From contig CAZSDT010000001.1 of the NCBI GenBank assembly GCA_964605745.1, positions 27,368-64,229 of the forward strand: a stretch of 36,862 nt of DNA, in the 5' to 3' direction. The translations under genes were made by a program, and so were the position numbers. This DNA is from an uncultured archaeon (lineage in GTDB: Archaea; Iainarchaeota; Iainarchaeia; Iainarchaeales; JAAZKV01). The notes under the pieces are model-generated. The model saw only the letters and a program-made list of their open reading frames with translations, was not told the DNA's origin and searched no databases. Below are positions 1 through 36,862 of this stretch, in pieces. Each line of letters begins with the position of its first letter. Within the stretch, counting starts at the first letter, position 1.

Positions 1-117
1 TAAATTTTGTTTTTTTTTATTTACTTATTTTAGTTTTGTATAATTATTCTCTTTAACAAAACTTATATAAATCACTTCTTAGGGGTATTTGAAACTAAGT
101 TTTGTTTTAATGTATTT

Positions 118-1014
118 TTAGGCGCCTAGAAGTATTCCTAAAAGTATTGTGATTAGCATTAGCATAACTTGTGGGGGAAGGGCTGGTAAGGGTGTTTTGT
201 ATTTTGAAACAAATTGAAGGCTTAGTCCTAATCCTAAGAAACTCATTCCTAATATTAATCCAGCAATTAGCCAATTAAATCTAAATGGCCCATTAACAAG
301 CACACTTGCTGCTATTGCGAGTGGTATTACTAAATCTCCGTTTCCTAGTTCAAAGTTGTGTTGTTTTGTTGTTAGAGCAACTGTGAAAGCAAAATTGTTT
401 TGAGTGGATTCTTGTCCGATTTTCACCATGTGTTTTGTAAAGAAAACTGCCATTATATCATAAAGTGAAAGTATTGATACGAAAATAACTAATGGAATTA
501 AACCAAGGGAAATTCCAATATAAGCTCCTGCTCCCATTATTGCAATTCCTGCTGCCACACTTCTTATTGATACACTTTTAACTCGTGAATATCTTAGTAC
601 AAATACTATTGCAGTTAGTAGTAGTGCTATGATGTCATCTTTTGGAAAAAATGAAGAGAATACTATTAGTGAAGTAGAAAATATTGCCAGCATTTCTATT
701 GCCCAAAGAAATTTTTTTGTTCGCTTGAATTTTATTATTAACAAAAATAAAACAGTGGTTAGAATTATCATTCCAAATAAATAAAATCCGTTTATTGAAT
801 CGTTAATATTTTCGCTGAATATTGCTTCTGATATTCCTTGTGCGAAAAGATTTTTTGCAACAAATATTCCAATTAATTCAATTAATAGAAATGCAACTGC
901 TAATTTTAGAATTGCTTCTTTGCTTAGCCAAGTTTCTTCTTTTTGAGTGGATTTTTCAAGTAAGTTTTGTTTTTGAATTTTTTTTATTTGTTTATTTTTT
1001 TTCTTGCTTTTCAT
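118..1014 (-). CDS. Presenilin/signal-peptide-peptidase-like GxGD intramembrane aspartyl protease (archaeal PSH type)
   Basis: 298-aa polytopic membrane ORF. Catalytic-type motifs occur in the expected order in the C-terminal half: 'SLYDIMAVFF' (YD), 'LGNGDLVIPL' (GxGD), 'PLPALPP' (PAL). Confidence 0.75.
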   Translation of the reverse strand: MKSKKKNKQIKKIQKQNLLEKSTQKEETWLSKEAILKLAVAFLLIELIGIFVAKNLFAQGISEAIFSENINDSINGFYLFGMIILTTVLFLLIIKFKRTKKFLWAIEMLAIFSTSLIVFSSFFPKDDIIALLLTAIVFVLRYSRVKSVSIRSVAAGIAIMGAGAYIGISLGLIPLVIFVSILSLYDIMAVFFTKHMVKIGQESTQNNFAFTVALTTKQHNFELGNGDLVIPLAIAASVLVNGPFRFNWLIAGLILGMSFLGLGLSLQFVSKYKTPLPALPPQVMLMLITILLGILLGA

Positions 1015-1091
1015 CAGTTATTAGTGAGTCTTTTCTTATTTAAATTAGTAATTGTTTGAGTTTATTGGTTGCATTTGGATTTATTTTTTTT

Positions 1092-4000
1092 TTATTGTCC
1101 TGATTTGGTTGCAGTTGGTTTCCAAAAGTGGTGTCGTGGTGAGTAAATATCTCCTTTCTTTGCCAAATCTTCTATTGTTGTTTTTACTCGTTCTTCATCT
1201 ATTCCTTTTTCCATTGCTTTGAGTACAATTTCTTCTAATGGAACCATATCAATTCCAGTTCCCATTTGTTCTTTAATTATGTGCAAAATTTGACTTATCG
1301 CATTTTGTTTTGATTGTGTTATTCCTGTTGTAACTATATCAATATCAATTCTTCCTGTTTCAGGATCAGTTACTGTTTCTTCTAAAGATTTTTTCACAAG
1401 TCGAATTGCTCGTTCTGCATCCTGTATTTCTACAGTATCGCTTAATCGAACTCTCGCACTTGCTTCTGATAATCTTACTAATCCTTCTAATTGTCTTGCG
1501 GTTGCAGCGTATGCTCCTTGTTGTCTTCCTTGGTCACGCAGTCCGACATAAAAATCAGATATTCTATTAACCGCTTCTTCGCTTAATATTGGAAAACATT
1601 TTTGTCTTGCAAGTGAAACATATTTTTTAAATATTTCTGCATCAATTATTGGTTTTGTTCTTTTATCAATATCTTCTTTTTCTTCTTTTTGCAATGCTTG
1701 TCCTTTTTTTCCATATTGCATTAATTTTTCTCCACTTTGGTGTGTCTTTAGAATGTGTTCTGCAATTTTTGTGTCTTGAGTTTTATCTAAAACATCTCTT
1801 ATCATGAAAAATAAATCAAATCTTGAAATTAGTGATGGAGGTAAATCAATTTGTTCTAAAAATGGAGTGAATTTATCAAACCGGGAATATTTTGGATTTG
1901 CTGCTGCCAAGAGTGAAGTATCTGCTTTGAATCTTGAAACAATTCCTGCTTTTGCAACTGAAATAATTCCTTGTTCCATTGCTTCGTGTAATGCACTTCT
2001 ATCTTCTGGATCCATTTTATCAAGTTCATCTGCCATGCAGACTCCCCCCGAACTTAGTACTAATGCACCTGCTTTGAGAGTCCAACCTCCTTCTCCAAAT
2101 TCATCTTTAACAGCAGTTGCTGTTAGTCCAGCTCCCGAAGTTGTTTTTCCTGAAACGTAAATACTTTTGGGAGCAATTTTGTGTGCGGCTTGTAGTAGTT
2201 GTGATTTTCCACAATTGTGTGAAATTATTCCATTTGCAATAAATCTATGCGCACTTGGAACTTCAATATCATAAACGTCTTCAAGTCCGTGGTCAATTAT
2301 TTTTACGATTTTTTCACTTCTTTGTTGTCCAAATCTTTCGTGTTCTTCTGCATTTTTCATTGCTTGTTTCATTTTTTCATTTTTTTCTTTTGAAATAAAT
2401 CCTATTTTTTTACCAAATTTTTTAATTGATTCTCCTCTTCGTATCATTAAATTATTTTCTCCAACTATTCTTGCGTGTATGCTGTAACGGAGTAAAAGTA
2501 CTTGTACATCTCTTAGCATTTCAATATTTTTTGCTTTTAGTGAAACTGAGCGATTTCCTCTTCCTTTACTAAAAACACATCCATCTGCTTGGTAGAGCCA
2601 TTTTAAAAATTCAGTTACAACAAGATTTCCTGATTCCATTATTATTTTTGGAACCCTTTTTTCTCTTAGCATTAATAAGTTGTGTGCAATATCTTTTGAG
2701 TGTAATCCTACTCTGTGCATAATTTCATTTTTTCCTTTTTGTTTTTTTGATGTGATTGATGGTTTTATTTTAAATAAATTTTCACTTATGGTTACAAGTT
2801 TTGGAAGAATTTCTTTTTCGTGGTCAGCAACAACTAAATAGGCTTCTTTTTTTCGTACCCCTCCATCTCCAAGCATATATCCTAATAGTGCTCCTAATTC
2901 TGGAGTAACTTTTTTTGGTAGTGTTCCTTTAAATTTTGGGCCAAGTTTATTTTCAACATTAACAAAATTTGTTTCCACGGATGCGCTAATAGTACAGGGT
3001 ATATAATTTATTACTGCTACTTTGTCTTGTGGTTTAAATTCATCAAGTCTTTTCCATTCTCTTTTTATTTTTCCATTTTGTTTGCTTACACAAAGTAAGG
3101 GGTGGTCATGTGTTCCTTTTATGCTTTTTCCGCTTTCAGTAATTATTTCCATAACTTTTTTTTGTGGATAATAAAAGAAGGTTGTAGCTGTTTTTCTGCA
3201 TTTTCCACCTTCGCCTGTAAGAACTTGAAAATCTACTTCTTGTAAATGTTTTTCTCCCAAATCTTCTATCCTTTTTATTGCTCCATTTCCCATTACAACT
3301 CTTTCATCTCCAACAAGACACCCAGGGTCACCGATTAACAAAACGTGAATATTTCCTCTGATTTTTTGATCATTAGGTAAGTGTTTTGTTACTCCTCCAA
3401 ATAATTCAAGTGCAATACTTTCTTTTACAACATCATGTCCGTAAATTGCGGGGGCAATACTTTGTGCTAGCATTTCATAAATTTTTGGATCTTTTGAAAG
3501 TTTGTTTATTGCAATTTCTTCTTCTTTAGTAATATCTACTTCAGAAAATTCTTTTGCAGTTTCTTCTAAGGAATTTACTTCCAAGAATCTACCATAAACA
3601 GTTTTTTTATCTTTTTGCGGTGGAACTAATCTTAGTACTCCAACAAATTTTGTTTTGTCTCCTGCTGCAACTTTATTTACTAAATCATCACTAACATAAA
3701 CATCCAAATAAGTTGCTTGTTCATTTCCTTTTAATTTTTCCAAAGTTTCTTGTACTTGAACTTTTTGGTAATCAATAAATTCACTTTTTTCTTCTTCTAA
3801 ATTAAATTCTTTTGAATGACATTCGCACATATTAGGGGGGTGGAGTTGTTGTTTGTCTTGTGGAATTCTATAAACGTTTCCACATCTGCGACATTTCCAA
3901 ACAGCCATTGTTAATTTTGGTAATACATCTGTAATTTGTCTTACAAGTCCTTCAACACTTAACATTTTTCCAATGTGTTTTGAACCAACATTTCTTACAC

Positions 4001-4319
4001 TAATTTCTCTATCTCTTGGCATGTTGCTGAATCGCACATGCGGTTTGAATGTTTCAGTAGTAAGTGTGGGTAAGTGAATGTTTTGAATTGCTGTGTGTGC
4101 TGCTTCTAAAACTGCATCAGGACTATCTACTAATTCATCAGCTAAAGTAGGATCAAATTTTTCAAGTGTTTTAAAATCAACTGTTACGCTTCTTGTTTCA
4201 GGATAAGATTCAACAATTCGTTCTATTTGTTTTTTGTATTCAGTGTTAAAGAATTCTTCGAATCGTTCTACAAAAGGAGAGCCGTCTGACTTTTCTATTT
4301 CTTCTAAATTTATATCCAT
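1092..4319 (-). CDS. mcm: MCM replicative helicase, with an in-frame intein splitting the Walker A motif
   Basis: N-terminal Zn motif 'CRRCG...CECH'. Walker A is split as 'LLIGDPG|C...HN|CGKSQLL'. Walker B 'CMADELDKM', 'SRFDL' arginine-finger region, C-terminal winged-helix tail. The 1075-aa length is explained by a 369-aa insert. Confidence 0.95.
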   Translation of the reverse strand: MDINLEEIEKSDGSPFVERFEEFFNTEYKKQIERIVESYPETRSVTVDFKTLEKFDPTLADELVDSPDAVLEAAHTAIQNIHLPTLTTETFKPHVRFSNMPRDREISVRNVGSKHIGKMLSVEGLVRQITDVLPKLTMAVWKCRRCGNVYRIPQDKQQLHPPNMCECHSKEFNLEEEKSEFIDYQKVQVQETLEKLKGNEQATYLDVYVSDDLVNKVAAGDKTKFVGVLRLVPPQKDKKTVYGRFLEVNSLEETAKEFSEVDITKEEEIAINKLSKDPKIYEMLAQSIAPAIYGHDVVKESIALELFGGVTKHLPNDQKIRGNIHVLLIGDPGCLVGDERVVMGNGAIKRIEDLGEKHLQEVDFQVLTGEGGKCRKTATTFFYYPQKKVMEIITESGKSIKGTHDHPLLCVSKQNGKIKREWKRLDEFKPQDKVAVINYIPCTISASVETNFVNVENKLGPKFKGTLPKKVTPELGALLGYMLGDGGVRKKEAYLVVADHEKEILPKLVTISENLFKIKPSITSKKQKGKNEIMHRVGLHSKDIAHNLLMLREKRVPKIIMESGNLVVTEFLKWLYQADGCVFSKGRGNRSVSLKAKNIEMLRDVQVLLLRYSIHARIVGENNLMIRRGESIKKFGKKIGFISKEKNEKMKQAMKNAEEHERFGQQRSEKIVKIIDHGLEDVYDIEVPSAHRFIANGIISHNCGKSQLLQAAHKIAPKSIYVSGKTTSGAGLTATAVKDEFGEGGWTLKAGALVLSSGGVCMADELDKMDPEDRSALHEAMEQGIISVAKAGIVSRFKADTSLLAAANPKYSRFDKFTPFLEQIDLPPSLISRFDLFFMIRDVLDKTQDTKIAEHILKTHQSGEKLMQYGKKGQALQKEEKEDIDKRTKPIIDAEIFKKYVSLARQKCFPILSEEAVNRISDFYVGLRDQGRQQGAYAATARQLEGLVRLSEASARVRLSDTVEIQDAERAIRLVKKSLEETVTDPETGRIDIDIVTTGITQSKQNAISQILHIIKEQMGTGIDMVPLEEIVLKAMEKGIDEERVKTTIEDLAKKGDIYSPRHHFWKPTATKSGQ
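2214..3320 (-). mobile_element. Intein (369 aa) with LAGLIDADG homing-endonuclease domain, inserted in the MCM P-loop
   Basis: Starts with Cys ('CLVGDERVV', codon TGT at 3318-3320). Block B 'GTHDHPLL'. Two LAGLIDADG-type motifs ('LGYMLGDGGV', 'FLKWLYQADGCV'). C-terminal 'VYDIEVP...FIANGIISHN' followed by +1 Cys (Asn codon at 2214-2216). Removing it restores GDPG-CGKSQ. Confidence 0.9.
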
Positions 4320-4613
4320 ATATCCCCAACTCTTCTACAAACTTTTACTTAGTAAGTGCTCTTTAAATCTTTCTAATCCTTTTTGCCGACGTATTTGTTT
4401 TTGGGGCAAAACTTTTTTTAATTATGTTGCCTTTTTTAAAGTCTTGCTCCGGTTTTAGAGCCATTTTTGAATTTTAAAGAAAAAAAGTGTTGGGGCACAC
4501 CAAATAACCATTTTGGCATGTTTTTTTTTCTTCGCATAATATAGGGGATAGGTTTGATTAATACTTTAAGGGTTTGGATTCTAAACCATCTTCCTTTTTG
4601 AAGAAAAAGAAAT

Positions 4614-5063
4614 TCAAACCATGTAGAGGTTTGCTTTTATTGCTTTAGCAGTTTCTATTAATTCTAATGGTTTAGTTTTTCTTCGCTGTTCATCAATTCT
4701 AATGTTATCTGCGTGTTTTCTAGGGATTAAGTGAAAGTGTGTGTGCATTATACATTGTCCCGCAGCTTTGCCATTGTTTTGAATTAAATTTATTCCTTCT
4801 GCATTAGTGGCTTTTAGTATTGCTTTTGTTAGTTTTTGCATAGCTTTGGATATTTCAATTAAGTAAGGTTCTTCAATATCAGTTAAATCCTTAAAATGTT
4901 TTTTTGGAATTATCAAAGTGTGTCCATTTAATTCACCCGCAGGATTGATGTCAAGTAGTGCCATTACTTTTTCGTTTTCAAATACGATTTCGCAAGGAAT
5001 TTCGTGTTTTGCGAATTTGCAAAACAAACACTCTTTTTCAAAGCCAGTCATTTTATCTTTCAC
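4614..5063 (-). CDS. HIT (histidine triad) family nucleotide hydrolase/transferase
   Basis: Histidine triad 'HTHFHLIPR', N-terminal 'CLFCKF' motif, ~150 aa as is typical for HIT/Hint proteins. Confidence 0.9.
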   Translation of the reverse strand: MKDKMTGFEKECLFCKFAKHEIPCEIVFENEKVMALLDINPAGELNGHTLIIPKKHFKDLTDIEEPYLIEISKAMQKLTKAILKATNAEGINLIQNNGKAAGQCIMHTHFHLIPRKHADNIRIDEQRRKTKPLELIETAKAIKANLYMV

Positions 5064-5155
5064 CTTTTTTATTTGAATAAGTTAAGTGTTAAGTTCTTTT
5101 AATGTTTTTTGGTGTGGGGCAAAATTAGAATGTAGATTAATAAATTAATTTTTTT

Positions 5156-5188
5156 AAAAAAAGATAAAAAACTGGGGTTTCCCCCAGT
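5156..5188 (-). terminator. Terminator-like hairpin plus U-tract downstream of the 5203-5898 gene
   Basis: Perfect 7-bp stem actgggg(5171-5177)/ccccagt(5182-5188) with loop tttc. On the minus strand it is followed by TTTTTATCTTTTTTT. Confidence 0.5.
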
Positions 5189-5202
5189 CTTCAAAATTAT
5201 AT

Positions 5203-5898
5203 TTATTCTTTCACTACTTGTGCTAGGATACTATATTGTGTTGTTGTTAGTGCGAATAATACTCCGCCCGTTATTATTGCTGATAATATCCATCCTAATA
5301 CTGGAATCATCGCTAATATTACACTTATTATTCCTGCAACTAGTGATAGTACTATTGCATAAACGAAGATTACTATTAGTGATATTATGTAATCCATAGT
5401 TAATGCGTTTTTTACTACACTTCCAATTGCGAAAGCTGCGCCTATTTTTCCTTTCTTCAACCATTTCATTATTGCCATTGGCAGTAAGAATACTGCTATT
5501 AGTAGAAGGATTCCTCCAACTAAAATTATTGGTCCGCCAATCATTATGCTTGGCAATATTGAATTCATTATTGCAGTCATGTCGCTCGGATTAGTCAGTA
5601 TTGTTGGTAATGCTGTCATTACTGCGCTTCCAATTCCTATTGCAATTATTATTGCTGGAATTATCATGTAAACTATTTGGATTATTATCATCATTATTAA
5701 TTTTATAATGTAATCCATTACATCATCTATTGCCCATGCTCTTAACTTATTTTTTTTGCTCATAACATCTTCGGCTGTTTTTGCACCGTATCCACTTACA
5801 AGCATACTAACTAGAGGTATTGCGCCTATTATTGCTCCAATTCCTAAAGTTTTTAAGTCAGAGAATGGTTTTTTCATTGCTTCTACGTAATCTACCAT
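5203..5898 (-). CDS. Polytopic membrane protein of unknown function (DUF4013-like by recollection)
   Basis: 231-aa ORF that is almost entirely hydrophobic helices. The N-terminus 'VEAMKKPFSD...LGIGAIIGAIPLV' resembles archaeal DUF4013 proteins. The family assignment is unverified. Confidence 0.6.
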   Translation of the reverse strand: MVDYVEAMKKPFSDLKTLGIGAIIGAIPLVSMLVSGYGAKTAEDVMSKKNKLRAWAIDDVMDYIIKLIMMIIIQIVYMIIPAIIIAIGIGSAVMTALPTILTNPSDMTAIMNSILPSIMIGGPIILVGGILLLIAVFLLPMAIMKWLKKGKIGAAFAIGSVVKNALTMDYIISLIVIFVYAIVLSLVAGIISVILAMIPVLGWILSAIITGGVLFALTTTQYSILAQVVKE

Positions 5899-5990
5899 TT
5901 AGTTCACTCTCCATTTTTCTTTGAAGCTTTTTGTGCTGCGTTTGATTCAATTGAATAAGCCCCAAAGTATTTAGAAGTAGAGTTATTCTG

Positions 5991-6287
5991 CTATTTAACG
6001 CTTTCTTTAAGGGTTGCTAATATTGTTCGTGCTAACTCGCGGGCTTTAGTTTCGTCCCTTTCTCCTCGAATTAGAAGTTTTCCTGAAGGGAATAAAGAAA
6101 TTGTGGCATAATTAAGTTTTAGCATTAAAAGTACTTTTGTTTTAACTTCAACAGTTGCTGTGCTAGTAGTTATTTCTTCGCAAGCCTTTTCTAAATCAAT
6201 TATGACTTGTTTTTTTGGTAAAAATTCATAAGCCATTTTTGTTCGGCATGGTTTTCCAGTGTACTGTGCAATTTCCATATTTTTCAA
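5991..6287 (-). CDS. Small alpha/beta protein with a TBP-repeat-like segment; function unknown
   Basis: 98-aa ORF. 'ISLFPSGKLLIRGERDETKARELA' resembles the TBP-fold repeat (IFxSGKxxxTGAKxxxxA). Lies immediately downstream of the ThiI-like gene. Confidence 0.5.
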   Translation of the reverse strand: MKNMEIAQYTGKPCRTKMAYEFLPKKQVIIDLEKACEEITTSTATVEVKTKVLLMLKLNYATISLFPSGKLLIRGERDETKARELARTILATLKESVK

Positions 6288-6302
6288 CTCAATTAAATTT
6301 AT

Positions 6303-6968
6303 TTATTTACATATATTTACTTGGTTTAAGAATTCTATTTTTTGATTTGTATCTTCAATAGTTATTTTTTTAAGTACTCGTTCTATTAGTTCTTCCATTT
6401 TGCATTTTTCTTCTTCAATTAGTAATTGTTCTATTGTGCTTTGTGTTCGTGGATTTCCGCTTGCAAGTGCATCACACATTTCCGCTCCTTTGGATGTTTC
6501 AAAATAATTATATTTTTTGCTTAAATCAATTATTTCTTGTTTACTATTAAATAAAACTGGTCGAAGTATTTCTATTTTTGTGCTTTGGTTTATTGTATTT
6601 AAATTACTTAAAGTTTGTGAAGATACTTGGCCTAAACTTTCCCCGCTAATCAAATAATTAATATCTTTTTCATTAGCAATTTTTTCTGCAACTCTCATCA
6701 TGAATCTTTTAATTAAAATAAAATAATATTCTCGATAACTCTTATCTGCAATTTCCTTAAATTCTTCTCCTGAGTTTACAACAATCATTTCTTTTAATCC
6801 AATCAACTTACATAGAGCAATTGATTTTAGTTTTGGGGTGGCATCGGTGAATGGTTCTTGGGAGAAGTGAATTGCACTTAATTTGTATCCTTTTTCGATT
6901 GCAAGTTTTCCAGCAACTGGTGAATCAATTCCTCCTGAAATTAGAAGGAGTGCTTTTTTAGTTTTCAT
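6303..6968 (-). CDS. Stand-alone ThiI-like PP-loop ATP pyrophosphatase (tRNA sulfurtransferase catalytic domain, no THUMP domain)
   Basis: PP-loop 'LLISGGIDSPVAGKL'. 'SGESLGQVSSQTL' is typical of ThiI. Only 221 aa, so it lacks the N-terminal ferredoxin-like/THUMP part. Confidence 0.8.
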   Translation of the reverse strand: MKTKKALLLISGGIDSPVAGKLAIEKGYKLSAIHFSQEPFTDATPKLKSIALCKLIGLKEMIVVNSGEEFKEIADKSYREYYFILIKRFMMRVAEKIANEKDINYLISGESLGQVSSQTLSNLNTINQSTKIEILRPVLFNSKQEIIDLSKKYNYFETSKGAEMCDALASGNPRTQSTIEQLLIEEEKCKMEELIERVLKKITIEDTNQKIEFLNQVNICK

Positions 6969-7447
6969 TTTGTTCCTTTAGTAGTTCCTTTTATTTTTAA
7001 TCCACTTTCTATAAGACACTTTTGATAAATTCCTTTTTTGGCAAGCCCCTCTTCTTCAAGTGCGATTAGTCCTTGTCTTATTGCTGTTATTCCTAAAACC
7101 GTGTGCATCAACCTAATGGTTTCGTTTGATAATCCTGTTTGTCTTTGGTTTATTAATAAATTAAATCGGTTGGTAGTTAATTCAACCCTTTTTAAAAATA
7201 GAGATACATTTTGTATTAGTGTTTTTTCTTGAATGGGTGTAAGAGGTTTTCCAATTTCAAGAAACTTAAGAATTCTTTTTTGTAATGTTTGATTTGTTTT
7301 TATGAGTGGAGAAATTATTTTTTGTCTTTTGCTAATTAGTGCAGCAGCTTTTTTATTGTGTGTTTTTAATATTCCTTTTTGTTCATACATCAATTCGCTG
7401 TTGTATATTTTTTCTTTTTTTAAAGTTCGGTAAGTTAGTAGAGTCAT
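6965..7447 (-). CDS. Hypothetical protein (helical, basic)
   Basis: 160-aa ORF whose stop overlaps the start of the ThiI-like gene by 4 nt (translational coupling). No motif recognised. Confidence 0.55.
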   Translation of the reverse strand: MTLLTYRTLKKEKIYNSELMYEQKGILKTHNKKAAALISKRQKIISPLIKTNQTLQKRILKFLEIGKPLTPIQEKTLIQNVSLFLKRVELTTNRFNLLINQRQTGLSNETIRLMHTVLGITAIRQGLIALEEEGLAKKGIYQKCLIESGLKIKGTTKGTK

Positions 7448-7574
7448 ATAAAATATACTCGGGTAATAGTAATTAATAAGTTTGCTTTTTTTTTAAATTT
7501 CTTTAAATAAAGTCACTTTTAGTCTTTGTATCAATTTTTTAAAATTCATTTTACTTGTGTGTATGTTTTTATTT

Positions 7575-7613
7575 CAAAAAAAGATTTGAAAAGGAAAAGC
7601 AAATTGTGCTTTT
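7575..7613 (-). terminator. Hairpin overlapping the aIF5A stop codon, followed by a U7 tract
   Basis: Stem aaaagca(7595-7601)/tgctttt(7607-7613), loop aattg. A7 at 7576-7582 on the plus strand gives U7 on the transcript. Confidence 0.4.
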
Positions 7614-8007
7614 ACCTTTTTCTTACAATTTTAATTGCTGTACCATATTTTTGGTATTCTACTTGGTCTCCGGATTTTAGAGTAGGAACATCTTCACCTG
7701 GTTTTGGTGCATCGTATGTTTCGTAAGTTGTAGAATCCATTAATTGGATTACCTCTCCCATTACTGCAACTATTTGTCCATCTCCTTTTGGAACCAATGG
7801 AACTTCTACTTCTCCGTCAGTTGCTTTCAATAATCCTCTTTTTTGTTGTGTAAAAATATTAAATGCTACTATTCTAACTTTTGCTGCTCCGTGTTTTCCC
7901 GGTTTTGATTTTTCAGTTGTCTTTACTTGACAAACTTCTCCATCAATTAATACTAAATGACCTGGTTTTAATTGTCCAGCTTGCTCAAATTTTTTTTCGT
8001 CAACCAT
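7612..8007 (-). CDS. eif5a: Translation initiation factor 5A (aIF5A)
   Basis: Hypusination-site motif 'SKPGKHGAAKVRIV'; SH3-like N-domain plus OB C-domain; length 131 aa. Confidence 0.95.
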   Translation of the reverse strand: MVDEKKFEQAGQLKPGHLVLIDGEVCQVKTTEKSKPGKHGAAKVRIVAFNIFTQQKRGLLKATDGEVEVPLVPKGDGQIVAVMGEVIQLMDSTTYETYDAPKPGEDVPTLKSGDQVEYQKYGTAIKIVRKR

Positions 8008-8050
8008 TTGTCCTCACTCCGACTCTTTTTCAGATTTATCACTCGAGAAG

Positions 8051-8058
8051 TTTATAAA
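8051..8058 (-). promoter_or_regulatory. TATA box of the aIF5A promoter
   Basis: The minus strand reads CTTTTATAAAC 44-51 nt upstream of the ATG. The sequence and spacing match the boxes upstream of eL15, eL43 and the transposase. GGAGTGAGG Shine-Dalgarno lies before the ATG. Confidence 0.5.
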
Positions 8059-8272
8059 AGCAATGTTTGGGGCGTTTTTAGAAGTTTTATGCTCGGCTTT
8101 TCCCTTAATTTTAAGTTCTTTAATTAAGGTAAATCTCTAATATTAATGCATTTCTGTTGTTTTTAACTTTTAGTAAATTATTTGAATAAGTTTTGTATAA
8201 ATTTGACAATTTTGGTTGGATTTATGTTGGTGATTTGATAAGTTAAGTAAAGAATTTTTTACATTACTTAAA

Positions 8273-9013
8273 TTATATCTTTCCTTCTAAGTATTTTTTC
8301 CTTTTTGCTTCTGGAAATTTTTCAATCGCATATCTTAGCATTGTTCTTGGCATTAATTTGTAATTCTCTTTTAAAAAATTTTCTTCAGTATTTAAATCTC
8401 TTTTGCCGATTTCGCGCAGCATCCACCCTACAGCTTTTTGAATTAAATCGTGTTCATCACAAAGAAGAATTTTTGCAATACTCAAGGATTGTTCAAAATC
8501 TTTTCTGTAAATAAAATAATAACAACTAATCATTGCAACTCGCTTGTCCCAAATTAAATTTGAGATGGATAATTTGTTTAAAATTAGAATTTCATTTCTG
8601 TGTTCAAACAAATATTTCCCAATAATATGGTGTGAACTTAAATCAACTAAATCCCAATTGTTAATATATTTTGTATTTTTTAAATAAAAATTAAAGATTT
8701 TTTTTTGCTCTTCTTCTGTTGTTTCTTTGTTTTCAAATTTCAAAACAAGTATAAGTAATGCACATAATCTTTCTTCATGTATTTTTGAGTGAAGTAATTG
8801 TTCTGTTTCTTCTAAACTCATTTTTTTAAAATATTTTTTTGCAATAGTTCTTGTAATTGGAACAGTTATTCCGTAAAAAATGTCTCCATATCCGTATTCG
8901 CTTTTTTTGGTTTTGAAGAACTTTTCAAGCACTTTTTTCTTTAATGGGTTTTGCAAGTCTTTCATTTCTTTCTTTATACTTTTTAAGGTTTGCATAACTT
9001 TATTGCTATGCAA
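8273..9013 (-). CDS. DNA alkylation repair protein (AlkD/AlkC-like HEAT-repeat glycosylase family)
   Basis: All-helical 246-aa protein. 'FFKTKKSEYGYGDIFYGITVP', 'NNWDLVDLSSHHIIGKY', 'WDKRVAMIS' and 'KAVGWMLREIGK' match the DNA_alkylation family pattern as I recall it. Confidence 0.7.
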   Translation of the reverse strand: MHSNKVMQTLKSIKKEMKDLQNPLKKKVLEKFFKTKKSEYGYGDIFYGITVPITRTIAKKYFKKMSLEETEQLLHSKIHEERLCALLILVLKFENKETTEEEQKKIFNFYLKNTKYINNWDLVDLSSHHIIGKYLFEHRNEILILNKLSISNLIWDKRVAMISCYYFIYRKDFEQSLSIAKILLCDEHDLIQKAVGWMLREIGKRDLNTEENFLKENYKLMPRTMLRYAIEKFPEAKRKKYLEGKI

Positions 9014-9067
9014 GGTTTTTTATTGGGTTTTTAACAAATATTAGTTAAAGATGGGGTGTGTTTTCTA

Positions 9068-9637
9068 ATGGTTCTATTAAAATGGCTTAACCCATTGTTT
9101 AAATCTCGTTCTAAGAATGTTGCTGTTTTTGTTGATGGTCCTAATTTACTTAGAAAAGAGTTTGGAATTGACATTGATTTAATCAAAAAGGAGTCAATTA
9201 AATTTGGTTCAATTAAGATTGGAAGGGTTTATTTGAATCAATTTGCTTCTGATAAATTAGTAGAAGCAACTGTGAATCAAGGTTTTTCTCCGATTATTTC
9301 TACTACTGATGTTGATGTTGTAATGGCTTGTGATGCAACCGAAGTTGCATTTAATCCTAATATTGATGTAATTATTTTTGCTACAAGGGATAGTGATTTT
9401 CTTCCCGCTTTAATTAAAGCTAAAGCACATGGAAAAGAAACTGTTGCTTTAGTTGCTGAAGAAATGACTGCTGCAGCACTAAAAAATACTGCTGATAAGG
9501 TTGTTTATTTGAAAGGGAAAAAACCTGAACCAAAAATGGATAAGATTGAACACAAGCATGAAGAAAAAAAAGAATCCAAATCTGATGAGAAAAAAGAATC
9601 TAAATCTGATGAGAAAAAAGAATCCAAATCTAATTGA
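9068..9637 (+). CDS. NYN/LabA-like (PIN-fold) domain protein with a repetitive Lys/Glu/Ser tail
   Basis: 'VAVFVDGPNLLRK' and 'IFATRDSDFLPALIKAKAHGKETV' are the NYN/LabA acidic motifs. The ATG at 9068 is preferred over the GTG at 9056. Confidence 0.8.
   Translation: MVLLKWLNPLFKSRSKNVAVFVDGPNLLRKEFGIDIDLIKKESIKFGSIKIGRVYLNQFASDKLVEATVNQGFSPIISTTDVDVVMACDATEVAFNPNIDVIIFATRDSDFLPALIKAKAHGKETVALVAEEMTAAALKNTADKVVYLKGKKPEPKMDKIEHKHEEKKESKSDEKKESKSDEKKESKSN
9563..9634 (+). repeat. 3 x 24-nt in-frame tandem repeat encoding (E)EKKESKSD
   Basis: Units at 9563-9586, 9587-9610 and 9611-9634 are near-identical (gaRaaaaaagaatcYaaatctRat). Confidence 0.9.
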
Positions 9638-9754
9638 AAAAAATATTTTTTTGTGTTTTTTTGGTTTTTTTAAGAAAAATTGTATTTAAGGTAATTTTTA
9701 AGTACTAGTTATTTTCTTATTTAGTTATTAATTTAAAGAAGAGGTGAATAAATT

Positions 9755-10204
9755 TTGAATTTTCCTGTTGGAGAAGTGGTGGATAAAGGTAAGGTTCCTT
9801 TTGACTTTGTACAAAAAGTTCAGGATTTATTATCCAAATCTTTTAATGGTTATTTAGTTCTTTCAGTTAGAGGGCACTTTGTTGAAGAGGGTGCAATTTT
9901 TTTTAAGGGCGGGGAAATAATTGCTTGCGCTGTGGAATGTTTAGCAGCAGAGCGTACTCTTAAAGGAAATGAAGCTTTGGAATTTTTTTACAACCAAATA
10001 AAGGGCAGAGGATTTTTTCATTTAATTAGTTTGACTCGTTCTCAAGTGGATTTAGTCACTGCTTTTGATGAAAAACTTTTGGTTAATAAAATAGATTTAA
10101 AAGAGCTTCCAAAGACCCTTCCTTTGGCCTTCTCAGTAAAGTTCGAGAAGAATATTGGTGAAAAAAGTGCACTTGATACGTATGGATTGAGTGAATTAAA
10201 ATAA
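9755..10204 (+). CDS. Hypothetical protein (DUF4388/DUF2226-like by recollection)
   Basis: TTG start 8 nt after GAGGTGA. 'NGYLVLS...GAIFFKGGEIIACAVE...LKGNEALEFF' resembles the DUF4388-type pattern. Confidence 0.5.
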   Translation: MNFPVGEVVDKGKVPFDFVQKVQDLLSKSFNGYLVLSVRGHFVEEGAIFFKGGEIIACAVECLAAERTLKGNEALEFFYNQIKGRGFFHLISLTRSQVDLVTAFDEKLLVNKIDLKELPKTLPLAFSVKFEKNIGEKSALDTYGLSELK

Positions 10205-10237
10205 ATTGCCAATGTTTGTAATAAAATATAATAAAAT

Positions 10238-10729
10238 TTGCCTGGTGTTAAAGTGGTTTTAAAATTTATACGAAATTTCGCTCGCGGTGTATTGGATGAT
10301 GATACTGCTCGGCCAATTGTTCAAATAGACTTCTTAAAGGATTTTCTTTCAAAGCACAAATATGTTTATTCTCAGAACTTTGAAGAAAATTTAGTGATTT
10401 TAAAAAGAAAACATTGGGTTGATTCTTTTTTAGTTACAAACCTTGATGGAAGTATTGTTGTTTCAAGCGAAGGCAATGGTCACACGGAAGGTATAATGGG
10501 TACTGCAATGTTGTCTTATATTAAAAGTGAATTACCTGATTCTGAATCTGTTTTAATTAAAAGAAATGATAATTGGTTTATGTTGTTCCCTTTGAATAAA
10601 AAAGTTTTTATTGTTAAAGCGGGTTCTGAATTATCAAATTTGGAGTTACGAGCACTTTCAATTGAATTAGAATCTTTGCTTCAATTAAATAAGCAGAGTG
10701 AAAAGAAACGAATTTCTCAAATGGCTTAA
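10238..10729 (+). CDS. Possible Roadblock/LC7 (MglB-like) domain protein
   Basis: 'VDSFLVTNLDGSIVVSSEGNGHTEGIMGTAMLSYIK' resembles the Roadblock/LC7 core. Non-ATG (TTG/GTG) start, so the start is uncertain. Confidence 0.45.
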   Translation: MPGVKVVLKFIRNFARGVLDDDTARPIVQIDFLKDFLSKHKYVYSQNFEENLVILKRKHWVDSFLVTNLDGSIVVSSEGNGHTEGIMGTAMLSYIKSELPDSESVLIKRNDNWFMLFPLNKKVFIVKAGSELSNLELRALSIELESLLQLNKQSEKKRISQMA

Positions 10730-10854
10730 TTGTTTTTTATTTTTTAAAGATAGTGAAAAAAAGGTTTTTTTTGGAGAAATTTTATTTTTTGTCCCAATGA
10801 GTAGCTTTTTATTTTGTTTAAAGATTATTATTTTATTGTTTTGAAGGTTTTTTT

Positions 10855-11640
10855 ATGGGTAGAGTTATTGCAATTGCTTCAGGAAAAGGAGGCACAGGTA
10901 AAACAACTATTACAGCTAATTTAGGAATTGCTCTCTCAAAGTTAGGGCAAAAAGTTTTGTTGATTGATGCTGATGTAGCAATGGCAAATTTGTCATTAAT
11001 TTTAGGTATGCAATCTTCTCCAATTACTCTTCATGATATTTTACTTGGAGAAGCACAAGTACAGGATTCTATTTATGATGGGCCAGAGGGAGTTAGATTT
11101 ATTCCTTCAGGATTAAGTCTTGATAATTATAAGCGTGTTGATAGTGAGAGATTAATTTCAATTGTTTCTCAGTTAACTGAACAGTATGATTTTATTTTGC
11201 TTGATGTTGCCGCAGGTATAGAAAAAAATGTTCTTTCTGCATTAAGTGCTTCTCAAGAAACTTTGCTTGTAACAATGCCTACTTCTCCAGCAATTGCTGA
11301 TGCACTGAAAACAAAAATTGTTGCGCAAAGACTTAATTCGAAAGTAATTGGAGTAGTAATTAATTTTGTAATGAGTGAGAAGGGAGAAATAACAAAGAAT
11401 GATATTTCTAATATGCTTGAATTACCAGTTTATGGTAGTGTTCCTTATGATCCTGAAGTAAGGAAAAGTTTTATGCAGGAAAAGGTTTCGCCGGTAATTG
11501 TAAGAAAACCTTCTTCGCCTGCTTCTGAAGAAATTGCTAAAGTGGCTTCTAGGCTCACTGGATTAAAAATGCCTGAAAATGTGCAAGTGAAAAAAGTTGG
11601 TTTTTTGGAGAAATTATTTTCATTCTTCAAAAAGAAATGA
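10855..11640 (+). CDS. minD: MinD/ParA-family P-loop ATPase (archaeal MinD type)
   Basis: Deviant Walker A 'IASGKGGTGKTTITANLG', 'LLIDADVAMANL', Walker B 'FILLDVAAG'. Confidence 0.9.
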   Translation: MGRVIAIASGKGGTGKTTITANLGIALSKLGQKVLLIDADVAMANLSLILGMQSSPITLHDILLGEAQVQDSIYDGPEGVRFIPSGLSLDNYKRVDSERLISIVSQLTEQYDFILLDVAAGIEKNVLSALSASQETLLVTMPTSPAIADALKTKIVAQRLNSKVIGVVINFVMSEKGEITKNDISNMLELPVYGSVPYDPEVRKSFMQEKVSPVIVRKPSSPASEEIAKVASRLTGLKMPENVQVKKVGFLEKLFSFFKKK

Positions 11641-11649
11641 GGTGTTTTT

Positions 11650-11868
11650 ATGAGTAATAGACCGTTTGATCTTTTGAACGATGCGGTAAATAAAGAAGTT
11701 TTGGTTGTTTTGAAAGGGAATAATCAGGTAAGGGGAGTGTTGAAGGCTTTTGATATTCACATGAATCTTCACCTTGAGAACGCCTCACAATTAGTTGATG
11801 GTGAAATTAAAACTAAATACGGCCGAGTTCTAGTTAGAGGGGATAGTGTAATACTGGTTTCGCCTTAA
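11650..11868 (+). CDS. Sm-like archaeal protein (SmAP/LSm)
   Basis: Sm1 'VLVVLKGNNQVRGVLKAFDIHMNLHLENA' and Sm2 'VLVRGDSVILVSP'. Its GAGGTG Shine-Dalgarno overlaps the minD stop. Confidence 0.9.
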   Translation: MSNRPFDLLNDAVNKEVLVVLKGNNQVRGVLKAFDIHMNLHLENASQLVDGEIKTKYGRVLVRGDSVILVSP

Positions 11869-12022
11869 GTTTAATTAAAAAATAAAGTTAAGATTGATGC
11901 AGGGGCAAAAAAGGCCCTTCTTCATTTTTAATAAAGATATTTACTTATTTTCTTTTAACGAAAACCTTTTTATTCAAGAAAAAACAACAATACCTTAAAG
12001 TTATTAGTCAATTTGTGGTTTT

Positions 12023-13714
12023 ATGGATAAACGTCAGTCAGTAATTGAATCAATTCAAAAATTGCTTGCGCTTAATGTTTCTGATAATGAGATTGCTGAA
12101 AATTTATTTGATGTTGGAATTAGTAAAGAAGAAGCAACCAGTTTGATTATTGAAGCTAAAGGGGTTAAACCAGAAATTGTTCAAACTCAAGGTACTTTTA
12201 CTGTTGGAGCAAATACTAATCAAGATAGTTCAAAAATGCAAAATAATTCTACAGAACAAGATACTTCTGTAATTAAAAATAATTCATCTTCTTCTACTAG
12301 TAAAAATTTAAATCAAAAATCTTCAAAAGCAGTGTTTGACGAAACTGTAACAAAATTAAGTATGAATGATGAAGTTATTTCTCAAATTCCTTTTAATAAA
12401 CAAAAAAATGAATTAAATTCAAATACAAAACTTACTCCTGCGCAAAAAGATGCGGTTGAGGGTAGAATAATTAGTGATGTTGCAAATCAATCCACTGATG
12501 ATGAAGTTAGTGAAGATGACAAAATTAATTTGAGTGACGAAGCAAAAAATGAATCAACTGATTCAATAGAAAAAAGCGAAAATGATTCGGATTCAGAGAC
12601 TAAAATTAATTCAAATTCAAATAAAACGATTAGTGTAAATGATGAAGAGAGTGAAGATGAATTTGAGAGCAAAATAAAACAAACTCTTGCTAGTGCAAAA
12701 AAACAAAGTGTTTCGCCTCAAGTAAAAAATAAAAATTCTCAATTAAATTCAAATACTTCTTTTTCAAAAATAAATCCAACTCCCTCAAATTTTTCTTCTT
12801 CTCAAAAATATTCTCCATCCATTTCTCTTGATTCTTCTCCTGATTTTGAAGAGCTTTGGAAAAAAGGAATTGTAGTTGCTGTTAATGCAAAATTAAGTGA
12901 AATGAAGCAACTGAAAAATGATATTGATTCAGAAATTAGTCAAAAAGTGGATGAAGCACTTAGAAAAGAGCTTTATCAATTTAAAGTACTTAACGAATCT
13001 CAAAAAAATTTATTGATTTCAAGTAATAGAGAAGCTCTTGATCAAAAACAAAAAGAAATTACTTTTATTATTGATGCAAAAATTGCTGAATTAAAGCAGT
13101 ATAATAAACAAATTTCTGAGACATTAAGAATAATTGAAGAATCTAAAAAACAACAAGAGGCAGCTCTTGCTGAAATTACTCTTGCTTTAAGTGAAGCTAA
13201 AAAAACAAAAGCTCAATTAATTATAGAAGTTAATTCTGAAATGATAAAAACAAAATCACAGGCCCAATCTTTTATTGATTCAGCTTCTTTACAAATTCAG
13301 CAAATGGATGAAAGAGTGAATAAGACTTTGGAATTGGAAAAGAATATTGCAGAAGGAATGCTTAATCAGGCTGAACAAAAAATTGAACAATTAACAATCA
13401 ACCGCGCAGATGAATTAATTTCAAAAATGGAAGTTGAGTTAAATAATTTACAATCTGCAAGCAAAAAGATTTCGCCTGAATTATTGGATCAGAAAATCCA
13501 AGTGATTGAAAAGTTTAAACAAGATTTTATTATAAGCATGCAAACTAATTTGAATCAAATAAATTCTGCAATTGAAGAACTTAACAAAAAGAATGAATAT
13601 GCTCAAAATACATTTGAAGAAAAGTCTTTAGCAATTGATGCAAAGATGGAAGAATTAACTAAGTTTGAGAATCAATTTACTAAAATAATGGATACTATTC
13701 TAAGTAAGCAATAA
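12023..13714 (+). CDS. Large low-complexity/coiled-coil protein of unknown function
   Basis: 563 aa. Short helical N-domain (aa 1-50), then a ~220-aa Ser/Asn/Asp/Glu/Lys-rich linker, then a ~290-aa heptad-like Glu/Lys/Gln/Ile-rich C-terminal half. Confidence 0.75.
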   Translation: MDKRQSVIESIQKLLALNVSDNEIAENLFDVGISKEEATSLIIEAKGVKPEIVQTQGTFTVGANTNQDSSKMQNNSTEQDTSVIKNNSSSSTSKNLNQKSSKAVFDETVTKLSMNDEVISQIPFNKQKNELNSNTKLTPAQKDAVEGRIISDVANQSTDDEVSEDDKINLSDEAKNESTDSIEKSENDSDSETKINSNSNKTISVNDEESEDEFESKIKQTLASAKKQSVSPQVKNKNSQLNSNTSFSKINPTPSNFSSSQKYSPSISLDSSPDFEELWKKGIVVAVNAKLSEMKQLKNDIDSEISQKVDEALRKELYQFKVLNESQKNLLISSNREALDQKQKEITFIIDAKIAELKQYNKQISETLRIIEESKKQQEAALAEITLALSEAKKTKAQLIIEVNSEMIKTKSQAQSFIDSASLQIQQMDERVNKTLELEKNIAEGMLNQAEQKIEQLTINRADELISKMEVELNNLQSASKKISPELLDQKIQVIEKFKQDFIISMQTNLNQINSAIEELNKKNEYAQNTFEEKSLAIDAKMEELTKFENQFTKIMDTILSKQ

Positions 13715-13752
13715 ATTAATTTTTTTAAAAATTAATTAATTAAAAATTTATT

Positions 13753-14826
13753 TTAATTTCCTTTAGTTGTTGAGCAAGTTAATTTTTTGTTGTATTTATT
13801 TAAATGACTCAAATCTTTTTGAGTGTCATTATTATTATTATTTTTTACTTTTTTTCCTTCGGATTTAATTAGTTGGATCATTTCGCAAGCTTTGCATAAT
13901 TCTTTTTGGGTTGGTTCTTTGCATTTTTTGCATTCATGCAAGCAGTTGGATAATTTTTGTTTTAATTCTTTTTTTGGTTTTAGTAATGGTTTTAGATTTT
14001 CAAAAAAGCGCAGGATTGAATATTCTGTTCCGGGGAATCTATTTTCAAAATTATTAATCATTTCTCTATATTCATTTCTTTTTGCAGTCCAAGAGTAGGG
14101 GCAGCATTCTGCTGAGTAATGCTTTATATTATTCATTGCAGCGTATGCAATAATTTCTTTTTCAGGAGTTTCATATAATGGTTTTATTCTTTTTACAAAT
14201 CCTTCATAATCAATTATTCCGCTTGTCGCATTCATTCTTTTTAATCTATCAAAATCATTGTTGAATACATTCATTACAAAGCTCTGCACTTCATCATCCA
14301 AATTATGCCCTGTAACTAATTTATCCATTTTTAATTTCTTTGAATATTTGTTCATAATATTTCTTCGTAGGGTTCCACAAAAAGAACAGGTTCCTCCCAT
14401 TTTTGGGTTGGAAATAATTAGTGGCATTAATTTATCATTAGTTATTCCAAATTCTTTTTTAAATTGTACAATTGTATAATTTACTTTCCTCTCTTTGCAG
14501 TTGTCTTCAGCAATTTTTATTGCATTTTCTCGGTATCCTTTTACTCCTTCATCAATTATGAGTGCTGAAAGTAAATTGCTCTTTGAATAATATTTTGAAA
14601 GTAAGTGTAGTAATACGCAGGAATCTTTTCCTCCGCTTAATGCAATGAGTAGTTTTTCTTTTGGTTTAAATAGTTTGTATTTTCTTATAGTTTTTCTAAA
14701 TCTATCTTCAAAGAATTTTGTAAAGTGTTTTTCGCAAAAGTAATGTGGTCCGTAAGGCAGAGTTATGGCTACTTTTGCTCCGCAATGTTCGCAAAGAGTT
14801 GCGTTCTTTTTACCCATTTTTTGCAT
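13753..14826 (-). CDS. tRNA 2-thiolation PP-loop protein (TtuA/Ncs6/NcsA family)
   Basis: N-terminal Zn finger 'CEHCG...CEKH', PP-loop 'ALSGGKDSCVLLHLL', 'GHNLDDEVQSF', Fe-S-type cysteines 'CSFCGTLRR', plus an extra C-terminal 'CKKC...CKAC'. Confidence 0.85.
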   Translation of the reverse strand: MQKMGKKNATLCEHCGAKVAITLPYGPHYFCEKHFTKFFEDRFRKTIRKYKLFKPKEKLLIALSGGKDSCVLLHLLSKYYSKSNLLSALIIDEGVKGYRENAIKIAEDNCKERKVNYTIVQFKKEFGITNDKLMPLIISNPKMGGTCSFCGTLRRNIMNKYSKKLKMDKLVTGHNLDDEVQSFVMNVFNNDFDRLKRMNATSGIIDYEGFVKRIKPLYETPEKEIIAYAAMNNIKHYSAECCPYSWTAKRNEYREMINNFENRFPGTEYSILRFFENLKPLLKPKKELKQKLSNCLHECKKCKEPTQKELCKACEMIQLIKSEGKKVKNNNNNDTQKDLSHLNKYNKKLTCSTTKGN

Positions 14827-14940
14827 AAGTAATATGCTTTGCGTAAAGCTTTAAGTTTTAGTGAATGAAGCTAAAATTGGGGTTTAATGAATAGAAAATT
14901 AGTTTCTTTGGTTATTCAAAAAAAGGCCTCAGTAGTTAGC

Positions 14941-14948
14941 TTTATAAA
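14941..14948 (+). promoter_or_regulatory. TATA box (CTTTATAAAT) of the eL15 / superoperon promoter
   Basis: TTTATAAA lies 42-49 nt upstream of the ATG at 14990. GGTGA Shine-Dalgarno at 14978-14982. Confidence 0.55.
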
Positions 14949-14989
14949 TGCTTTTTTGGAAATTCTCTCTATTGACTGGTGAATAATAA

Positions 14990-15583
14990 ATGGGTGCAGC
15001 AAAATACATAAAAGCAGCTTTTCAGAACGAATGGAAAGGAACAACAGATTCAAATTATGATTATGCGGGTTTAATGCGAAAAAGAGGAATTGAATTTAGA
15101 AATGAAGATAGAGCGGTTGTTAAAGTTGAACACCCTACTAATTTAGTTGCTGCAAGAACTGTTGGTTACAAAGCTAAGCAAGGAATTTTTGTTGCTAGAG
15201 CAAGAGTAAGAAAAGGAACTGGAACTCATCACAGACCAAAGAATAAACGAAGACCAAAAAGACAAGGACAAGCAAAATTATCTAGAAAATTAAGTACTCA
15301 AGCAATGGCTGAACAGAAAGTTTCTAAGCACTTTGAAAATGCAGAAGCACTTGGCTCTTATAAGATTGCTGAAGATGGTAAGTGGCATTATTTTGAAGTT
15401 GTAATGGCTGATAGAAATGCTTCTACAATTTTAGCTGATAAGAATTTGAAGTTCTTAGCACACGGACACCAAGGAAGAGCAGAAAGAGGAAAGACTTTCG
15501 CTGGTGGAGCTAATAAGGAATTCAATAAAAAGAATCAAAGAAAAATTAGAGCAAAGAAAGCTCTTGATAGACACTTTGGATAA
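14990..15583 (+). CDS. rpl15e: Ribosomal protein eL15 (L15e)
   Basis: 'MGAAKYIKAAFQNEWK...' N-terminus and the basic core 'RVRKGTGTHHRPKNKRRPKRQG' are typical of L15e; 197 aa. Confidence 0.93.
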   Translation: MGAAKYIKAAFQNEWKGTTDSNYDYAGLMRKRGIEFRNEDRAVVKVEHPTNLVAARTVGYKAKQGIFVARARVRKGTGTHHRPKNKRRPKRQGQAKLSRKLSTQAMAEQKVSKHFENAEALGSYKIAEDGKWHYFEVVMADRNASTILADKNLKFLAHGHQGRAERGKTFAGGANKEFNKKNQRKIRAKKALDRHFG

Positions 15584-15607
15584 ATTTAGAAAATTTAAAA
15601 ATATTTG

Positions 15608-15633
15608 CTGCACAAAGTGCAGTAATTTTTTTT
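15608..15633 (+). terminator. Hairpin plus T8 after eL15
   Basis: ctgcac(15608-15613) aaa gtgcag(15617-15622), followed by taaTTTTTTTT (T-run 15626-15633). An AT-rich TATA-like box (tttatattta, 15631-15640) follows, 44-53 nt upstream of the ATG at 15684. Confidence 0.5.
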
Positions 15634-15683
15634 ATATTTATGGAGCCGAGAATTTCAACAGAAATTTGAGGAACATAAAAATA

Positions 15684-16256
15684 ATGATTTTTATGGATGT
15701 AGTTTATACTCAGCCACTCAAAGAGTTGCTGCAATTATCAGTCTACTTTAAAGAACCAACTATTGTCCTTGTAGAAAATGAAAAGGATGAAAAAGTTGCT
15801 AAACTAAATACTTTTTTTCCTTGTTATTTAATTAAAGAAAATACTCTTGATTCTGATATTCAAAAACTAAAAGGAAAAGTAAAAGCGGTTGTTGGTGGAA
15901 GTATTAAAGCTAATGAATTGGCAGTAAAAATTAAAGCTGATTTTTTACTTGCGCCTTCTAATTCTAAACAATTTTTTGATCTTGCGCTAGCAAAAAAACT
16001 TGCTGATAATAATACTACAGTTGTTTTGATGTTTGAAGAATTGATGAAACTAAATTCTTTTGAGCGACATTTGTATTGGAAAAATTATTGTGAAGTTGCA
16101 AAATATTGTAAATTAAAAAAGACTAAATTTATTGTTGCTTCTGCGTGTAAGGATCCATTGCATGTTAGGCCTAAAATAGTTAGAACAGATTTAGCATTAA
16201 TGTTGGGTTATCCAAAGGATTTAGCAATTAGTTCAATTAAACAGGAATTAAAGTAA
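15684..16256 (+). CDS. rnp3: RNase P protein component 3 (Rpp30)
   Basis: C-terminal 'FIVASACKDPLHVRPKIVRTDLALMLGYPKDLA' matches the Rpp30 pattern. Sits at the conserved position between eL15 and Pop5. The start is moved to the ATG at 15684 because the track ORF (15504) overlaps eL15. Confidence 0.7.
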   Translation: MIFMDVVYTQPLKELLQLSVYFKEPTIVLVENEKDEKVAKLNTFFPCYLIKENTLDSDIQKLKGKVKAVVGGSIKANELAVKIKADFLLAPSNSKQFFDLALAKKLADNNTTVVLMFEELMKLNSFERHLYWKNYCEVAKYCKLKKTKFIVASACKDPLHVRPKIVRTDLALMLGYPKDLAISSIKQELK

Positions 16257-16293
16257 ATGTTTTAGTTAGGATTAAATTAAATTTGTGGTTTTT

Positions 16294-16641
16294 ATGAATA
16301 TTGTTAAAGTAAAAAAATCAACTATTCCTCTTTCAAAAAGAGAAAGAAAGCGTTACATTCTTTTTGAAATATTAAATGCTGATGTAAGTGAAAAAGATTT
16401 TTACTTTGGTTTTTGGATAGAACTACTTTCTTTTTTCGGCTCAAAGGGTTTAGCAGAAATTAATCCAAAAGTTGTTCTATTTAAAGAAAATAAAGTTATT
16501 ATTAAATGTAAATCGGGGAAAGAAACTGATTTAATTGGTGGAACTGCATTTGTTGATAAGATCAGAAACAAAAAAATTATCTTAAATCCTCTGCTTACTT
16601 CAGGTACTATTAGAACTTTAAAGGAATTTGCAAAAATTTAA
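16294..16641 (+). CDS. rnp2: RNase P protein component 2 (Pop5)
   Basis: 'KRERKRYILFEIL' N-terminal signature, ~115 aa, conserved position after Rpp30. Confidence 0.75.
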   Translation: MNIVKVKKSTIPLSKRERKRYILFEILNADVSEKDFYFGFWIELLSFFGSKGLAEINPKVVLFKENKVIIKCKSGKETDLIGGTAFVDKIRNKKIILNPLLTSGTIRTLKEFAKI

Positions 16642-16823
16642 CTATTTTTTACCCTAAATTAATCATTTTAAAGAGTTTCTATCCTAAATGTATAGTATAT
16701 TGAAGTAAAGTTATGATGTTCTTTTGTGGACATTTTTTAACGATTTCTTTAAAAAGAAAAGGTAGTTTGAGGTTAGATAGAGTTTAATTATTTTTAATCA
16801 AATGGTTTGTTGAGGTGTGTTTG

Positions 16824-17543
16824 ATGTATCCAGTTCAAGGTTCAAAAGTTCCTGCTTATGATAAAGCAGCTACAATGTTTTCTCCTGATGGTAGACTTTA
16901 CCAGGTTGAGTATGCTAGTAAAATTGTTGAGCAAGGCAGTACTGGTGTAGGAATTATTTACAATGAGGGTGTAGTTTTAGTTGCTGATAAAAATGTTCAA
17001 AGTAAGTTAGTTCTTCCTGAATCAATTGAAAAAATATTCAAAATTGATGGAAATATTGCAGTTGTTTCTGCTGGATTAGTTGGAGATGCAAGAAGATTAG
17101 TTGGTATTGCAAGAAAGCAAGCTCAAGATAATAAAATGGTTTATTCTGAAGATATTCAAGTAGAAGTAATGGCTAAAGAAATTGCTGAAACAAAACAAGC
17201 TTTTACTCAATACGGCGGATTGCGACCTTTTGGAGTTGCTTTTATTATTGGCGGAGTAGATGAAAAGGGAGCAAAGATTTTTCAAACAGAACCAAGCGGA
17301 GCTTTAGCTGAATACAAAGCTGTTGCAATTGGAAGAAACAGGGACAAAGCAATGGAAGTTTTGGAAAAAGAGTATAAAGAAAATTTAACTTTAACTGAAG
17401 TACTTGGAATGGCTTACAAAGCAATTGAAAAAAGTTTACCTGAAAAAGAAAAATTGTCAATGAATAGATTAGAATTTGCTTTAATTGACAAGAGTGGTTT
17501 TAGAAGAATCACTGATAAAGAATTAAAACAAGCATTCAAGTGA
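16824..17543 (+). CDS. psmA: Proteasome subunit alpha
   Basis: 'YDKAATMFSPDGRLYQVEYA' alpha-subunit signature. GAGGTG Shine-Dalgarno at 16812-16817 favours the ATG at 16824. Confidence 0.95.
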   Translation: MYPVQGSKVPAYDKAATMFSPDGRLYQVEYASKIVEQGSTGVGIIYNEGVVLVADKNVQSKLVLPESIEKIFKIDGNIAVVSAGLVGDARRLVGIARKQAQDNKMVYSEDIQVEVMAKEIAETKQAFTQYGGLRPFGVAFIIGGVDEKGAKIFQTEPSGALAEYKAVAIGRNRDKAMEVLEKEYKENLTLTEVLGMAYKAIEKSLPEKEKLSMNRLEFALIDKSGFRRITDKELKQAFK

Positions 17544-17641
17544 GTGCTTAAATTTACATTTAGTAACTTAACTGCTTCCCTGAAGGAAAAAAGAAAAAGG
17601 GCGAAGCAATTTCTTTTTAGAAAAGTAGGAAAGGAATAAAC

Positions 17642-18343
17642 ATGGTTAGAGTAGAGGACGCAGTAGTTGCGCGTTTAGAAAGATTTGGTAATAAATTTGA
17701 AATATTAGTTGATGCTGATTTGGCCATGGATGTTAAACATGGTAAAGATTTTTCTCTTGATTCACTAATGGCGATTCCTAGAATATTTAAGGATCCAAAA
17801 ACTGGTGATGAACAAAGTGCTGATAATATAAAAAAAGTTTTTCAAACAGCTGACTTAAAAGAAATCGTTAAAAAAATTATTCAAGACGGGGACGTTCAAT
17901 TAACTACTGAACAAAGAAGAGCAATTTTGGAAAAGAAAAGATTGGAGATAATTAATTTTATTTCTAGAAATGCAATTGATCCAAAAACAAAAACTCCTCA
18001 TCCTCCGCAGAGAATAGAAAACTGTTTTGAACAAGCAAAAATTCACATTGATGCTTTCAAGAGTACTGAAGAACAAGTTAATGAAATAATTAAAGCGATT
18101 AGACACATTATTCCTATTTCAATGGCGAAAATAGATTTTGCAGTTAAAATTCCTTCTCAATATGCAGGAAAAACATCAAGCATTATCCACAAGTATGAAA
18201 TGAAGAAAGAAGAGTGGCTTAATGATGGTTCTTTAGCAGCAGAGTTTTCTCTGCCAGCTGGAGCAAAGCAGGATTTGTTGAATGAATTAAACTCAAGTAC
18301 TCATGGAGAAATTTTGGTTAAAATAATTGGTACTTCAGAGTAA
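17642..18343 (+). CDS. SBDS-family ribosome maturation protein (Sdo1)
   Basis: '[15 protein letters not shown]' FYSH-domain start, 233 aa, conserved superoperon position. Confidence 0.9.
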
Positions 18344-18444
18344 AAATAAAAGTAAATAAAAATAATAAAAATAAAAGTAAATAAAAGTAAAAAATTGATT
18401 TAATTGAATGTAAAAAATAAAAATAATTTTTAGAAGGTGAATGC

Positions 18445-19164
18445 ATGAAGAAAGTAGTAATTCCAGGAGAATTAGTCTCACAGGAAAGAAAGCGTCTTGG
18501 CAGTAACGTTTACGTTGCTAACGGGAAAATATATTCAAAAGTTTTGGGTATATCAGAAGATTCAGATGAACGAGCTAGTGTTGTTCCTCTTGAAGGAAAA
18601 TATTATCCACAACAAGATGATGTTGTTATTGGAGTAGTAACTAGAGCAATTTTTGCAGGCTACAATATTAACATTAATTCTTTTGTTGAATCTTTTATTC
18701 CAAAGAGTGTAATGAGAGAAGATCTAAAAGTTGGTGACTTAATCTCAGCTAAGGTTGAGTACATAAATGAATTAAGAGAAGCTGATTTAGGATTTCCAAG
18801 AAGAATGTTTGGCGGAGATGTAATTGAAGTTACTGCTGTTCGAACACCAAGATTAATTGGAAAGAGTGGTTCTATGCTTGAATTATTAAAGCAAGGAACT
18901 GGATGCGAAATAATTATTGGAAAGAATGGTAGAGTTTGGGCAAGAAATGGAAATATTGCTTTATTGAAAAAAATAGTTCTTTTCATTAATGATAACTCTT
19001 ACAAGAGTAATTTGACTAATGCTGTTGAAGAATTTTTCAAAGCTGAAGGAATCGCTGTTAATGTTCCAAAGAAAGAAATAGTTAATAATCAAAAAAATAA
19101 TTTAAAAGAAGAAAGTGAAGTTATGCAAAATAATTCAGAAGAGGAATCTGAATTGCTAAATTAA
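18445..19164 (+). CDS. rrp4: Exosome RNA-binding subunit Rrp4 (S1 + KH)
   Basis: 'VIPGELV' N-domain, S1 'DDVVIGVVT', KH 'IGKSGSMLELLKQGTGCEIIIGKNGRVW'. Confidence 0.9.
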   Translation: MKKVVIPGELVSQERKRLGSNVYVANGKIYSKVLGISEDSDERASVVPLEGKYYPQQDDVVIGVVTRAIFAGYNININSFVESFIPKSVMREDLKVGDLISAKVEYINELREADLGFPRRMFGGDVIEVTAVRTPRLIGKSGSMLELLKQGTGCEIIIGKNGRVWARNGNIALLKKIVLFINDNSYKSNLTNAVEEFFKAEGIAVNVPKKEIVNNQKNNLKEESEVMQNNSEEESELLN

Positions 19165-19195
19165 AAAAAATGGAAAACTTACGAAGGTGAATTAT

Positions 19196-20038
19196 ATGAG
19201 TGGTAGAGTTACAGAAAATATGCCAGACTACAAGAAAGATAAAAAAAGAGTAGATGGAAGAAAAATGGAAGACCTAAGACCAATGAGTATCAAAGTTGGT
19301 GTTTTACCTAATGCAGATGGTTCTGCATATCTAGAATGGGGACAAAATAAAGTTTATGCTGCGGTTTATGGGCCAAGAGAAGCTTTGCCTAAGCACACAC
19401 AAAATCCCTTGAAGGCAAATATTAAGGTAACTTACAGAATGACAACATTCTCAGTTCCTGAAAGAAAACAACCTAGACCAAATAGAAGAGATATGGAAAT
19501 TTCAAAAGTTTTAGGAGAAGCTTTAGACAAGGCAGTTTTCACTGAACAATTTCCTAATACAGAAATTGCTGTTTTAGTTGAAGTAGTGGATTCAAATGCT
19601 GGTTCAAGAGTTGCTTGCTTAACTGCAGCTTCTTGCGCAATGGCTGATGCTGGAATTCCAATGAGAGATATGGTAGCAGCTACTGGAGTAGGAAAAGCAT
19701 TTGGAGAATTAATCGTTGATTTGAATAAAGACGAAGAAGATGCTCCTGATGCAGTTGATATTCCATTTGGAATATTACCAAATTCTGGAGAAATAGTTTT
19801 GTTACAAATGGATGGAATTTTAACAAAAGCTGAATGGGAAAAAATTGCTGTGCTTGGAATGGATGCATGTAAAAAGATTTACGAAGTTCAAAAGAAAGCA
19901 TTGCAAGAAAAATTTCAATTAAGTGAAGTAGCTGATAATGCAATTGCACCAAGTGCAAGTGCTAAAAAAGATGCTAAAGCTGAAGTTGTAAATAAAAAAG
20001 AAACTAAAGATGTTAAAGCAAAAAAGGTGAGAAAATGA
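19196..20038 (+). CDS. rrp41: Exosome RNase PH subunit Rrp41, with a Lys/Ala-rich C-terminal tail
   Basis: 'RVDGRKMEDLRPMSIKVGVLPNADGSAYLEWGQNKVYAAVYGPRE'. GGTGA at 19186-19190 favours the ATG at 19196. Confidence 0.92.
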   Translation: MSGRVTENMPDYKKDKKRVDGRKMEDLRPMSIKVGVLPNADGSAYLEWGQNKVYAAVYGPREALPKHTQNPLKANIKVTYRMTTFSVPERKQPRPNRRDMEISKVLGEALDKAVFTEQFPNTEIAVLVEVVDSNAGSRVACLTAASCAMADAGIPMRDMVAATGVGKAFGELIVDLNKDEEDAPDAVDIPFGILPNSGEIVLLQMDGILTKAEWEKIAVLGMDACKKIYEVQKKALQEKFQLSEVADNAIAPSASAKKDAKAEVVNKKETKDVKAKKVRK

Positions 20039-20835
20039 GAACAACCGTCTTAGAATATGATGTATCAAAAATAGTTGAATCTGTTAAAGCTGGAAAGAGA
20101 GTTGACGGAAGAGCATTTGATCAACCAAGAGAATTTACTCTTGAACTTGATATGTGCAAAAACGCTGAAGCTAGTGCAAAAATTTGCATGGGCGAAACTC
20201 AAGTAATTGCTGGTGTGAAAGTTGGTGTAGATAAACCCTACCCTGATAATCCAGATGAAGGAGCAATTTCTTGCGGAGCAGAACTATTAGCATTAGCTCA
20301 CTCTGAATATGAATCAGGTGCTCCATCTTTTGATGAAATTGAAATAGCAAGAGTAGTTGATAGAGGTATTAGAGAATCAAAAGCAATTGATTTCACTAAG
20401 CTTTGCATAAAAGAAGGAGAATCCTGCTGGATTGCTTTCATGGATTTTTATGCACTCAACGCAGATGGTAATCTGTTTGATGCAGGATCTATCGCTGGTT
20501 TAGCAGCATTCTTGACTACAAAATTGCCAAAACTTAATGATAAAAATAAAATCATTAAGCACGAGTACACTGGAAAACTTGAATTAAAGAGACTTCCTTT
20601 GTTAACAACTTTCGTTAAAGTTGGCGGGCAAATATTAGTTGACCCAACTTACTTGGAAGAAAAAGCAAGTGAAGCAAGATTTTCAGTTGCAACAACTGAA
20701 GACGGATTCATGTCAGCTATGCAAAAAGGACCAGGTATATTCACTGTTGAAGAAATCAACAAAATGATTGACTTGGGCTTTAAAGTAGCAGATGAACGAA
20801 GAAAGAAATTAATGAAAATAGTGAAGGGTAACTAA
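20035..20835 (+). CDS. rrp42: Exosome RNase PH-like subunit Rrp42
   Basis: 'GKRVDGRAFDQPREF', RNase PH fold length, ATGA overlap with rrp41. Confidence 0.9.
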   Translation: MRTTVLEYDVSKIVESVKAGKRVDGRAFDQPREFTLELDMCKNAEASAKICMGETQVIAGVKVGVDKPYPDNPDEGAISCGAELLALAHSEYESGAPSFDEIEIARVVDRGIRESKAIDFTKLCIKEGESCWIAFMDFYALNADGNLFDAGSIAGLAAFLTTKLPKLNDKNKIIKHEYTGKLELKRLPLLTTFVKVGGQILVDPTYLEEKASEARFSVATTEDGFMSAMQKGPGIFTVEEINKMIDLGFKVADERRKKLMKIVKGN

Positions 20836-20905
20836 ATGTTAATTACTTTGGGTTTGGCTTTTAATAATTGGCCAAATCCTTTGTTTTTAATGGCTTTTTA
20901 GAAAG

Positions 20906-20913
20906 TTTATAAA
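20906..20913 (+). promoter_or_regulatory. TATA box (TTTATAAA) upstream of eL43
   Basis: 38-45 nt upstream of the ATG at 20951. GGTGA Shine-Dalgarno at 20939-20943. Confidence 0.5.
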
Positions 20914-20950
20914 CCTTTCTTAGAGGGAATCTTGTATTGGTGAGCTAAAA

Positions 20951-21316
20951 ATGGGTAACACAAAAAAAGTTGGTAAAACTGGAAGATTTAGTTCTAGATA
21001 CGGTGTAGGTATCAGAAAAAGAATTATTGCTACTGAAAATAAACAAGGTTCATTATCAAATTGTCCTTTTTGCGGTTTTGATACAGTTAAGCGAGAAGCT
21101 GCTGGATTATTCTTTTGTAAAAAATGTAGTAATAAATTTACTGGCGGAGCATACGAAACAAGAACTTTGATTGGAAAAACTATTGTTAAAATGGTTGCAC
21201 AAAAAGCTTTCCTTGCTGATGCTAAAATTTTATTAAAAGAAAGTGAATCTTCTTTCTCTGATATTGAAAGAGAAGTTGAAGAATCTTTAGTTAAAGATAA
21301 AGCAGATAAACAATAA
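20951..21316 (+). CDS. rpl37ae: Ribosomal protein eL43 (L37Ae) with an acidic C-terminal extension
   Basis: 'GRFSSRYGVGIRKR' plus a C4 zinc ribbon 'CPFCG...CKKC'. About 30 extra C-terminal residues. Confidence 0.92.
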   Translation: MGNTKKVGKTGRFSSRYGVGIRKRIIATENKQGSLSNCPFCGFDTVKREAAGLFFCKKCSNKFTGGAYETRTLIGKTIVKMVAQKAFLADAKILLKESESSFSDIEREVEESLVKDKADKQ

Positions 21317-21334
21317 TTTTTGGGGGAATAAAAG

Positions 21335-21469
21335 ATGGCTTATAAATGTGCAAAATGTTCTACCGAAGTTACTATGGTTTCTGAAGGATTAGTTAGATGT
21401 CCCTCTTGTGGTCATAGAGTATTATACAAAACTCGCGAACCAATATCTAAAGTAATTAGAACTGATTAA
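21335..21469 (+). CDS. rpoP: DNA-directed RNA polymerase subunit P (Rpo12/RpoP); absent from the supplied ORF track (44 aa)
   Basis: My translation is MAYKCAKCSTEVTMVSEGLVRCPSCGHRVLYKTREPISKVIRTD*. It has a CxxC...CxxCGHR(V)LYK zinc ribbon and sits at the conserved position after eL43. Confidence 0.85.
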   Translation: MAYKCAKCSTEVTMVSEGLVRCPSCGHRVLYKTREPISKVIRTD

Positions 21470-21521
21470 TTATTAATTTGCAGAACAATTTTTTTAAAAA
21501 ATTGTTTTGTATTTTATTTTT

Positions 21522-21761
21522 ATGTTTTTTCTTCAAGTAAAACTTGATTTTGATTCAAAAGAAGCGGCTTTAAGATTTTTTAAATCAATTAAACCAGAAC
21601 TTGAAGAAGAGTATTTGCGAAGCAAAATGAAGATTACTCAAAACAAAGAAAAGTTAGAAGTTTTTGTTAGCGCTCAGGACAAAACTGCATTAAGGGCTTC
21701 ACTTAATTCCTTGCTTAAACCCCTTGTTTTATTTGATAGTATTGAAAAATTAGGTGAGTGA
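21522..21761 (+). CDS. pcc1: KEOPS subunit Pcc1-like protein
   Basis: 'ALRASLNSLLKPLVLFDSIEKL' matches the Pcc1/LAGE3 'LRxSxNSxLxxLxL' signature. ~80 aa, superoperon position. Confidence 0.7.
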   Translation: MFFLQVKLDFDSKEAALRFFKSIKPELEEEYLRSKMKITQNKEKLEVFVSAQDKTALRASLNSLLKPLVLFDSIEKLGE

Positions 21762-21918
21762 GGAACCCACCTAAGAAGTTATAATAAATTAGGTTCTTCG
21801 CGTTACAAAATGGCAGTATTAAGCCATTTTGTTTAAATAAAAGGGCAAAAGAAAGTAATTAATTAGTTTGGTATAAGAATTTTTTTAATAAACATTATTT
21901 TTGTGAGGGGTGTATGAT

Positions 21919-22278
21919 ATGAATGAAGAAGAACAAAGAGCAGCTCTTTTAGAGTTTGAGAGAAATAGACAAATGCTTGGGAATATAAATGCTCAAAAGC
22001 AACAAGTGGCATTCCAATTAGAAATGGTTAATGCTTCTTTGGAAGAAATGGGCAAGACTAAGGAAAAAACGGTTTACAAAGTTGTTGGTAACGTTTTGTT
22101 CTTAAAAGATGCTAAAGAAATGGAAAAAGAATTAAAGGAAAAGAAAGAATCTACTGAACTTAGATTAAAAACTGTTGAAAAACAAGAAGAAGTATTAATT
22201 AAGAAATTAAATTCAATCAAAGCAAAGATTGAAGGCGAAGCTAAGGAAGCAGAAGAAAAGAAAAAAGACAAGAACTAA
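21919..22278 (+). CDS. pfdB: Prefoldin subunit beta
   Basis: ~120-aa coiled coil / beta-hairpin / coiled coil layout ('TVYKVVGNVLFLKDAKE' hairpin). Confidence 0.85.
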   Translation: MNEEEQRAALLEFERNRQMLGNINAQKQQVAFQLEMVNASLEEMGKTKEKTVYKVVGNVLFLKDAKEMEKELKEKKESTELRLKTVEKQEEVLIKKLNSIKAKIEGEAKEAEEKKKDKN

Positions 22279-22301
22279 ATAATTAATTCTAAAAAAAGTT
22301 G

Positions 22302-22347
22302 CTTGCACTTTTAATTAAGTGCAAGTTGCTTTAAACTGTTTTTTTTT
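22302..22347 (+). terminator. Hairpin plus T9 terminating the superoperon
   Basis: 9-bp stem cttgcactt(22302-22310)/aagtgcaag(22317-22325), loop ttaatt, T-run 22339-22347. Confidence 0.55.
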
Positions 22348-22412
22348 ATAAAATTCTATTTTCTTTTCCCACTCAAAACCCTTAATAATAACCTTAACTA
22401 AAATTACTACAA

Positions 22413-23423
22413 ATGAAAGGATTGTCTAAAACCAAAATTATTCAAGTGTGTAAATCTAAGCGTGTTTTACTACTTTGTCATGAGCATGCTGATTTGGATT
22501 CTTTTTGTTCGGCTGCAATATTTCAAAGATTTTTAAATAAAAATAAAATTCAAGCAACTATTGCAGTTCCTTCTCATATTAATGAACAAGCAAAAAACGT
22601 TTCTGAAGAGTTGAAGATTAGTTATATTTCGAATCCAAATTTGAATGAGTTTGATATTGTTTTGATTTTTGATTTGAATTCGTTTGAGCAATTGGGTGTC
22701 TTAAAAGAAATTTTTATTGAATTCATGAACAAAAAATTAATTAGGGTAATTGTTTTTGATCATCATGTTTCAAATAAAACCTGCATTGTGTATGGGGGGG
22801 ATTGTGTTATTGATGAGAGCATGGTTTCAACCACTCAATTAATTTACAATTTCTTGGACACATCTAACACTACCCAAAAATTAAAAGATTTTGATTCATT
22901 AATGCATTTTCTTAATTGCATTGGTATATTAGAAGATACAGGTCATTTTATTGTTTCTTCCTCTAAAGCATTTAGTGATTTTGCAATTTCTTTAAAAAAA
23001 TCAAATAAAACTTATGCACAGGTTTTATCTTTCACAAAAAATGAATTTGATAATGGTGAAAGAATTGCTTTACTAAAAGCTTCTCAGCGTTCAAAAATAA
23101 CTCAAATAAAAAATATTATATTAATAACAAGTACAGTTTCTTTTTACCAATCCTTTGTTGCAACGAAATTGCTTAATTTTGGTGCAAATATTTCTTTAGT
23201 TTCTGGAATTGAAAAGAGAGGTTTGTGTGTTTTGAGTGCAAGAGCAGATTCTTTATTTAAAGAAAAAAATAATTTTAATTTGGTAAAAGATTTGCTTTTG
23301 CCACTTAAAGAAAATTTAGGTGGAGAAATTGGCGGTCACTCCGGAGCAGCTCAGTGGAAAGGCAAAAGTACTCCAGAAGAAGTTTTAAGTATTGCAACTG
23401 AGATTCTAAAAAAGAGATTATAA
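22413..23423 (+). CDS. DHH/DHHA1 phosphoesterase (NrnA/RecJ-like)
   Basis: 'LLLCHEHADLDSFCSA' (motif I/II), 'VFDHHV' (DHH), 'GGHSGAAQ' (DHHA1). Confidence 0.85.
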   Translation: MKGLSKTKIIQVCKSKRVLLLCHEHADLDSFCSAAIFQRFLNKNKIQATIAVPSHINEQAKNVSEELKISYISNPNLNEFDIVLIFDLNSFEQLGVLKEIFIEFMNKKLIRVIVFDHHVSNKTCIVYGGDCVIDESMVSTTQLIYNFLDTSNTTQKLKDFDSLMHFLNCIGILEDTGHFIVSSSKAFSDFAISLKKSNKTYAQVLSFTKNEFDNGERIALLKASQRSKITQIKNIILITSTVSFYQSFVATKLLNFGANISLVSGIEKRGLCVLSARADSLFKEKNNFNLVKDLLLPLKENLGGEIGGHSGAAQWKGKSTPEEVLSIATEILKKRL

Positions 23424-23491
23424 AATAAATTTTAATTTAACTATTTAAAATAATTGCAAAGAATAATTACAAAAAATTAGATTATTTTTAT

Positions 23492-23899
23492 TTATTTTAA
23501 ATAAACAACATTTTGTCCTTTCTTTATTTTTCCTCTATCTGCATATTTGAGTAAATAATGTACAGTTGATTTTGGAATTCCAGTGATTTTTTCAATTTCT
23601 CTTACTGTTTGGTAATCCTTTCTAAGTTGAATTATTTGGAGCATTTTGTCCATTGGTAAATCAATTGCTCTCCCTCTTCTTTTTTCAAGTCCAATTGTTA
23701 TTCCCTTATCTTTTAATCTTTTTTGAGTTTTGGAAGGTAATCTTTTCAAGCAGGATGTAGAAATTGTTATTGTTTTAATTGGGCATTTTGTAATTAGTGT
23801 GTTTAAATTGTCCCACTTTATTGGTCGAACTAAATGTATTTCTGTAGTATCTTTTGGAATACTATCAATATTTGTGTGTTCTGTTATTGCATATTTCAT
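23492..23899 (-). CDS. Small protein with a C-terminal resolvase-type HTH
   Basis: 'TVREIEKITGIPKSTVHYLLKY' HTH. 4-nt overlap with the upstream PHP gene. Confidence 0.6.
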   Translation of the reverse strand: MKYAITEHTNIDSIPKDTTEIHLVRPIKWDNLNTLITKCPIKTITISTSCLKRLPSKTQKRLKDKGITIGLEKRRGRAIDLPMDKMLQIIQLRKDYQTVREIEKITGIPKSTVHYLLKYADRGKIKKGQNVVYLK

Positions 23900-24945
23900 T
23901 TTCTCAAAACCAATTTATCTTTCAAATTTAAAATCTTTTTCTTAATTCTAATTTTTTTTATTTTTTGTCCAATTTTTGCTATGTTTTGCTTTCTAGTTAT
24001 TCTTTTTATTGTTTTTATTCTTTTGCTTAGCCATTTTTTGTTGATTTTTTTTCCTAAATTTCTTTTTTTAAAAACATTTTTCTTGGCAAGGTAGGTTAAT
24101 CCTTCAATCATTTCTTTTTTTCCAATTATATCAACTGGATTTTTGGAATAAATATTAGGTCCTTTCCAAAGAATTTCTTTATTTTTGATCATATTTAAAA
24201 AATCTTTCTCATTTTTTGGTTTTCTTTTCATTTCAATTATTGCTGTTCCAATTGCGTTAGGATAGTGTGCATCACTTCCAACTGTAATAAATTGTGCTTC
24301 TTCTCCTAAGAGCATTCCTTTTCTGACTTTTTCAAGCGTACTTACAGCTAATTTTTCAATTTTCTTTTGTGGGTAATTAGTTGTTTTGTCAATGAGGAGT
24401 GCTTTAGTTGCTTTGTTTGTCCCAACGAAATCTAGTGCTCCATAAATTCCTTTAACAAATTTTCTTCCAAATAATAATTCGTTTGCACTTGCCAACATTC
24501 CATTGTAATATTCAACTCCCACACCAAATTTTTTCATTAATTGTTTTGTTTTCTCTTCTCCTATTACTTCGCAAGCCGAATCAGTTTTGTATCCATAAGG
24601 GTGGGGAAAACTTACAAGTAGATTATTTTCTTTTATAATTGTAAGTGCTTTTTCAATATTAATATCTTTTTTTTGTAATTCTAAAAAATCATATAATCTC
24701 TCATCTTCAGCAAATATTAGTAAATCTCCTGCGCTTGTCTTAGCCTCCATTCCTGCAATTAGCATTATTTCTTTTGGTTGAATTTTTTTTAGTTTTAAGT
24801 AAGCTTCTTTTGGTTTGTAATTTGAATGTTCCGTTATAGCAACAATTGAAAGTTTTTTTTCTTTTGCAGCTTTCCACCAATTAATAGGTTTAATTTTTTT
24901 CTCATTTAAGTGAGTGTGTAAATCCGCTAATACTCTTTGTTTCAT
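23896..24945 (-). CDS. PHP-domain metal-dependent phosphoesterase with a ~70-aa poly-Lys/Ile tail
   Basis: 'LADLHTHLN', 'VAITEHSN', 'GMEAKT', 'SFPHPYG' and 'VGSDAHYPN' match the PHP His/Asp motifs. Confidence 0.85.
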   Translation of the reverse strand: MKQRVLADLHTHLNEKKIKPINWWKAAKEKKLSIVAITEHSNYKPKEAYLKLKKIQPKEIMLIAGMEAKTSAGDLLIFAEDERLYDFLELQKKDINIEKALTIIKENNLLVSFPHPYGYKTDSACEVIGEEKTKQLMKKFGVGVEYYNGMLASANELLFGRKFVKGIYGALDFVGTNKATKALLIDKTTNYPQKKIEKLAVSTLEKVRKGMLLGEEAQFITVGSDAHYPNAIGTAIIEMKRKPKNEKDFLNMIKNKEILWKGPNIYSKNPVDIIGKKEMIEGLTYLAKKNVFKKRNLGKKINKKWLSKRIKTIKRITRKQNIAKIGQKIKKIRIKKKILNLKDKLVLRK

Positions 24946-25053
24946 ACTATATTTTTGTTTTTTCTCTTTAAATATCCTTTTTGTTTGGGTATTTTTCCTA
25001 TTTTAAGGTTTCTTTATTAATTTTTTGTAATAGATTTATTTTAGGTGATTTGT

Positions 25054-26340
25054 TTGATAGATCCAAGAATAATCCGGGAAAACCCTAGTGTGGTTAGAAA
25101 GAATCTGGAAATGAGAAGAGATCCAGTAATAATCCAAAGATTTGATTCGTGGCTATCGTCAGACAAAGAATGGAGAGAATTGAAGCAAAAAACTGATGAT
25201 TTGCGTTCAAAGAGAAATACAATTACTGAAAGCATAAAACAAGCAAAGATGAAGGGAGAAGACACTACTTCATTAATGAGCGAAGCTAAAGCTCTTCCTG
25301 ATGAAATTAAATCTTCTGAAACTAAATTAAAAGAACTTGAGGAAAAGAATAAAGAATTAATAATGCGAATCCCAAATATGCTTCATGAAAGTGTTCCTTA
25401 TGGTAAAGATGATACAGAAAATGTAATGGCAAAAACTTGGGGTGAAGTAGCAAAGAATCCAAATTTAATTCACCACGGAGAATTGGCAAAGAAATTAGGT
25501 GTTGCTGATTTTGACCGAGCAGTTAAGATTGCTGGTGAAGGATTTTATTATTTAAAAGGGGATTTAGCAATGCTTGATTTAGCTTTGCAGCGTTTAGCCC
25601 TTGATATATTAATTGAAAAAGGATTCACTCCAATTCAGCCTCCTTTAATGATGAATAGAAAAGCCTATTCTGGTGTAACCGATTTGGGAGATTTTGAAAC
25701 AGTAATGTACAAAATTGACGGAGTTGACAATTATATGATTGCAACTAGTGAGCACCCAATGGTTTCAATGTATATGGATGAAGTTTTTGAAGAAAAAGAT
25801 TTACAAACTCCAATACGTTTTGCCGGAATGAGTCCTTGTTTTAGAAAAGAAATTGGAAAACATGGTCTTGATGAAAGAGGATTTTTCAGAGTTCATCAGT
25901 TCAACAAAATTGAACAAGTGATTTTGTGCAAACCCGAAGACTCATGGAAAGAGTTTGATAGTATTTCAAAGAATCAAGAAACTTTTTTCCAAAAGTTGGA
26001 AATACCTTACCGTGTAGTTAATGTCTGTACTGGGGATATGGGTATTGTTGCAGCAAAGAAGTATGATTTAGAATGCTGGTCTCCAAGAGAAGGAAAATAT
26101 ATTGAACTTGGAAGCTGTTCTAATTGTACTGCATATCAAGCAGTAAGATTGAACATCAAATATAAGAAAGCTGATGGAACAAGAGAGTATGTTCATACTT
26201 TGAATAATACAATGGTTCCAACAACAAGAACTTTAAGAGTTTTAATAGAAACTTACCAAACTCCAGAGGGTACAATTAGAATTCCAAAAGCCCTTCAGCA
26301 ATATATGAATGGTAAAACCGAAATAAAAATGTTAAAGTAA
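25054..26340 (+). CDS. serS: Seryl-tRNA synthetase
   Basis: 'IDPRIIRENP' start, coiled-coil arm, class II motifs 'FRVHQFNKIE', 'GSCSNCTAYQAVRL', 'HTLNNTMVPTTRTLRVLIE'. The start is a TTG at 25054 after AGGTGA, or a GTG at 25045. Confidence 0.93.
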   Translation: MIDPRIIRENPSVVRKNLEMRRDPVIIQRFDSWLSSDKEWRELKQKTDDLRSKRNTITESIKQAKMKGEDTTSLMSEAKALPDEIKSSETKLKELEEKNKELIMRIPNMLHESVPYGKDDTENVMAKTWGEVAKNPNLIHHGELAKKLGVADFDRAVKIAGEGFYYLKGDLAMLDLALQRLALDILIEKGFTPIQPPLMMNRKAYSGVTDLGDFETVMYKIDGVDNYMIATSEHPMVSMYMDEVFEEKDLQTPIRFAGMSPCFRKEIGKHGLDERGFFRVHQFNKIEQVILCKPEDSWKEFDSISKNQETFFQKLEIPYRVVNVCTGDMGIVAAKKYDLECWSPREGKYIELGSCSNCTAYQAVRLNIKYKKADGTREYVHTLNNTMVPTTRTLRVLIETYQTPEGTIRIPKALQQYMNGKTEIKMLK

Positions 26341-26428
26341 TTTAGTTAATTCTTGGTAAAAGGCTCTTTTGGGCTTTTTACTAAGTTTCTTTTTTTATTT
26401 TTTTTATTATTAATTATTTAATTATTTC

Positions 26429-26992
26429 TTACTCATGATTTAATTGGTCTTGTACAATTTTGTTTCCAAAATCAAATTCCATTTTTGGTTTTATTATGAA
26501 TTTACATTTTTCTCCACTTATAGCGGCGCACTCTGCTTCTACGCAATCAATATTGTCTTCAAATATTTTAGAAAACATTCCTGCCAAAGTTCCTCGCAAA
26601 AAAACATCTGCGCTAATTTGAGTTTTTCCTTTTAGTTTTGCAGCAAAAGGAGAATTATCCAAAACAATTATTGCTCTTTTTGTTTCAGTTTGTAAATCAA
26701 TTTCTTGTAACTGCCCCCATCCTGAAGCAGTAAAAAAAGTTTTAATCAAATCAAGTTGTCTTTTCTTATCCCCTCCAAAGTTTGCTCCAAATTCTTTCAT
26801 TAGATTTTCTGCAGTGTTTTTTTTAATAGTTTCATAAATTTTTTTTTGAAATTCAATATCCTGTACTTTACATAATCCAGCAAGCGTTTCAATTGGTGCA
26901 ATTAAAAATGGTAAATCAATTAAGTAAAAATTATTGTGCGTGTATTTTAGAGTGCTAGTGAAAATGAATTTGTCAAAAAAACTATTAAGCAT
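26429..26992 (-). CDS. V4R (4-vinyl reductase) domain protein
   Basis: C-terminal 'FLRGTLAGMFSKIFEDNIDCVEAECAAISGEKCKFIIKP' is the V4R signature (CxExxC...GxxxCxF). Confidence 0.75.
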   Translation of the reverse strand: MLNSFFDKFIFTSTLKYTHNNFYLIDLPFLIAPIETLAGLCKVQDIEFQKKIYETIKKNTAENLMKEFGANFGGDKKRQLDLIKTFFTASGWGQLQEIDLQTETKRAIIVLDNSPFAAKLKGKTQISADVFLRGTLAGMFSKIFEDNIDCVEAECAAISGEKCKFIIKPKMEFDFGNKIVQDQLNHE

Positions 26993-27344
26993 TTTCTCGC
27001 CCCTCCTTTAATGCACTTTGAATTATTGCGCTTAGGTGTTCTGGTTCTTGCTGTTTTAAAATATCATGAATAGTTCGGTACTTTTCAACTAATAATGGCC
27101 AAACAATAAGTGTATTCCCGGATTTTTTTGAAACAATTAGTTTTCGTTCAATTAATTTTTTTAAATAGTATATGTATTTTGAACTTGCTCTTTTTTGTGA
27201 TTCGCGACTTTTTACATCTTCATTTAAATTTGATGCGATTTCAGTTGCAGTAGTTGGCCATTTTTCTAAAATAGTTGAATATACTTTTTTTTCAATTTCG
27301 CTAAGTTTAAGTATTTCTGGCAAGACAGATTTTATTTCTTTCAT
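26985..27344 (-). CDS. Winged-helix (TrmB/MarR-like) putative transcription regulator
   Basis: 'LSEIEKKVYSTILEKWPTTATEIASNL' HTH. 8-nt overlap with the V4R gene. Confidence 0.55.
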   Translation of the reverse strand: MKEIKSVLPEILKLSEIEKKVYSTILEKWPTTATEIASNLNEDVKSRESQKRASSKYIYYLKKLIERKLIVSKKSGNTLIVWPLLVEKYRTIHDILKQQEPEHLSAIIQSALKEGRENA

Positions 27345-27429
27345 TATGTTAAAACAATAAAATTTAACCTATTTAATACTACTTATTTCTGGCATGACAC
27401 AAAATTTGCAATTTTGTTTTTTTTTAGTT

Positions 27430-27936
27430 TTAAATTATTTTCCAATACAATACTCTATTTACATATTTTCCTTTATCAAAGTAATAGTCCTTTATTACCC
27501 CAATTTTTTCAAATCCATTCTTTTCCAATACCTTACAGCTTGCTAAATTTTCTGGTTCTGCAGTTGCTTCTACTGAGTGTAATTTTAATTTTGTTTTAAT
27601 AAATTTCAATCCTAATTTGCATGCACAAGTTGCATATCCTTTTCCCCAATATTCTTTTTTTATCCCGTACCCAATTGAACCTCTTTTATCTTTTTGCATT
27701 ATTTTGTAAATATCAAGTATTCCAATTTTTTCTTTTCCTTTTTCTATAATAAAATAGTAAGCAAAATTATTTTTTCTTTCTCGCACGTGTTTTCTAACTT
27801 CATTTTTAGCTTCATTAAAATTCTTTGGGGTTAATCTCTCAAGGTAATGCTTTTGGTATTCCTCATCCTGTGTGAGTTTAAAATAAAAGTCACTATCGGT
27901 TTCTTCAATATCACGTAATTTTATCTCTTCTTTCAT
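27430..27936 (-). CDS. GNAT N-acetyltransferase (RimJ/RimL-like)
   Basis: 'IGYGIKKEYWGKGYATCACKLGLKFI...EATAEPENLASCKVLEKNGFEKIG' matches acetyl-CoA-binding motif A/B. Confidence 0.88.
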   Translation of the reverse strand: MKEEIKLRDIEETDSDFYFKLTQDEEYQKHYLERLTPKNFNEAKNEVRKHVRERKNNFAYYFIIEKGKEKIGILDIYKIMQKDKRGSIGYGIKKEYWGKGYATCACKLGLKFIKTKLKLHSVEATAEPENLASCKVLEKNGFEKIGVIKDYYFDKGKYVNRVLYWKII

Positions 27937-28014
27937 AAGTAGATTAGCGTTGTGGAGTTTATTTAAACAAAATGGGTTTAATGTCCAGTTGGGTTTTTCA
28001 TTTAACTTTTTCCT

Positions 28015-28695
28015 TTAAGCAAAGTTTTGTTGGAAGATTTTAATTAAAGTTGGTTCAAAACATATTTTTTTAGTATAATCCAAAACAGTTTTATTTGAGT
28101 TAATTGTTTCTTCAATCATTTCTTTCTCCGTTTCATAAACTATTTTTTGCATTACTTCATTCAAAAAATAATTGTCCATGCGTGCTTCTATTATTTTGAC
28201 TTTCTCAATTCTGCATAAATCTTTTATTCGAACATAATATTCAGTATAGTTCCATTTTTTGCAGACAAAGTTTTTTTGTATCAGTCCCCAGTTGTGTTTT
28301 ACAAATTGTTTTAGTTTTTTTGTTTTGAAAAACAAAATTTCTCTATTTTCATTAATCAGCATAGTCCAATTTGATTTATTTAATAATTCTTTTTTTCTTA
28401 CTCTAATTTTTATAGTATCTTTGCCCAGTTCTCCAAAGCAAAATTTTTGATCAATTGAAATTCCTTTGTAGTAATAATCAATTCCAAATTCACTGTCTTC
28501 AACAGGATTCATTTCGCTTGGTAGGATTTGTAAAAGTTCTTCTCGCATTTTGTTTTGCTTAAAAAAATTAGGGTTTAGTTTTTGTTGATTATATTTAAAA
28601 AGATAAGATTTTTTGCGTGGTATTTTTTCAATTTCTTTTTCGTTAGGCAAAGGACAGGAGAAATTCAATCCAATTATTGGTTTCACCAATTGCAT
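28015..28695 (-). CDS. Uncharacterised protein, paralogue A (related to 32288-33034)
   Basis: The ~80-aa core 'ILPSEMNPVEDSEFGIDYYYKGISIDQKFCFGELGKDTIKIRVRKKELLNKSNWTMLINENREILFF' aligns with paralogue B. Confidence 0.75.
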   Translation of the reverse strand: MQLVKPIIGLNFSCPLPNEKEIEKIPRKKSYLFKYNQQKLNPNFFKQNKMREELLQILPSEMNPVEDSEFGIDYYYKGISIDQKFCFGELGKDTIKIRVRKKELLNKSNWTMLINENREILFFKTKKLKQFVKHNWGLIQKNFVCKKWNYTEYYVRIKDLCRIEKVKIIEARMDNYFLNEVMQKIVYETEKEMIEETINSNKTVLDYTKKICFEPTLIKIFQQNFA

Positions 28696-28724
28696 AGAAG
28701 TATTTTGTTGTTTATAATTATTTC

Positions 28725-28733
28725 TTTTGTTAT
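28725..28733. repeat. Target-site duplication, left copy (TTTTGTTAT)
   Basis: Identical 9-mer abutting the outer end of each terminal inverted repeat (second copy at 32274-32282). Confidence 0.85.
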
Positions 28734-28751
28734 GGGCTTGTTTAAAAAGTT
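28734..28751 (+). repeat. Terminal inverted repeat, left (GGGCTTGTTTAAAAAGTT)
   Basis: Perfect 18/18 match to the reverse complement of 32256-32273. Confidence 0.9.
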
Positions 28752-28892
28752 CTTAGAAAGGGCTTTTGTTTAGAAAGTAGGTTTTCCTCAAGTGGTCTTT
28801 TTCCGATAGCTTTAAAAGGAGTTATGAATACCTATTCATTATGTTTTGGATAAATGTTCAGAACTCAATAATTTGAAAAGGAGGCGAAAAAT

Positions 28893-29168
28893 ATGCCAAG
28901 AGGAGATAAAACAGGGCCAGCAGGAACTGGGCAAATGACTGGAAGAGGAATGGGGTACTGTGCAGGGTACAATACACCTGGATACATGAACCCTTGCTTT
29001 GGAAGAGGTTTTGGGCGAGGATTTGGGAGAAGAAGGTTTTGGACAACCCCTCAAGAAATGGTTCAAGCGTATAAAGAACCCACTGAAAAAGAACTTTTAA
29101 GTGAGTTAAAAGCTCAGAAAGCAGAAATAGATAAAGCTATTAAAGAGCTTGAACAAAAAAAGAAATAG
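28893..29168 (+). CDS. DUF5320-family protein
   Basis: 'MPRGDKTGPAGTGQMTGRGMGYCAG' N-terminus plus a C-terminal coiled coil 'ELLSELKAQKAEIDKAIKELEQ'. AAGGAGG Shine-Dalgarno. Confidence 0.85.
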   Translation: MPRGDKTGPAGTGQMTGRGMGYCAGYNTPGYMNPCFGRGFGRGFGRRRFWTTPQEMVQAYKEPTEKELLSELKAQKAEIDKAIKELEQKKK

Positions 29169-29180
29169 AAGGCGAGATAA

Positions 29181-29474
29181 TTGGTTCGACCAAGAATACC
29201 AAGAATAATTGACTTTGAACCTGGAACAACTTACTTCAAGCCTGCAGGAATTCCGTTAAGGGTGCTTGAAGAAGTTGTTCTTTCTTTTGAAGAAGGAGAA
29301 GCACTACGCCTAAAAGAAGTTGAAGGATTAGACCAAACAGAAGCCGCGAAAAAAATGCGAATATCCCAACCAACATTTTTTAGAATACTCTCAACAGCAA
29401 GAAAAAAAGTGGCTGAGGCAATAATTAATGGAAAAGCAATCAAAATAGAACGGGGGAATGTAAATTATGAATAA
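29181..29474 (+). CDS. DUF134 (UPF0251) predicted DNA-binding protein
   Basis: 'RPRIPRIIDFEPGTTYFKPAGIP', 'EEGEALRLKEVEGLDQTEAAKKMRISQPTFFRILSTARKKVAEAIINGKAIKI' (sigma-70 region-4-like HTH). TTG start. Confidence 0.85.
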   Translation: MVRPRIPRIIDFEPGTTYFKPAGIPLRVLEEVVLSFEEGEALRLKEVEGLDQTEAAKKMRISQPTFFRILSTARKKVAEAIINGKAIKIERGNVNYE

Positions 29475-30423
29475 ATTAAAAAAGAAGAAAAAATTTAGTC
29501 TAATTTTTGGTATCGGCATAATAATAGTTATTTTATTTTTAGCGGTGTTTTCATACAATCTTTACTTAAATAAACCGACACAACCACAAGGATTAATGAT
29601 TCTTATTGAATCAACAAGCAAACCAACAGGATTATTAGAAATGGTTAGCCAAATGAAAGAAAGAAACATTTCAGGACTTTTAATGGTCACTCCTGAGTTT
29701 GTTCAAGCAAATTGCGAAACTGTAAAAAAAGCTCTTGACACGGGAAATATAGAAATAGTTGCATCTAATGTCGGTGCTCCTTTTTGGGGTATTCCTTATG
29801 AAGAACAAAAATCCAGAATAATCCAGATGCTTGATGGAATAGAATCATGTACTAGAAAGAAACCAAGAATAATATCTTCCAGATATATGGCTTCAGACAT
29901 GAACACTGTAAAAGTAGCTGAAGAACTTGGGATACCTTATGTAACTGCAAGAGGAACAACTGGAACAAAAGCAACAGTTTACCAACCAGAGGGATACCAC
30001 GTAAAAATATTATCTGTTTCATTGATAGAATTAGTGCCTTTTGAATATGGGAGCCTTTGTGATTATTCTTTCTATGAAAGGGCTGGAACCCCAAAAGATA
30101 TGTTGGGGGAATTAAATAGGGCGTTAGAACCTTTAACTGATAAAGAAAAAGCCCGATTTGGGGAACACCAAAGAATAACTCCAACAACTCACACCCATAT
30201 TGGAGGATATCTAAAACAATGGAATGACATGTGGCTTAATTTCTGGGATTCCTCCCAAATTAAATGGGTGCCATTGGATGAATTTATGACAGAACCTGAT
30301 TGGGCCATTCCACTATGGCAAATCCCAATAAACCAGAATAATCCATATACTGTTGAAAAAATAAGGCCCTTGGTGCCCTATGAAGAAGAGGAAACTGTGG
30401 GCAACATTTGTGCTGTAAATTAG
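29467..30423 (+). CDS. N-terminally membrane-anchored protein; possibly a deacetylase/glycoside-hydrolase-like barrel
   Basis: Poly-Lys plus one TM helix, then a ~270-aa soluble domain. 8-nt overlap with the DUF134 gene. Only weak resemblance to polysaccharide deacetylases; the canonical NodB motifs were not seen. Confidence 0.6.
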   Translation: MNKLKKKKKFSLIFGIGIIIVILFLAVFSYNLYLNKPTQPQGLMILIESTSKPTGLLEMVSQMKERNISGLLMVTPEFVQANCETVKKALDTGNIEIVASNVGAPFWGIPYEEQKSRIIQMLDGIESCTRKKPRIISSRYMASDMNTVKVAEELGIPYVTARGTTGTKATVYQPEGYHVKILSVSLIELVPFEYGSLCDYSFYERAGTPKDMLGELNRALEPLTDKEKARFGEHQRITPTTHTHIGGYLKQWNDMWLNFWDSSQIKWVPLDEFMTEPDWAIPLWQIPINQNNPYTVEKIRPLVPYEEEETVGNICAVN

Positions 30424-30440
30424 GTTTTAGATTTTAGGGC

Positions 30441-30462
30441 ATGGCGACAATAAAATCGCCAT
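30441..30462. terminator. Hairpin between convergent genes inside the transposon
   Basis: atggcga(30441-30447)/tcgccat(30456-30462), 8-nt loop. A-rich/T-rich flanks on both strands. Confidence 0.45.
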
Positions 30463-30501
30463 ATTCCTACAAAAAACCCGAGTAAATATTTCAAGATTTT
30501 T

Positions 30502-30711
30502 TTACCAATCTTTTTTCTTTTTGGGGTGCCAGAATATTCTGTTGTTGCTTCGGTAGGCTGATAGTGTTCCTGTTTGTTTCATTTGGTTTAAGTATTTTTT
30601 TGCTGTTGGCCATGTCATGTGTGTTTTTGTAGCTATTCTTTTTGTGGATAGTGGCCTTCTTTGTGCTTGTAATAGGCGTTTGATTGCATGTTCGTAATCC
30701 TCTTTACTCAT
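30502..30711 (-). CDS. Small winged-helix DNA-binding protein
   Basis: 69 aa. 'RPLSTKRIATKTHMTWPTAKKYLNQMKQTGTLSAY' HTH plus wing. Confidence 0.6.
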   Translation of the reverse strand: MSKEDYEHAIKRLLQAQRRPLSTKRIATKTHMTWPTAKKYLNQMKQTGTLSAYRSNNRIFWHPKKKKDW

Positions 30712-30940
30712 TTTTTCTCACATACTCAATTGTTAATTCTGAATCCTCTATTGGCGTTGGTTTTTGAGCTATTTTCAAATGAAATTTTATCATATCGCCT
30801 TTTTTCATTTTTTTTATTTCAGATACTACTTTTGGAATTCTTATTAAAAATTGTTTTCCATCATAGGACATTGTCGCTATTTCTTCTTCTTTATCAAAGT
30901 CTTGTTCTGCTACTTTATTAACTATTTCTCTTTGAGTCAT
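30704..30940 (-). CDS. Small AbrB/SpoVT-like (swapped-hairpin) protein
   Basis: 78-aa sub-ORF starting at 'MTQREIV'. 'DGKQFLIRIPKVVSEIKKMKKGDMIKFHL' resembles the AbrB/MazE-type pattern. The longer track ORF (to 31402) runs antisense into the transposase gene and was rejected. Confidence 0.55.
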   Translation of the reverse strand: MTQREIVNKVAEQDFDKEEEIATMSYDGKQFLIRIPKVVSEIKKMKKGDMIKFHLKIAQKPTPIEDSELTIEYVRKNE

Positions 30941-31021
30941 ACGATAATCACTTTTATTAGTTATTTTAGTGTACGAACTTATATTTATAATTAACTTTAA
31001 AGCGTACGAAAAAAGCAAAGC

Positions 31022-31029
31022 TTTATAAA
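31022..31029 (+). promoter_or_regulatory. TATA box (CTTTATAAAT) for the transposase gene
   Basis: Same 10-mer as the eL15 promoter, 44-51 nt upstream of the GTG at 31073. A second box (atatttataa, 30981-30990) faces the AbrB-like gene. Confidence 0.45.
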
Positions 31030-31072
31030 TACTTTGCGAGTAGAATATAGTATATCGTACGATTGAGTGTAA

Positions 31073-32257
31073 GTGATTAAAGTGGAAGAAACCAAGTTTA
31101 TCTGTTTCCGTTGCGGAAGTGAAAAAATAGTTAAAAGAGGAAAGCAATTTAATACTAAAAAAACTACGTGGAAGCAACGCTGGTATTGCAATAATTGTGG
31201 TTTCAAGTTTGTGGATAAAAAACAGGTTTTGTGTGATTCCTATGAACCGCCAAAGTTTGAATACCAACCAAAGCCAATCGTTCCAACTGACTGGGCCAAC
31301 TATAATCAAGCACAGATAAATGAAAAAACCATGTTTTTGGATATTTTGAGTGGTGTGCTTGATTGTTTTGCTTTTGAGCAAGCAAAAACAAACGGTCGAC
31401 ATTTAATCAATACAAAAGATGTTTTGTTTGGAATGCTTATAAAAACTCATAATAAAAATTCTTCAAGAAGAACAATCTCTGACCTTAAACTAATGAAAGA
31501 ATTACATTATGCTGAACAAATACCTTGTTTTTCTACTTTGATGAATTATTTTAACAATTCGAGTTTTACACCAATTCTTGAGAAAATGGTTGAATTAACT
31601 GCTGTGCCGTTAAAAGGAGTTGAAATTGATTTTGCTTCTGATGCAACAGGGTTTTCCACTTCGCAGTTTGGTCGTTGGTTTGATGAGAAATGGGGCGAAG
31701 AAAAAGAAAAAAGAATCTACAGAAAACTACACGCAATGACAGGGGTTTACAGCAATGTAGTTACTCATTGTATAATTACTGAACAAGAAGGTAGGGGCAC
31801 AGCAGACACAACACAATATAAACCACTACTTTACAAAACAGCAATTAACTTCAAAATGAACGAAGTTAGCGCAGACATGGCTTACTCGTCAAGAGAGAAC
31901 CTTGAAGCAACTGTACAAGTGGGTGCTTTACCTTACATTCCTTTCAAATCAAATGTTACTGGTGGAAACAACGGGTTGGTTTGGAGAAAGATGTATTTGT
32001 ACTTCAAAGACAAACCACAAGAATTTTTTGAACATTATCATAAACGTTCTAATGTTGAAACAACTTTCTCAATGATAAAACAGAAATTTAGTGGCTTCTT
32101 GATGACAAAAACATTAATTGCAAACACAAACGAAATATTATGCAAAGTAATCGCACACAACATTTGTTGTTTAATCTCAGCTTATTACGAATTAGGATTA
32201 GAAAAGGCTTTTTGCACAAAAGCCCAAGAAACCAATAAAATTTCAATTTTAGTCTAA
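31073..32257 (+). CDS. DDE transposase, IS4/IS5 superfamily, with an N-terminal zinc ribbon
   Basis: 'CFRCG-x24-CNNCG' Zn ribbon. DDE candidates 'IDFASDATGFS', 'VSADMAYSS' and 'YHKRSNVETTFSMIKQKF' (Y-x2-R-x3-E-x6-K signature). GTG start. Confidence 0.88.
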   Translation: MIKVEETKFICFRCGSEKIVKRGKQFNTKKTTWKQRWYCNNCGFKFVDKKQVLCDSYEPPKFEYQPKPIVPTDWANYNQAQINEKTMFLDILSGVLDCFAFEQAKTNGRHLINTKDVLFGMLIKTHNKNSSRRTISDLKLMKELHYAEQIPCFSTLMNYFNNSSFTPILEKMVELTAVPLKGVEIDFASDATGFSTSQFGRWFDEKWGEEKEKRIYRKLHAMTGVYSNVVTHCIITEQEGRGTADTTQYKPLLYKTAINFKMNEVSADMAYSSRENLEATVQVGALPYIPFKSNVTGGNNGLVWRKMYLYFKDKPQEFFEHYHKRSNVETTFSMIKQKFSGFLMTKTLIANTNEILCKVIAHNICCLISAYYELGLEKAFCTKAQETNKISILV

Positions 32258-32273
32258 CTTTTTAAACAAGCCC
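32256..32273 (-). repeat. Terminal inverted repeat, right
   Basis: AACTTTTTAAACAAGCCC is the reverse complement of IR-L. Confidence 0.9.
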
Positions 32274-32282
32274 TTTTGTTAT
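32274..32282. repeat. Target-site duplication, right copy (TTTTGTTAT)
   Basis: Identical to 28725-28733. Confidence 0.85.
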
Positions 32283-32287
32283 TAATT

Positions 32288-33034
32288 TCATCTTCTTCTA
32301 GCTCTAATTCTATTTTTTAAAAAATTAGCTGTTCTTTTTTTTGCGTTTTGTAGTTTATTTTTTGGAATAAATCTTTTGTAAAAAATATTATTAAAATTTC
32401 CTGTTTTTGTTTTTGCAGTCGTGTTTTGTATTTGTACTTTATCTAAAATTCTTTCCATTCTTTCTTGTAACTTGGCAAGATCTCTTGTATGTAAATTGTG
32501 TCTATTTTTTGCTAATTGTTGAAGAGGAATTATTATACTTAATGGTTTAACTCCTTCTTTTGCATATAAATCACTTAACTTTATTCTTGCTGGTACAAAC
32601 AAAATATTTCCAGTTCTTTTGTCTCTTTTAAATTTTTGTTCAATAATTCTTTCTGCACTCTTAGGGTGTTTTTTTAAGTAATCCCTTATTTTTTGTGTTG
32701 GAAAAAAATCAATTCTGTCTTGGTGCATTACCATTGTATAATCTGATTTGTTAATGAGTTCGTTTTGGTTTAATCTCACTCTAATAGAATCTTTTCCGCC
32801 ATAATAAAATCCAAATTTTCTATCTATTTTAATGCCTCTAAAAATATAATCAATTCCTGTGTATTTGTCATTTACTGGTTTCATTGTATTTGGTAGTATA
32901 GAATCAACGAGGGTTAGTACTTTGTATTCCATTTGTTGTTCTGTTTGAATTGGTGCTTGTTGTGAGGTGTGGTTAATTGTTTTTTTTATTACTTTTTGAT
33001 GAAAACCTTGTTTTTGTTGTGACATAATTCTCAC
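32288..33034 (-). CDS. Uncharacterised protein, paralogue B, with a strongly basic C-terminus
   Basis: Core 'ILPNTMKPVNDKYTGIDYIFRGIKIDRKFGFYYGGKDSIRVRLNQNELINKSDYTMVMHQDRIDFF' aligns with paralogue A. 4-nt overlap with trpS. Confidence 0.75.
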   Translation of the reverse strand: MRIMSQQKQGFHQKVIKKTINHTSQQAPIQTEQQMEYKVLTLVDSILPNTMKPVNDKYTGIDYIFRGIKIDRKFGFYYGGKDSIRVRLNQNELINKSDYTMVMHQDRIDFFPTQKIRDYLKKHPKSAERIIEQKFKRDKRTGNILFVPARIKLSDLYAKEGVKPLSIIIPLQQLAKNRHNLHTRDLAKLQERMERILDKVQIQNTTAKTKTGNFNNIFYKRFIPKNKLQNAKKRTANFLKNRIRARRR

Positions 33035-34137
33035 TCAACAAATTTTACTTTTCCGTTTGCAATATTTTTCTTTGCTTTTAAAAAATTATTATTAAAATCT
33101 TCATAGAATTTTATTGCGTAAGGTACTCCATATTTTGCTTTGCATTCTCCGCAAAGGTTTTTTCCATTCACACATTCTTCAAACATTTCTTTTAATTTTT
33201 TATCATCCTTAATAAAGTGATTTTTGCAGTATTCATAAACAACGCATTTATTTATTTCTCCGCCTTTTGCTTTTTGTTCTTCCTTAGTTACTCTTCCGCC
33301 CGTAAGTGTTTTGTTTATTTTTTTTTCAAGTAATTTAAAATCTTTTTCAGGAATTTCTATTTTTGCATTATCTTCTCCGCTTTTGCTCATCTTAAATGAG
33401 CCATCTAGTGCGCTAGTATATTTATTGCATAATGCACTTGGCAAGAAAAATCCGTGTTCTGTTTTTAATCTTCTTGCAACATCTCTCACCATTCTAATGT
33501 GTGGTGCTTGATCTATTCCTACAGGAATTACTCCTGGCATTTTTTCTTCAAGTTGTGGATAAAGTATATCTCCCATTTGTGTAAATGCGCTCATTACTTT
33601 TGAAGGGTGGAGTGAACCATATATTGCTCTAAATTCATTTTCAGTTACTTTTTGCGAGCAAATAACTGCCAAGTTGCTCACTTTTTTGTTTTCACTTTGT
33701 AAATAAAAATTTGTTTTATCAATATCAAGTCCGAGTGCTAAGTAAGTAGGTATGTGAAAATCAAGTGCTCTTCTTTTTCCTTCTTCAATAGATATTCCTC
33801 TTGTTGCTTGTGATTCTACATCTGCAATTAACACATAAGTTTTTGCTTTGTGTTCTTGAAAGTATTTAATATTTTGAATTACCGTTTCTGTTCCTAAATG
33901 TATTTTTTCGCTTGAAGGCATTATTCCGCTTAGTACGTAAAATGGTTTTTTGTTTTCTATTGCAGTAGCAATTTGTTCTAAGTCTTGTCCTCCAAAATTT
34001 ATTCCTCTTCTCATTTGTAAATTGGGATTAGGAAAAATGCTAGCATCAAACTCTTTCATTCCAAATTCCTTAATCAATCTAGAATAATCCTCGATGAGTT
34101 CTTTTCCCCACGGGTCAATTGAAATTTTTTCAGTCAT
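33031..34137 (-). CDS. trpS: Tryptophanyl-tRNA synthetase (archaeal/eukaryotic type)
   Basis: HIGH-like 'SSEKIHLGT', 'GIDQAPHIRMVRDVARRL', 'FKMSKS'. C-terminal Cys cluster. Confidence 0.88.
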   Translation of the reverse strand: MTEKISIDPWGKELIEDYSRLIKEFGMKEFDASIFPNPNLQMRRGINFGGQDLEQIATAIENKKPFYVLSGIMPSSEKIHLGTETVIQNIKYFQEHKAKTYVLIADVESQATRGISIEEGKRRALDFHIPTYLALGLDIDKTNFYLQSENKKVSNLAVICSQKVTENEFRAIYGSLHPSKVMSAFTQMGDILYPQLEEKMPGVIPVGIDQAPHIRMVRDVARRLKTEHGFFLPSALCNKYTSALDGSFKMSKSGEDNAKIEIPEKDFKLLEKKINKTLTGGRVTKEEQKAKGGEINKCVVYEYCKNHFIKDDKKLKEMFEECVNGKNLCGECKAKYGVPYAIKFYEDFNNNFLKAKKNIANGKVKFVE

Positions 34138-34206
34138 TTTTTCACTTTCTTTAACATATTGTAGTTCCTTTGTGTTTTTAATTATTCTTGCAGGAGCTTG
34201 GACTGA

Positions 34207-35445
34207 TTATAGTCCAAGCACTTTTTCGTATGATGATAAATCCAGTACTCCGTTTCCGCTTAAATTGAACACAATTGTTTTTCTATCATTTTTTTTAGCG
34301 TGTTCAATTGCACTTTTTAGTGCGTGGCTTGATTCGGGTGCTGCAATTATCCCTTCTGTTTCTGCAAATAATTTTGCTGCCAAGAAGCATTCTTCTTGAG
34401 AATAACTTTCTGCTTTTACTAATTTGTGATCAATTAGCGCTGAAATTATTGGAGCCACTCCATGGTATCTTAATCCTCCAGCATAAATTGCTTCTGGAAC
34501 AAATTCGCATCCGAGTGTGTGCATTTTCAAAAGTGGTGTTTGTTTTCCTGTGTCACCATAATCATATTTGTATTCTCCTTTTGTCATGCTTGGAACTTCT
34601 TTTGGTTCTACTCCAATTATTTCTATTTCTTTTCCTTTTAATTTATTAGGAATAAATGGTAGTGCAATTCCTCCAAAGTTACTTCCTCCTCCAACACACC
34701 CAATTACTACATCTGCACTTTCTCCAATTTTTTCTAACTGTTTTTTTGTTTCTTGTCCAATTACTGTTTGGTGCATTAATACATGATTGAGTACACTTCC
34801 TAGAGAGTATACAGTATCTTCATTTTCTTTTGCTACTTCCACTGCTTCCGCAATTGCCATTCCTAAACTTCCGGGGGTATTAGGAAATTTTTTTTGCATT
34901 TCCATTCCTATTTTTGTAGTATTGCTTGGACTTGCAATTACTTTTGCTCCGTAAAGTTTCATTATGGTTCTTCTTGCTGGCTTTTGATCATAACTGCATT
35001 TCACTTGGTACACAGTGCAGTTTAAATCAAATAATTTGCATGCGAGTGCAAGTGCGCTTCCCCACTGCCCTGCTCCTGTTTCTGTTGTAACATTTTTGTA
35101 TCCCGCTTTTTTTATGTAATATGCTTGTGCGAGTGCAGTATTAATTTTGTGACTTCCTTGCAAAGTTGTATCTTCTCTTTTGAAAAATATTTTGCAATTT
35201 GTCCCGAGTGCTTTTTCCAAATTATCTGCTCGTTGCAAAGGAGTTGGTCTTCCAATTTTTGCATAAATTTCTCTTACTTCTTTTGGAATTTCTATATATC
35301 TTTCACCACTCATTTCTTGGCCCAAAATTTCTTTAGGAAATATTTTTCCTAAAATTTCCAAATCTCCTTTCGGTGCAAAAAACTCAAAAGGTAAATCCGC
35401 GAGCACATTGTAATAGTGCATTGGTATTTCATTTTTTTCTAACAT
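34207..35445 (-). CDS. trpB2: TrpB2-type tryptophan synthase beta-like PLP enzyme (stand-alone)
   Basis: PLP-lysine motif 'LQGSHKINTALAQAYY', 'GCVGGGSNFGG', N-terminal extension, 412 aa. No trpA or other trp genes in the window. Confidence 0.88.
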   Translation of the reverse strand: MLEKNEIPMHYYNVLADLPFEFFAPKGDLEILGKIFPKEILGQEMSGERYIEIPKEVREIYAKIGRPTPLQRADNLEKALGTNCKIFFKREDTTLQGSHKINTALAQAYYIKKAGYKNVTTETGAGQWGSALALACKLFDLNCTVYQVKCSYDQKPARRTIMKLYGAKVIASPSNTTKIGMEMQKKFPNTPGSLGMAIAEAVEVAKENEDTVYSLGSVLNHVLMHQTVIGQETKKQLEKIGESADVVIGCVGGGSNFGGIALPFIPNKLKGKEIEIIGVEPKEVPSMTKGEYKYDYGDTGKQTPLLKMHTLGCEFVPEAIYAGGLRYHGVAPIISALIDHKLVKAESYSQEECFLAAKLFAETEGIIAAPESSHALKSAIEHAKKNDRKTIVFNLSGNGVLDLSSYEKVLGL

Positions 35446-35528
35446 TACTACTTTTTTTCCTAAATCATTATTATTATTGCCAGGCTAAATCCCTTCTTGT
35501 ACTTTCCATAATTTCATCTCCAAATTTT

Positions 35529-35601
35529 CAGAGCACAAGGAATCAAACCTTGGTTTAATAAGTAAAAAACTTATTTGTGTTATCACTACACCATTACCCT
35601 G
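35529..35601 (-). tRNA. Tentative, non-canonical tRNA-like cloverleaf with anticodon UUU (Lys)
   Basis: Exact 7/2/4/9/4/1/5/7/5/5/5/7/5/7 cloverleaf geometry. Acceptor CAGGGUA/UGCUCUG (5 Watson-Crick + 2 GU), T-arm CAAGG-UUUGAUU-CCUUG, anticodon arm AUAAG-UUUUUUA-CUUAU. However, it is AT-rich and lacks U8, A14, G19, C56 and a purine at position 37. Confidence 0.3.
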
Positions 35602-35884
35602 TTAGTTTTTGGCCAATGTATGCAGTGTTCACCATTTTTGAGTTTTAATCCTCAAGTCAGAGAAGTAAGTATAATTAATTCTTTTTTGGTTGATTGTCTG
35701 GAATTCAAACGACGACCTGGTGAGCCTATAATTAGATGAAAGGACTCCAGACAAACTTTCCAACCAAAAAACTAACTTTCATAACATACCTTCATTCATG
35801 TTGATTATTAAATACTTTGAAGGAATAAGTGTAATATTTTGCACAGGTTGTAAGTTTTTAATTCTTTTTGAATGATTTTTTTAT

Positions 35885-36523
35885 ATGTTTAGAAAAAGAA
35901 TTTATTCTCCTATTGCTTCCCATCAAAATGTTGCTGATCTTGTTGCTCGCACAATAGGAAAAACAAAAGGAACTAAAGAGTATACTCTAAGTAAATACGG
36001 GCATGTTAATGAAGAATTGAATCATGTAAAGAGGTGGGAGCACCCCGCTGTAAGAAAAATTCTTCAAGGACATTTAACTAAATATTTGTTTGAAAGTGAA
36101 CATTTTCCTGCATTAAAATTTAGAAATTTTGTTGTGGGTGCAAACACTATTGTTCATAACAAGCCAAGTAATCCTCAAAAAGCAAGAGAAGAGTTAGAAA
36201 TGCATATTTTTAGATTTGTAGTTTTATCTTCTCGGGAAAAAAATGTGGATAAAGAAACTATTGTTAAAATGCTTCATGCAAATCTTTCAACTTTATTAAA
36301 AAAATTTAATGGGCTTTCGGAGTTTGAAAAAGAATCTCATAAAATTGAATCTATCACTCATGCAAAAGGCAAACTTGATCCTTTGGATACAAAAAGACAT
36401 GTGTTAGCTACAAATGATGCTATTGGGCATATTGTTGGCGGGGGAGAATATGGTAATCTTAAAGAAGTTCTTTCTGATCTTATAGACACTCTTTCTGAAA
36501 TGGAAGAGAGGTTTAAATATTAA
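35885..36523 (+). CDS. Hypothetical protein
   Basis: 212-aa ORF with host-like composition. No motif recognised. Confidence 0.6.
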   Translation: MFRKRIYSPIASHQNVADLVARTIGKTKGTKEYTLSKYGHVNEELNHVKRWEHPAVRKILQGHLTKYLFESEHFPALKFRNFVVGANTIVHNKPSNPQKAREELEMHIFRFVVLSSREKNVDKETIVKMLHANLSTLLKKFNGLSEFEKESHKIESITHAKGKLDPLDTKRHVLATNDAIGHIVGGGEYGNLKEVLSDLIDTLSEMEERFKY

Positions 36524-36597
36524 AATTGTTAAAAAAAGCTTTTGGATTAGTATTTTAATTGTTGGTAATTAGAGATTATTTAGTTAGTGATTTACAA

Positions 36598-36862
36598 ATG
36601 GAAAATGATTTAGTAAAAGCAAAGAAAGATAATTTGCAAAAGTTAGTGGATAGTGGGATTAATCCTTACCCTTACAAATTTGATGTTAATATTTATTCTA
36701 CCGAATTACTTGAAAAATTTACTTCTTTAAAGAATGAAGAATCTGGTCCCGAGTTTAATGTTGCTGGGAGAGTAATGGCAAAGCGTTCTTTTGGAGCAAT
36801 TGCTTTTTTGAAAGTTGCTGATACTAAAGGAACAATTCAATTTTTCTTAAAAAAAGGTGACA
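36598..36862 (+). CDS. lysS: Lysyl-tRNA synthetase, class II (5' partial; runs off the window)
   Basis: My translation is MENDLVKAKKDNLQKLVDSGINPYPYKFDV...NVAGRVMAKRSFGAIAFLKVADTKGTIQFF. This gives the 'NPYPYKF' motif plus the OB-fold anticodon-binding pattern of class II LysRS. Confidence 0.7.
   Translation, partial: MENDLVKAKKDNLQKLVDSGINPYPYKFDVNIYSTELLEKFTSLKNEESGPEFNVAGRVMAKRSFGAIAFLKVADTKGTIQFFLKKGD

Follow-up and report, generated by a model that had tools for sequence, protein, structure and literature searches.

The segment at positions 28734-32273 of the window (the whole 36,862-nucleotide stretch of DNA analysed) is very probably an autonomous, 3540-bp transporter IS that resides in an archaeal chromosome and belongs to the IS5 family, within it to an IS903-like lineage. 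The host chromosome is probably that of a DPANN archaeon. The segment has entered several sites as a whole, and 9 bp of target were duplicated each time. Its features, with the genes on either side, are as follows.

28015-28695, minus strand: downstream member of a tandem paralogue pair, target context outside the element
28725-28733: left copy of the 9-bp target-site duplication, TTTTGTTAT
28734-28751, plus strand: left (cargo-side) terminal inverted repeat, GGGCTTGTTTAAAAAGTT
28760-28778, plus strand: left subterminal second repeat-like site, GGGCTTTTGTTTAGAAAGT, 26 nt inward of the tip; pairs with 32208-32225
28893-29168, plus strand: cargo gene 1, DUF5320 protein, 91 aa (Pfam PF17253, 81.7 bits)
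29181-29474, plus strand: cargo gene 2, DUF134 HTH protein, 97 aa (Pfam PF02001, 82.3 bits)
29467-30423, plus strand: cargo gene 3, membrane-anchored protein of predicted CE4/NodB (polysaccharide-deacetylase) fold, 318 aa (weak PF01522 match)
30502-30711, minus strand: 69-aa winged-helix protein, DUF7342-like (weak wHTH matches)
30704-30940, minus strand: 78-aa protein, divergent from the transposase and its conserved partner
30941-31072: divergent control region with four (C)GTACGA boxes and two TTTATAA (TATA-like) boxes
31073-32257, plus strand: transposase, 394 aa, N-terminal CxxC…CxxC zinc ribbon and DDE domain
32208-32225, minus strand: right subterminal second repeat-like site, GGGCTTTTGTGCAAAAAG on the minus strand, 48 nt inward of the tip, within the transposase C-terminal coding region
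32256-32273, minus strand: right (transposase-side) terminal inverted repeat, overlapping the transposase stop codon
32274-32282: right copy of the 9-bp target-site duplication, TTTTGTTAT
32288-33034, minus strand: upstream member of the tandem paralogue pair

Ends, copies and relatives of the element

A preliminary description of this DNA had claimed perfect 18-bp repeats and an abutting 9-bp duplication. Both are exact, as confirmed from the sequence and with a repeat finder: the two arms match at 18 of 18 positions, the 9-mer lies flush against the outer side of each, and the outer repeat edges delimit 3540 bp. Given the base composition, the chance of the 9-mer matching is ∼5×10−5. The insertion was also said to split two tandem paralogues, and indeed the proteins encoded on either side are 48% identical over 77 aa (E 4×10−23), with the stop codon of the upstream member 5 nt from the duplicated 9-mer.

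The proposal that the whole 3.5 kb forms a single mobile unit, and that other copies should be sought, was borne out. The same 3540-bp unit is present in JGI Ga0565070_000249 and Logan SRR12447078, flanked on both sides by ATTAGTATA, a different 9-bp duplication which is the one recorded for loci L001/L002, in a genomic context that differs from that of the window. Two further distinct right-hand junctions of the element were found, one in L003/L008/L009 and the other in L006. Only 3 SNPs separate four copies of the unit (∼99.9% identity), which points to recent activity. Exact-sequence look-ups with TrpRS and with the proteins flanking the window insertion returned nothing, and no empty site was found for it.

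The anatomy of relatives supports the same extent. Five of them have both ends and a perfect 9-bp duplication of their own: L011 (4497 bp, GAAAGCCGG), L090 (5498 bp, GTAATTTTC), L091 (3705 bp, CACTATCTT), L094 (4350 bp, CTTTCAAAA) and L015 (2967 bp, CTTTAAAAA). With the window and L001/L002, seven insertions thus carry such a duplication. Both ends were also mapped in L092 (4791 bp) and in L171 and L173 (∼2.8 kb each), where the duplication was not checkable; for the last two no matching flanking duplication was found, possibly as a result of chimeric repeat contigs. The L011 element has a terminal repeat identical to that of the window and a transposase 73% identical. In all archaeal relatives the second repeat-like site lies at the same offset, giving a two-site end architecture, and the overlap of the right repeat with the transposase stop codon recurs in relatives as well. 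Sizes range from 2.8 to 5.5 kb; the ∼45 nt of the left end and the transposase core are kept, and the cargo is unrelated, comprising an IetS-like defence protease, STAND/AAA ATPase-wHTH genes, a toxin-antitoxin pair or tRNA-Leu. In the sister pairs L171/L173 and L091/L092, the core is 91-92% identical and the first 46-52 nt 93-94%, and no cargo similarity was detected within either pair. Bacterial cousins also show 9-bp duplications and upstream passenger genes, and extra genes are carried by all clade members with mapped ends (nine archaeal, three bacterial).

Transposase, associated genes and cargo

The transposase matches PF01609 (DDE_Tnp_1 type) with 47.1 bits, against a cut-off of 23. Its top NCBIfam model is NF033579 (IS5_2), at 112.7 bits; as the equivalog cut-off of 140 is not reached, the lineage is a distant one and family membership holds at the superfamily, or distant, level. 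On the same model IS903B scores 357.6 bits, L015 142.8 bits, which passes 140, and L011 113.4 bits. BLASTP against IS903B gave an E value of 4×10−9, with 25% identity over 193 aa, and the catalytic residues D190, D268 and E329, together with the motif Y322-x2-R325-x3-E329-x6-K336, align with their IS903B counterparts. All are invariant among 26 homologues; the Y-x2-R-x3-E-x6-K signature reported earlier is indeed present. The protein is ∼70-90 aa longer than IS903-type transposases owing to its N-terminal zinc ribbon, which the zinc-domain model NF050000 matches with 25.8 bits, under its cut-off of 28. Terminal repeats of the IS903 group are ∼18 bp long and begin with GGC. That of the window element begins with GG and is identical to the IS903B repeat (GGCTTTGTTGAATAAATC, from L174) at 12 of 18 positions, the repeat of L173 at 14 of 18. 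Judged from its sequence, the transposase is therefore an IS5-family, IS903-like enzyme whose DDE/YREK catalytic core is intact and homologous to that of IS903.

An earlier guess placed the element with IS4 or IS903-like members. The IS903 side of it stands, since the best model is shared with IS903B; the IS4 side does not, the YREK motif being present but the ends beginning with GG rather than CA/CT and IS4 HMMs reaching only ∼15 bits. An IS1595 or IS1 assignment was likewise rejected, no catalytic model of either being found among matches at E≤0.01. So was a composite transposon, as there is one transposase gene and the left end consists of just ∼45 nt of terminal sequence.

By this reading, the zinc-ribbon/DDE transposase would bind the terminal and subterminal sites and pair ends 3.5 kb apart, then cut at the GG tips and join them to target DNA whose strands are cut 9 bp apart. 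If IS903 is a guide, the chemistry would be cut-and-paste, possibly also replicative.

Five passenger genes had been counted initially. Three of these (DUF5320, DUF134 and CE4-fold) are upheld, and the genes for the 78-aa and 69-aa proteins, conserved with the transposase in relatives, look like genes of the element itself. The 78-aa protein has 13 homologues, 76-92% identical. Where the neighbourhood was looked up, the gene adjoins a transposase of 393 aa (L171 and L173) or a truncated transposase ORF (L170 and L172); in all four, a DUF7342-like gene of 69-70 aa comes after the 77-aa gene. No Pfam family matched the 78-aa protein, and its AlphaFold2 model was poor (pLDDT 54). The control region aligns without gaps and with few substitutions with L171, L172 and L173, the transposase DNA being ∼72% identical. 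We infer that the boxes in this region act as operators and promoters. The 78-aa and 69-aa proteins are probably regulators of the element: they may bind the four GTACGA boxes flanking the two TATA-like boxes, and in this way govern the production of the transposase as well as their own.

The true cargo is the DUF5320–DUF134–membrane CE4-deacetylase-fold trio. The AlphaFold2 model of the third protein has a pLDDT of 82.8 and begins with a helix (residues 2-34); in Foldseek it retrieved 3rxz (E 1×10−9, TM 0.58-0.64), and also ArnD 8t0j. Homologues 56-85% identical occur across DPANN, CPR and Zixibacteria.

The preliminary description had contrasted a G+C-rich passenger region with its host. There is a modest excess, 34.6% G+C in the element versus 30.4% in the remainder of the window, and GC3 exceeds the host mean (0.189 +/− 0.036) by 2 SD or more in 4 of the 6 element genes; the element nevertheless lies inside the window range of 23-37%. 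Because the transposase is raised as well, the difference marks the whole element as foreign, not the cargo alone. The Shine-Dalgarno contrast fared less well: GGAGG does precede the first gene, but GGTGA, taken as the host norm, is found at only 5 of 36 host ORFs, so that this argument, in an archaeon moreover, has little weight. The L011 element has 35% G+C inside flanks of 51%.

Alternative explanations

One could suppose that the transposase belongs to a standard IS of ∼1.3 kb, whose inner left repeat was lost or unused and which mobilised host DNA once, via a fortuitous repeat 2.3 kb off (one-ended or surrogate-end transposition, ISEcp1-type). Many contigs with relatives' transposases are indeed only 1.3-1.6 kb long, and the trio is an ordinary chromosomal module elsewhere: locus L175 has it without transposase or repeats, a DUF5320 family gene adjoining a 319-aa homologue of the CE4-fold protein, and a DUF134 gene 63% identical to that of the window. 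Host DNA was therefore taken up at some point. Yet the left end copies the right repeat perfectly, with the two-site architecture seen in every relative whatever its cargo, and the same left ∼45 nt are joined to unrelated cargo in sister elements. As the preliminary description had noticed, the window has no repeat near the transposase start: the best match within 30424-31110 is 11/18, a level attained by 96% of random host segments of equal length and thus not a repeat. The short contigs L180 and L181, which extend 75-91 nt beyond the transposase on its upstream side, have none there either, nor do the nine relatives with mapped ends. Contigs with an identical transposase all run leftward into the same interior sequence, up to the contig limit; no short, cargo-less form was found among them, and the short ones are truncated copies of the 3.5-kb unit. 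This constancy of the left end across cargoes, together with the absence of an inner repeat, indicates a dedicated end, and leaves the use of a fortuitous one a slim chance. We favour instead that the element has kept its own left end and that the trio was captured from a chromosomal module and is merely carried along.

It is still less likely that the block is the inner part of a larger mobile element, such as an integrated plasmid, virus or genomic island. The slightly raised G+C fits this idea, as do the neighbours of L001, which include a tyrosine integrase and a methyltransferase. The window flanks, on the other hand, are housekeeping or host genes (the paralogue pair, TrpRS, TrpB-like, SerRS, MCM), identity between the window and L001 ends exactly at the repeats, and no close relative was found on IMG/VR viral contigs. 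The least credible option, to which we give almost no weight, is that of a chromosome with a domesticated transposase, the repeats being an intergenic or structural motif of common occurrence and the 9 bp matching by coincidence or through a local duplication. Host and 9-mer are both AT-rich, and unrelated viral contigs contain chance occurrences of the 18-mer. Within the window, however, it has only 2 sites with up to 3 mismatches allowed, against ∼1.7×10−6 expected occurrences of a specific 18-mer from base composition, and the identical block in another context with a different 9-mer duplicated, as well as the five relatives each with its own perfect duplication, refute this explanation.

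Comparison with known systems

IS903 generates a 9-bp target duplication. The window element resembles IS903/IS903B (IS5 family; E. coli, plasmids) in its transposase superfamily, best model and aligned DDE and YREK residues, as well as in 18-bp terminal repeats starting with GG and the length of the duplication. In contrast, IS903 is 1057 bp long with a single gene, instead of 3540 bp and six genes, and its host is bacterial (E. coli) rather than archaeal; IS903B lacks the extra ∼70-residue N-terminal CxxC…CxxC zinc ribbon, and its ends lack the subterminal second site that the window element has at each end. Unit transposons of the Tn3 family are also non-composite, with terminal repeats and integral passenger genes. 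They encode a transposase of ∼1000 aa and a resolvase acting with a res site, and have ∼38-bp repeats and 5-bp duplications; none of these is found in the window element, with its 18-bp repeats and 9-bp duplications.

Enlarged derivatives with extra genes are known in the IS231 subgroup of the IS4 family, which carries passenger DNA and reaches 5400 bp (PMC2266710). Like the window element, these have a DDE/YREK transposase without frameshift. However, IS4 family ends are 5′-CA/CT and duplications 8-13 bp, 10-12 bp for IS231 (PMC2266710), whereas in the window element the ends begin with GG, 9 bp are duplicated and the highest-scoring HMM is of IS5 type.

IS derivatives with passenger genes are termed transporter IS (tIS) by the authors of ISfinder/TnPedia (PMC9330008; PMC7986276), an example being ISDsp3 of the IS6 family (cited in PMC7986276). 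In these, one IS-type transposase and IS-type repeats surround genes that have no part in transposition, and the element moves in its entirety, with one target duplication. The same is seen here: the trio lies inside the repeats, and copies have different flanks and duplications of their own. The window element is thus a transporter IS, of a kind already known, and a new variant of it. Most tIS described so far stand alone in families whose other members lack cargo, whereas here extra genes are present in every mapped clade member and cargo is replaced between sisters.

It is quite conceivable, if a little short of probable, that these elements form a coherent and so far undescribed IS903-like clade. 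Its members would have a zinc-ribbon or SWIM N-terminus, two sites for the transposase at each end and, in many cases, small DNA-binding regulators of their own. Cargo would be the rule in such a clade, with repeated refilling of a defined slot that runs from the left ∼45 nt to the core. If this is true, the clade could be a main vehicle by which gene modules pass between DPANN archaea, and perhaps also CPR bacteria, that differ greatly in genome composition.

Boundaries, insertion site and mobility of the 3540-bp unit

The left terminal repeat of the element, GGGCTTGTTTAAAAAGTT at 28734-28751, is the exact reverse complement of the right arm at 32256-32273, and the 9-mer TTTTGTTAT abuts the outer edge of both arms (28725-28733 and 32274-32282). 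Both the 18-bp repeats and the 9-bp target-site duplication reported in the preliminary description were thereby confirmed, the unit between measuring 3540 bp. Given the base composition, a given 18-mer is expected by chance ∼2×10−6 times per window, and the match of a given 9-mer has a p of ∼5×10−5. No further copy of the 18-mer was found in the 36.9-kb window, with up to 3 mismatches allowed. The element carries the following genes, the right repeat overlapping the stop codon of the last one.

28893-29168: DUF5320 protein, cargo
29181-29474: DUF134 HTH protein, cargo
29467-30423: 318-aa CE4-fold protein, cargo
30502-30711, minus strand: 69-aa winged-helix protein
30704-30940, minus strand: 78-aa protein without family
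31073-32257: 394-aa transposase

Two tandem minus-strand genes flank the insertion, which fell into the short stretch between them, 5 nt past the stop of 32288-33034 and 29 nt ahead of the start of 28015-28695. The two share 48% identity over 77 aa and are paralogues, so that a tandem pair was indeed split, as proposed earlier. Their common part is a ∼77-aa central block only (ILPxxMxPVxDxxxGIDYxxxGIxIDxKF…), and no Pfam or NCBIfam family was found for either. On the minus strand, the reconstructed empty site reads …TGA-AATTA-ATAACAAAA-GAAATAATT…. No record was found when the two flanking paralogous proteins and TrpRS were looked up by exact sequence. The window is archaeal chromosome of ∼30% G+C, encoding MCM helicase, exosome RNase PH subunits, SerRS and TrpRS. 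An intein that includes a LAGLIDADG homing-endonuclease domain (Pfam Intein_splicing, residues 341-702; LAGLIDADG_3, residues 568-640) splits the MCM gene (1092-4319, minus strand) and is a second selfish element within the window. Rfam and tRNA scans of the window found no RNA gene inside the transposon, the sole find being a tRNA-Lys at 35.5 kb.

The whole 3.5 kb moves as one unit, as had been suspected. The exact transposase sequence was retrieved from 18 contigs belonging to several sequencing projects, and a 99%-identical one lies on a 24.5-kb JGI contig. In the JGI and Logan copies (L001 and L002), the full 3540-bp unit sits between a methyltransferase gene and unrelated genes, with a 9-bp duplication on both sides, ATTAGTATA, that differs from the window's. 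Two additional right-hand junctions were seen on other contigs (TTTTTTTAAGC… in L003, L008 and L009, TTAAAAAAAG… in L006), and similarity between the window and the other insertion loci ends at the repeats. The search for further copies suggested in the preliminary description thus yielded these insertions, and the four full copies differ at only 3 positions, of SNP type, in 3540.

A shorter mobile form, bounded by a repeat close to the transposase, finds no counterpart in these data. All contigs with the identical transposase run upstream into the same interior, up to the contig limit. The best degenerate copy of the repeat within 30424-31110 matched at 11/18 positions, which is chance level, and no repeat was found upstream of the transposase in two short transposase contigs (L180, L181), nor next to it in the archaeal relatives L011, L090, L091, L094, L015, L092, L171 and L173. 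The absence of a transposase-proximal repeat, already noted, therefore holds.

Carriage by a virus or plasmid was also considered, and rejected. The nine exact matches to the 18-mer in IMG/VR correspond to two unrelated conserved viral sequences, matched by chance, and have no subterminal site. Viral relatives of the transposase reach at most 53% identity on short fragments and ∼36-44% for longer matches, and none of them matches the zinc-ribbon N-terminus.

Transposase, element ends and family placement

The transposase contains the PF01609 (DDE_Tnp_1) domain. Its best NCBIfam model is NF033579 (“IS5_2”), with 112.7 bits, under the curated cut-off of 140; IS903B transposase, taken from an annotated E. 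coli copy, scores 357.6 bits, and clade member L015 scores 142.8, above the cut-off. BLASTP against IS903B gave 25% identity over 193 aa (E 4×10−9), and in this alignment D190, D268 and E329 line up with the three acidic residues of IS903B, which we take to be D121/D193/E259 of the 307-aa protein in the literature numbering. These three residues, as well as Y322, R325 and K336, are invariant in 26 homologues, and so are the zinc-ribbon cysteines C11, C14, C39 and C42. The N-terminal zinc ribbon, a sub-threshold match to NF050000, has no equivalent in IS903.

The YREK motif pointed out earlier (Y322/R325/E329/K336) is real, but it is common to IS4 and IS903-type elements and does not discriminate between the two. 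The choice is made by the ends and the HMM ranking: the element begins with GG, unlike IS4, whose ends begin with CA/CT (PMC2266710). Of the IS4/IS903-like placement proposed initially, the IS903 side is retained and the IS4 side dropped. The IS903B repeat, GGCTTTGTTGAATAAATC, is the same as the window's at 12/18 positions, and as that of L173, an archaeal relative (GGCTTTGTTTATTAACTT), at 14/18. A second repeat-like site, GGGCTTTTGT…AAAAG, is present at each end, both in the window's element and in every archaeal relative. Its distance from the tip is 26 nt at the cargo end and 48 nt at the transposase end, the latter copy being part of the transposase coding sequence. The ends of IS903B, in contrast, have no second site.

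Between the 78-aa gene and the transposase lies a 132-bp control region (30941-31072). Compared to relatives whose transposase DNA is ∼72% identical, it aligns without gap and with few substitutions. It contains four (C)GTACGA boxes and two TTTATAA boxes, the latter placed ∼41-51 nt upstream, one per divergent start codon. The region may comprise two archaeal promoters and putative operators for both small proteins.

Small-protein module and variable cargo

Roughly 1900 transposase homologues were found in total; those at 45-75% identity belong to DPANN archaea (Diapherotrites/Iainarchaeota, Woesearchaeota, Pacearchaeota). Five relatives have both ends and a perfect 9-bp duplication.

Table. 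Archaeal relatives with both ends and a perfect 9-bp duplication (locus; length; transposase identity to the window's; terminal repeat; duplication)
L011; 4497 bp; 73%; 18/18 identical to the window's; GAAAGCCGG
L090; 5498 bp; 75%; GGGCTTGTGCGAAAAGT-type; GTAATTTTC
L091; 3705 bp; 66%; GGTCTTGTGCGAAAAGT-type; CACTATCTT
L094; 4350 bp; 53%; 12/16 between own arms; CTTTCAAAA
L015; 2967 bp; 45%; 15/18 between own arms; CTTTAAAAA

Both ends were also located in L092 (4791 bp), L171 (2837 bp) and L173 (2823 bp), where the flanking 9-mers either could not be compared or did not match. The two ∼2.8-kb elements, L171 and L173, have clear repeats but lack a matching 9-bp duplication. This is likely due to chimeric flanks in repeat contigs; alternatively, it may reflect recombination between copies.

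Pairwise comparisons revealed a modular structure. L171 and L173 have 91% DNA identity over ∼1.76 kb, which comprises the 69-aa gene, the 77-aa gene, the transposase and the right end; their outermost 46 nt on the left are 93% identical, and the ∼1 kb between has nothing in common. Likewise, L091 and L092 are 92% identical over 2.5 kb and 94% over the first 52 nt, and their cargoes, of 1.1 and 2.2 kb, are unrelated. The window shares 72% identity with L173 across the 69-aa gene, the 78-aa gene and the transposase, and only the transposase and the left 45 nt with L011. For the 78-aa protein, 13 homologues were found (76-92% identity), and the ones whose surroundings were inspected adjoin a transposase relative, followed by a 69-70-aa DUF7342-like winged-helix gene. 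Because this two-gene set keeps the transposase company in relatives, the five passengers of the preliminary description have to be split: three genes remain as cargo, and the other two form a module travelling with the transposase.

The 78-aa protein matched nothing in Pfam or among PDB sequences, and its AlphaFold2 model (pLDDT 54) is too poor for a fold search; an AbrB/MazE-like fold, obtained for 1 of 14 members (E 0.038), is a guess. A 232-aa ORF at 30704-31402 (minus strand) was discarded as an artefact, the 78-aa gene being extended upstream across the transposase start. In L091 (3135-3290, minus strand) and L015 (4097-4258, minus strand), whose transposases are 66% and 45% identical to the window's, a 51-53-aa ORF and ∼200 nt around it are conserved, divergent and immediately upstream of the transposase. 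This ORF, which may encode a ribbon-helix-helix-like protein, makes a module different from the window's 78-aa/69-aa pair.

Within the window's cargo, the 318-aa protein bears a membrane helix at its N-terminus, and its confident model (pLDDT 82.8) resembles CE4/NodB polysaccharide-deacetylase folds (3rxz, E 1×10−9, TM 0.58-0.64; ArnD 8t0j). It is unusually conserved, being 56-85% identical among DPANN archaea, Patescibacteria/CPR bacteria and Zixibacteria, cross-phylum values that would fit frequent horizontal transfer. Of its homologues (P0134-P0253), many have ∼100 extra residues. The cargo trio is also present on a 690-kb contig (L175), in the order DUF5320, 319-aa homologue (81% identical), DUF134 (63%). 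As no transposase or repeats were found near this trio, we read the cargo as a captured module that had existed beforehand. The G+C excess noted for the passengers exists (34.6% for the element, 30.4% for the window remainder) but is modest and inside the window's own range. GC3 gives a mild foreign signature in 4 of the 6 element genes, transposase included. The Shine-Dalgarno contrast proved weak, GGTGA preceding just 5 of 36 host ORFs. PADLOC returned nothing significant for the window's own cargo.

Cargo varies between elements. L011 (element 2107-6603) carries a 749-aa S8 subtilase (2958-5207) matching the PADLOC IetS defence models with 88 bits, and upstream a 184-aa unknown protein in place of the IetA ATPase; the subtilase gene may serve defence, carried by a transposon in an archaeon of 51% G+C. 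This element has 35% G+C against 51% for its flanks, and its duplicated 9-mer is G+C-rich; the contrast in composition indicates that the element came from another host background. AAA/STAND-like ATPases with a C-terminal winged helix are found in L090, L010 and L015, and small ribbon-helix-helix proteins in L091 and L015. L015 (element 2524-5490), from the uncultured archaeon LFW-281_4, also has a tRNA-Leu(TAA) gene (3954-4037) beside its AAA/STAND-wHTH gene, which is unusual within an IS-type transposon. The 5.5-kb L090 is inserted ∼190 nt from an archaeal SRP RNA gene (8361-8635, minus strand; Rfam RF01857, 124 bits).

Bacterial homologues, ∼42-48% identical, have a SWIM-type N-terminus and no zinc ribbon. 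Those whose ends were mapped using multiple copies are ∼3-3.8 kb long, with upstream genes and 9-bp duplications: 3040 bp in Trueperaceae (L071, L074; repeat GGCTTTGCACAAAAAGCCC, duplications GGCGGGACG and AACCAGACC), and 3845 bp in Planctomycetaceae (L035; duplication GTGCTACTG), where a gene pair was read as toxin-antitoxin-like. One Planctomycetaceae MAG has the cousin in two lengths, 3416 bp (L036/L038, 3670-7085) and 3845 bp (L035, 3241-7085). The right end is common to both forms, and the starts are repeat-like, GGCTTTGCACCACGGAAGCC in L036/L038 against GACTTTGCACCATGAAAGCC in L035, which suggests alternative or nested left ends. Extra genes seem common in this transposase lineage, archaeal and bacterial, in what is a small, non-systematic sample.

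Proposed mechanism and significance

The unit is bounded by repeats, its copies are near-identical, its catalytic residues are intact, and its targets, AT-rich and differing in sequence, are duplicated over 9 bp on insertion. In the mechanism that we propose, the zinc-ribbon/DDE transposase would bind the terminal and subterminal sites and synapse the ends. By analogy with IS903, it would then cut at the GG tips and join them to a target cut with a 9-bp stagger. IS903 is capable of simple insertion as well as of cointegrate formation. As for the 78-aa and 69-aa proteins, they would act on the divergent control region, repressing transcription or adjusting its level. Related elements might recombine and thereby swap cargo, or the slot itself might lose old genes and acquire new ones; no recombination site for cargo replacement was found.

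Gene-carrying IS, or transporter IS, are an established category (PMC9330008, PMC7986276). As this category and the general mechanism, DDE transposition with a 9-bp duplication, are already known, the advance is incremental rather than conceptual. The occurrence in DPANN archaea of an IS903-like lineage whose transposase has an N-terminal zinc ribbon appears to be new. So do the second site at each end, the small-protein module that is conserved along with its control region, and a cargo slot refilled repeatedly, defence-like genes and a tRNA being among the fillings. None of the papers searched describes the clade; what they provide on tIS and on the IS4/IS5 signatures is limited to general definitions.

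DPANN archaea are host-dependent, and their genomes are tiny. To our knowledge, little is understood of the ways in which they gain and exchange genes, and their transposons have hardly been described. The element is a clean, recently active gene-carrying transposon in a DPANN-type genome. Its chassis recurs in relatives whose hosts differ in composition, with other gene modules, of which some are defence-like. This provides a concrete vehicle for horizontal transfer, which may explain the distribution of the CE4-fold cargo protein across DPANN, CPR and other phyla. For transposon biology, the IS903 type gains a lineage in which the transposase has an N-terminal zinc ribbon, the end sites are doubled and the element probably encodes its own regulators.
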